Source: Klebsormidium nitens
Lineage: Eukaryota > Plantae > Klebsormidiophyceae
DNA length: 64,000 nucleotides
Reading direction: 5' to 3'
Assembly: GCA_000708835.1 (NCBI GenBank)
Contig: DF237004.1
Location: forward strand, 193,480-257,479
Under the pieces are notes generated by a model, which saw only the letters and a list, made by a program, of their open reading frames with translations, was not told the origin of the DNA and made no database searches. A program made the translations under genes and the position numbers. Numbering within the stretch: the stretch's first letter is position 1; each line of letters begins with the position of its first letter. Shown piece after piece: positions 1 to 64,000 of this stretch.

Positions 1-251
1 CCGTCTTGTGGCCCCATAGCTGCTCTGACACTCTTTCGCAGATCCAACTTCTGCTCGTTTTTCTAGGGACTCCTCTTCGCCAGTAACTTCCACCCATCCT
101 TTTTGAGGCCCAACAAACATCCCCACACTTTCAAGCCGCATCGCGTGCAGCAAATCTCCCCACTGCTGGTCTGGTCTTTCTCCTTCCGTCGACTTTGCTT
201 CATCAAATTCTCCAAAGCCTTCTCTTTAAAAACGATTTTCTGCCCCCCCAG

Positions 252-3200
252 ATCCTGGGCAACCTCCCGACGGTGTACCTCCACCTGTCCGTCTGCAAGC
301 TCCAGTCCCTGAGCGCGGTTCTCGACAGCTTGACCCGCCCCGAGGCGCAGCCCACGTCAAACCTTGCGTCGAGCATCCTCAGCGCAACCCCTCCAGGTCA
401 GTTCCACTGCATATGGGCTTTCTTTCACATTCTGTCTTCCTAGCAAGTGTCTTGCTCTGGTCCTGCTTCTCATTGTTTTGCCAGCAAACGCTTGGTGCTC
501 ATCTTTGTCTCTGCTCTTGCTCTGTGACGCCGGCGTGCACTTTGCCCGACCTGTCCCGAGTTTGCGTCTCCAAGCACCACTGCTCATCTCTTTGCTTGTT
601 CGCTCTGCTCTGTCCGAAAGTCCTGACTTGAAGCATCCTAAGGACAGCGAAAATGTGCTGAAGCCACCTCTCTGTGCTGATAATCTTATTCGCCCTTTCT
701 CTCAGGTCCTCCTTCCGGGCTCCCCTCATTCACACCCCCGCCCGCGCAATGGGCTCTCAGCCCCTACGAAACGCCGTCAGCCGTCGAGACGGGGGCCGCT
801 CGGAGGAGCGAGAGACTAAGCTTCGTGGAACCCAAGGGGGGGGTAAAGGAAACGGGGGACGCGGAGGGGCAGGCCCCCCTGGTAGAGTTAAGGTTGTGCG
901 TGGAGGCGGCGGCGGTCGAAGTGAGCCTGGGGGAGGCGCTAGTGCCAACTGTGGTAGGGGGAGGTGGATTCGTGGATGGGAAGGTCGTGCTGCAGCTCAG
1001 CGGGGCCTGCATCGGGTGAGGTTCTTTGGGGTACATGTATCTTGGACAGAAATAATTCTGAATGGTTTGGGAAGACAATGATTGTCAGCAGTTCATCCTG
1101 ACGTCTCTTGGAGACTAGATAGGGGAGCTTTGCTTCGATTAGGTTGCTATTGCACTGTTTCTCGATTGCAAGTTTGCTGAGCTCAGACTCTTCCAGAAAG
1201 TCGAAGCTAATTGGAGGTGTTTGTCAGTTGAGCTCATGACTGAAAGGTGGTTCTTCCGTTTCCTGGAAACGTGCCGACAAGTCCGTCAGCTAGTTCTCGA
1301 CTTCCATTGATCTTTCTTTCAGTAACTTGGTGCGGGAGTCTCTCTTTCAGCTTCGTCAAGAGGGACGTATGCCCCTATGACCTCAAACACGCTGCATCAC
1401 GTAGCTTTTGACACCTGTTCTTCTCTTCTTTCTAGGTTCAAGCAACTGCCGCTCCGGAGCACCCTCGACCTCACGCTGGCTTCCTGTCACATCGAAGACT
1501 TCTCCAAACCCCTGTACAGCGCACAGCGCTTCCTGCTGCAGCCTTCTCCCTCCAAGCAACAATCTCCGCTATCCCCAGACATCCCCAGATCGCAGCAAAC
1601 TCCAGAAATGCGAGAACCCTTCGACTCGGACGCCCCTTTTGGAAGCGACTCCAGCGTCGTTTCCTTTCGTCTTGGTTCCGCTGAGGATCCGGACGGAACT
1701 TCCGTGTCCGAGTTCAGCGTCCGACTTGCGGAGTTTGTCTTCCAATGCAACCGCGCAACGCTCGCCGCAATAACAGCGTTCGCTCAAGCCGTGGGTGCGA
1801 CCGAAGTTCCAGTCACCCCCAATAATGAGCACGCATCTGCCCGCCCCGAGGCTCTCGCGAGCATCGGCGAAGCACCGACTAGTCCAAAAGCCAGCACTTT
1901 TGTAAATAGCAGCTCGCCCTTCATCACTCCGGTAAAACCTGGACTGTTTGATGTCCAGTCGACGGCTTCCGACGTGCCACGTGGCAGGCAGACCGCGGCT
2001 GGCAGCGTGGCAATCGAACGGCTTGAGGTGCATTTCAACGCGGCGGATGAAACGCTGGGGGTAATAATCGCGGAAGGGGCGGAGATACTGGTAGATATCG
2101 AAACACTGGGCACGGACGTCCGATGGCTGACACGTGGCGCGTTTGGACGGCTGTTGTTGGACGCCCCTGTCGAGGGTCGGGGCGTGATGCGCCTCTGGGA
2201 CGCAGTGCCGAATGCGGACAGCTGTCGCAACTGTCTCTCGGTCGGGACTCTGCCGCTGGAAAGCTGCCGAAGCAAAGGAAAGAGCGACGGAACAGTGGGA
2301 ACGGAAGGCGACGGAGCGGAAGCCTCGACGTTTAGGAGTGGCGGAGAAAGTGGACAGGAGGTTGCTGAAGTGGATGGCAGTCGGAAAACAAGGGGTCCCG
2401 CAACGACCGCAAAAGCGAAGAGCGATGAACCTGGAATTTCCGAGAGGTTCGAGGCAGCCGCTGATTCGGAAGTTCCAAAGTTAAGTGCAACCCCGGAGGT
2501 TGAGGAGCTTCTCAGAGGTGAAGCTGACGAAAGTGTGGCGGCGCCGAACGAATTGAGGATCGCTGTAACCGTTCAACAAGTTCATGCGATCCTCTTCGGC
2601 ACGTTCATAACGAGAGCCACCGCATACTTCACGCACGAAGAGTGGGCATCGGGGCACATCTTTGCTGACGACACTCCAACGCTCTCCGGGCTGTCGGAAG
2701 ACGTCATCTTATCGGTACCAGAGGACGAGAGCTCTTCTTCGGAAAAGAGCTTAACCGTCGTGTACCAGTTCTCAATAACGGATTGTATCCTAGACCTGCC
2801 GAGCACGCTAGAGGAGCCCCAAAGTAGAATCTTCCCCCAGGTTGCGCTGCCCCAACTGACGGTCGGCTTTCTTCTCCTGGGGGACACGTGTACGGCTGAG
2901 GATGCGCCGCAGCTGTCAATGTCGCTGAGCGTGGAGGGGCGGGGGCTGTCTCTTACGACTTGGGACGATGGGGTTCCAGGACAGGGGGGGTGGAAAGCGG
3001 GGACTGGTGGGGGGGGGCAGGAGCGAGACGGTGCCAGGGAAAAAGCGCTCGGGGGGCTCATTGATGGGCTGAATGCGAGCCTGGGGATGAAGTGGTTCAC
3101 GGAACGGAGGGATAGAGATTCCCCCCCGATGGAGGTGGCCTTTGACTCGCCAGGCTTGCAGGTTAACCTGACCAGTGAGTTACCTAATCTGTCTTGCGGC

Positions 3201-6200
3201 CCAGTGCTTCGCCACCTGTTCGTTTCGCTGTCTTGGCGGCAGAGAATGCATTTGCACCTGAATAACAGCTGCTTACGTGTCCGCAATGTCGCTTGGATAC
3301 AGTTCCCTTGCTGCTAACTCGAAGGCCATTTGGTTTTGCGTTGTGCTGTCACAGCCTGCTAGAAGAGGTGTCTGACCATTTGTATACTGGGTTTCACCAC
3401 AAAGTTCGCTCTCGTCATCGCCTGCTCACCGTTTTCATGAGCAGCATGGTTTGTCCAATGAAAAGAAGCAACGCAAGCGGTGAAACCACCTATTGCCATG
3501 GAAAACGGAACGTCTGTCCAGATATTATGCAGGAGCCGACGCCACGGTGCAATGATACTCTGTTCTGCGTTTGCGACAGATACTTCCACCTTGTCTCTAC
3601 TGGAAGAATAATTGTTTTCTGAGTGTGCCTTGTTGGGTCACCGACTTTCGCTGACTCTGATTCTCCAAACAATACTCTGTGCGGAATGCGTCCCCTGACG
3701 CCGCTTTACCTTCCCCACCAGAGAACGACGTGGCCATCCTGTCGGCCATTCTCGAGCACAACCTTCTCAAGATGGACTTTACCTCCTCCGCCCCCGACGG
3801 GTCCCCCCGTTCACCGAGCCCCCTAGGAGACTTCCCCTCCCAAATCGAAGAGGCCCTGTTGATGCCGGTCGGGCCGGACCAGATAACTGTCGTTTCTCCA
3901 AAGAGCCTCTCCAGCAAGGCCTCGCTCGGAGACGGAACTCCGGGAAGCAGCCAAGGCCTTTTTCTCGATGCTTCTGTCATTTCCGAGGGACAAGATCGCG
4001 GTCGGGGGATCGACGACACGGCCTCGACCTCGGTGCGAGCGGGGGTCGGTTGCCTGCTCGTTTCTTTCCGGGGGGGCAAAAACGAGCAGGACAAGCGCCC
4101 CCCGGCCGTCGTTGCGCTGAGGGGCCTCGGGCTGGTGGCTGACGTGGGCGAGCGATCCGGCAACGTGCAGCTGACCTGGGGTGACGTCACCCTGGGCAAG
4201 CAGGGCTCGCCGGTAGCTGGGGAACCTGGAAGTGACACGTGGCTCGACGAGGAGGGGGAGCGCCTGCTGCGGCTTCGGGCGTCCGGAGCGGAGGAGGGCG
4301 TCCGCTTTTCGTGGGGAAGGGCAGAAGTCCGTTCTGCTGACGTTAGCGGTAGCTTGATGGAAGAAAGCGTTTCTGCACCCGAGTCGGAACGGTCTTCGAC
4401 GGGTGCAGAAAGTTCCTCGGATGTCCGAATGAGAGTTGGCCTGCCGGAAGCGTCCGTGTGGCTTGCGGTCGAGGATTGGACGGAGTCCGTTGCAGCGATC
4501 TCCGCCTGCTTTGAAATACCAATTGGAGGGAAATCTGATTCAGAGGGGAAGGATGCTGATGTGCCAAGCTCGAAACAGAATCCGACTGACGATCTCAAAG
4601 GGAAGGAAGGAGCTACATCAGGGAGCCGGGTTAAAGTCGACGTTAGCGCGCCGCTGCTAAAATTCATACTGCCGAACGGAAGGAAGGAGTGGGATGGGGC
4701 GGGCTTTGAGGAGCACACCGCCGAGGCGGGGTTTGAGGGGATGAGATTTGACGGTTCAAGAAACGGCGCCTCTGTATACGACAGCGACAGCGAACCTGAC
4801 GAGATCGTGAACCCTCGGACCGCCCATTCCATTCCGCAACGCCTCTTCTCCGGACAATTCGGACCGCAGAACACGTGGCAAGCGGACGGCCCAAAGCGGT
4901 CCGCCCAGACCGTCCACAAGTCTGTCGTCCTGACGCTGGACGTCCGGGCGGGCGCTCAACGGGAGGCTGCCACGTGGCATCTCGACGCTGCCGTCGAGCA
5001 GGCGCTGCTGACCGCCGAGACACGTCAGCAGGGGAAGCCCGTCTCCGCTCTTCCGCTCCTCCGCCTGGCGACGCTGCACGCCAACGCCAAAGCGTTCGTC
5101 GTCGGAATCGACGACGTTAGCAGCCTTTCTGCTGACGTGGACGCTGACGTCAGCCTCGGCGCGGTCGAGTCGTGGTGCTCCTTCCCCATCCTGCGGTTCT
5201 TCCGGGACTTTGGAGTCGAGGGCGGCGGGGCCCCCGCAAACGACGGGCCGCTGGCGGTGCGCGGGCGGCTGACGGGAAGGCTCGGGAGGGCCTCGTTTCT
5301 GCTGAGCGACTGTAGGGTAAGCTCCGAATCCGATGACCTTGTAGTCAAACTTCGCCGCAAGTCTAATGCAAAGGAGATGCCATGAAGTTTGTGAGTCGCA
5401 TATCCTCGCCTGCACTCCGCTAAAGGTGCCTAATTTATGTACCCCCCCTTTGAACCCCTTTGAACCCCTTTGAACTCCCCCTTTGGTATCTTCTATAGCT
5501 GATGCGTCGTCTCGTTGGAGTTGAATACTTTTTTTGCAGATCTTCCTCCTTTCTGCTAGGGAGCCGTTGGCAAATGAAGGCGATTTGTCTGCTATTGAGC
5601 GTTCTTCATGTGTTCTGACGACTTACCGAGGTGCTCAATCCGGTCCAGAACTCCATTGAAACCTCAGCAAGCTTTTTGAGTGCAGTGGTACAACAATGCG
5701 CCCATCGTAGAGCTTCTGCTGTCCGAGCTCCGCCTCACCGCTGGAACGGACGTCCGGAACAGCTCGCTGTCCGTGACTGCGGACATAGTGGCCAACTATC
5801 ACAACATCGAAAAGGTAAGCGGATCACGCTCGGATAAAGACCAGGAACTCATGAGGCCCGTTGGCGGTTGGCAGTTGACGTATTGTTGAGAGTCATCCTA
5901 GTACAGTTGCCTTCTCGAGGTCTCACTTTGATGAAGTGGACGTGACAAAAGCTTTCCCGAAGCGATGCTCATTGAGGAGCTTTTAACGAGAGGCGCTTTC
6001 TATCAGATCTACTCTGTCCCATTTAGGAACGTCAGCTCGAGACTTCTTGTTCCAGGCACAAATAGAGGCACTCGGATTTCGGTTTGTCTCCTTCTCTTGG
6101 CGAGCACCCTAGCTTGAGATCTTGAAACCTCAAGCTTTGTGAACTGGATGTTATCTGTTTCATATTGACAATGATGCGTTGTACTTGTTTGAAACGGTTC

Positions 6201-9200
6201 GTCACATCTCGTCGGGTGCAGGTTGCATGGGAGCCTCTTGTGGAGCCGTACTCGTTCATTCTCGAAGTCGATCGAAGCGCCAACGAAGCAACGAGCGGGA
6301 AGGTTGAGTCGCAGACTCAGGTCCATCTGGTTTCAAGGAGCATGTTGAACGTCAATATCACAGAAGGCCTGGTTAAGGTGAGCCGTCAGGCTTCGAAAAA
6401 AGCGGGACTCCACGTGGAAGCAGATCCTATCCCTGTGTGTTATCTTTCTTCACTGTTCTTCTCAATCTGAGGGTCGGGACTCGTTTTAGGTCCTACTTAA
6501 CGGTCAGGTTTGTTTGTGCCTCCAAAGAGAGACCTCGAATCAAGCAAAGCGGTTCTGTCGAGCGATGCAGAAATAGATGTAATGGGTTTGGTCTCGTTTC
6601 AATATGCATTGCTTGCGAAGCTACTCAACTGGACAGCATCATAAGAGTTGCGTATCCTGTTCTGAGCTTCTTCTCCTGGATCTATGTCACACGCCCTCCC
6701 CGAGAAAGATCGACAAATTTTCAACCATACGCACAAAAGCTTAAGGTCATTTACAGCCTGCCGGCCAGATGTTTGCCGTAAACAAGACTGCAACAGCAAG
6801 CCTGCTCTCGTCTTGCAGGCGGCGATGCGTGCCAGCGAGGTCGTTCGGGAGGGCCTCGAGTACAGCTATGACGACGAGGGAAGCCACGCTGGAAGCTTCG
6901 ACGAGGGCCCCACGGGCGCCACCCACAAGCGCCGCTACGCCCCCTACTGGCTCAAAAACGACACGGGCGTCACCCTGCGCTACTGGCTCAGCAGCTCGCG
7001 AACCTTTACCGGGACCGTTACCACCTCGGCAACGGTTCCTCCGGGCAAGTCCGCGCCGATATACGTGGAGGAGGACCCGGGCGAGGGGCGGGGGTTGGGT
7101 TTGGGGCTTAACCCGTTTGGGCACGTGCAGCACCGAATGATTCAGGTTCAGCTGGAGGGCTCGGGGGTTCGGTCTGACCCGATGTCGATTGACCGTGTGG
7201 GAGGCCACGTGTTCCCAGTTGTATTCACGTCATCGCACGGGATGCGGGAAGACCGGCTCGCTCGACAGTCGAGCGCCTTCCCTGTAATCTCTCGAGCCAG
7301 TAGGGTCGGGACTCCGCTCGGGAGGCAATTAAGCGAGTTCCCCATGACGTCATCGAGCTCGAGCGATGACGTCAGAGTAGGCGGGCGGGTTATCTCGGGC
7401 TTGTCGCTGGAGCGGACGGCTTCGGGGGTGCCACCGAAAAGCAGCGGACACTTCCGGACGCATGTCGTGTGCGACGTGCAGCTGCGGCGCTACAGCAAGA
7501 TGGTTGTCTTCAAATCCCTGGTGAGCCACTGAATTTCCGAGCTGACCAGTTTCAGGTCTTTACTTCGAAAGGATGCAGCATTTGGTGTCTGCTATCCAAT
7601 GTCAAGATGCTAGAAGCATCCGAGAGGCAGGCATGCTGCTGGAAGCACCAGACTTACAACCGGCAAGTCGCAATTTTTTGAGGATGTGCAAATGGCCGGC
7701 AGGGCTTAGGCGTCGCACTGAGTGATTTATGAGGGGTTGGAAAACCAGGTTGGGCTTGGCAGCTAGGTTGCAAAGGAATTACCCACTAGTCCTCGCTCCG
7801 ATCGCCGGTCTACTTATTGGACCCGTTGTGGTGAACCGAGGTCTTCTGTTTCGCAGGTCGCCCTCACGAACAAGACATCCGTGCCCCTCGACCTCTGCTT
7901 CGAGATGCCCTTCGCGCTCGAGGGCAAGGTACTCGGCCCCATTCCTCCAGGGCAACCGTTCCCCTTCCCTATTCACCAGGTAAGCATCTCTTCACTCAAA
8001 TCAATTATCATCCACAGCTTCTGCCTTGCGTATCAGGGAAGGTACTTGCACCTTCGGAATGAAAGAGGGGGCACTCAGTCAATGATTCAAACGAACCTCT
8101 TAACAGGTCATGGCTACCACGGCTTTTGATGCTTGCGACCATTATCGTTGGCCCTTGCAGCACTCTCGGTCACGCTCCAGCCAAAAAATTTCATCTGGAA
8201 GCGAATGTCGTCTGGACACGAAGGTTTCCAAGTCGGAAAACCGAGGGCTCGGTCGATGCTGATCGACCTCTCTTTCTGCGCAGGCGGGCGGCTCTGGCCG
8301 CGTCCGCTGGCGTCCCTCGGGCGACACCCACTTCTGGAGCGAAGCCCAGGCCCTGTCCAACCTTTTCAAGACCCCGGAGTCCGGCTCCAGAGGCGCCGAC
8401 ACCCACGTTACGAGGCCTCACCGGAGCATCGTGTGCGCCCCAAACCGCCCACAAGGCAAACCGTTCCGCTTTTGCATGGACGTCGCCAGCTCCGAACTGC
8501 CCACAACCAGCGGTTTAGAAACGGTCTCTTCGACCGGGCGGAAGAAGGGCCGGCGAGGACTGGGTTCTCAAGGTGGGGAAGACGGGCCGTGGAGGACGTG
8601 GGAAGTGAAGCTGCTGCCGCCGGTGGTTATTGAAAACTGGCTGCCGTGCGCGGTGGCGGTCTCCGTGGAAGCCGGCGGAGTGACACTGGCCGACAACACT
8701 AGAATCGCCAAGGTACGGCTAGCACCGAAAGAGGATCATGATTTCCAGAGAAGTCTGTTGTCGACGTTTGCTGAGTCTCAGATTTTGTGATCCGGTGTAA
8801 AGTCTGGTTGCTGCTTGGATGAGGAATGAAGCCTGCTTCACTTGATGACCGGGCTCCTGCGCATCCCTCTTCGTCACCATTCCCAAACGGAGTCCTTTAC
8901 AAAATCTCTTTTGAGCCAGTCCGTGACTGAACCCCAAAGTATTTTCGGACATCAGGTTCTCATCGAGAAACATTCTTGGGCGATTTTGACTATCTGGAAA
9001 TTCAACTCTTTTCATTCAAGACTCCATTGGCTGTCCGATGCAGGGCCAGTCTGCGCACATCTTCGAGGCGGACAGCCATCAGGAGCTACGGCTCACCTTC
9101 AAGCCCGCCGGATTCGGCGCCACGAGCGTCGTCACGCTTCCACGTGTCGTCCCAAACTCGCACGAAACGGACGGCCTCGAGGGCCTCTCGTCGATGGAGG

Positions 9201-12200
9201 TCCTGGAGCTGACGGCGGAGCACTCAGGTGAGGGTTGAGCTGATACTTCTATCCACATAATTTTACATCTGACATTGACAAGGATTGAGATGGGAAGCAT
9301 GAGTTGTTAGAGCGGACTAAATCTAAGCTCTCCATTAATGCGCCAATGAATTTTGCGCGTTTGGCTGATGAGTCGTCTAGATTTCCGTAGTCAGGCCCAA
9401 ATCTGCCATCCAGCGGGATGCGCTGGAATATAAGCTCTGGTTAAGGATAGCTGCTCTGTCTGACATCAAGCGCGCAGAGAACGTTCTTTGCTCCTAACGT
9501 TGCTTTCGATGGGACTATTGATGGCGAGAGAAATGCACCAACAACGAATATTGCCCCATCTACAGGCGCCAAGGTCACTGTTGAGCTCGAAACGACCGTA
9601 AGCCTCCTCTCGGGAACCCGTAACCTCTTCCTCTCCTGCGGCTACTGGCTCTTCAACTGCACCGACTTGCAACTCGTCTTCCAAGACGCGTCCGCATCCC
9701 GTTCGGACGTTTCCCGCGAGCAACCCCTCCCCCCGCCCCCCCGACGCTCCCCCTTGGGGAGCCAGTTCCGAAACCCCCCCGGTTTAGAGGGCGCGATCAA
9801 AACCCCCACGGAGGCCGACGAGCCCTTCGAGCGCAAGCGCTCGTGGCCTGACGCGGCGGGGCTCGAAGCCGCGCTCACCACGATCCCGGAAAGCGAAACC
9901 GTCCGAATTGGACACGGGTCCGACACGCCAAGTGTCCGCAGCAGTGTGAATGCGTCCGGGCTGGAGCCGGGCACCCCGTCGCTATCGAGAGAAAGCTCGT
10001 TCGCGCTCTCGTCGGTGTTTGGAGCGTCAAGCCCCGGGAAAAAGGTGATTCGACAAGGGGCGAACGCGTCGGCGAGCATCTTGCCCCCCGGTAGCCGCCA
10101 GCAAAGCCCCGGTTCTCAGTTGCACACACCAAAGGCCCGGTCGCGGCTCGGGAAACAAGACTCGTTCACTCCGACGGGCATGCGGGAAGGGTCCGAGTAC
10201 AGTTTCGGGGGGGTGGACACACCCGCCAGCAGCAGGCCGGGCAGCCCCTTCTCATACGCCAACTTCGCCAGCACCTCCCGGTTTGGCGGCAACGGTTCGT
10301 TGTACGGTAACGGTTCGATTTACGGCACACGTTCCCTGCAAGGCGCCCGGAGCTTGTCCGGGTTTGCGCCTGGTGCGGACCTCCAAGCCGTCATGTACGG
10401 ACGTCCGCCGAGGGGGGATGCGGACGAGCCCCAGCTCAAGATACGGGTCATGAAGCCGGCCAAGCGGGGCTCTGGCACTGGACACGTGGCGGCGTCGGAA
10501 TGGTCGAAGCCGTTTGGGCTCGATCCGGCCGGGGGGGTCAGCGTGGTGTACATTCCAAGGTGGAAAAAGGGGGGGCTTTACGTGATGGCCGTGTCGAGCA
10601 TTCCGGCGATGGGGGCCTGCGTCAGCAGGACGAAAACTGTCACGGTCCGGCCTCGGTGAGTATTTGCTGGTCCAAACGGTCTCAATATCGTGAGTCATTA
10701 CGTCCAAACGGATTCAACATTGTAAATCATCGCGTTCCATATTGTAACCTTTGCTCAGTATGCGTGGAGTGAAATAGTGCAAAGTAGGTAGTTGAAGCAC
10801 GGATTCAAGTTGACTTGACAATCCGACTAGGACAAATCCGGCTTGCTCCTTACAGGTGGATTGCGAACCCTTTGTCCCACAAACTCATACATCGGAGGCA
10901 ACTCAGTTGCTAGATATAGCGGCCTATCCGATGCGCTGGATATTCCGAATCTTGCGAGCTTCCTTTGATGTCATTGCTCCTATCAACCGGGAGGAAGACG
11001 TAAAAACAAGAGGGAAAGCTTTACCGACTCTAGCCGACTCGAATTCTTCCGTTCCTCTTGTCCCAGGTACGTTCTTGTAAATGCCCTGCACCGTGACCTG
11101 GTGTACAAGCAGCAGGGCACGGAGTCATACCAGCATCTGGCAGCCGGCCAACACCGCCCCTTTCACTGGACCGACGTCAAAAGGTGGGCGCCCGGCTCTC
11201 GCGGTTCGTCTCTCTTAAGCGTTGCCTCTTCCGGTCATCCGTATCATGTCTGCTGATCACGCTCCGTCTTGACCTTTTTGAGCCTTCCTATTTTCTGTTG
11301 AATTTTGACGGAGCTGCAAGTATTCACTTCTCGCCGGACTAGCCTCCGACAGAAAGTTTTGCTACGGGCCAATGCTACTTGCCGTCAAAGGGTTTCTTTG
11401 CGTCTTCGCCTTTTTGCTTGACCTTAACAAGTCCGCGCTTCTTTGGCTCACTCATCTGATCTGCCAATCAAAGCTTTCCAATCAAATTTTTGAGCAGCCT
11501 CATTCGTATACAGGCCGCTGAGTTGCTCCTCAGGGTTTCTTTTCGATCTTCATCCCGCTCCATGCCTGCCCTCTGTAGGAACTTTCGGGTGTGCCTCCGC
11601 TTTGACGAAAACGGGTGGGACTGGTCGGGGGGCTTTGCTCCTGACCAGCTAGGTGACATCTTGCTCAAGATGCGTCAGCAAAGCAACCGGGCAATCACCA
11701 TGGTTCGAGTTGACGTCAGCTGTCCCGACCCCCCGGAAGGGGACGGTCCGGGAAAGATGGCTGGAGGTGGCAGCCGGGGAGTGGGTACGTGCGTAGTGGT
11801 CATCTCGGAGGACCGGGGGGGTTTCGTGCCGTACAGGATTGAGAACTTTTCGACGGAGGTGAGGCTTACGATCGAGTGTTCTTTCTTGTTGACCTTGGGT
11901 TTGCGTCCGAGACTTGGGGAACACATGGACAGCAAATTTGGCCATTTGGTTATTACAGAGAAGCAACGGCTGCTGAAATCTGCTTTTTCTGATTTTCGTT
12001 TTTGCCTGCAAAGAAAAGGGCACCAGCTTTGAGAGGGGAATCGAAGCTGCCTTCACACCTTTTGCTTCGCGTCCTTTACGGCTACCCAAAACCCCCTGAT
12101 TCATCAGTCATGAACCTGCGCTCAGGAAGGTCGTTCCCAGGAATTAGCCACTTCCAGATGTCCCTGCGGAAAGCGCAATTGTGAAAGAGTTTGCAGCTTT

Positions 12201-15200
12201 CAGAGACGGATCTGAACTCCAGGATTCCGTCGAACTCTGACATACGTTTCTTTTTTCCCTTGACAGACGGTCCGCTTCCACCAAGAGCGCTGCGAGGAAG
12301 CGGACGACCTGCTCCGTCCGTACAGCTCGTGTTTGTACGCCTGGGACGAGCCCTGCCGCCCGCACCGCCTCGTCATGACGGTGCCCGGCGCGAGCAAACT
12401 GGGCACCTTCAGTCTGGACACCGTGTGGGAGTACCCCCGGTTACACCTCTCGGCGACCACACAGCGGCCTGAGCGGACGCTGCAGGTGGGTTGCGGGATC
12501 GGACGCCTTACCCAGAGAGTCCCACAAGTCTTGTGCAAGGGTAATAATGCAATAAGTGTACAAACGGAGCGGTGGGGATATGTCACCGGGTCCAATTTGA
12601 GTTTTTAACCCGCTCTCCATCCGAGAAGGTATTTTGATGCTGATGACAAGTGGGTTGACTCATTTGGGGGGTGTTGAGTTTATGAAAAGCTTCAGCGGAG
12701 AGCTCAGTAGGTCGCGTACTTTACCATTTGAATCTATGTTCCTGGTTTGCTGCATGTTAGATGATGATAGGGGTACGAGAACAATTATCACTCGATATGC
12801 ACTTCGTATAGGTTTGTAGATGTTCGTCTTGCTCTTGCGCAGGTCGCGGTTCGTGCTGACGGCCCCACGCGTGTCATCAGCGTATCTGACGTCAGCATGC
12901 ACTCCTGGGAGGAGCCGGAGGGCAGCGGCGCCGGCTCTTCTTGGGCGGGCAAGGGGGAGCGGCCGGGGGAAGCCGCCGGGCCATCAGACATGACCTTGGA
13001 AGTGACTGTGAAGGTGGCCGGGGTGGGGGTGTCGGTGATTGATAGTCGGCCGCAGGTGGGTTGGATTCCTGGGGGATCTTGATAAAGGGACTCTTGAAAG
13101 CAAGGGAGATGCTCAGAATACGTATCGCCGTAATCGGGGGTCAGGTGCGCTTTCAGGCGTTCTGGTAGATTTTTGCTGCCCTTTATGGCGCTTCCTGATG
13201 CAAGGGAGTTGAGCCGCCCAGATAATCTGGCAACAACACTTGAAGACGGGTCATAGTAAATTGCAGTGTGCAACCTGATCAATTAAGGTTGCTGACGTTG
13301 TTCGAAGGGAAGTCGAGATTCATGTTATGCAGGTTGTCATACAAATGTCCTCTGGCTCTTTTTCATGTCAATCGGCTCTTTGCCTCTGCAAATATGGACA
13401 GTATCTCTGCGGCACAGAATGTAGAAGACTCTTTTGAATCCCCCGGACCTTGTGTTACATTCCTTCAAAAAAGTAGATGTAAGCAACAAAGGTCAATTGT
13501 TCGCTTACAGGAGCTACTGTACGGGTGCACACGCGGCGTCAGCATCCGCTTCGTCCGCGGTACGCACGAGCAAATGGCCGAGTTCCACGTGGCAAGCCTC
13601 CAGCTTGACAACCAATTGCGGCACGCCACGTACCCCGTCCTCCTGTCTACTTCCGAACCAGAGACGTCAGCCCCAGCGGGGGCGACACAAAGCTCTGAGT
13701 TACAGGAACGGGTCGCCGCTCTTTCTGGGCGGGTGATGCACTGGCGGCGACAGACGGGGTCGGTAGACTGCTTCCGACTAGTGTCACTAAGGTGCGTCTT
13801 TCGAATGATTTGATCAACCTGACAATTGAATTAGGTATGCTGATATTGGCTCCTCAGTGTTCGACCGTCCATCAGGTGTCTGCTTACCCAGAGAGTAACT
13901 CGGCTTGAAGTGGCTGATGCCCTCACTTTTAAGGCTCAGCGGAAAGCACCGACGAGAAGTTTGGATCCCAGCAAAGGACTATCCTCAAGCAAGAAGCCAA
14001 AACTTTGCCCACAGTCGAAAAAGGTGCAAAACTGACAAAGAGCTTACTGGCACTGGTCTTGAAGACCAGAACTCCAGAAACGCATCACGAGCACGAGCTA
14101 TATGCGCTCTCTTGAAAGCAACTCAGAAACTCGACCCCAAGACCCTGGGTTTGTCAAAACCACGTCATTCGTAACCTTCCTTTCAGGGTGGCGCCTCTGC
14201 GGCTGGAGATCGAGGAGCGCCTCGTCGCCCGCATCGTGGAGTTCGCGAGCGCCCTCCAGGCCGACTCCCTAAACCCCAAACCCTCCGCGCTCGCGCATCC
14301 TCTGGACGAGTCCGACAGCGGCTCCTTTGCGGACCTCGCGGCCGCGTTTACACCAAATGCCACGCCCATTCACACCAGCGGGCCCGGCAGCGTTGCTAGC
14401 GGGGCGTCTACGGGGCACTCAGAGGGCGTCCTTACTGGCGCAGCAGGTGAGCGCTTTGAGTTGGTGTTAAAGGCCCCTGAGGAGTTCCTCGAACCAGGTG
14501 TGTCCGTTGTGTGTCGTATCGATGAGTGGGGAAATCCTTCCTCAAGTCTTGAGAGCCACAAGACCGGGAGCTCAAGAGAAATGTCTGTAAGTGCTCGCTG
14601 GTGTTGTCTATTAAGCAACCTAAGGATCTCAACTTTTCAGTAGAACCAGGTTGAGGAGCAAGAATCCACAGGAAGTGAGGCGGCAGCTATTAGCGAGCCT
14701 CTCAGCCAGACCTTTTAAGGGCTATAAACCTCTTGGAGGAACAAGAGGGGGATCCTGTACGAGAATTGGCGAGAGTAGTGGGAATCACCTGTCAATCGCC
14801 TTCCGGATGTACTCCCTTACACACAGGTGGGCTGTCGAGCGTGGTGTTGACGGGGCACTCCGAGGGCAGCGGGTGCGGCCCGCAGGCGGCGGCGGTGGCT
14901 TTCGTGGGCGGCCCCAACTGGGATGTCTGGACGCTGGTCAAGGACCGGAGGAAGATATACATTGAAACGCTCCACATCCACGCCGTCGACTTGACCATCA
15001 GGTAAGCTCCGGTCGGTGTGAAAAGGCTTTGTCAGGGTGGACTTGCTTCGTTCCTGGTGCGTGCAGCAGCTTCTCCAAATTGCGAAAGACATCACGTTGC
15101 CGAAGGGATTGTGCTGCTCTGTCCTATCTAGACTACCCCGACTCTTCGTTGTATCACTGGCGGAAGTTGTGACTGGATGCCACCTCTCTGTGGAGATCAA

Positions 15201-18200
15201 GTGCGAAAGTGCTGCTTTGCGTCGGTCGGTCGGATGGGCTCTCCTTGCAGCAGGATTTGACGCATCAAATAGACTTTCGTTTGTGGGCTCTTCTTACGCC
15301 TGTCTTGCCTTCTGTGTGCAGTTTCGTGAGCGCGCCCTGGTTACCCTGGGAGATCCGCGGGGCCGCTGCGAGGGGCATGTTAGGAGGGGCGGGGATCGCT
15401 ATCCAGGTGGGTCTGTGGAAAACAAGCTATATAAGCGTTAGAGGTAGTTTTCTTTCCAACTGTATATGGACCATGTTAAGCAGACGCTCTGATGTTTCAG
15501 GTCTACAGGGTTGCGAAGCTTACGGACCAATCGAGCGGCTACTTTGATGGTATCTTTCAAGATCAAGACGCTGTTACCTTCACCCAAACAGACCCCAGCC
15601 CTAATTATTGGATCCACGCAGCGAAGCTTGGTGGCTCTCGCCAATCCCCGAATGCTGGATCATGAAATGAAGCGGCTCTTTACACGGCCGGTGCAGCGCT
15701 CTTTAACTACCAAAGTATTGACAAATTCAGCCCGACAGACCCCAAATCCTGAGTTCTGGACCCCGATTCTTGAGGTTCTGGACGCTAAGTCTCAATTCGT
15801 GGCTTTTGGCAGCGGAGTGTGATGGCTCTCGCCGACCTGAAATGCCGGATGTTGAGGACGAAGCGGCTCTTCACAACGCCGATTCAGCGCTCTTTTACTA
15901 TTAATTCGCTGACACCTTTAGCCTAACAGACCCAAACCTTGAGTTTCTGGACCCCAAACCCTAAGGCTCTGGACCCTGAACCTCGATCCTTGGATCTTCG
16001 TAGCGGAGGGTCAAGCTCCGGCCGACCTAGAACGCCGGATGTTGAGACCGAAGCGGCTCTTCGCACCGCCGATCCGGCGCTCTTTCAGAACCAAAGTACA
16101 CGTACTAACACCTTCAGCCGACCTTCAGCGTAAGAGGCTCCAAACCCTGGATTTCCCGACCCCAAAACCTGAGTTCCAGGACCTGAACCTCAATCCTGCA
16201 TCCCTGCAGCGGAGGGTAATGGCTCTTGCCGACCTTGAAGGCGCCCCCGTGCATCTCGGCCCACTGACTTTGGAGCATCCGCTGGCGAGCTATGGCACGC
16301 TGTGGGGTATGGGCTCCCGCCACTACACGCGCCAAGTGCTGCAAGGGGTCTACAAGGTGAGCATGCGCTCGCACAACTGGATTAAAGGTGTGAATAGGCA
16401 CTCAGCTCGAAGTGCCAAGAGAGAGTCGTTGCGGGGTGCCGAGGGTCGGTGTGCTACTGTGCCAGTTTCGAGCAATTGTGAACAGGATAATTGCTGACCA
16501 AGTAAAGCGATCGCCTTTTGACTCGTCGGAGAATATGGGCACCGAAATTTTCGGGTCGCATCTGAAGCCAGGCTTACAAGCCGGGGGGTATGCTCCAGGT
16601 TTTTGCGTCTCAGCCCGGATGTTTGAAAACCCGTAGGTCTTCAGGCAGAAGGGAGTTAAGTCCAGGCTCGATCTCGAGCTGTGTCAAGTCTCCAGTTGGG
16701 CTGTAGAGCTTCCATTCCTGACACTTCCTTCGCCGCAGGTGCTGGGCTCCGCCGACTTCCTGGGCAACCCGGTGGGCTTCTTCCAAAGCGTGGGCTCCGG
16801 CCTTTGGGACTTCGTCACCACGCCGGCGACCAGCCTCGCGCAGGTGCAGGCCCAGATTTTGCTTCTATTAAAATTGAAAGAACTCCTTGTATATTCATTG
16901 ACATTGAGTTAGCCCTCCCTTGCGGGACCGTAGCTCAAGGGGTCTTCTGATGTGAATGTGGGCTTATTTCGACCGGAGCACGGGGAAGTCCGGTCTACAC
17001 CGCCGGCTGATCGACGACCTTGATATGATTTGCGCTTGGCAACCGTCAGCAGCTTTTGTTGCCTGGGTCTGCTTGCTGCGAAGCATCTGTGCTGTGCGAC
17101 TCTGTACTTTGCGCGGCACACCGGGTCGTCCGGCGCTTGGTTTTAAGCAACCTTTGGTGGCAGTTGTTTGCAAATGCAAATGCAAACATCAAAAATAATC
17201 CTGAAGCATTAAAAATTGATAAAAAATAAAGCTAGTGAACGAGGGGCTAACACACAGTGAAAGATGACCAAGAATTGGTCATGAGTAACAGCGGCAGTTC
17301 TTGAATCGCACGGAGCGCTCAATCTTCCGCTCAGATCTAGACAAAGTTCTAGCTTTCAACCTCGACATGAGAAGATCAGAGATTGTTCCGCAACCCGCCC
17401 TTTACGCTCTCCACAGAACCCCGGCCAGTTCACGGCAGGCGTCGCGGAGGGCACCCGCAGCCTGTTGAGCAACACGGTCTTCGCCTTCAGTAACGCCGCC
17501 ACGCGCCTCAGCGGAGCCGCGCGCAAGGTGCGTCAGCTGCTCGCTCTAGTATTTGTGTTCCTTCGTGGCCTGGAAACGAGTGCTAACTTTATGTCCCCCT
17601 ACATTTCAACTCCCTTGGGGTCAAAAGACGTGCGTCCTTTTTGCTCCGTTTTTCCTCTTCGTCTTGTCATGGAAGATCCCAAAACGTTGGCCGTTCTTGT
17701 GCTTCGTGTCTTGAGTTGCGTGCTGACGCTATAGTTCTTAGGGTCGGCTTTGTGAAGAGCATGTGGTTTACAAGGGGACGCCGGCAATCGGTCTGGCTTT
17801 TGTCATCTGCCTTCGTTTCTTGTCAGACGCCGAAAACCTGCCCCGCTCTTCTCTACCCATTGTCTTTCGTACCGATCACAGTTCTGACGTGCCATTTTGC
17901 AGGGCGTTCAAACGTGGGCGCTGGACCGGGAGTACATTGAGGAGATGGAACGGCGGCGGCGCGAGGAGAACGGCGGGGGCGTCTTGCGCGCCATTCTCGA
18001 GGTGGGCGTCAGACGCGTCCAAATCCCAGAAGAGTAGCAAACGTCTTCTGGGATTGCTCGACCAAGTAATTTCGGTGTCCCTCCTCTTACAACTCACGCA
18101 TGCTGACGTCACCTGCTTACAGGGCTTGACCGGGGTGCTGGAGCAACCGGTGAGGGGCGCGGAGAGCAGCGGCTTGGCAGGGATGGTCACCGGTGGGTTT

Positions 18201-19544
18201 CTCCGGCTCGATATCACGTATATTTGAATTGTAAGACTTCCTCTCAAGCCTGTTGGCAGCATCACAGTAGTGCCGTGATTCTTTTAGCAATTTTAGGCCT
18301 GAAATCGTCGTTCACTTAGGAAGTTGGAAGAAACTTCCATCGGGTCACGTTTGAGTTGGATGGAGAATCCCAGATTCGCGTCTCCAAGTGTCGCTCGCAG
18401 CTCACCCCTCACTTGCGCCAGTTAGTCTATCATAACCTGTGGACCTGCTCAGATGTTCTTCAAATTATCCGTACCTTGCACGAGAGTGCTGAATTTGTCG
18501 CGTTTTTCCTTCCAGGCACCGCCAAAGGGCTGGTCGGTCTAGTCGCCAAGCCGACCGCCAGCATTCTCGAGCTCGCGAGCCGCACCGCGCAAAGTATCCG
18601 CAATGCGACCCGCCGCAGCCTCGCGCGCGCCATGCGCGTGCGCCCCCCCCGCCAAATCAGCGCGGACGCCCCGCTGACGAAGTATTTGCGGGAGGAGGCG
18701 GTGGGGCGGGCGGTGCTACTGGAAGCGGAGGGGGGGTGGTACGGAAACGAGGTGAGGGGGGGGGCGGGTGGTTTTGCACTGCGGCGTTCGTTGCCGAAGA
18801 GGGGGGGCCTTTTTGTGGTAAACCACAAGAGGAGTTTCATGGTTCTCGATGTTCGACGTGTAGATCCGAATGGTGAACACGCACGGCAGTCTTATACACG
18901 GGCAGATGTGCTCCACAGAAGACAACCATCTTCTCGTCCGAACGGCGATCGCCGAGGGACGTTAGTCCCTCGCACAAGGATGCTTTAGGTGGTGACGGAG
19001 AGGCCGCGACGCCATGTCAGCACAAGCCGAAACGCTGTGATAAGTGCGACTGAGATCGTCAAAGTTGACGTGAAGAAAGATGAACACCAACCTTCTCTTG
19101 GTGTTGGTTTTGCAGGTGTTCAGCCAATGCTTTCCCCTCGCAGAACCGGGCGAGTTCCTCGTTCTGTCCGAATCCCGAGTCCTTTCCGTCGAGAGCGCGA
19201 GCTACCGACCGGCGGCAAAAACATCGGACACTTGCCCCGGGCGCGAGTGGACTGTCCAGTGGGACATCGCCTTTACGGACGTCCTACACGTCCAGTCGCG
19301 GGGAAAGGCACTCCGGATACTCGCCATGTCGCCAACCCTGACGTCAAAGCCAGCAAAAACGCCCGTGCTGGGAACGCCACCAAAGTCGGCGGGCGCCGCA
19401 CCATATGTGCATAGAGAGATCAGCTTCGAGGAGGAGGGCGCGGCGGAGTATCTGCGTAAGCATTTGTCAGAGCACGCGAATAGGAGCCACAGCGGTCATG
19501 GGCTAGGACAGGGAGCTTTGCTTCCGAAAGAAAGCGTCGAATGA
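252..19544 (+). CDS. VPS13: VPS13 lipid-transfer protein, plant VPS13S/SHRUBBY type; 5' end lies outside the window
   Basis: Phase-consistent exons approx 252-396, 706-1015, 1436-3174, 3722-5316, 5686-5814, 6222-6377, 6819-7520, 7857-7979, 8284-8712, 9044-9227, 9566-10655, 11067-11183, 11579-11858, 12267-12485, 12843-13055, 13511-13791, 14187-14497, 14827-15001, 15322-15406, 16210-16356, 16739-16843, 17417-17527, 17903-18001, 18123-18192, 18516-18751, 19116-19544. Motifs: VAWEPLVEP; QLRRYSK..VALTNKTSVPLDLCFEMPF; SHR-BD/VAB (RPRYVLVN..QQGT..HWTD; GWDWSGGFAPDQLGD; PYRIENFS; YAWDEPCRPHRL); ATG_C region (VLGSADFLGNPVG; GLTGVLEQPVRGA; GLVGLVAKPTASILE; RVRPPR); PH-like end. Confidence 0.95.
5441..5482. 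repeat. Short tandem repeat (CCCCTTTGAA)x3-4 in a VPS13 intron
   Basis: acccccctttgaacccctttgaacccctttgaactccccctttg read directly. Confidence 0.8.
15590..16245 (+). repeat. Degenerate ~190-205 bp tandem repeat spanning an acceptor and exon start of VPS13
   Basis: YAG+CGGAG.GT.ATGGCTCT.GCCGACCT-like units at 15619, 15810, 16001 and the real acceptor 16207; shared gaagcggctctt..cagcgctcttt block in each unit. Confidence 0.85.
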
Positions 19545-20735
19545 AAACTCACGATAGAATTCTAGGCCGATAGAAGGTAATGTTGCTGCAAGTGATCTTA
19601 ATCGAGCTGAGGCAAAAGGCCAGGTAGAAATACTCACGATGGGGTCACTCTAAGGTGATCTGTGTCTTGTATTTTTCTCTGTCCAAATAAACTCCGGCCT
19701 CGTGGCAGATACTTGGTAACCTTCGAGAATTTTACTTGATGCATGCAACTATAACAACCTGAAGTGGTGCATGCGTATAATTTCCGCGCATCATACGTCT
19801 CCTCTTTGGTAGGTTTTATATCTCGATACGTCCGACAATCATCCTCAGATTTGCTCCGTCAAGTTGATGGAGCACTGATTGAAAGACAACCTGGCAGATT
19901 GTGCACTGATGCCAATCCAAATGCATTCAGGTCGACAGGTGTCTATTGCATGGGTATAACATAGCTTCGATCGGCCATGCTGCTTTTGCCATCTTCTCTA
20001 GCTACATAGCTAGAGCTATTATGGGGTACCGTACGAGTATACTGTCGACGGTAGGCTCCATCAGACGGTACCGTAGATGTAGCATCATGCCATGCAGGCG
20101 ACAAGCAAATGTTGCATCATGTGTGCCAACTTAGCATTACCATGCTAAGAAGGTTCAGTCCGACGCACGGGATCCTAGGATGCATGTCGGTTTACATAAA
20201 TGTTGGCATGAGAGCCCAGATAGCCCATGCCAGGCCGCCCCCGCGTTCAAAAGAGAACACATCGCACATGATTGAAGCACGGCGGCCATCTTTAAGCTGC
20301 GCCTGGATGTGCAGGCTGTCCGTTCATACGCACTGCGGACTGCATGCGACAACTTACCAATGTGTAGAATCTGCTCGGAGAGCGTTTGGTGGCGCCCTGA
20401 ACTTCCCATTCTGCTATAGCAGAGCGGCCGCCAAGCCTGAGTCAATCTTCCCGAGAACAATGACGGGTCACACCTTAGTTAGAATCTAAAGTACACTTAC
20501 ACAGCTTTGCTGCATAAAGCTCTTGCGCCCAACCCAACTGAGCAATCGCAATTGCAGAGAAAACCTAGGATAGCTGCCAATTCCTATGCTAACTCCTGAC
20601 GCATACAAAACATATGCTTCCTTCCATGTGTGTTGTCCCTTTGTTCAAAAGTTGTTTACACAGGACCGGTAACACGTACTTCCCAGAACCATAAAGAGGC
20701 TTTGGTACGCATCACACAAAGCCTCAAATTCTTTG

Positions 20736-22381
20736 TTACCGCGTTGTTTGTGGCCGTTCATCTGGCGTTGCTATCTGATAGTTTGGGGCGGTAAGAGTGT
20801 CCACATCAGGAGGCAGACGCAAGCCTGGCCGAGGCTCGATCTCTGGTAGAGGAATGCTGTTTCGCTGCTTTGCGAGCTCGAGGAGAACCTAAGGACCAGA
20901 AAGCGCTCAGTCACCAACTTTGAAAGTTTATCAAGGAGCCCGCGCATCTGCCAGACGTTTCAAAGTGCTTAGGGGCAAACGAGTGCTGCCTACATAGAGG
21001 CTGGTTTTGCAAGACAAGGAACCAATCAAATGTTTGTCCTGGACAAATTAACAAAGAGCTAGGTCGATCCGTGAGGGTCAGTAAGCGTCAGATCAGCAAG
21101 ACATGTGGGTAACTTGCTTGTGAGAGTCATCTGTTATTGCACCATCCGCAAATTTGAAATAACTTTCATCCTCCTGCTTATCGATCTACACAAATGCGGC
21201 GGACCTTCTCAGCCGTGTACATCAATACCTATAACAGAGACCAGCATAATTGTTCCCTGTACATCAGATACTTTAAGTAGAGACCAGAAGACAACAACAC
21301 ACTGCGCTTCGCACTTTATTCTCGGTGCCTCACCTCTCTCGGTGGGGGCTGCGTGAAGGAAAAGTTGACCCGAGACTGGATTGCGAGCTTCACATCATCA
21401 ATGTCGATTGCCGGCTTGTTTGCATGCTCCGAGTAGGTTCGTGCGTCGCTGAGGGCGTCGGTGAAGTATCCTGCACATAGTTGCACCCAGATTTCTTACT
21501 ACGGAAGTTACTGTGTAGGTATTGGGCACAGGTGACATTTTTGTTTAGGGGGAATGCACTTACAGTTGAAGGATACAATTGAGTTGAGCAATGCCGACAA
21601 GCTGGAACGCAACGCTGATCGTTGATGCCCAATTCGGACCACATGAGCGAACAAGATGCGGGGACAGGTTCCTTGAATGCTTATGTTTTCACACGTAAAA
21701 CGAGTTGTTTACTGCTGAGATCCACGCGTTTGCCCACATGTTTCCAACTCTGTTCAACGTTCAAAGGCAAGGGCTGTCTGCTTAGAGTGCTCAATTCTCA
21801 CATTTCTTGAAAAGCGAGATGGACTATTGACAATGCCACCTGAAATGCTGTCACTTAGAAAGATCCCTGAGAGAGTGAATGTCTGATTCCTCATAATCCT
21901 GAACCACCACAGCCTTGATTTCTTCGATTGATGAAGAATCACAGCAAAATGGGGCACCGGTCGTATGAGAGCCCCGCAATATAATCCCAGGAGTCCTAAT
22001 CTCCTCACACAAAATGCAGTGAAGGCTTCCTTCGCGGGTAAAATGTTGACCGATGGAAAGGGTGTCCAAGAGGACGACCGCAAGGCACTACCCGCAGCTT
22101 ACAACGTCCGTCACTTTTCACCGGGGCACGAACTGATGGACCAGACAAGAGCAGCTTTCAAGTCACACCACCAACACCTCTCTCCCTTCCAATGTTCCAA
22201 ATGTCTATCATTCTAGCGGAACTACTGCCTGATCAAGGTTGGCAATCCGCTTACGATACATGAACTCCAGGAGCTGGTTCACAACTCGCGGCTCGTAGTT
22301 TTCCACCCCCATCGATCGCAGTATCTCGATGATGACCTTAGCATCCTGCGGAAGATCTCCAGCAGCCCCAGCGTCCGCCAT
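20736..22381 (-). CDS. TAF9: TFIID subunit TAF9 (histone-fold)
   Basis: Three exons not in the ORF track: 22381-22255 ([43 protein letters not shown]), 21470-21334 ([45 protein letters not shown]), 20888-20736 ([39 protein letters not shown]). GT-AG introns, phases fit, classic TAF9 motifs. Confidence 0.96.
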
Positions 22382-23680
22382 TTCCGAGGGCGATGCTTCT
22401 CAAAATTGAGCTGCCGCCATTGGACCAGCTCCTCTGCGCTAGGAGTAGAAATTTGACAGCGTACAATATTAGCCATGCAGCAAAAGCACGCAAGCTGACA
22501 ACTAGAACGACGTGCTAGCCATAGATGATAGAATTTGTCGTGTCACCGAACTCCTGGGTGACTATGCCGATTCTGCTCGGGCTAAAAAACAAAGTATTGA
22601 GTTAGGGCAACTCCCAGCCGCCGATGAGTCACAAGCAATAAGTTTGAACGGCGCTTCTTTCAGGGAGCTTTCGTACAATTGCTTCGCAGCGGCTACTGGT
22701 TGGTTTGAATTTGAAACTTATAGTCAGGTAAAACCCCTTGAATTAATTCAAGTGATTTTCAGCGCGCGCGGCCTGGCGTCGTGCCGTGCATTGAATCATT
22801 GAGACCGTCGATGACGGTGAACGTGCTGAACGTGCAGCAGATCGACGGTTGAAATTCTACCCCAACTTCCCTCGAAACTTTCAAACGTGCGGAAGCTTGT
22901 TCAACAAAACTTCTGCCAGCTCAGCGGTCATGGCTCCGGCCACGTTGAAGACGGTTGAACGTTCTCTCTGCCATTGCAGGCTTCCTTGGTGCAGCCCCAG
23001 CGCCATGGCTGCCGGCAGCCGGCAGCTGCAGTCTCTGCAGCAGCACTGGCAATCTGCTCGTGGAGTTTCTGTTGGGCCCTGACACTGACAGAAGGTGTCA
23101 GGAGTTTGGTTGTTGTGCTTCCCCTTCCTGACAATGTAGAGCACTTTATCCTTAGCTGAAGGCAAGTCCTAAAGCCAAAGGAAGATAATTGCTCTTCATT
23201 AGAAGCTTGGTAATGTACCAAGGTAGATGATTCTGGTAGGACTTAGGTTTCAATCAGCGTTTCATCTAGTCTAATCAGCATTGAACTGGTTTAGAGGTAC
23301 AAGTGCAAGCTCCGGAGGGTGAGCGTTTGTCTGAAGGACCGAAGGAAAGGCATTGCAATGGCGGTCACAGAAAGCAGCAGTCCTCTGGCTGATCTGCATT
23401 CAGTCCATTTGCGAATTGCACGGACAATGGAACAGGTAAAATGCCCAACATTGCTGCCCTTGTTTTTGACAGCAGGTTAAGCACTCTTGAAGATCTTCAT
23501 GCATCCCTTCTTCAATGGTAATACAAAGACTGGAAGACAAATTTTCCTTGAGGATACACTTTGTCCTCGAAACAAACGCAACTGTCTGCACAAACAACCG
23601 ATTGTAAGAGTTTTACCCTCTGTCGTCAAGCAAGGGGAGCCCTTCGTACCTTCACTCTTTGGAGGTCCTGATCAATGCAG

Positions 23681-26600
23681 GGCTTGATGCCAAAAACAGC
23701 ATGTTCACTAAGGCGAGGTAGGACTCGACAATTGATCAGGGGCAGTGCAACCCCGCATGCCCAACAGGCCTTGTTTTCTAGCAAGTTTGTCAGCGGCATT
23801 GAGAACATGAGGCAGAGGGTATGAGCTTTGTGCTTTGTGCTTGGTAAGTTCACCTTCTTCTCCTCAATGCCTTCGCAAGTTCAAGGGGTATCCTGCAATC
23901 TTGATGTTTGTTTTTGTGCTCATTTGCAGCTAGACGGTGCCTTTGTACGTGCTCACAAGCTGGGCATGGCTGGCCAGCTCTCCTTGGGCGAGCTGCGCGC
24001 TTTTGTCTTCTCAATGGAGCAAGTGGAGGCAGAAGTGCAGGTACGTTTTAACTCTCGGAAGCGTCCAATTCGTCCTAGTCATACTTCATTTCTGATCGCT
24101 GTTGTCCCAGAGTCCTCACCATTGGCAGTTGTCGCTTAGCAAGCGCTTGTGATTATGAAATACAGATCTCTTTCAATACCTACCATCAGGACAAGTCAAT
24201 CTGTGACGGAGCATCACTTTACCATTAGCGCTCGACGCATGAACGAGCGTCGAACTCAGCCTTTCAACGTGCAGAACGTGGGCTGGACTCAGTCATAAGA
24301 ACAGATTGTCAAAAGAGAAGTTGGCGCAATGGTACCATGAAAGACTTGTCTTGTGTTCTCGATTATGTGAACAAGGATCAAGCATTCAGAACCTTCTCAC
24401 CTGTCAATTGTGAGCCCCCAAAGCCCCCGGTTTTTTAACTTTGCCATATTCGTGTTCCGAAATCCTGTGAAGTACTCCAACTGATTTTCTGCTTGCTGTC
24501 TGCCTGCAGAAATGGGCCCCTCTCTTCTCGGAGGCCGCTTTGCGCCCCCAAGGACCTTCCCTCAGTATGCATCTCCCAACCATCAACACAAGCGACCAGG
24601 CGCATACTCCCACGTCCCCACTTTCGCCCAATCCCAGCACGCCAGCTGGCTCCGCAGAGGGACCGTTTACCACCCCCCTGACAGGCCCTCTCCTCGTCCA
24701 CGGCTTCCCTAGCGAAAACCTCGACTTCACCCCAGTCAGTGTGAACACCCCCAGAGCCTTTTCACACCACCCCACTCCTTTCCCTGAGCACCGGTCTGAG
24801 GACTCCGAAGAAGAGGCCATGGAAGACGAGGACGCTCCTGAAGGGGGCCCGGTCCCCGTCTCGGGGGGTGGTTTAGAGGGGGAAGCGTCCCCCATGCCGC
24901 CGACGCCGAGCATGCCCTCACCCCCCCGCTGCTGCTTTGTCCTCAAGAACCGGGACAGCAATGCAAGCAGCAGTAGCTTCACAATGACCCCGTCGAGCGC
25001 GTCTCCCCGAACCCCAGTCTCTTTCCAGAGAGGCCCTCTTTCGGCAATGGGACACAATCAGGTGGCTGAGAACCAGCGCGTGGGGCTGGCTTCACAAGGC
25101 CTCTTGAGCAAAGGGGAGGGAAAGAGGGGAGCGAGGGCTGGGGATGAGTTGGAAGACCAGGAGAATCAAGGCCCTGTTGGGGCGCTGGGCGACTTTGGGC
25201 TGGAGCGCCAGCCTGGTAAGGAAGGACTCCACAAGGCCCCTCTTGGAAAGGTTCCGAATAAAAGTGGAACTGGTTCGTTTCTGTTGCATCACGCTGGACC
25301 AGTCTAGGCACGAAGCTTGTCATTGAAAGCAGCTTGATGGACTGCAGTGTCGATAAAACTCCAGCTGCAAAGCCTTGAGTTCACCATCCGCTGGATCGTA
25401 TCGCTTGATTACATCAGGTGACGTTAGCGAAACTCCCTCCGAGTCTGATCCTCAAAAGTTATGCCCTGGTGCAGCGCTCGTCGAACCAACACACAACTGG
25501 GCGCAGGCGAGCCTCCAGCGCGCTCGCAGCATGGGGGGGATGCACACAGGGCCTGCACCCAGCCCATTCCGCACCCCTGGTGAGCAATGTTCGCCAAATG
25601 AATTGCTAGATTGACTTGCACCCTGCTTTCGTTTCACACTTTGTTGCTTGCATTGCGATGCCAGTCGAGTCCATGTGTAAAGGGTTTGTGAACTGGAGGT
25701 AGTTAGGCTCAACCGAAAACGCGCGAAGCCCAGAGTCTGAGTTTGCTCGGCAGTATGGGAGAGTTCGGCCGTTCAATGCGACACACTTCTGCGATAAGTA
25801 CGTTCTCGTACCTGTAATTCTCCGCGTATTCTTTGCTCTCACTCGGGACCAGTGCTTGCTTTGTGCGCATGATGATCAATACGTCCACCTTGGCATAAGA
25901 TCGAAGAGGGCGTCTGGATACTGGTCTCCCCTCCGGTACTCTGGCAACTCTTATGTGACTTTAGAGGCGTGTGACTTCGAATAGGCGCCCGGGAGACGGG
26001 TGGGGTAGGTAAGGTGGTTAGGGTGGGTTGGGGTCTGGAGCGGGTACTTATTTTGGTTAGGTTTTTGAGATTACGTGCCCGGGTAAGTCGAATGTTAGGT
26101 CACACGCCCGTCAGGTCACACGAGAATTGCCAATATCCCTCCGGTCATGTATCTGGCAAACCTGTACACCCATTCTGAACACCTTTACACCCCTGTACTC
26201 GCCATTGTGCGGCCAGGTCCTACAGATTTGCAATCACCGATGAGGTCCCACCGACAAACGAGAATTACGAGGGGAAAAGGAAGATTGAAAAGGGGTTTAC
26301 TGAAAGCTTTCAACCCTGCGACTACGGTGCGGCCTCCAAACGGACTCACTAAGTAACCCCAGCAGGCCGTTCGATCTATTCAAATCGGACGAAGATGAGT
26401 ATTGTTTCTGATTTCGATCCTCCTCATTCCAGGTGTCACTCGCCTTATGCGGCTGTCGCCCGGCGGCCCTTCCCCCGTCTCCCCCGTCCAGAACCTCTCC
26501 TTCGACTCCCCGGCAACTTTCGCCACGTGGCAGAAGAAGACCCGCCCACGCGCCGGACAGGCCCCCAGAGACGTTTCGGACGGTTCCCCCAATCTCCGGA

Positions 26601-28999
26601 CGCCCGAAATGGACAGCCCGCCCGCTACCACTGAGCTGCAGGCAATGGCGGGTCCGGACTTTGAGGCGACGTCACCCCCAATCAGAGGGCAAAGTTTCGG
26701 GCCCTCTGGAAAGGACCGGACGTTCTTGGACGACCGCGCGATGTCGGACGCCGAACGGCTCGGACGGGTGGAGCAGCTTCTGCGGGGGGGGGTCGAGGAC
26801 TCGGACGGAGAGCCCGCGAACCCGTTCGACTTTCCGGAGCGATTTGCGCCTGTGGGCGATTTGGGGCTGACGGACCACAGCCCGGCAAAGGCTCCCGCGC
26901 GCCCCGGCGAGTGGGTCGGGCGCAAAACCGTCGACGTGGCAGAGGTGATGCGGGGCGATGACGTGGCAGCGTGCGATTGGAAGGACGGCGTGGCGGCCCT
27001 GCGGGACCTCCACGTGTCCAAGTCCGCGACGCTGCCACATGTCATTGATCCGTTGGAGGTCGACGTCAGGCCGGACTTTGAGCCGTTGGATGGGGCCGCT
27101 GCTCTGCTGTCGAAAAAGGGGTTTGAGACACGGGGTTCAGGGTTTCTGCGGGAGGAGGATTTCGGCCTAGAGGGATCCCCCGGCTGGATGGACGGCCGGG
27201 CGGCGCTCAAAGCGTATGGCTTGGATACGCCCGGGGGCCCCAAGGCCAATCCCTCCCGGTTAGGTGAATCGAGCGCCAAACTTGAAGCCCGTTCGCCCCT
27301 GAAAAGCTCACCGGTTGGCAGCCCCCGCGCAACGTGGCAGCAAACAAAGTCGAAGACGGTCGGAGAGTGGGTGAACACGAGCGCTGTCACCACCCCGGGG
27401 GGGGTAGGTTCGCCTGGGGAAGAGACCCCCGGGCGCTTGCTGCCGCCCTGGGGAGTCAGGACCAGCGACGGGAAGGCGCACCGGAGGAGTCGCAGCCATG
27501 ACCTGGGCGGGAATGGCACCCCGAGGAGCGACCTCGGGTTCTACAGCCCCCGGGGTCCCAAGAAAGGGGAGTGGGCGCCAAGGAATGCTAAGGGTGAGAG
27601 GTTCGGCGAAGCATTTGCTCTTCAAATCTGGTGAATGTCTCCAGACTGTTCGTGGCTGAAGCTTAGCGAGCATTAGATACAAAAATTGCAGAATCTGCAG
27701 TTAGACATCAAGCTAGCATACTTCGCAACTGAACCGGACTTTGAAGTCTGGACAGGACAGTATCAGCTACGGGAACGGCTCCAGCACTTCATACCGGTGA
27801 CGACGACACGCAATCTTAGCAGAGGCTCGAGAGATGCCCAAACCAGCCGAGTTTTCCAGTCTTAACCATCCAGTGGCATTTACTGAGTTCCGTTCGGCTC
27901 CAGATCCCGCACTCGACGAGGCTGACGTCATCAATGACGGCAAAGAGAACATCAACCCCAACGTGGGCGCCGCGGCCCCCGCTCCCTCCGGTCTGGACCT
28001 CTCCGCCTTTCCCCCGGTGTTTCGTACCGGGGAGGCTGCCCAACAACTGCTCACGGTACGCTTGACAGCCCCTGTATTCGTACAGTTGGAAAGCCTTTTA
28101 AATGTTTGGCTTCTTGCTTTTTGCTAGTAGTTGGGTTGTAACCAGCCCTCTAATACGTGGATAATTTCGACTTGCAAATCACTGTCAATCTCGGTCCGCA
28201 AGGTACTTGCATGGAATTGACGATCAGCCAATACAACAGCCCAACGAAGACCTATGCTACATTTGCAACCGGATACCGTGCAAAAGTATGGAACGACACC
28301 TTCGAGCTTGCCAACTGCGAGCTGTTGTAGAGCAAACTCGCACTGCTACAATTTATCGGCGCTGATGGAAGATCATTCCCGTTGCCAGGTGTTCCAGCAG
28401 TTCGCGCCTCCAGAAGCCCCTGAGGGCGGAACGCCGACAAGGAGAAACGGCTCCTTGGTAAGCATCGACCGAGCGTTACCGTCTTAGGCACAATCGCGAG
28501 CCACACTGCCTCGTACAGAGGCGGAAAGTCTCTCCACAGCTCGCTGCGCGCATGGTATTTATGCAAAGCTCTGCATATGATTCCAGAGCAGGCCTTTATT
28601 CGGCCCTCACGTATCTGGACTCTTGTTGCGTGATTCCTGGAGGGAGCTTTTTCGCCTGAACTTCGATTGGCTCCTCAATAGTGTTTGAATATTCTGCCAC
28701 TGAATTAGTAATTTACTAGCTTAATAGGTTCAGGATTTGGGTTCTCTATCAGCACGCGCCCGTGGCAGTGGTTGATTAACCCTGACGTGACCCGTCGAAA
28801 CTTGCCTGAAGTTCCAGGCCCCTCTGCTGCAAGAGATGACACTTCCTCTTGCATTCCGCAGTCTTTGTCGGAACTGGACGGTCTGCTTATGGGCTACGGA
28901 ACTGAGCGCCTGTCCCTGCTGCTGGACTTGCTCGCCTCCCGGGGGGCCCTCCAGCCCTTCGTCGTGGGCCGCCAGATGCGCTGGGAAAGACCCCCCTGA
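23681..28999 (+). CDS. Multi-exon protein with an N-terminal DASH-complex Ask1-like segment, long S/T/P-rich disordered middle, KEN box and small C-terminal globular domain; further 5' exons (about 23000-23520) unresolved
   Basis: Phase-consistent chain 23681-23717, 23782-23818, 23930-24040, 24510-25215, 25418-25579, 26433-27593, 27904-28055, 28389-28457, 28862-28999(stop). N-terminal ..IENMRQRLDGAFVRAHKL..EQVEAEVQKWAPLFSEAA resembles remembered Ask1 consensus QEIDxNFSRAHRI..SKFWKQFFEAS. Gene structure is well supported; family call is motif-level only. Confidence 0.6.
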
Positions 29000-30264
29000 A
29001 ACGTCAGCCGTCGCTCTGAGGAAGGACCTTTTGTCTTGGGACCCGGAGACGGCATGGGCCTGCATCAGTCCGTTGAAAGTGGTTTATATAGCCCGAAGAT
29101 GCTTGGAAAGCTCGGGGAGAACGAGTACATGTCGCAAAATGATCCATCATTAGCTGGTCGTGAAAGTCCGTCAGAGTCGGTCGTTGCACGGAGTACTACT
29201 CCGTTGTCCTAACCGTACAATAGCATCTGTGTACATTCATACGTGTATCCTGCAGACTACCTACTTATGTAGGAAAGGCGACTAACATCCGTTGACTCGT
29301 GGTGTGTACGTAGCTTCACAATACTTTCTTGAGTTCGTAAGTAATGATGCAGTTCTATGTGGTAGATCCGAAAGGAAGCAGCTAGGTTGAAAGTCTTCAT
29401 TGCTAAACTTGAAGAAGATCTGAAACAGTCCCCTGATCCATGCATTCTGCATTCTTGCTGAAGCACCAAACCAAGGCAGACGTTTTCCGCTTGTCCACTA
29501 AGAAACCTATCAGCATGGGGCTCTAAGTTGCCAGATCCAGTGCTTAACAAACTTTGACAACGTTTCATTAATTGGTCAAGACACTCGGCCCGGGCTGTCA
29601 TTGCCGCCCCGTCATGGCTTGATGCACGGTCAGTCATGCAAACCTTGTTGGAATGCCGAATTTATAAGCCGCTGCAAGGTATACCGTCAATAACAATAAG
29701 TAACATGCAAAACCGGAAAATTACGGATAATTGCGAATTACACATCCTGCAAAACGCTTTGATATGTGCATTTGCAAAAAGAACGAGAGGATTCGCGTTG
29801 AGGAGCTCGCTTTCCCTGAGCTCATCATGCTGGCATGAATGGCGTACGGTGTACGTCGATATCACAGATGAACTCTTTGAGATCTGTCAGCCGGTTTTGG
29901 GGTTCATTAGCGCGTTCATGATGCAGGCAGCATGCGTCCGTTGTAATTTCTACCGTCGCGCACAACTACAGCGATCGGTTTGCCTCATAATAAGTACGAT
30001 TTTGGCAGAGTTAAGTCTTTGGTCTGGTCTCCTTAACATAAATATGAAGTACTATGCTGAACTGGATAAACGGATAACGGCGTCATGGCATGTGATCTTT
30101 TACAACGCCAAGTGCCATGTCGGGTCGCAGAACTCAAAGATAGACGATGATCTCTAGCAGCACATGCACTGGTCCGCTGAGCTTTTACGAAGGTTTGGCT
30201 CAGTGAGATCAGGCCAGCCTTGGTCGACGGGAGCTATGTCTCAACGAGAGCTGCGGAAGACGCG

Positions 30265-31140
30265 CTAAGGCGTCAGCTCGTAAGACCGAATCTTGAACCT
30301 CTTCTCGTTGGCTAACTTGTGAAGCCGCTTCCACTTACACCACAGCTCCTTGTCGTAGCGCAGCTCCTTGACGTCCCTCACAAACTCGATCGGACCGTGC
30401 ACCTGCGCCTCGATCAGAAAGTTGATCCTCGGATCGGACGTCGGTGCGTACCAATTCCGCTCCACCAGGCAGCGGATCTCCTCGTCCGTGAAGCGCACCA
30501 GAACGTGCGCGAGGTGCTCGCAGGTAGCGACCGTTTGCGCGAGGTCCTCCGTGGACGGGCCGTAGGTGAAGGTGCAGCGCGCGCGGACTTGCGCTTTCAG
30601 CTCGAAGTAGCAGTCTCCGAAATCGCGCGCGGTTCCCCCGGGCATGTTGTACAGGTTCACCGAGCCGTATTTTGGGCGTTCTCCGGGGGCTGTCTCTCCG
30701 TCGTACTGGCCCGCAAAGAGCGTCCGTTCCTTCTCCTCTCGCTGCGCCGTGTTCGACGCTGTAACTTCCGTCTCGAACACGCTGCGACAGTGGCTGTCCG
30801 CGAGGAAAGCGTCCAGGACCGTCCGGTAAAAACAACACCCAGGTTCTATCGGCAGAAAGGGGTCGAAGTGGATGATGATAGGAGCCGCATCCCGCAGATA
30901 CTTCAACACAGTTTGTAGCACGTCCTTGTCGTACCCGAGTCTTTGGAAGTTTTGCGCGAGTCGTGGGAGAGCGGCGTTGGATGCTTCCTTGGCGCGCGCG
31001 CGCGCCCCGCTCATCACCCTCGCCTGGGTGGGGGAAAGGCTGCTCTCGCCGTTTGGCTCAAGCTCGGGTCCCTTGGTTCCGTCCGACGGTTCGTTTCCGT
31101 CTGGCATCGTACCCCTCAAACAGCTGAGAAAGCAACCCAT
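30265..31140 (-). CDS. DUF3626-family protein, intronless CDS, N-terminal MGCFLSC acylation motif
   Basis: 291-aa ORF with IIIHF, YRS/CRSxFET, ERPKYGSVN, FGDCYFELK..VRARCTFTYG, FLIEAQVHGPIEF..DVKEL, matching the remembered DUF3626 pattern; candidate 5'-UTR acceptor (cttccgcag on minus strand) ~100 nt upstream of ATG. Confidence 0.8.
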   Translation of the reverse strand: MGCFLSCLRGTMPDGNEPSDGTKGPELEPNGESSLSPTQARVMSGARARAKEASNAALPRLAQNFQRLGYDKDVLQTVLKYLRDAAPIIIHFDPFLPIEPGCCFYRTVLDAFLADSHCRSVFETEVTASNTAQREEKERTLFAGQYDGETAPGERPKYGSVNLYNMPGGTARDFGDCYFELKAQVRARCTFTYGPSTEDLAQTVATCEHLAHVLVRFTDEEIRCLVERNWYAPTSDPRINFLIEAQVHGPIEFVRDVKELRYDKELWCKWKRLHKLANEKRFKIRSYELTP

Positions 31141-33057
31141 CTTACCAGCGAAAACGGAGCACCAGTATTATCCCCGTTCTAAGAGTTGCTCCCTGTGCGG
31201 AGTTGTTTGGCAGATTCGCGGCGTCTCAGGAGAGTGCCATGCCTGCGGAAGTGCCATACATGTGCGTTAGAATCTGCAGAACGGCAGAACGGTGCAACGG
31301 AACAGCGCTTGTTTTTTATGGTAGGCACAGTCTTGACACATATCTCCCGACAGCGAGACACGAGTCCGTCTGTCGGCCTGCCTCAAGCGTTACCGAGCTG
31401 GTGACCGTCGATTTTTCTAGGCCTATGGTTCTAACAGATCCCAGAAAGGCTCAAGGAGGAGGAGATTTTCTTCCTGGAAGCTGGTTTGGATACCACAAAA
31501 GAAGTCAAGCGCCGACCTCAATCCTCAGCTTCTTTGAAAGGGCCTCATCACAGAAACCAAAAGGATGCACATCGAAAGCTGATGGTCAAGATCTGCAATT
31601 GTCTAATCTTTGGAAGGTTATTGCTGCTCCCAACTGATCAGCTCACTCGTGCATAATTTGCTTTCGCACGATATGAACCGAACCACATAAGCCTTCAAAA
31701 GAAGCCGTGAAGTAACTGATGTTCCCTTTTGAGGCATGAATAATTGGCACAAGGACCAATCTTGCCATCTCGAGATATTACCTTCGCTATTTGGTCACAG
31801 GGCTCTTTTTAGTTGTAGAAAAGCTTGATCGACAATTCGTTTCAGAGGTTGTCATTCAGAAAGGGCTGGTTGTCCAACTCTTCGTACTGGTTGACACTGA
31901 CAAGCCAAAGCACTTGAATCGACCGAAAGACGTTCGTCCCTGAGTTGTGAGAAATTCACAGGAAGTCAGATTCTTTGACGATGCTCACCGTGATTCTTTA
32001 CTCTGATCTGCATATTCCTTACGTTACATGACACACCGGATTCTGTTCTGTTTTCGCTCCATAGTATCAGCCTTCTTGTCCCACCCGCCCAACTAGGGAG
32101 CAGAGATCAACACGCATCTCTTCGAGCTCTCCTCTGTGATACATGTGAACAAAAGCTTTGAATATCGTTGCTGCAAGTCACGTTCAAAAATCTACTTCCC
32201 CAGTCTGTAGATCCTCGTTGAAGGACGCCTTACTCGGAATTCTAGATCTTTCTGAGCAGCCTCTGTCTGGGGCGGCTGCACTAATCATGATTATACTCGA
32301 ATATAAAGTCAGGGACAGGGTCGAGTGCCTCTACGTTGAGGAGCATCAAGCGTCGGCGGCCGCACACTGGCGCAGTGTAAGCCGTCGAAAAGCGGCCGCC
32401 CGCGATTGTTGCAGACGTCCGATCCGTGCGGAGCTGAGATTTCCGCCGTCCGATGAATCTCATCGACGGTCGAAGAGAATGGGTCCGGGGTTTCGGTATT
32501 GACTGCATCAAACTCTTTTCCTGGCGCGAGTTTAGGACTTTCGTGCTTTCCAAATTAAGATTAAGTCTGCAAGATTTTGTGCATTTCGATTGGATTTTGC
32601 AAAGAGGATTTGCGACAGGGGAAGTTCTTCCCAGTACTCCTCGCAAGCGAATCCGCTGTGAGCTATTCTGTTGCAGAAGAAGGCTGGCCTTCTTGTACGC
32701 CAACCTTTTCAGCTCTTTGCGGCAGGAACAAAGTAATCAAAGTTATAAAAAGATGCGCCTGCAGGTGTGCTTTCGCAGGCTCTATCGCCGGAGGTGAAAA
32801 GAGAAACAAGACTGAAGCCATGAGGTGATCAGCCCGGCTAGCAAGACAAAGCAACCATCGACAGCTTAAATCATCATCGATGAGCAGCTTTCAAGCAGAA
32901 TCCAAATGAAAACTGCGAGCACTGATTGACCACTGTAGATAGAATTGCCAAAATAGTGATATTTCGAAATAGTAAGAGGCAGGGGAGCCTAAGGTCTTCG
33001 GAGATAGCGTAAAGAGAGTCTCAAAAAAAATTTGAGCTTGAACTCCTCAAGTTCAAA

Positions 33058-36000
33058 ATGACGTCTGGCCCCTCTATTTCTAGCAGTGCTCTGCCGTCAG
33101 TGCTTGGCTTGCTGTTCCTGAGCCTCCTCTTGGGCGCATGCATTCCATCCAGTAGCGCGTTTTATCTTCCTGGATTGCACCCCACTGTGTTCCAACCTGA
33201 GGACATCATCCCCATGAAGACCAGTCGTGTTGCATCTACAAAGAGTCACATGGATTACGGTGAGCTTGGACCAAATGCTTGCTGGCATAGTGACAAAAAA
33301 TCAGCTACTTTGCATGTAATCTTCTGTTCGCTTAACGCAGCAGGCAGGCTTTTTCCTTGATCTCGGTTTTCTAATCAAAGGATGTAATGTGCCTGGTTCT
33401 GTTAAGGTCTGTTCTTTAAAGATCTGGCAACCTGTTGTAGCTGACTGCTCTGCAGATCTTAAGAATGCTTGCAGAGCAAAGTGACCTTGGTATTGATAAA
33501 TCACAAAATAAAAATGATATTTTTCCTGTCCTAAGCAAACCCTCGTTCGAAGAATCTCACCACCGCTTCATGTCTATTGTGCAGACTTGTACGATATGCC
33601 ATTCTGTCAGCCTCCTAGCGCGGTCGAAAACCTGGCTGATCTCGCAGAATCGGCAATTGGTGAAAGCTACTATTCTGCACCATTCGAATCGAGAGCACTC
33701 AAAAATGAGAGTTGCAAGCTACTTTGTATTGCGCCAGAATTTGCGGACCAGGGAGAGCCTTCCCAGCTGTTTCTAAGTCTCGTCAAGCGAGGAGGATTCC
33801 TCGCTAGGCTAAGAGTTGACGGTAAGTATATCTTTCGTCTGAAGGCGTTTTTGACTAATGCCTCTGTGTTGGACTGGTGCCTGAGATGCATCAGTGGCTG
33901 TCTTGAAAAATACAGAGTCCATGATCTCTTGTAGAAGCAGATTTTATTCTCCCCTAGGCTTTCAAGATGAGCCGGGCCTTTGCTTCAAGAGCTGAATCGG
34001 TTGGTCCTGGTTGTGGCAGGTCTACCGGCACTTCACGTCACGCAGGTACCAAGTTCGTCGGCCTCCCCAGGCAATCCCGAATTGGCACAAGTGCTGAAAG
34101 GAGACGGGTACCCGATCGGTTTCCATGACGTGGACGATTTCTATGTCAACAATCACGTGAGTTGTTTGCTAGACCATGAAGCTGCCCGAGACACACTTCA
34201 GATGGTGTCTGTTAGTCACCTTATGCAGCCGCTACTGTAGGTTGCAACAATCTGCACTCTGGATCTGGTCTCTCAAAGTATGGTGGGACTTCAAGCATCT
34301 GTGCAAGTATTTAACACAGAAGTGGTTATGGTTGAAGGCCGTTGTGATTGACATGCCGACACTGCACCCTGTTAGAGTTAGAGGTCAAGCTTCAGAGCAC
34401 CTTCCTCTGGCATGCAAAAGTGCCACAATCGAAATTCGTGCAAACCCCTCACGAAATTTCCCATATTTAAGGCATTCAATCCTCCGCAGATCACGTTCTA
34501 CATCGACTACCACCCGATAGAACCAAAGACAGACGAAGAGCCAGTAAAAGCACGACTGGTCAGCATTTACATCACTCCAGCGAGTGTTCAGACAGCCGCT
34601 GGTGACATCCAGTCCTGTGAAGCTCCTCTGCCAGCTCAGAAGGCCGCTGGAAATGTGCTCTTCACATATAGCGTCTATTTCAGACCTTCGGCGATGGATT
34701 GGGCTTCAAGGTAAGTCCCAGAGATGAAGCCAAGTTAGACAAAAATCCTCGCGCGCATAAAGTCAGGGTTAAGCTGACTCTATTTAATTCCTGACCGACT
34801 TGCCTAGAGGACGCGGTACAGAAAGCAACTTGTGCATCTGAAATTTTTCTTTTGCAAGCATGCAACAGAAAATTTGGGGCTAAGATCTAGTCTGTAGGTT
34901 ATCTATAAAGTGAACTAGGTTCATCAGTTCTTTCAAACAGCACTTTCTGAAAAGAGCATCTGGCCACACACAAATACAAATTGCAACCTTGTCATCCAGG
35001 TGGGACGCTCTTCTGGACATGCCAGAGGACGAAGCTGGCGACAGCCTCTTTTCTGTAGCCAAGGCCTCCGTCCTGTGCTTCTGCGTGACCGGGCTACTAG
35101 CTCTGGTCTTGCTCCGGACGCTTCGACGTGACCTGGCGGCTTTCAAGGAACATTACGCCTCTATAGACAAGGAGAAGGGCTACGTCGACTCATTGGCTGA
35201 GCAAGCAAACTGGAGCTCTCTTGCTTACGATGTTTTCCGACCTCCCAAAGCTGCGAAGATGCTTGCCGTAGTGGTGAGACCACCTAGCTTCGCTCAATCT
35301 GGTATGGCCTGGTTGTCAGAATTCGTGTAACTCTCATTGAACTGTTAAATGCGAACCTTATGATATGCAGACAAGCAACTTATCCTTTTTTTCTGCGGAG
35401 AGCCCGAAGCCGTGGCCGAAGTAATTGCTCATTTCCTGAATATGAATAAGCTGACTGTCAGAATCTATAGGCCCAGCGAAGAAGCGAGGTCATTTTCCCT
35501 GACGTGCATCTCTTCGCGACGAACTTGCCAATCCCTTTGATGCTCGGCCGACAAACAGGGTTTTGAGGTTCCAAAGGTTGAAAAGGTTGCACAACAGCTC
35601 AAAGCATCCTTTCTGGTCCTGCAGGTCGGCACAGGCGCTCAGCTCTTCTTCGTGGTCCTTACCCTGGTCTCGGCCGTCATCTTCGGCTTCTTCTCTCCAG
35701 TCAGGCGCGGCATGCTCATGAATGGCGCGTTCGTCGTCGTCGCTCTCTTTGGCGCGCTCGCGGGTCACTGCGCCGCGCGCACCTACAGGCTGTTCCACCG
35801 GCCCGGCGACTGGGAGACGGTCATCTTTAGAACTGCCACTGTGTTTCCGGGGCTCTTTTTTGCGGTGCGTTATTGCGTTCACATAAACTTGATTTCAAAA
35901 AACGCAAGCGCCTCACGTCTAGAACGCGACGTCTCTTGAATCAATTCAACCAACTCAAGAAAAGAACCGTAAGGTTTGTCAAACGCTGGGATGCCACTGT

Positions 36001-37586
36001 GTTCGACCTTCAGCCCCGTTCGAATCCCTCATTATTTACCATTTTGCTCTTCTGAGATGCTGCTCATTCGTACCCGCAGTCTCTCTTCGCGCTCAATCAC
36101 GTCCTGGCGAGCCACGAGGCTTCCGGCGCCGTTCCGTCCTCCACGCTCAATGTCCTCTGCGCGCTGTGGTTCGCCCTTTCCGTTCCGCTCGTCTACCTGG
36201 GGGCGCAGTTTGGGTTCGGCTCCAGGATGGTCGAGTTCCCGGTCAAGGTCGCCGCAACGCCCCGGGAGCTCCCTCTCGCTTTCAGAGCCTGGTACCAGTA
36301 CCCGGTGATTCAGATGATGGTTGGCGGGGCGATCGTGTTCGGAGTGGTTGCGACGCAGGCGTCCGCCCTGTTCACAAAGCTCTGGCTGCAGCAGTGAGTG
36401 CGCAGGCTATTTGCATAAATCGTCACATTCTGGTGTGTTGGATAGGGACGACAGCCAGCAACGATGATTTGCGAGATGTTCAATTCAAAGCTTGCTTCCT
36501 CATCCAAATGTTACTGGTTGTCAAGCGACAAGCCAAATAACATTGCTGGAGTTTTCTGCCTTCACTTCTGGTGTCAAATAATGGCAAGGTTGTCAAGGCG
36601 AGTAAAGTAACATGCGATTGCAAAAGCCTATGTTCTCTGCTTACGTCACGGGACTTAATGTATTATTGCAGGTACGTCTACATGTATGGCTTCCTTCTTG
36701 CAACTTTTGGACTCATGGCGATCGTCAGTGCGGAGATGTCCATCATTGCAGTGTATTTCCTCCTCGGAGCACAGGACTACCGCTGGTAAGTCTTTTTTGA
36801 GTAAAGTTTGTTTCGCTGTGAGGAATGAGCCCAGACTGCTCACTGGACGACTCGGGAGTAGGACTGGCTCGTCGCACCTGTGCAGAGTCCGGTGACTCAA
36901 CGTCAAGACTTACTGTGTCAACACCAGGGTCGTCGAGGGAGCCTTTAGCCGTCCCCAGAGGTTCAGTCAGATTACAGGATTCTGATCTCTGAGAATCGAC
37001 TACATCAGCTACTTACCCCGCAAATCACTGAGTTCTTGCAAGACCAATTGTTTTCCGCTCTCACCCCGTCTCAGGTGGTGGACTTCGTTCCTGGTCCCTG
37101 CCTTCTCCGGCGTCTACATCTTCATTGCGATCTGCGCGTGGCTCCTCCCCGCCGCTGCGGCGAGCTCGCCCCTCTCGGTTACTCTGCTCCTGTCATATGC
37201 GGGGATGTTCTCGTTGGTAAGCGTGGATTCCTGAAAGCCGCTTGGTATCCACGCTGAGTCCACGCGTTGCCTCCCTCTTCCTTACCAGTCTTCTGCAATC
37301 ACTTGATGCTGTTTTGTACCTCTGTTTGAGAAAGTATAGGTACAGTTCTCGCATTCGGAGAGCCCAGTGACTCTGGCTATGGCATGAACAGTGATCTGGG
37401 AGCGAGGTTCGTGCCTGGTTATAATGGTCCTAATATATTCTTAGCCGTCCTCATCAATTGCCGACACCTTGCCACCATCACTATCAGTTTGCCTTGCAGG
37501 TGTGTGGCCTCGCGGCTGGTGCGATCGGATTCTACGCATCCTTTTCCTTCGTTTGGGCCATCTACTCTAGCGTAAAATCAGAGTAG
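33058..37586 (+). CDS. Transmembrane 9 superfamily (TM9SF/EMP70/TMN) protein, divergent
   Basis: Signal peptide then AFYLPG; YDMPFCQP; FYVNNH; FTYSVYF..WASRWD; LRTLRRD; DVFRPP; VGTGAQL; SGAVP; LWFALSVPL; YMYGFL; AEMSII.VYFLLGAQDYRWWWTSFL; C-terminal IYSSVKSE* (KxE Golgi-retention type motif). About 10 exons with GT-AG introns. Confidence 0.92.
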
Positions 37587-38407
37587 GAGCTGCTGCTCTC
37601 TGTATGCCGCGGGGAACAATACTTGCAGTATAAGAAGGAGCGTGTACTGAGTACGTGTGCTTTGGACGTTCTTCCCAACTTTTGCAACCGTATGATGGTT
37701 TGGGTCGCAGCCATCGGATGAGCCGAGTAAGCCTGTCGCTGTTCGGTTGAAAGATAAATAGCAAACAGGTGCATCACATTCGCAAGCGACTGCGTGTGCG
37801 CAATCGATTGTCATGTTATAAGCCATAGGTTACCTCCGACGCCCTGTCTAATGCCAGAAAGAATGGCTTAATGCAAAGAGATCACCAAAGTGATCAGCTT
37901 AGAGCCTGGAGATTTATGCCGCACTGTCCATGCATGGCTACATCCTCGACTTCAAAGCCATGCGGACATATGATGAACTTCGCATGATGCTGTCTTGTGG
38001 TATGATTCATGCAATGAGCACGGAATGGTCGCCCAGATTTGATCTGTCGAGAGCACATGGTGCTTAATCTTAAACGCGCAGCGGCCCTGTATACAGCTGA
38101 GGGCGGAAAGTTTAGCAATGTATAGCCTCTAGCCTGCAGGCGCAAACGGCCCCCTATGCTGGCAACTAACCTGTCTTGCCAACTAAGTACTGTATAACTT
38201 AGCTTCACCTTGATTGTACACACTGTTCACGATCCATCCACTTTCCATCGGACGCTTTCTCGAACACTCTCTCGCGTCTAAACGCATGTCCCACCCAGCT
38301 TTCTACCACCACTTCGCCTTTCCACGCGACTTGAACGCGCGGCCCTCTCGGCTCTTTCAGACGCGGTTCGGACGATTCGCCCAGCTTTTGAGCGATATTC
38401 GGACGCC

Positions 38408-41400
38408 TCAGGACGCGCCGAGCCGCGTCCGCGCCTGGTGCAACCGCTGAACGTCCTCCTCGCTCTTGAGCGTGCCCTTTGGCAGAAAGTTCGCGAGCTT
38501 GGCCGCGTACTCTTCGAGCAGCCGCTGCCGCTCCGCCTCGATGATGTGCGCGCGCTCCTCCTCCGCGGCCGCCAGCCGGCGCTGTTCTTCCAGCTCGGCC
38601 TCGCGCTGCAGGGTTCAACAAGTTGGGTTAAGAATAGAATTAAGCAGGAACCTAGTGGCTGGGCTGAAGACAGGTTTAGGGGTCGGTTTGGAAGATGATC
38701 GGCGACTCGATCATGCGGGCGCTCTCCGCAGCGTTGTTCTTCCAGCTCGACCTCGCGCTGCGGGGCTCAACGAGCTGTGTCGAGAATCTGGTTAAGAAAA
38801 AACCAGTTCGTCGGACCAAGAATCAATATGGGGTCTGTTTGAAAGCATAAGCAGCGCTTCAATCAGATCTAAAGAATCAAAGCTCATCGCCTGGGGCCCC
38901 TCGCCTCCACCGAAGAACCCCTTCATTGATTGCGGCTGGAATTCCCTTTACCCGCCGGAACCTTCTCACCTCTCTTTCCTCCTCCGCTTTCTCTCCCGCC
39001 CTCATCCCCAAATCTAAGTTGCAGATTTGACGAAGCATCCCCAGCTTTGCGGGTTTCAGAAATGTGATTTCAGCTTCTAGGCTTCTTGGGTTCAAAGACA
39101 TCCGAAATCTTCTCACCTGTTTCTGGTAGATCTCCTCTTTGACCCGCCACAGCCGCTCCACCTCCCGCTTATGTTCTTCCAGCTTCAGCCGCTTGCGCGC
39201 CGCGTTCATCTGCTCGATCCGGTCGTCTTCCGCGAACTTGGCCAGCATCCGCCGCCGGAACGCCTCCTCCTCGGCCGCCTCGCGCGCGCGCGCCTCCTCC
39301 TTGAGCCGCGCCTGCATTGCGTTTGCGGCCGCCATCTCCGCGCGCTGCCGCTCACGCTGTAAACAGGAAAAGGTTTCCGATCAGCGAAATATAAAGCGAG
39401 GATCAGGGGCAAACTCCGTGCGCTGTCCCTCACGTCAGGACAAGAGGAGCTTTTCGACTGGCGCGACGACAATTCAATCACGACTCGACCACGCTGCAAG
39501 ATTCAAGCCGTCTCTAAATGGCGGCCAAGGCCGTCATTTTCTACCACTGCTGCTTGCGTTACAGGAAGTAACAGTGCTTCGAGCGAAAGGGAAATCCTTC
39601 ATCAGCATACTTCACTGCAGTCGCACTTTCCGCGGGGCGCGTTTGCACCTGCCTTCTCCTCGTGCTGCCCCTTTCACTGGAAACGATATTAAGAGTCAAA
39701 ATTCCGCTCCCTTCAAAGAACATAAGACTTTCCGCGCGCGCCTTTTCAAACACTGAACCGATCTGGAGACGGGCACCCCCGCGGGCTGCCGCATACGCTT
39801 CGAAAGACAAACATTCACTGACCTTTTCGGAGGCCGAAACCATTGACGCCCCTAAGCTCGAAAGAGACAGGAGGCGCAGAAGCAGCGAGTAAAAGCCGGC
39901 TTGTACGCCACAGAGCTGACTAGTCTTTCGAAAATGAAGCGTCTACTAGGAGCGCATTCTGTGTACTTTTATTGTGCAATGTGAAAATGATCGATCCAGC
40001 CTATCATAGCTAGATTCACCTTTTGGCGCAGCGCCTCCGCTTCCCGCAAGTACCGGTCCTCCGCCTCTTGGAAGTGCAGCTCGTTGATGAGCGCCTCCAG
40101 CTCCTCGCGCCGCGCCTCCTCCGCCTGCCGCTCCCTGGCCAGCTGCGCGTGCACCCTGCGGTGCAGCAAACCGGGTTGGGTTAACTCGTAACCTGGTAGA
40201 ACGAGAAAGGCGAGTGCACCCTAAGGGGATGAGGTTGAGCGTTTCCAATCTGCAAAAGAAGGTGCTTCGTCAAGAACGCATGCACGCTGCGGTATAGCCG
40301 ACGGAAATTGTGCAGCAGACCGAAATTAAGGCGAGAATTTATACACCTACGCCGAAAGCTGTTCAGAGAGTCGTGGGTTAAAGTTTCTGCACCCCCTGCG
40401 TTCTGCCCAACGGGCCCCGGCCGACTTGGGAACAAGTCTCTTGATGGGTCGTTGGGCGAAAGGATTGGGGCAATGCGCAAAAACACGCTCTCTCACCGTA
40501 GCAAGGTCCTTCCGTGGGCTCATCCCTTCTGCTTACTCAGCAACAGAACAGCACAACTTGAAAAGCAATTGCTACATTGCCAGGTTGCAAGAAAGTCAGA
40601 TACTAGAAAACGCGAGCTCTCCGCACCTCCCTTGGTCGTCCGCCTTCTTCTTCTCCAGCTGCCGCCGTTCCTCCTCGCGCCGCTCCTTCTCCGCAGCGTA
40701 CTCGGCGATCCGCTCCTCTTCCGCGCGGATCGCATCCTCCTGCCACCAGAACCGGAACGATTGAGTGCAGTTACGGAGTAGACGCGCCAAGTCCGACTCT
40801 AATGGATCACCCTGATCGATCATGAAGAGACCAGTTTCGTCAGTCCTTGGCAACTCTTTGATGTCAATACTTGAAACATCAATTGTTGGGTCTCTCTTTT
40901 CATTGCAACGTTGAATCTGCTTCCTACGGCGTCTATCAATCCTGCCAGAGCTGCATCGGACGTCATCTGTCGTCAGGTCCGCAGACACACGGGCTGTCGC
41001 TGACGTCAGCCTCACCTGGGCTTGCCGCAGGGCCTCCCGTTCTCGGAGGTACTGCTCGATGTACCGCTGCGTCGCCACTTGTGAGTGCCTGCAGCAAAAA
41101 AGCTTTTAATCAGCGCATGGTTAAAAAGTACGAAGAAGTGAGCATGAAACTGGGCTGAAACTCGCCTGAAAGAGCCTGACGAGAGAGGGCTTCCACTCGT
41201 ACCTCGTCCCCGGGTTTTAAAAGCTGCGCACGTTGCTTTCGACGAAGCATCAAATCCATGAGGCGAGTCCGACTATGAAGCAGGGCCCATCCTCGGAAGA
41301 ACTCTGCTTCTTCCTGATGAAAAGTTCTGTCATCTGAAAGGAAACCTGACATCGTTAGCTCAAGCACAGTCTTCATCTTGAGAGAAGAAAAGCCACAAAC

Positions 41401-44400
41401 GTGAAAACGCTTCGATTGGCGCGGCGGCTCACTTGCGCCGCTCCCGCTCCTTCCGGTCCTCCTCGTCGATCTGCGCGACAATCGCATCCACGTGCGCGCG
41501 CTCTCGCGCGGCCTCAGCCGCGGCCGCCTCCTGCGCGGCCTGCCGCTCCGCCACCTGCGCTTCCAGCATCCGACGCGCCGTCACCTGCAAAGCGAAGGGG
41601 GTTTAAAGGGTTTTAGGACTTGGGGTTTCATGGTCTCCAAGGAGGGGCTTCAAAGTGGGCGTCCGAATTCAAAGCTCCGGAAACACGCACTCCGTGCATC
41701 TGAGTCTTTTTTAACGGACCAGGTTGCAATATTGGCGAATTTGGGCCCTCACCACCGTAGATGGCCTTGGGATGTCCATGCATGGCCTACGCCCACTTTG
41801 TGGGCTTCAACTGCTTTGAGGTCTTAAGAGTTTCACAGAACGGGTTTGCAGGTTAGTAGGTGTTTGAAGAGGTATTAGGGGTCTGAGGTTTGAGGGGTAT
41901 GAATGACGGGACTTCAGTGTCAAGCTTTACCTACGGCAACAATCTCGCCGTCTGCGTTCTTTCGGACCCGTGATGATCATTCTTGTTTGCTAGACTCCTG
42001 AGCCAGAAAATTTCCATTCACCAAGCGGAAGGCGCCCCAAAGTGTCGTCCTTTCGCTCGACTTTCCTACAGTCTCGTTTTAACCCTTTTGACCAAAAGGT
42101 GCGAGGTCGCGCATCCTAGAGATTCTCGCTTCGTTGATGTCCGTTCTGGCACAGCCCTTGCTTACTTTCTATATCTTAAATCAGAGTCTTCGGAGTCCAC
42201 GCTTCAATTGGCAAAAAAACTAAGAATAGGATACTCACCAACGGTTTGACCCGTCCCAAACCGTGCACACCCTTAACCTCGAGATAACCCTTCTGAACCT
42301 TCTCATTTCAACCCCACCCGTCTCAGCCAGAAACGTATAGAACATGGCCCTTGCAACAAATAGAGCTTCGTTTGACCACCTGGCGAATGGAACCGATAAT
42401 CTTCTCGACTGATGTCTGAATCAGATCCGAGTCCCCAGGCGAAAGTTGCTGGAAAGTTGGAAAACCCTGTCAAAAACGCTGTGGACTTGGCACAAACAAA
42501 AGATGCCCGCGGATACGTAAAGCAATGCCGTGGCAACTCCTAGCCCTGCCAAATCCAGGAAAACTTTCAGAAAGTTGCCGCAAAACTCCTCTTGGTTCTA
42601 CTTGCAGATTGGTTGAACGAAGCTGTTAAATGATCATTATCTGCCGTTATCCCGCCATACCTGGTTTGCCATCTTTCGCTGCTGGTCCTCTTGGTGCGCC
42701 CTCTCCGCCTTCCGCCGCTCCCCTTCTAGGATCGCGGCATATGCCGCGTGGTACGCAGCCTCCTGGGCCGCCGCTTCCTTCCGCTCCTCCAGCTGCACAC
42801 GTAGGATGACGTCACTCGTCACGAGAAGTGACGACAAAGAATTGCGACAGACGACGTCTCCATCCCAACGGAGACAACTGGGGAGCCTGGCGGTGGATCC
42901 ACCCAAGAATTCAATAAGAATGGAAGCCCGTTACGTTCGACTAACTTTGCAGGGGACCCTTACTCGAGAGTGCTCCGATGCCTCCCATGAGAAAACCCGC
43001 AGAGGTAGCAAGCGGCTTTGCAAACAGCGCAGCATTTCTTGGCAGCTCGCGCAGCTCCTTACGCTCGCCCCAAATCCACTAATTTCTGAATGTTGAACCG
43101 ATTAATCCTATACCTCCTGAGATCGGATCAGCAGAAAGTTCAAAGCTCTTACCCTAGCTCATCTGCAGTGCGCGCTCGCAGTTCTGTGTTGCCGCATGCG
43201 GCTTCTCCCGCTCTTGGAGGGGATTTTACCTTCACCCGAAAACCTGAACCCTAGAATCCTACCCTGATGCAACCGGAAAGGCTGAAGCTTTAAATCCCTG
43301 AAGTTGCGAGCCCACCTGCAGTGCACGCTCGCGTATCTCGCGGGTCGTCGCTCCCGTTGTTTCCCATTCTTCACGATGTTTGGACAGCCAACCCACGAAA
43401 TTCCGGAAATCAGAGACTTGAGTTCTAGACTTCAGGGCCCACCTGCAGTGCGCCGCGCGCAGCTTCTCCGCAGCCCCTCGCGCTGGCCGCAGTCCGTCAG
43501 AATCCTGACACTCTCCATCTCCTAAAACATGAAAAGGTCAAAGCTTCAGGATCCTAGCTCACCTGGAGTGCACGCTTCCAATCCAGCGTGGCTGCGCGCA
43601 GCTTCTCCTGCAGCTCCCGCAGCTCCTCGCTCTTGCCCTGAAGACCCTGTCCATCGAAAGTCAAGAGTCTGAAACGACACAAAATTCGAGGCTTACCTGA
43701 AGTGCACGCTCCCGATTCAGCGTGGCTGCGCGCAGCTTCTCCTGCAGCTCCCGCAGCTCCTCACTTTGCTCCAGCAGCCGCTGCCGGATCAGCAGCTCGC
43801 GCTCCTTCTCGCGCCGCTGCTCCTCCAGCGTGCGCGTGATGGCCTCCTCGTCCGCCGCAGCCTAGCAAGGTTGAGGCACAGGTTCGAAAGCGGTTAAAAA
43901 CGGGTGAGGGGCAGCTTTTGCCCCAAGATTGGCAAGGGCTTGGGCGGGTTAAGCGTGGGGTTAGGCGTAGGTTTCTCGACGCTTAGAGGTGAGTTAACCG
44001 CGGTGTAATGAAAATGCACAAAATGTTTCCTTGCGGCTGCTGCTCCTCCAGCGCGCGTGATGGCCTCTTCGTCTGCAGCGGCCTAGCCAGAGACCAGTGA
44101 GGGTGATATGGAGAAGAAGAGGGTTTGGAAGAGGGTTTGGAAGAGAGGGTTTTGGCGAGAATGATCGGCTTGAGCCTTGAGAATAGAATGCGCACCAGTC
44201 CTCTTCTGAGCCGCTGCTCCCTCAAGCGAGCGCGTAGTCGCCTCCTCGTCCTCCGCAACCTGGCCAAGCTTGGCAATGACTAGGGCGGGTTAAGCAAGAA
44301 ATAGGAGTTGGTTTCGTCGAGGAGCTTTTGCTGAAGGGCGCAGAAATGTAATGGCTTCTCTTCGCATGCCGCTGCTCGTCCAGAATGCTCCTCCAGAGTG

Positions 44401-46037
44401 CCATCGCCTCCATGCCTGCTGTAGCTCGGCCAAGCCAGGAACAATTGTGAGAGCGCATGAGCGGATGGGCGGAGGAAGCAAGGTCCTGAAGATTGCAATC
44501 TGCATGGCTTTCGGCACTGTCTAAGACATGAACACTGATTCCCAGACTTAGACTTGGAGTTCTGGTGGGAAAAGACGCTGCTGGCGATTAGGGCTGTGCT
44601 CATCACTCTTCTACTCGTCTGATTCCAGCTCACCTTAGCTGCCAACTCCCGAGCCCGAATCGCCGCCTCCATGGCTTCAATCTTCCTCGCCTCCACCGAT
44701 CGCTCCCGTGCCTACATCACAAGCACCGTTGTCACGAGTGCTTCTTCCCATCTTATGGAGACAAAGGACTGATGGTCATTCTGCCGACAAGCAAGTGCCA
44801 CCCGAGTATTCTTCACAAAATCGCACCAAAGACTCATGCCACTAATTACTACTCCGACCCCGATCTAATCAAGATCAAGTCGTCCCTCACGTTCAAACAG
44901 ATTCCTGCTGTCCTGAGCCAACCCTGGTCCTTGGCTGATCGCCTCCCCTTTGAATCACCAAAGAGACACAATATGCTTCTAAAATAGAGAAGGCTCCCCC
45001 AAGGCTGGGCCATAATCGGTCATGATGCAAGGTACTCTCGAGTGGTTTGGTGCTAACCCCGCAAATCATCCTAGCAAATAGGTGGTTAGCGCTGACCCAC
45101 CTCTCGGTCCCGCCGCACATCGTCCACTTTGCCCAGCCTCGTGTTGTTGCCCTTCTCGGCCTTGTCGGTCTTCAAATAACTGCAGTCAGATAAGAGAACT
45201 GACCTCAATATCAAAACCTACACGTCTTCTTACAAAAGCCTTCAACCCAACCTCTCATGACCAAACCTCGCATGCCAGAGCACGACTGGGCTCCTTTGTC
45301 CCAAAAACAAAAAGAAGAGGGGAAAACAAAGGAATCGGGAGGATCCATGGATAAGGAAGCCCAGCTCAGACTGCTGTAATCCAGCGGCTGAATGGAGGCC
45401 TCCCAAGGCTTCTACACTTCAAGCAAAAAGCCCTGTGTTGATGGCATGCAACCAAAGGAGCTTGGCTAAGACCAGCGGACGCTTGCCTGAGAATCTCCTC
45501 GTTCTTCCATTCTGCCTCCCGCCGCCTTTCCAAGTCCCGAGCTGCAAAAGCAACACCACACGGTTCACTACTGGGTGGGCACAAGAATCTTCGGTATTGG
45601 CGTGCCACTCCTTTGCCTAGCCCCCTCCTCCGGCTGTCTCTTGAGCTGACTCCGACAGCTTCCGCTTATGCTCTCCGCCTATGTGAGGAGTACCGCTGCC
45701 TATGAAGGGTTGCTTATGGGTATACCGCCTCTTCCCTTTGAGCACTGCAAACATAGGCTATGCCTTGCCTGTTCACTTCAAATGCTATCATAGCATGACG
45801 TCTCACCCCGTCTAACCAGATAGGAACAACCTTATTGAAAAGCAGGCTGCATCCTTGTCATTTGAGGGCAACTGTGACTTGTAAGAGTTCCAACGTAGCC
45901 AGAGGCACCCACAAAACACCTGCATCAAAAGCAAACTAAAGCGTTCCATCACCATCGCCCATAGATTGAGGCATTTTCGACCGCTTTAATCGAAAGCATT
46001 GCTCACCTCGCACGGCGCTGCTCCGGGAGGCCTGCAT
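38408..46037 (-). CDS. MNS1: MNS1/FAP127-like axonemal microtubule inner protein (trichoplein-like coiled coil)
   Basis: Exons approx 46037-46007, 45541-45487, 45180-45102, 44713-44636, 43861-43697, 42791-42661, 41585-41434, 41090-41017, 40741-40629, 40156-40020, 39357-39118, 38605-38408 join in phase. Signatures SEELRELQEKLRAATLNRERALQ, MLAKFAEDDRIEQMNA, LLEEYAAKLANFLPKGTLKSEED match remembered MNS1 motifs. Confidence 0.9.
43150..43640 (-). repeat. Four degenerate copies of an MNS1 exon 3' end plus donor site in the following intron
   Basis: Minus-strand GCACT(C/G)CAG|GT-type units with donors at 43561, 43441, 43314, 43161 versus real donor 43695. Confidence 0.85.
44030..44435 (-). repeat. 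Degenerate copies of an MNS1 acceptor plus exon start in the preceding intron
   Basis: Units resembling ctag|GCTGCGGCGGACGAGGAGGCCATCACGCGC.. with acceptors at 44083, 44260 and (weak) 44425 versus real 43862. Confidence 0.75.
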
Positions 46038-47545
46038 TGGACGAACAGGAATCAGCGTTTACTTTTCTTTTCTTCTCCCAATGTTTCTTTCAGCACCCGT
46101 ACGCTCTATGGATGTTCCCCAGTCAGTTGCGATGCAGCATTGTGAACGGAACTCACAGCATTGCTGGCCTGCGGTCCATAAAAGTAGGACCTGTGTTCCA
46201 GCTCTCTGCGCCTCCAAACAAACACCCAAGGTGGGAAAACCTTTATTTTCAGCACTCCAACCCGCCTGTCAGGCTTTCCATTGATTGTAAACCGCCCACA
46301 TTTGACGAGGCGGAACTTTGGGCGCTGGATTGGTGGTCAGACTCACCATGGCAAATCTGCAGCTCTTTGCTAGGCCCCTAAAGGACTTTCTCGCCTCGTC
46401 GTCCAATCAGTCCCTCTGCTGCAAGGTTGTCAAGTGCCCACATTAGGGTTGTTACTCAAAAAGCACTTCATTGGCTCTCTTAAATTCTTTATGATGCGAG
46501 ACTCTTGTATAAAAGTCAGATTGTGCTGCACCAAATCAAGGTTTCCTTTGCAGCATTCTGTATGGACCTGAGATAGGGGCAGCTTCCAAGTCACCCACTG
46601 AAATGCTTACGACGTCCCAACCTTCCTGTAATGCTCAGCACTCTCAGCACTTTCAGCAATTCAGCATTGCCTTCTGAAAAGAACGCTGAAAAGAGAAGCA
46701 GGCCTTAGTGCTATCATTGAAGCCGCTCTCTCAGATGGCTTGAACGCCCTTGCAATTGAGGGTGCACTTTACCTGCACGAGCGTTCCCTTCAAATGAAGA
46801 CATTAAGGTCCGCCCCTTTCATCAATGAGCCACGTCCGAGCGATTGAATGGATCAAACTCCTAACTCAAGCGCCATATCTGCCAATCCAACAGGTTTCTC
46901 CTGAGTTTTGACACAGCGACCCCCCGGGAGCAGGTTTTGAACCTGGCTGATCAAACGTTTTGCCTGATCCAGTGCAATGACCAATGCAAGCGTCTAGCGG
47001 CCCAGAATGGCAGCGCTCCCAGAGATCAGCCGACCCGTCTTTTTCTTTTTGCCACCTTTTTCCCGTAGCGCGCATGGAACCTTTGCCTGGAGGCTTGAGC
47101 AATTCAGCTGCTGAATTGAAATGCACTGCAGGATAAACAGTGTCTATGTTTTGTGTCTCCCGTCACGGTGAAAGTACAACTTTGCAAGTCGACGCACGGT
47201 ACCGTACACAGGTGCACACCAGATGAGAAGCGCGCGCAAGTGTCATATCGACGGTTCAGAGCTCACCCATTCAAATCTGACGGAGCAGGATGATGGGAGA
47301 ATCCCGGTACCAGGGCCAGGGTCACTTCTCGTCACTTCATGCATGGAGGCCATGGCTGCTTCAGCTGGCTCCTGTCCAGTCCAAGACTTTTATGGGCACA
47401 ATATGGATCAGAGGCGCGCCTCTCAATGAAACTTCAAGAGCTTCCTCTGCCAGCCATACTTCAACCTGAAATCTAAAAAGTTGCCTCATGATGATCATCT
47501 ATATATGCAGATCAGGAGCTCTTTCCATGCGCGAGCTATGAAAAC

Positions 47546-50500
47546 ATGGCTGGCAGCCACCTTCTCCCAGGGCATGTAATTTCGGTGGCATTGCTCATCA
47601 TTTCCGCAGCATTGCAAGCTGCAGGAATAAATGCCGCGTGCCACTCCACTGCTGAGTGGAAGGCGTGCACAGTGTATCAGATCATGACGGACCGCTTCTC
47701 GACGGATGACGGCAGTGCTGGGAACAGCCCTTGCAGTGATGAGTCCACGGTGTCCTTGGGGTAAGTGCATTTCCCGAAATCAAAGAAAAGTGGAGGTATA
47801 CTTTATGGTGCTGTTGGTGGTGTATATCGGTTCATGTGAATACAATCGCCAGAAAAGTGGACGTATAAGTTGATGGTGGTGGTGGTGTATGTATTGGTCT
47901 TATGCGTACCCAGCTCTGCTGAAGCAGCAGGAGATGACAAAATGAAAGGCCCCAACTGTTTCGGTGCCTTGCTGGTGAAAACGGATGGGGCTTATAGGAG
48001 AGGGGTGCTCAGAGTTCGACACCTTTTCTGAGAGTCTCTTTACCGCCCTCCACAGGGCTGAAAGTTGGACTTAAGGGGCACTCTGGTCTGAAAAATGTAC
48101 TTGCAACTTGCATCCGAAGGTTGACTTGCGAACACTCCTGCGTCTGGACAAGTAGAAAGACGCTCCATCTCCACCTTTGATCCTCAGTGTGTGTCCCTGA
48201 TTTGACTGGATGTTTTGCTTTGCATTGATGAGTCACAAGACCAAATGCTTGGCATCGAGGCAAACAGCCATGGGGCAGTCGGCCATACTTTTCAATCCTT
48301 TCAGAGCGTCTGAAGCAGGTTTGGCAGAACATTCACGTAAAGCGACGGCGCAGCACGCCAATGCTTCCCTGGAAAAAGGGCCGAATTACCCAAAAGCATA
48401 CAAACTCCATTTGCCTGGTCATCCCCATCAGAAAGCACGCAACTCTCCTTTCTTATTCACCTGTGGTCATCCACAGACAAGGTAGCTTTTTTTGTCCTAC
48501 AATGTCATTCTAGAAACGTCATGGCTTACTAGTATCCTTCTTTCACATCACCTGGCCTCGACCATCTAAACACCCCTCCCTAGTCCTATCACAACGTGTC
48601 AAGTCGTCATCATTATGTTTGAGGCGGACAAAGAAAGCTTTCCTCCTCTTGATTCACCACACTTTTCCTTTGCCAGGTACTGTGGCGGCACGTTCAGAGG
48701 AATCCAGAACAAGCTGGGTTACATTGCGGGGATGGGCTTTGACGCAATCTGGCTGTCGCCGGTGTTTACAACTGTGAGGGACGGATACCATGGATATTGG
48801 CCGCGCAACATCTACCAGGTCAACCCCCGGCACAGCTCGTGCGGGACTGTTGAGGCGGCGACGCGGGAGCTCAAGTAAGTGTAAGAACCAGATGGCTTTG
48901 GAAAGAAACTCAAGTGTTGAGGCGGCAGTGCGGGAGCTCAAGTGAGCCTGGGAAGCTAACTTCTGTAGGAGGAAGCGGGAGTTTCGAGGGGCCAACGCGG
49001 GAGCTTAAGTGAGTCTACAAAGGTAGATTCCTTAAGATACTGGAAGCCAGGAAAATGGAAAGACAAGGAAAGCATTGTGACGGCAGAGGAGGAGGGGCCG
49101 AAACAGGACAGAAAAGAAGAGCTGGGTAGTCAAGAGTTAGAGAAGATGAGATGCGGGCACCCAAGGGAAGTTTGTTTCACTTCCTTCGGAGGTTAAGCAC
49201 TGGCGCCAAATGGCGGTTCATACACTTGCTGCCACGAACCTCGTTACAGTCCACTCGGAGGTCGAGCATCCAGGTGAATGAAGATAGATTGAGTCGCTGT
49301 TGTGTAAAGAAAGGGCCCTGTATCGCTTACCAACGCTGTCCGGATATTGTGTCCTGCCAGGTCGCTGGTGCGAGCCGCCCACGAACGAGGCCTTCTAGTA
49401 ATGCTGGACATCGTGCCGAACCACATGGGGGGCGACTCGATTTCGGCCGACCCGCCAGACTACGCGCACTTTTCGCCGTTCAACAAGTCGGAGTATTTTC
49501 ACGCATGCCGGGGCGGGGAGCTTTGTAATGGAGACTGCACCATCAAGGGGGGGGGCTAGATCAGAAACTGCAAAGAGGTAAGTGTAAAGTGACCCATACA
49601 GAGAAAGAGAGGAGAGCTCAGAAAAGACACTGCGAAAACGAAGGATGCTGTAAAAACGATTGATGCACGGGGAAGTGCAGTAAAGTGTCCAGAAAAGAAA
49701 GAGAATGAGACTGAAGCAAAGAAGGAATGAGAAAGAGGAGGGTAGACAGAAAGGCAATAGAGCTTAGGACGAGCCGTCAAGAAAGCGGAAGGACAGAATA
49801 AACGAAGACGTAAAACGGACGGAAAAGAGCAAGACAAAGAGAAAGCAGAAAAAGGACGAGCCGAGTGAAAGCAAAAGGACAAAAACGAAGACAGGAAATT
49901 GAGAAAAAAGAAGGAAGACAAAATGGAGAGAAGTTAAGGAAGTATTTTAACGATCTGCAGGTGGGGCGGCGGGGCGTGGAGCAGTGCCGGGAGACGCACG
50001 GCCTTATCGACCTGAACGACTCGCACCCGTACGTGCGGGAGACATTCACCCACTGGATAAAGTGGGTGAGCAAGCAGACTCGCTCAGCAAAACGTGCACT
50101 TTCTTGAGCAGACACCACGTGTATCGAAATCAATGGGGTTCGGGTCGATGCGGCCGGCTTCGGTTTTGGGTGCCTAAACGGCGCTTCAGGATTTCGGAAC
50201 CGGGTTGGAGAACTGCCCCGTGCCGTCCTCCATTGTTCATGCTATCCGAGGCAACGAGTGACATCCGCCTTCAATCCACCGACCTTTTTGCAGTCAGCTG
50301 GAGGAGGAACTTACAGACGAGGATGCGCCACTTTCATCATCTGTCGTCTCCTTCTTTCTTCTCATCTGCTTTGGCTGCCCCCCGGTTCTTGCTTCTCTCC
50401 GTCTTCACCTTTTCGTTGCTCACGGTTTAAACACAAGAATTCACTAAGTCGCCCTGACAGGAACGAAAGCAACACCCAGAAAGGAGCTAAACACACATCC

Positions 50501-53500
50501 TTATCAAAGCCTCCGGTCTTTCAGGTTGAGAACGACTTCGACTTCGACGGCTGGCGCGCCGACTCGGCCAAGCATATGCCCGTCAGCTTTTGGAAAGCGC
50601 TCAAGGTGAGAAACGCCGACCGCTGAGAGAGCCGCAGACTAGGGTGCTTGAAAGCTTCTTTCGAGTATTGAAGGGCGTGAGGAAACTACCAGGGCCGCCT
50701 GCTTGGTAGAAAGACAACGATTTGGAAAGTCGCGTCAGGTCTGATATGTGTAAGAGAAGCTTGAAAGCAATTTCTGCCTTACCGTGAGAAAGTCAGGTTG
50801 CTAAGAACTTACTCTGAACTTTCGGAGTAGCTTCTGACCCAAACATTTGTTCTGGCCAATGACGGCTTAAATCACTTCAGCACAAATAGGCGCCTATTTG
50901 TGTCGAAACATTGTGATTGGGGCAACAAAGAAAACCTTCAGTTTCAGAAACAACAAGGATGAGCAGATACGACTAGAACCAGGAAATACGCCAACATAGG
51001 CAAAACCACTTCGACAACCATCCTCTGTATACAGAAAGAAGCATCATCTTAACCTCTTTCTTTAAATCAAGTCACTTTATATCTTTCAACCCCTTTTTCT
51101 AGGCAGCGTCAGAGTGCTACACGGTCGGCGAGGTCTACAGCGGGGACTCGTGCTTCGTGGGCACTTACCAAAAGGGGGGGGCCATGGACGGGCTACTTTC
51201 ATACCCCTCTACTACACGCTGAGTAACGTCTTCGCGTTCCGGGACTGCCCCGACTGCCCCATGTCCCGACTGGGGGAGCGCTTTTGGCAATATAAGACGG
51301 CGTTTGCTGACGGGGACGCGCTCGGGACGTTTCTCGACAACCACGTGAGCGATTCAAGCGATCTGATGTCGGCCTGTCTCCCTCTCGCTTCCCCACCCTT
51401 CCCGTTTTCCTTTCCGCTCTTCTTGTGAGTCGCTTTCATTGCATTCCTTCTCTTTCTTGTCACAACCTGTCACTTCTTCACTTCTTCGGCGCACTTCGCT
51501 ATTATCTGCTACGTCATGCAGACGGGCGAGAACTCGTTCGAGGTTTCCAGCCGCGCCAATGGGTTTGATGAAGTTGACGTCAACAAGCGCTCACGGGTTG
51601 CGCCTCAAACGAGATAACCCAAGCAGCTAAGAAGCAAAGCGCATCGCCTGAACACGTGGCTCTGAACGCCATTCCCCCCACGTGGGGTTGCAACAGCTTC
51701 TGCAATACTCGGTAACCGCTCTCCATGATGCGGCCGCTTCTGACGTGACTTTTCCTGATGACGTGGCCGGTCTTGCAGGACCAGGACCGGTTCTTCCAGT
51801 ACGTACCGGGCGGCGACTTGCAGCTCGCGAAAAGCGCGCTCACGTATTTGCTGCTCAGTCAAGGCATCCCCATCGGTACGTTGCTTCCCCTTCACACCAG
51901 TCTCTCCCTCTTCTGGTTCTTCTTTGTTCTTTGTTCATCCTCCTTTTGTCATTTTTTTGAATATTCTTTACCTCAATTTCATTTCCGGCTTGGACTGGAT
52001 CTATTGATTGTTCTCGTTTGCTTTCTACACCTTTCTTCGTACTTTTAGGTCGCCGCTTTTCCAACGGTTGAAGCGCTCGGCGAGCGTGCCCCGGGCCAGG
52101 GGGCGCGGGTGTGGAGAACAGGATCCGAAAGTCCTTACTCGACGTTTCCTGAAATTAGGATTGCAGGGCCACGTGTACCATCTCCGCCGGGCGCAACCTA
52201 CTTAATCTGAGCCCTGAGCTTTATACCGGACGGCTTCGATCGACCATGTGACTTACCGGGCACTCCGGACAATCGGCAAACGCGCAGACTGGCAAGCTAG
52301 GGGATACGAAGTTCAGCCCCCTACGCTAGCCTCCGGAGTTTCGAAATTTCCCGAAATCGGGAACCTGAGCTGATTTTCTCTATCCTTTTCTCCATACCCG
52401 CCCTTCGGCCAGGCCGGGGCGCCGCGAGGACCCCCCCTTTCGATATTATTTTCTGATTTTTTGGTTTTTCAATCCTCTTCGGTCCCCACCTTGCTCGGAC
52501 CCTGAGGCTTAGCGTCTTTCCTTCTCGACGTCCGCTGGTTGTTTGCTACGTCTCAATAATTCGCCAGCACACTTCATCATATTGGCACATTTAAACACTT
52601 CCGCTGTTCTGCTGCGCAATTTACTACGGAACGGAGCAGGCCCTGACCGGAACGAACGACCAGAGCAGGTGAGGCGCATACCTGCCGAGCCCAACTCCCC
52701 AACTCCTCCGTTTCCTTCCGGCTGGTTCGGTTCGCCTCTAATTTGCATCTTCTCTTCCTGACACGACTCGGCCTCGTCTGGTTTTGTCCCGGGAGATATT
52801 GTGCAGCTTTGCGTCTTCAGAAGCAAGGGTTTCCTTTTGCATTGCTTCTAGGCTTACCGTGGTACTGCGGTGCTCGCTTTCAGACCAGCAAAGGACGCTG
52901 CTATCAATCCCCTTGCCATCCCAATTTTGCTTTTGCCTTCAGTCTGTATTCGCTTCTCGCGCGCCAGCAGGCTTGCATACAACAGACTTGCCAACTCGAG
53001 GCGACTTTGCAAGTTCGTCAAAAGCCAAACGCGAATCTTTAAAACAGGATCGGTGCGCAAGTGCTCGTTTCGCTCCTTTTCGCTTCGGTTCCGCTACTCA
53101 TTCGGAGCCGGAAGCCTTCTTGGGTGAACGAAGAATTTGATGTCGGTCTGAGACATTGCGACTTTGCTGCAAACGGCGTGCACTCTTGTAGTCCGTTTCC
53201 TTCGAGTATTTGCTGAGTTCCGCTCTGCTCCATGCAGGAACCGGAAACCTCTCTGGTGGATAGGGTTCGACACTTCGGCGCCGCTCTACAAGTTCATCGC
53301 CTTTGTGAACAAGATTCGAGGGACGTACCGCGTGTGGCGCTATCCGCAAAAGGAGGGCTGGAGCGTGAGGAAACGCGGACGCTCTTTTGCTCTTCGTCTT
53401 TCTTCCCTGTTTTTGGCCCTCCAATCCTCTTGGCTGGTTGACACGAGCAGCCGTCAAGCCCCGCAATGCTGACCCCACTTCTCTGCGCGTTATCAGACGC

Positions 53501-54063
53501 CGGTCGCCATGGCCGCTTGCACAACAATGCATATCCGTAGTATCTCCACTCTTTCTCGCCCTTCCAACTTTTGGCGTCTTCTTCCCTGTTATGTTCGTTC
53601 GTTTCCTTTTCTTTCTTCTTGTACGTTCCCTCAACATTTTGGACGTTTCTTCCCTGTTTGTTTCCCAGCATTCTTCATTCAATCTTCGAACGTCTCCCCT
53701 GGATAATACCACCGCTTTCGCCTCCGGGTAATTCCCAGACCCGCTAAGAAAGTAAAGGCGTTTCCCCTCAAGTCTCGTTCTCCCTCTTGGCAGGGCGACG
53801 ATCTGTACGTCTTCACGCGCGGCCCCGTCCTGGTCGCGCTGACGAACCGCCGCGCGCCAAACCCCCAAACCCTGCCAGGGACGTCGCACAACTTCCGCCC
53901 GGGGGAGCGCGTGTGCAACTTGTTCTTTCCGTCCGCTGACTGCGAAACCGTCGGCGCGGACGGAACGCTGAGGATCGTACTGCTGAACGGAGAGCAAAAG
54001 ATCTTTGTGCCCAAAAGGACGCTTCGGACAGTGGGGTTAGACGAGCGAGTTTCGGACGGTTAG
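47546..54063 (+). pseudogene. Secreted GH13 alpha-amylase (fungal Taka-amylase-like) with three apparent lesions; recent pseudogene or assembly errors
   Basis: Exons 47546-47760, 48677-48874, 49361-49577, 49961-50065, 50525-50605, 51103-51344, 51779-51875, 52620-52668, 53238-53364, 53794-54063. Signal peptide, VYQIMTDRF, YCGGTFRGI..MGFDAIWLSP, GYHGYWP, LDIVPNHM, DGWRADSAKH, GEVY, FLDNH|D, GIPIVYYGTEQ. Lesions: in-frame TAG 49557-49559, one C missing at 51204-51207, acceptor CAA instead of CAG at 52617-52619. Family confidence high; pseudogene status less so. Confidence 0.75.
48845..49015 (+). repeat. 67-bp-period triplication of amylase exon 2 end plus donor
   Basis: gcgggagct(c/t)aa|gt(a/g)ag with GT at 48875, 48942, 49009. 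Confidence 0.85.
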
Positions 54064-57000
54064 TTAATGACTTGCCTAGTTACCGGTAAGGCGCCCGGTG
54101 CTCGCGCGTAATGTCAAGTACAGAAGTGGTTCGTCGCATAGCTTGAGCAAATCACTCATGTCGCCAGGATTCTGTCGAAAAAAGGCGCTAGAAGTTGCTC
54201 ATTTTCGGTGCGACTCTCAAGTAAGAGAGCGCGAAAACGGCTGTCCTTACGGATTAGCGTACACCGCTCTTGGCCAGTTGCCAAAGTGGTAGATGCGCTC
54301 GTACGTCTCGGCCTGTGCATACGACTCCTGAATCCAAATTACAACGTACGTACGTCTCGCGATGTGTCTTGGATAGCAGCTTGACCGGACGTGATCAAAC
54401 GTTTGATACGGATGCCTTTCCACCAAACTCAAAGCAGGCGCGATCTGTTATACGCAATCCAGAATACGAAAAAAATCCTGATGGTTGCATGCAATCGCCG
54501 AACATTGGGCACTGAGCAACAATAAATCCGCGCTATTAATCGACGTACGTATCCACTTCCCTCAACTAGATTCTGGATCGCAACTTAAATGTCAATCTCG
54601 TGACTTTCACGTGCCTGATCGACTATATAGAATAGACTTCGAATATAGTTGCAGGCTCAAGTAAGAGATGTACGTGGTCTACTCGTAATTGGCCGCATAA
54701 TCTGATGTTGAACCTCTCCTGAGGCGCGAGCTCTGGGATAGTGTCCTTCAATCCGATCCCATGTGACCTGTTTCATCGCGGTGTGACAACTGCCAAGCCC
54801 GCGCGATTAACATGTGCTAGCTGTACGTCTTCAAGTCCTACTCTTAGGCTTGCTCTGAGCTGCCCCACTTTTTCAACCTCGCAACTGAGATCTTATGTAG
54901 CTTGCCCTCCTCCTCGTACAACAAAGCGTCCCATCTGTTCAAATCCGCAAGCCTTGCCGCCGTGGCTTCTGATAAATTATGCGAACGCACCACCAGCCCC
55001 GTGCTAGCGTCATCCAACGTGGTCGGGTTGATTACGGTGTCCTCGAGAGGACCCACTATTTCTTTCATGTTAAACAAGCGAGAGACAACGGGGGCCAAGG
55101 GCTTGACGTCCGACATGTTTTCGGCTACGAACACCAGCGCGAAGCTGCGCAGGTTGCGCAGCGCGCACTCGTAGTGCTCGCGCGTCACTTCGGCGAGCAG
55201 CGCGCGCGGCGTGTCTCCTTCGACTAAACGCTCCTCAGCAGAGGCGCCGTCTTCCAGTTGGACACCTGTAATACATGACGGTCATTTCGGGAATGATCAC
55301 AGCCAAACGATTATGGCCAAAAACCAAGCTCTCAAGTAAGAAGATCCCGACTGACCTCTGAAAGCTAACCCAAACATTTGCCTGCTCCGCCCCCGTAGCC
55401 ATCCTGATCCCCCAAAGTAACCCTCAGACTAACGATCTTTTCAATTCCTGCCGCTTTCCATTCCTGATTAAGACCCTCACCTGTTTCACGGTTGCATAAG
55501 ACCCGTGTCATGTGGTTGCTTGTCTGAAAACCGCCGAATCGGAAATCGTCATCCCAGACGAATTCGTCGAACGTCGCGTTGCCAGCTGGCGGAACGACCG
55601 GCGAAAGCTTCCCCGTCTGGATGTTCCAGTTCCACCAGCTGACGACACGGGACACCGGGTGCCGGAGCGTGGTGACGTAAGCGAAGGTGCCCCGGTGGCC
55701 GATCGAGTGGAGGCCGTACGAGAAGTGGCCGCTGACGAGACGCGCGCGCTGGAAAGTGCGCTGGATGCGGGCGCGTATCGGCGCTGTGAAGCTGTGGTAT
55801 TTCGCCACGTAGCTATAGGAGAAGATCCATGATATGCAATCCATGTTTTGCCAGGCTGGGCTGCAGGGGTCAAAAGAGATATTGTTTTGGAACTCAAGAT
55901 GCCAGAAGCTATATTATTCTTCCTCTGCTTTGAAGAGAAGGAAAGAGAAGCTCTGACCTTTGCATTCGACACTTTTTGCTTGGAACAGCCTGTCGTAGTT
56001 GATTCCTAAGGACATGACGGAGTCGCTTATTTGGGTTGCGGTTGTTAGTTGTTCCCTGCAGAAAAGGTCTGGATGAAATTTGAAGCATTGCTTGGATCGA
56101 AGATACAGATCGTCTGGTCAAGCTGTTCATCACAAGGCACGTAAACCTTCGTCAAAAGCTTACTCGTCCCAAGCCGCCATCCCTTGGCAGTTTTCCGGAT
56201 CGTACTCTGCATAATGCAGCAGATTGAAGAGCCGATTGCAAGTTTCTCCTTCCAGTCCCTCGAGCGCGCGCATGTTCGGCTCGCACTCCGTCATGCTGAC
56301 ATCAGTCGAGAACATGACGTCAAGAGTGCTGCTGGCCGCTTTCTGGATCCTCAAGAGGAACACCGTCGCACGGCCCGCGAGGAATTCCTCGTGTAGGGGC
56401 TCCAGAGGAAGCAGTTCGATCCTGTATACAAGAAAGGTTTTGGCCTTTAACCATGGATGGTTATGAGCTGGTTACGGGCTCGTTAGAAATAGTTCTATGT
56501 CCAAGCACCAGACTTGGGCGGTAACCAGCCACAATGTTGAAGCCCGGTTAATTGTCCAATAAGCTGAGAGTCAATTCTTGTAACCAGCCAGGGTAGCAGC
56601 CAAACTCTTGTCTTCAAGAACACGGAATACTTTGCTCCAAAACGGGGACTCCTCCTCATGGGGCGGGACCCCTGGATGCATTCAAAAGTTGCATCAGAGG
56701 TGTAATCAAAAGCACGGATCTTCGACATCAGCGTTTGGTAATGAGTTAATTATGGTTTGGTTGAATAACCCCACATCAACAGAGAGTTATGCTTCCAAAC
56801 GTCCATTCGAATATTCAATCGACAGCCGAGTCGATTGGATCCTGATCATATGTTTGGTTTTAGTATTGATCAACTCAGTTCCAAACCGCTGATGCAGAAG
56901 AACAATATCATTATCACTATAAATCAAAGCCCGGTTTAAGATCGTTCGCTGAGGCCGTTTTGATCTCAGAGATCCAGCTTTTAAGATCAAAAAGGTCTGA

Positions 57001-57440
57001 CACAACTTTTAAGACCAAAATACCCTGAAAATCTGAATAGGTTCAAAATCGAAGTGGCCTCACAACGAGCTTAAACCGGGCTATCATTTATAGTGAATGC
57101 CTGAAGCTTAAAACCCAAGGAACTTACTCTTCATCCGCCACATCTCTTTCTTCCGTGTCAGCGCTTTTTCCGTCATAATCCCATCCATGTATCTGGATAT
57201 CATCCTCTTCCGTTGCGCTTATCATATTCGGGGCAGTATCGTTCTGAATTTGGAGTCCGACGACTGAGTGCTCCAGGGTGCCACTAATCTTGCTCCAGGT
57301 CACCCTAGTATAGAGCGCCCCATGAAAAAGGAAAGTGTAAGCCGCCAAAAACGACCAGAACAAAACGATTGTGACAAGACACTTCCGGTTTTTGAATGCT
57401 GCCAGTGCGAAGCCTGTGCGGGGGTTCGGGGGATCCATTC
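53982..57440. repeat. Segmental duplication unit 1 (amylase C-terminal tail, shared 3' region, sulfotransferase); unit 2 at ~60238 to beyond 64000
   Basis: gctgaacggagagcaaaagatctttgtgccc..cagtggggttag..ggtaaggcgcccggtgctcg (53982-54110) recurs at 60240-60390; exon 2 (258 bp) and exon 3 (380 bp) have identical lengths in both sulfotransferase copies. Confidence 0.9.
54844..57438 (-). CDS. Type II membrane Golgi-type sulfotransferase (HS 2-O/6-O-sulfotransferase / Sulfotransfer_2-like), copy 1
   Basis: Exons 57438-57128, 56421-56164, 55860-55481, 55265-54844 in phase. N-terminal TM (CLVTIVLFWSFLAAYTFLF), 5'-PAPS loop FLLRIQKAASSTL, SGHFSYG, 3'-PAPS motif YVTTLRHPVSRVVSWW, SNHMTRVL, LNRWDALLYE. 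Confidence 0.85.
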
Positions 57441-58299
57441 TAAAGAGAGTGAGAAAAGAGCCTTCCAGGAACAGTCCTCTCTATCTTCTCAGACCATTGT
57501 CGTCCGTTGGGTCTCTTTTCTATCTCGATAAACCTGTCTGCTCTTTCTCAGAAGGAGGGGATCCACCCTTTAAAGTCGGGTGGAGCTAGGCTGGCGGCTG
57601 CTACAGCCGTTTTTTGAAGTCCACAGGCTTGCTTTAGATCCTGCGGGTCACGTCAAGCGGCCAAAGATACCAAGAGAAGAAAGTGCAAACCGCGGAGAAC
57701 TCAAGGAGACAAGACCATGTGGGCAGTTTGCTGGATATCACCTCTACAAAATTGCACATGGGTCAGCGTAGGGAAACAGATGTGGCTGCTCAATTTGCGT
57801 GAGAACCTCGGCCTTAACGAAGAGACCTGGTCTTGTTGTGCGACATGAAATCCCACAGCCTGAGACTTGCCAACTCATGCTTGGTTTTCTGGGTGATCAA
57901 TTTGCAGCCCTCAAAGGATGATGTGACGCGACCCAGCCGAAGAACGTTGATGTGACAGGAGCGGGCCAGGATTCACAACTCTGACTATTCGGTGTGGTTG
58001 TCATATTATGGTTGGCTAGCGAGAAGCTTAGAAACGCAGCGGGTCGATCGCTCGGCCGGTGCGATTTGACGTACATGTGGACCGATCATCGATGCCATGA
58101 TCCGGCTAGGCGTTTGTTTTCACCTAGGTAAGAGGATAAGAGTATACGTCTGCGCGCAGGCACAGATGCATTTGTTTACGTGCCATAAGTACTTTTCGTG
58201 ACTAGTAAACCCCAATAAAAAGGTCAGGTAAACGAGTCCTTGTTCTGCTTCGCTCAACTTCAGAGCTTGTTTCGGAGCCTCGGTCTTAAGTAAGCCAGT

Positions 58300-58451
58300 T
58301 CTGTTTCCATGCACTTGCGCCTCTACCAGAAACCGGTTCCGGCGTGCGCTTTCCGTTCCATCAGGCAGCGGAACCCCTCGTCCGTGAAGCGCACCGAGAC
58401 TTGCGCAAAGTGCGCGCAAGTCGTGACTGTTTGCGCGAGGTTGTTCGAGGA
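58300..58451 (-). pseudogene. C-terminal half of a second DUF3626 gene
   Basis: SSNNLAQTVTTCAHFAQVSVRFTDEGFRCLMER then (frameshift) FLVEAQVHG, aligning to STEDLAQTVATCEHLAHVLVRFTDEEIRCLVER..FLIEAQVHG of 30265-31140. Confidence 0.9.
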
Positions 58452-59625
58452 TGCTAGCAGGCGCAGGCCGGGCTCAGTGGTCAAAGTGATATGCGGCCGC
58501 GGCCGCCGGCGAGTCACGGACGGTCAGGGGTGCGGCGGGGCTCCGCGGCCGCCCGCGCTCAGTGGAGGACCACTTGCCACGAACAAGAACAACGGAATCA
58601 TGTACCTAAAGAGCAAGGAGGACTACGAAAGGCGTGCTAGCGTGTTGCCGTACAAGTTCTCAATGAAGGAGCGCGGGGCGCCCGATGATGGGCGGGCGAG
58701 GAAAAGCGCCAGATGAAGAGAGCGGCCGCGCCGAAGCTGGACGGCTCAGCCTAAAGAGTACAGCCTGAGAGTTTGTTCACTGGCTGATATAGGGTATAAG
58801 TGGGGCAGAAGCTCTGGACAAGATACAAGCGCGAGGAGGCGGCAGACTGTATGAGTTGGCTGCAGAAGAATGATCGGAAGTCCCTGGTTGACTGGTTTGC
58901 TGGCGCCAGGTGCGAAGAAGAGGCGCCATGCCTTGGAGGTTTTGTTCAGTATCATGTTTGAAGGAGCGCCCTTGGGCTGCACTCTGGCTGACGGGACCAC
59001 AATAGCGGTGAAGTAAAAAGGACCAAACCTCAACAAGGTCTGCTGAGATTAGGTGAGAATTTCCAACACAGTTGAGTCCCCTCTCACGACAAGAAGTGTT
59101 CATATTGCTCACTTTCTTCAGATCATTTCGAGAGGAATTACAGCCAACGTCTCCGGCTGATCGATACGCTCCTCTAACATGTACTGGCGTGTCTTTTGCG
59201 ATTTCTGTAAAGGAAAATTAGAAAGGAAGCACTCAGATATTGATGAGTTGCCCGTCCAAGAAACAGACGTAAAGCTACTCCTGCTGAAGTTGGATGAAGC
59301 GCGCGTGGCAATCAGCGGGGCGCATTCGACCTGAGATTCTGAAGCTCGTTGCTGATTATGATCTGCTCTTCTTAAGATGGGGGCTCCCTCACGCGCGCTT
59401 CTTCCAGATGAACTGATACTTGTGAATTTCCAAGCTTGCATCCAGCAACTAACAAACTTGATGAGTGACTAGAACGAAGCCAGCTGCTGAACTCACTTAG
59501 CAACAATCCGACTTCAAAACGTTGTTCTTCTGCAGGCAAGACATCTGTTGAAGCCTCGTTGTGTTTGCCAATCAACGGGGGCAGCAGCCAAACTAAAACT
59601 TCCGAATCAGCTGCGCATCTTCGAG

Positions 59626-60236
59626 ATGGGCTGTTCAATCAGCTTTTTTAGGTGGCACTTTCCTGGGGACATTCGACAGTCCAATGATGCGAAGGGGCCA
59701 GAACTGAACCCAGATAGTCGGAGCCGTCTTTCGAAAACTCAGTCAAGAGTGATGGCGGGGGGATGGCGGACGCACGTCGGCGTGCGACGAGAGCATTTGA
59801 CGTCTCTCAGAATTTCAGAACACGTTTCAGAAACTCGGGTACGCTCAGGAAGACCTGGATTGCGCATTAATGTACTTTCGGGACGAGGTTCCTATCATCA
59901 TTCGGGCATCATTCACTCCGATCCTTGGCGAGTCGTCAAATATGGCTGGTTGTCAGAGAGGACGGTTTTGGACTGCTTTCTCAGAGACACCCATTATCGA
60001 AGCGGTTTCGAAACGGGTTTATCAGATTGGAAAACGCAAAAGCGAAAGGATTAGGAAAGGGTGCCCTTCTTGGGGCAGTATGACCAGGGATCGGCGCGCG
60101 GGGAACGCCCCAAGTACCGGGCTCGGTGAATGTTTACAAAAAGCCACGTGGAACGGCGCGCGGTTACGGGGGATGCTACTTCGAGCTGCGCGCGGACGTC
60201 CGCGCGCGCTGCACCTTCACGTACGGCAACTCCTCG
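59626..60236 (+). pseudogene. N-terminal half of the second DUF3626 gene, with frameshifts and an internal stop
   Basis: MGCSISF..KGPELNP..LSKTQSRVM; YFRDEVPIII; RTVLDCFLRDTHYRSGFETG; TAG at 60052-60054; GERPKY..NVY..GTARGYGGCYFELRADVRARCTFTYGNSS, then homology stops abruptly. Confidence 0.9.
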
Positions 60237-60889
60237 GACGCTGAATTCGGGGCGCAAAAGGTCTTCGTGCCGTGTTCGTGCCCAAGAGGAAGATACGGAC
60301 GCAGTGGGGTTAGTGGATTGAGTTTCGGACCTGTAGTTAGTTGTTGGCTCGCCTAGTTAGCGGTAAGGCGCCCGGTGCTCGGGCGTGAAGTCACGAGGAA
60401 GTCACGGACAGAAATGGTTTACAGTGTAGCTTGAGAAATCTACCATGTCGACGAGACTCTGTCTAGGAAAGTTGCTATACACGTGCTATATAGACGAATT
60501 GCTCTAAACTCTGTATCAGACTTGAGTAAAAGAGCGCGAATTACGGCTGTGATTCACTGGATAGTGTACACCCCGGCCTCTTGGCCAATTGTCAAAGCGG
60601 CCGATTCGCTCATGCGTCCCGGCATGCATGAGCCGCCAGGGATGTGAGTGTGTGCACAGATATGCAGCTATTGCATGAACGTGCTGCAATCCACGCATAG
60701 TCTAGAATGCAGATTCGCGTTGTCAACCCTGTGTATTTGGACTCGATTTGGATCCACTCCAAAGAATGAAGCAGGCGCCATTTGTTATCCGTCGCGCAAT
60801 TTGTTCAATGCATCAACCGGCCAGGCTCCTCCATTAAATGATTGTTTGTTTACAGTCCGTTCGGGGCCACGACTGGCCTAGTGGACTAT

Positions 60890-61450
60890 CCTATCAAAGC
60901 TAGCCTATTATTGTTGTCCTCCTCTTCGGGCTCAAATGAATGTACTTAGCAACGGAGAGTTGTTCTCTGAAATTGAGAAAGTCTCCTAAGTTCTGGCTAG
61001 CATTAGCTTGAAAAAGGTGTCTATATTGGAGCCTTAAATCTCGATATGCCTCACAATGAAACAAAAAGTGAGCCTCGTCCTCAACTTGATTGCACTTACA
61101 GACTTGGCACAATCTATCTTCTTGTATACTCCATGCCAGCGACCCGTTTCGACAGCAAGTTTATGCGCCCCTGTCCGGAATCTGGCCAATTCGAGCAAAA
61201 GGGGTGGTGCATCTTGAAGCAAATCAAGGTACTGTTCCCAATGGTATCCCCTTTTTACTTTCTCAAAGTAGGTGACATACTTCGAACCCCCTTGCTCACG
61301 AAGGTCTACCATGTAGGCCAGTTGGGCTCTCTCTAGGAGACTACGATTTGCAAAGGCGTCAGCTCGTTCTAGCTCCGGCCGGCTAACTAGCTCGAGGCCC
61401 CTCTCTACGACTTTCGCATACCAGCCCCCCTTCCCTTCCCGACACATCAT
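60890..61450 (-). mobile_element. 3' fragment of a non-LTR (LINE-type) retrotransposon ORF2
   Basis: ..WEQYLDL..LARFRTGAHKLAVETGRW (frameshift) RLCQVCKCNQVEDEAHFLFHCEAYRDLR, the typical CCHC-type C-terminus after the RT domain; absent from the homologous position of duplication unit 1. Confidence 0.85.
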
Positions 61451-61741
61451 CTTCGACTCCTCAAATGCGAGCTTTGCTAATCGATCTTAACATCCCTCCA
61501 AGCTTCTGGTTCCCAGCCAATCGTGATGTCGATTGCGTGACTTTCATACGATACATGACCGACTCAATTGTCGCCTACATTAGTTGCCTGATTTAAGGAT
61601 TAGGTGCGTACATGTGTTCTACGAATCTGGCGCATTAAGCCGCGAATGTACAGCTAGCAAGCCCCTAATTAGCTCCTAAGCGTTCCGCAACTGTGCCAAC
61701 TTACAATGAGATTGATAATCTATCTAACCTCTATTCTACCC

Positions 61742-64000
61742 TTACGCTTGCTCGCCCCACTTTTTTAACCTCGCAATCGAGATCTCGTGTAGCTTGCACG
61801 CCTCCTCGTATAGCAAAGCGTCCCATCTGTTCAGTTCTGCGAGCTTTGCCGCCGTGGCTTTCGATAAATTATGTGAATGCACAGCCAGCCCCGCGCTAGA
61901 GTCGTCCAAAGTGGTCGGGTTAATTAAGGTGTCTTCTAGAGGAGCCACCGTTTCTTTCATGTTAAACAAGCGAGAGACTATGGGTGCCAAAGGTCTGACG
62001 TCCGACATATTGTCCGCTACGAACACCAGCGCGAAGCTGCGCAGGTGTTGCAGCGCGCACTCGTAATGCTCGCGCGTCATCCCGGTGAGCAGCGCGCTCG
62101 GTGTGTCTTCTTCGAGCCACTCCTCAGAGGCGCGGTCACTTTCTCGAAGCCCTGAACCACATGACGGTCTGATCAAGGACAATAACGGCCAGAAAGAATA
62201 AGATACCAACTAACAATAGAATTGCGAACCTGCAAGCTACCTGCGGGGAGCCGTAACCAACCTACTACCCCCACATCAGCCCTACCCGTTCCAGGCTGGC
62301 AAGTGTATCATTCCCGCCGCTTATTACAATCACGCCCCTTGTTTTAGACCCTCACCTGCGCCTTGGTTGCATAAGACCCGTGTCATGTGGTTACTCTTCT
62401 GGAAACCGCCGAACTGAAACTCGTCATCCCAAATGAAGTCGTCAAACGTCGCATCGCCAGCTGGCGGGATGACCGGCGAAAGCTTCCCGTTCTGGATGTT
62501 CCAGTTCCACCAGCTGACGATACGGGACACCGGATGCCGAAGCGTGGTGACGTAAGCGAAGGAGCCCCGGTGGCCGATCGAGTGGATGCCGTACGAGAAG
62601 TGGCCGCTGACGAGACGCGCGCGCTGGAAAGTGCGTTGGAGGCGGGCGCGTATCGGCTTTGGCAGGCCGTGGTACTTCGCCTCGTAGCTATATGACCAAA
62701 CCCAAGGTATGCAATCTATGTTCTTCCAGGCTGGGCTGCACGGGAGGAGATGCACTGTCGGTCAAAAGAGAGAGTGATTCGAAACTCAGGATGTCATAAA
62801 CCAGTAAGTTCTTCCAACGTTGCTATTAAGAGTAAGAGAAAAAGAGAAATTTCGACCTACTCTATTGACACTTCTTGCTTGGAACTACGCGTCATGATTA
62901 GTGTTGAACTATGATGGAGCCGCTTATCTGAATCGGCAGTCGTTCCTTACAGAAACGGGATGGATGAGAATCAAAGATAACGCTTGTATGCAAGATACAG
63001 ATCTTCTCAAGCGTGTTCACCTCAAAAGAAAGTGTATTGTACCCCGCCAATGAATCGGCGCCTTGCAGGGGCTAAAAAGGTGCCCCGCAGGTGGGCGCCA
63101 GCTAACGCACTTGTCTAATGCTGAAAGTGTTGCCATCGAAGCCCTAGACATCTTCGCGACACCCAATTGTCACAGGCCTGTTGGGCGTCAACAGTGCCTT
63201 AATACGGAGTGGTGCCTTTACGGTGACAAGACAACAACTATTGTAGGCATGTCAACACGCAACTTTTTGGCACGGGCCTACACGGTGCATTTCATTTGCT
63301 AATTTGAGGAGGGGACAAAATCCTGATGCTTCGTAAGCACTCACTCATCCCAAGCCGCGATCCCCGGGCAGTTTTTCGGGTCGTACTCTGCGTAGAGCAG
63401 GAGACTAAAGAGCCGGTTGCAAGTTTCTCCTTCCAGTCTCTGGAGTGCGCGCATGTTGGGCTGGCACTCCGCCATGCTCTCATCCGTTGAGAACATGACG
63501 TCGAGAGTGCTGCTGGCCGTTTTCTGGATCCGCAGGAGGAAAACCGTCGCACGGCCCGCAAGGAATTGGTCGTGCAAGGCCTCCAGAGGAAGCAGGTTTG
63601 TCCTGTAAAGAAAAAGCTTTTAGAGTAGATCCAGACCCGCATTTAACACCTTTTATCATCTAATCAACAAAGAATCGAGCTGTTCAACATCGATTTGGAG
63701 TTTTGAAAGCAGAGCCCTGCTGAAATTGTGTTGATCAGATACTGATTCCCGGTGTCAACTCAACTCAGTACCAAACCACTGATGCAGAAGAGCAGCTTTC
63801 AGATGAGCTACCTGAAGCAGGAGACCAAGGGCTAACTTACTCATCATCCACCAGTTCTTCCGCTTCCATGTCGGCGCTCTTTCCGTCATTCTTCCAGGCG
63901 TGTAATTGTATGTCATCATTTGCCTGTTTCGCTGGGTTCAGCATAACTGGGGCGGTTTCATTTCGATTCTGGTGCTCGATGACCGAGTGCTCCAGGGTGC
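61742..64000 (-). CDS. Golgi-type sulfotransferase copy 2; start lies beyond the window end
   Basis: Exons >64000-63841, 63602-63345, 62735-62356, 62151-61742 in phase; FLLRIQKTASSTL, YVTTLRHPVSRIVSWW, SNHMTRVL, LNRWDALLYE; no lesion seen. Confidence 0.85.

Follow-up and report, generated by a model that had tools for sequence, protein, structure and literature searches.

The Dam1/DASH and Ska complexes are the textbook pair of unrelated complexes with the same job, the coupling of chromosomes to microtubules, which falls to Ska (Ska1-3) in animals and land plants, and their distributions are nearly mutually exclusive. It is still debated whether this pattern arose through horizontal transfer or through differential loss after an ancestor had possessed both. 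Apart from the candidate described here, we know of no DASH subunit from any green plant or alga. Dam1-C has been placed in red algae and described as lost in Viridiplantae (PMC5439489, PMC9998035), and a 2023 survey that included a Klebsormidium proteome names Viridiplantae, in its discussion, as one of the lineages in which Dam1-C would have been lost (PMC9998035).

The closest described systems are the Ask1 subunits of this complex. Curated sequences from outside Dikarya exist for Aurantiochytrium limacinum, Albugo, Phytophthora, Bigelowiella, Cyanidioschyzon, Capsaspora, Mucor and Phycomyces (van Hooff et al. 2017, PMC5579357, supplement 20), and a C-terminal domain occurs in the orthologues of oomycetes, labyrinthulids, the red alga, Capsaspora and Mucoromycota (PMC5579357). 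Like these non-Dikarya forms, the Klebsormidium protein described below combines N-terminal helices (motifs D..[FI]..[AS]H, W..[LF]F) with a long disordered middle rich in S/T-P and a C-terminal domain whose pattern is F-[DE]-L..F-P..F-[QR].G.GA.Q ... L-L-D.L.S-R..L.P-F.V.....W. It differs from them in being longer (839 aa), in an H-to-W loop that is 2-3 residues longer, in a middle without detectable similarity to other Ask1 proteins and in its host, a streptophyte green alga, where Dam1-C subunits are unreported. With Dikarya Ask1 (DASH_Ask1, PF08655) it has in common the N-terminal position of the domain, its predicted helix-loop-helix, the core motif (L-Q-E-I-D-x-N-F-S-R-A-H-R-I in fungi, M-E-Q-L-D-G-A-F-V-R-A-H-K-L in Klebsormidium) and a CDK-site-rich tail. 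The fungal F-W-K-Q-F-F, however, is K-W-A-P-L-F in Klebsormidium, the Dikarya sequences compared lack the C-terminal domain, and the algal protein gave no Pfam or PDB sequence match to them.

The window analysed is the whole stretch of 64,000 nucleotides from Klebsormidium nitens contig DF237004.1, and all coordinates count from its first letter. It contains the plus-strand gene KFL_000550300 (23358-28999), whose deposited product is GAQ80500.1 ("hypothetical protein"). Sequence comparison suggests, with a probability that we put at roughly 0.7, that this product is an Ask1 orthologue, i.e., a Dam1/DASH subunit, in the ancestral non-Dikarya form. Its layout of N-terminal helices, long disordered phospho-rich middle and C-terminal domain follows the order of full-length stramenopile Ask1.

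Exon structure of KFL_000550300

RNA-like contigs of four runs together with the deposited model define eight exons, whose translations cover 100% of GAQ80500.1. The gene is spliced and found in RNA-like assemblies, all seven introns are GT..AG, and the first three joints were seen in spliced RNA-like contigs from four runs and three studies. The same exon structure is present in three other Klebsormidium-like genomes (L001-L003) at dS 0.5-1.0.

Exon 1 (23358..23435, plus strand; ATG and 26 codons) covers helix 1 of the Ask1-like N-terminal domain as far as its midpoint. An RNA-like contig is unbroken over 23200-23432 and is then joined to 23927/23930, taking exon 1 to exon 2. The exon is kept with its GT donor in L001-L003, and in four species its codons 1-23 show pN of 0.15-0.24 versus pS of 0.53-0.75, while the sequence directly 5' of it is diverged, unalignable and interrupted by stops. 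Because the first exon is really 23358-23435, the deposited GAQ80500.1 model starts 23 codons too late, keeping from exon 1 the last three codons (MEQ), and the corrected product is 839 aa long.

The sequence-only reading had built a candidate Ask1 domain from mini-exons at 23681-23717 (GLDAKNSMFTKAS) and 23782-23818 (KFVSGIENMRQR), followed by exons at 23930-24040 (LDGAF...EAEVQ) and from 24510 (KWAPLF...). The latter two are coding, being backed by spliced RNA-like contigs (joints 23435|23930 and 24040|24510, both GT..AG, in four runs from three studies) and by GAQ80500.1. Both mini-exons, within 23681..23818, belong to intron 1 (23436-23929, plus strand): they are skipped by the spliced contigs of four runs and absent from GAQ80500.1, and the lone contig that covers them (23703-23887) is unspliced, with a depth of 2.5 versus 86 for the spliced contig. 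Their frame is also broken in the closest relative, L003, by deletions of 5 nt and 17 nt. Half of the spliced peptide originally proposed was wrong.

The remaining exons are likewise on the plus strand. Exon 2 (23930..24040; 37 codons, GAQ80500.1 residues 4-40) carries the L-D-G-A-F-V-R-A-H-K-L motif, a loop and the start of helix 2, and is 65-86% identical in the three relatives. Exon 3 (24510..25215; residues 41-275), bounded in RNA-like contigs by joints 24040|24510 and 25215|25475, completes the N-terminal domain with K-W-A-P-L-F-S-E-A and continues into disordered, S/T-P-rich sequence; alignment with the relatives shows an invariant block PPTPSM.SPPR.CFVLKNRDSNASSSSF... and QENQGP. Exon 4 (25475..25579; 35 codons, residues 276-311), entered at joint 25215|25475, is disordered, and an RNA-like contig passes from about 25579-25582 to 26433 onward, into exon 5. 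The latter (26433..27593; 387 codons, residues 311-698) is also disordered, with several blocks invariant in four species, e.g., around EWVGRKTVDVAEVMRGDDVAA.... Exon 6 (27904..28055; residues 698-748), kept in L001-L003, encodes a KENxxP box followed by the sequence L-D-L-S-A-F-P-P-V-F-R-T-G and the first helix of the C-terminal domain (27993-28055). Exon 7 (28389..28457; 23 codons, residues 749-771), which has orthologues in the relatives, encodes a variable linker within that domain, and exon 8 (28862..28999; 45 codons and TGA, residues 772-816) its helix-turn-helix and beta-hairpin wing (…ERLSLLLDLLASRGALQPFVVGRQMRW…). Exon 8 is 93-98% identical in the relatives, with pN of 0.02-0.07 versus pS of 0.24-0.53.

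The disordered middle

About 640 residues in the middle of the product are disordered and S/T-P-rich, and the whole-protein ESM Atlas model of GAQ80500.1 has a pLDDT of 0.42. We counted 36 S/T-P sites where 14 are expected from composition, six of them full [ST]P.[KR] CDK sites, which bears out the CDK-site-rich tail that had been read from the sequence. The KEN codons of the KENxxP box lie at 27942-27950. An exhaustive profile search with exon 5 found P0007 only and no relative beyond the clade. Word searches that took exon 3, the exon-5 ORF of L001 and the C-terminal region of GAQ80500.1 as queries gave fragments of close-relative ORFs only, or nothing, and two metagenome scans, run with alignments of exon 2 and exon 3, yielded no candidate that survived tblastn.

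The C-terminal domain

The last ~90 residues, compared by eye and with patterns, match the C-terminal domain common to the published non-Dikarya Ask1 orthologues. Against the Aurantiochytrium Ask1 C-terminus we calculated by hand 34 identities in 77 positions (about 44%), with one gap, a raw BLOSUM62 score of about 147 and about 60 bits. Residue-class patterns, built from published non-Klebsormidium Ask1 C-termini but written after the alga's sequence had been seen, each match once among ~128,000 six-frame positions, in order and on the plus strand: the lead-in pattern at 27993-28046 in exon 6 and the second pattern plus wing at 28910-28984 in exon 8, each the sole match in the window. The same patterns gave no match in 100 shuffles and identical single matches in L001-L003.

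AlphaFold2 (AF2) gives the last ~85 residues an H-b-H-H-b-b topology, and every structural neighbour of the model is a winged-helix protein; with a low model pLDDT of 52, the C-terminal ~90 residues are thus predicted to form a winged helix. Generic winged helices (MarR/ArsR, DsrD, Rpc34 and O-methyltransferase N-domains) share this predicted topology but lack the F-P..F-R.G lead-in and the P-F-V-V...W wing, and their identity to the algal domain is 10-22%. The lone weak match of the C-terminal profile in the PDB is an unrelated winged-helix region of AlpH, an example which shows that generic sequence features are common among winged helices.

This AlpH match is one argument for regarding the gene as encoding a Klebsormidium-specific, mostly disordered cell-cycle protein, in which a generic helical N-terminus and a winged-helix C-terminus resemble Ask1 by chance or convergence. 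The clade-bound results for exon 5 and in the word searches fit that explanation too, as does the absence of any family in Pfam and the PDB. We nevertheless consider it improbable, if the best placed of the alternatives: two separate Ask1-like regions occur in the correct order and at the correct ends of the protein, the identity of about 44% to Aurantiochytrium stands against 10-22% for the generic neighbours, and both the F-[DE]-L-x-x-F-P-x-x-F-[QR]-x-G lead-in and the P-F-x-V...W wing are non-generic. The C-terminal match is the stronger evidence and, as a comparison of sequences, tips the balance towards Ask1. The sequence-only reading had missed this domain, and through it the Ask1 identity that it proposed has become likelier.

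The N-terminal domain

The RNA-backed N-terminus reads R-I-x-x-x-M-E-Q-L-D-x-x-F-x-R-A-H, then W-x-P-L-F, and by eye it resembles the Ask1 N-terminal domain. Both Ask1 core motifs, [LI]-D-x-x-[FI]-x-x-[AC]-H (around residue 30) followed ~35 residues on by W-x-x-[FL]-F, are present by eye and by pattern, as D..F..AH and W.PLF in the corrected splice. The fit improves once the RNA-backed exon 1 replaces the mini-exons and runs directly into LDGAF.... The spacing from D to W is 37 residues in Klebsormidium compared with 34 in Albugo and 35 in S. pombe, and the local sequences are close: Q-K-W-A-P-L-F-S-E against Q-I-W-S-P-L-F-T-E in Albugo Ask1, and D-G-A-F-V-R-A against D-S-N-F-V-R-A in Aurantiochytrium Ask1. 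A residue-class pattern matches GAQ80500.1 residues 4-46, but it spans an exon junction and so lies outside the window-shuffle control. The hand score of the N-terminal blocks against Albugo Ask1 is about 24 bits, which is not significant, and taken alone the Ask1-type N-terminal match is weak.

Database searches with this region returned no Ask1. Pfam at E<=10 gave no family, DASH_Ask1 included, for single exons, for GAQ80500.1 or for its residues 1-70, with the qualification that HMMER filters hide weak hits and that the GAQ80500.1 query, which begins 23 residues into the domain, holds about two thirds of it. From the complete set of PDB chains, phmmer and profile hmmsearch recovered no Ask1 chain with exon profiles, GAQ80500.1:1-70 or a tiled N-terminal profile as queries. 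Foldseek with the N-terminal AF2 model found nothing and was uninformative, and a search of the ESM Atlas by features, with exon 2 and with GAQ80500.1 residues 1-62, gave no usable match, its structural rows being generic helices. AF2 on GAQ80500.1 residues 1-66 with tiled orthologue rows placed a helix at 2-16, a loop and a helix at 22-51 (mean pLDDT 76), and the N-terminal ~70 residues are accordingly predicted to form a helix-loop-helix.

An N-terminal match without statistical support leaves some room for a mobile C-terminal winged helix that is shared with certain Ask1 proteins and sits here behind an unrelated N-terminus, in a protein that is not a DASH subunit; in the deposited sequences, the published 'Ask1' of Capsaspora and the Phytophthora infestans model indeed show the C-terminal domain only. 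Against it speak the agreement with Ask1 in N-terminal motifs and spacing, which improved with the RNA-backed exon, the domain order of full-length stramenopile Ask1 and the confident helix-loop-helix prediction, and we regard this explanation as distinctly unlikely.

Constraint and inheritance

In four Klebsormidium-like genomes, purifying selection acts on KFL_000550300, with dN/dS of 0.14-0.16 for the domain exons against the three relatives. Synteny with the upstream TAF9-like gene was not found in L001-L003. A true Ask1 acquired by horizontal transfer, e.g., from a stramenopile, instead of by vertical green-lineage inheritance could account for a wing motif, S-R-G-x-L-x-P-F-x-V, that is nearest to labyrinthulid and oomycete sequences and for the fact that Ask1 is unreported elsewhere in Viridiplantae, but we give it very little weight given the seven GT..AG introns, the 267-kb K. 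nitens contig on which the gene sits and the shared exon structure of three relatives at dS 0.5-1.0. An old transfer keeps a small probability. Contamination is excluded on the same grounds, namely the introns, the 267-kb contig and the presence of orthologues in three relatives. A Ska3 or HAUS identity was rejected because profile support is absent: Pfam returned zero families at E<=10 for GAQ80500.1, so that neither these nor any other family came out as a better match.

Proposed role and significance

If KFL_000550300 does encode Ask1, its N-terminal helices would pack with partner subunits into a helical bundle, by analogy with Ask1 in the fungal complex of known structure. For the middle, a role as a CDK-phosphorylated regulatory region is plausible, and the KENxxP box could act as a degron for the APC/C, the anaphase ubiquitin ligase, so that the protein would be present in mitosis only. 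The C-terminal winged helix would then serve to bind a partner at the kinetochore or on microtubules, a module that Dikarya Ask1 would have lost.

An intron-bearing Ask1 orthologue that is under selection and present in RNA-like assemblies of a streptophyte alga would speak for vertical inheritance from within the green lineage, and would provide an alga that can be cultured, and whose genome and RNA data are published, for testing coexistence or hand-over of the two couplers. The truncation of the deposited model by 23 codons, combined with searching by N-terminal profile only, may hide such orthologues, which searches with the Ask1 C-terminal domain may find more readily. It is tempting to speculate, although we hold this broader scenario to be doubtful, that a functional Dam1/DASH-type coupler persists in Klebsormidium, alongside Ska or in its place, with the other, tiny subunits unannotated; that the ancestor of Viridiplantae had Dam1-C, which disappeared only later, towards land plants; and that the ancestral Ask1 carried a C-terminal winged helix, lost in Dikarya, which parallels the winged-helix microtubule-binding domain of Ska1.

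The likeness to Ska is one of functional analogy only: Ska3 has a disordered tail that is CDK-phosphorylated, as proposed here for the algal middle, and the Ska1 microtubule-binding domain contains a winged helix. We found no Ska family that resembles the protein in sequence or profile, and the N-terminal motifs are Ask1-like and not Ska-like. Among the structural neighbours of the C-terminal domain, the Ska1 microtubule-binding domain (4ca0) appears as a weak one, at rank 27.

Gene Structure, Expression, and Conservation

The gene at 23358-28999 (+) is best read as an orthologue of Ask1, a subunit of the Dam1/DASH microtubule-coupling complex (Dam1-C), of the ancestral, non-Dikarya type (probability about 0.7), because two Ask1-like ends occur in the right order with an Ask1-like, phospho-rich middle, and because the gene is expressed, contains introns, and is under purifying selection. 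Contigs from four public runs in three studies, placed on 23200-26400, revealed a multi-exon eukaryotic gene on the plus strand. As these contigs are spliced, we treated them as RNA (a status that the record itself gives as a guess). One long contig per run skips 23436-23929, 24041-24509, and 25216-25474, all bounded by GT..AG, and after about 25580 continues into 26433 onward. The proportion of sampled words of that stretch found in the runs, about 0.4-0.5, is near its exon share. Three word and profile searches matched ORF fragments of close relatives alone; through the 90% cluster of a relative's ORF fragment we reached KFL_000550300, a 'hypothetical protein' of Klebsormidium nitens deposited as GAQ80500.1 (P0008, 816 aa), into which every derived exon translates with 100% identity. 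All seven introns are GT..AG. Introns 1 and 2 are partly covered by low-depth unspliced contigs (23703-23887 and 24037-24265; depth 2.4-2.5 versus 42-86), which are pre-mRNA or DNA traces in RNA libraries. Within intron 4, at 25981-26125, short parts of other, unrelated RNA-like contigs align with 1-5 mismatches, their two ends hanging loose. This pattern suggests a small dispersed repeat with further transcribed copies in the genome.

The sequence-only reading had assembled an Ask1 candidate from two mini-exons, an exon at 23930-24040, and another from 24510. The latter two are real, being present in the spliced contigs and in P0008 at 100% identity. The mini-exons (23681-23717 and 23782-23818) are intron sequence: the spliced contigs skip them, the sole contig covering them is unspliced, at about 3% of the depth, and the closest relative has deletions of 5 nt and 17 nt there. 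The true first exon is 23358-23435, and P0008 begins at its second ATG (M-E-Q). The upstream ATG and the next 23 codons are kept in all four species (pN 0.15-0.24 versus pS 0.53-0.75); the sequence directly upstream of that ATG is unalignable and contains in-frame stops. On this evidence the full-length product most likely has 839 aa, and the deposited model is 23 residues short. Starting at the second ATG, which leaves out 23358-23426, costs the model about a third of the Ask1-like domain; this truncation may be the reason why profile surveys did not report the gene.

A gene with the same exon structure was found in three Klebsormidium-like genomes, on two JGI contigs (99 and 135 kb) and one Logan contig. 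For the exons encoding both terminal domains, dN/dS was 0.14-0.16 at dS 0.5-1.0, and the last exon is 93-98% identical in the relatives. Pieces of a TAF9-like (histone-fold) ORF lie head to head with the gene, about 1 kb apart (21316-22381, minus strand), and RNA contigs extend past 23200 toward it; no TAF9-like exon was found upstream of the gene at the three relatives' loci.

C-Terminal Domain

In the published set (van Hooff et al., 2017; PMC5579357, supplement 20), non-Dikarya Ask1 orthologues end in a common domain of about 85 residues, carried by oomycetes, Aurantiochytrium, Bigelowiella, Cyanidioschyzon, Capsaspora, Mucor, Phycomyces, Coemansia, and microsporidia; yeast, Neurospora, Cryptococcus, and Ustilago Ask1 are without it. 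The final 90 residues of the algal protein closely match this domain: L-D-L-S-A-F-P-P-V-F-R-T-G-E-A-A-Q-Q aligns with Aurantiochytrium F-D-L-K-L-F-P-H-L-F-Q-S-G-E-G-A-S-Q, and L-S-L-L-L-D-L-L-A-S-R-G-A-L-Q-P-F-V-V-G-R-Q-M-R-W with L-E-L-M-L-D-M-L-V-S-R-G-F-L-R-P-F-T-V-E-N-H-L-Y-W. Aligned by hand, the two have 34 identities over 77 columns, with one 12-residue gap; by hand arithmetic the raw BLOSUM62 score is about 147, which corresponds to about 60 bits.

A clade-specific protein resembling Ask1 by chance would be consistent with a profile search of 1.84 billion representatives, in which the large middle exon had no match outside the Klebsormidium-like clade. Residue-class patterns drawn from the published sequences only, albeit written after the algal sequence had been seen and so possibly biased, gave one match each in a six-frame scan of the window (27993-28046 and 28910-28984), in order and on the plus strand. 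They gave none in 100 triplet shuffles and one each at the orthologous places of the three relatives, and we consider chance resemblance unlikely.

AF2 models the domain, with low confidence (pLDDT 52), in an H-b-H-H-b-b topology; its structural neighbours are all winged-helix proteins (10-22% identity), and the weak match of a profile search against PDB falls in the winged-helix region of AlpH. Together these point to a predicted winged helix. The domain resembles Ask1 orthologues far more than winged helices resemble one another in general. The microtubule-binding domain of Ska1, from the analogous coupler Ska, is likewise a winged helix and a weak structural neighbour (4ca0). Our literature search found no description of a winged helix in Ask1.

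N-Terminal Domain

With the RNA-backed splice, the protein begins with two helices connected by a short loop; in the AF2 model of P0008:1-66 they span residues 2-16 and 22-51 (pLDDT 76). We compared it with the Ask1 sequences of the van Hooff supplement. Algal R-I-A-R-T-M-E-Q-L-D-G-A-F-V-R-A-H corresponds to R-I-T-F-L-L-Q-E-I-D-E-N-I-C-A-S-H in Albugo and S-I-T-L-T-L-Q-E-I-D-S-N-F-S-R-A-H in Neurospora, and Q-K-W-A-P-L-F-S-E to Albugo Q-I-W-S-P-L-F-T-E, with a D-to-W spacing of 37 versus 34-35 in Ask1. The Ask1 motifs claimed from the sequence alone thus gain a better fit after exon correction, since the false exons had stood in place of the genuine first helix, but the similarity is weak (about 24 bits, scored by hand). 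Pfam, to which that reading had looked for confirmation, returned no family for the exons taken separately or for P0008, which lacks the first 23 residues. Searches of PDB by sequence and by profile, made with single-exon profiles, P0008:1-70, and a tiled N-terminal profile, gave no Ask1 match, nor did a fold search with the N-terminal model. That the winged helix alone is shared with Ask1 would agree with so low a score; given the corrected motifs and their spacing, we regard it as rather improbable.

Reported Distribution of Dam1-C

Within Archaeplastida, Dam1-C has been reported for red algae only (2017 survey, PMC5439489), and a 2023 paper (PMC9998035) names Viridiplantae, in its discussion, as one of the groups in which it would have been lost. 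We regard an old horizontal acquisition of the gene as very improbable. The data set described in the 2023 paper includes a Klebsormidium proteome, and a single match there may have gone unreported or been discounted. Our literature search found no paper on a Klebsormidium Dam1-C subunit, or on KFL_000550300 by name.

Disordered Middle Region

If the protein is an Ask1 orthologue, the fungal complex suggests that its N-terminal helices would contribute to bundle formation, that the middle would be subject to CDK and APC/C control, and that the winged helix would bind a partner or microtubules. The middle comprises about 640 residues rich in P, S, G, and T, and in the ESM Atlas model, which spans the whole protein, most of the sequence is disordered. 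The CDK-site-rich tail noted at the outset is borne out, with 36 S/T-P sites (14 expected) and six full CDK consensus sites; there is also one KENxxP box (P0008 residue 711) and a QENQGP. Several middle blocks are invariant in all four species.

Within the fast-evolving disordered sequence, exon 5 encodes at 26900-27250 some 110 residues (P0008 about 465-575), running from EWVGRKTVDVAEVMRGDDVAA... to ...GWMDGRAALKAYGLDT, that are almost invariant in the four species; this block matches no Pfam family and has no relatives. A 379-aa ORF antisense to exon 5 (26380-27519, minus strand) most likely reflects the GC richness of the coding strand and is not a gene. Exon 3 encodes at 24870-25010 an invariant S/P-rich block, PPTPSM.SPPR.CFVLKNRDSNASSSSF.TPSSASP.TPVSF.RGPL, present in all six relatives' fragments, which is probably a phospho-dependent binding motif.
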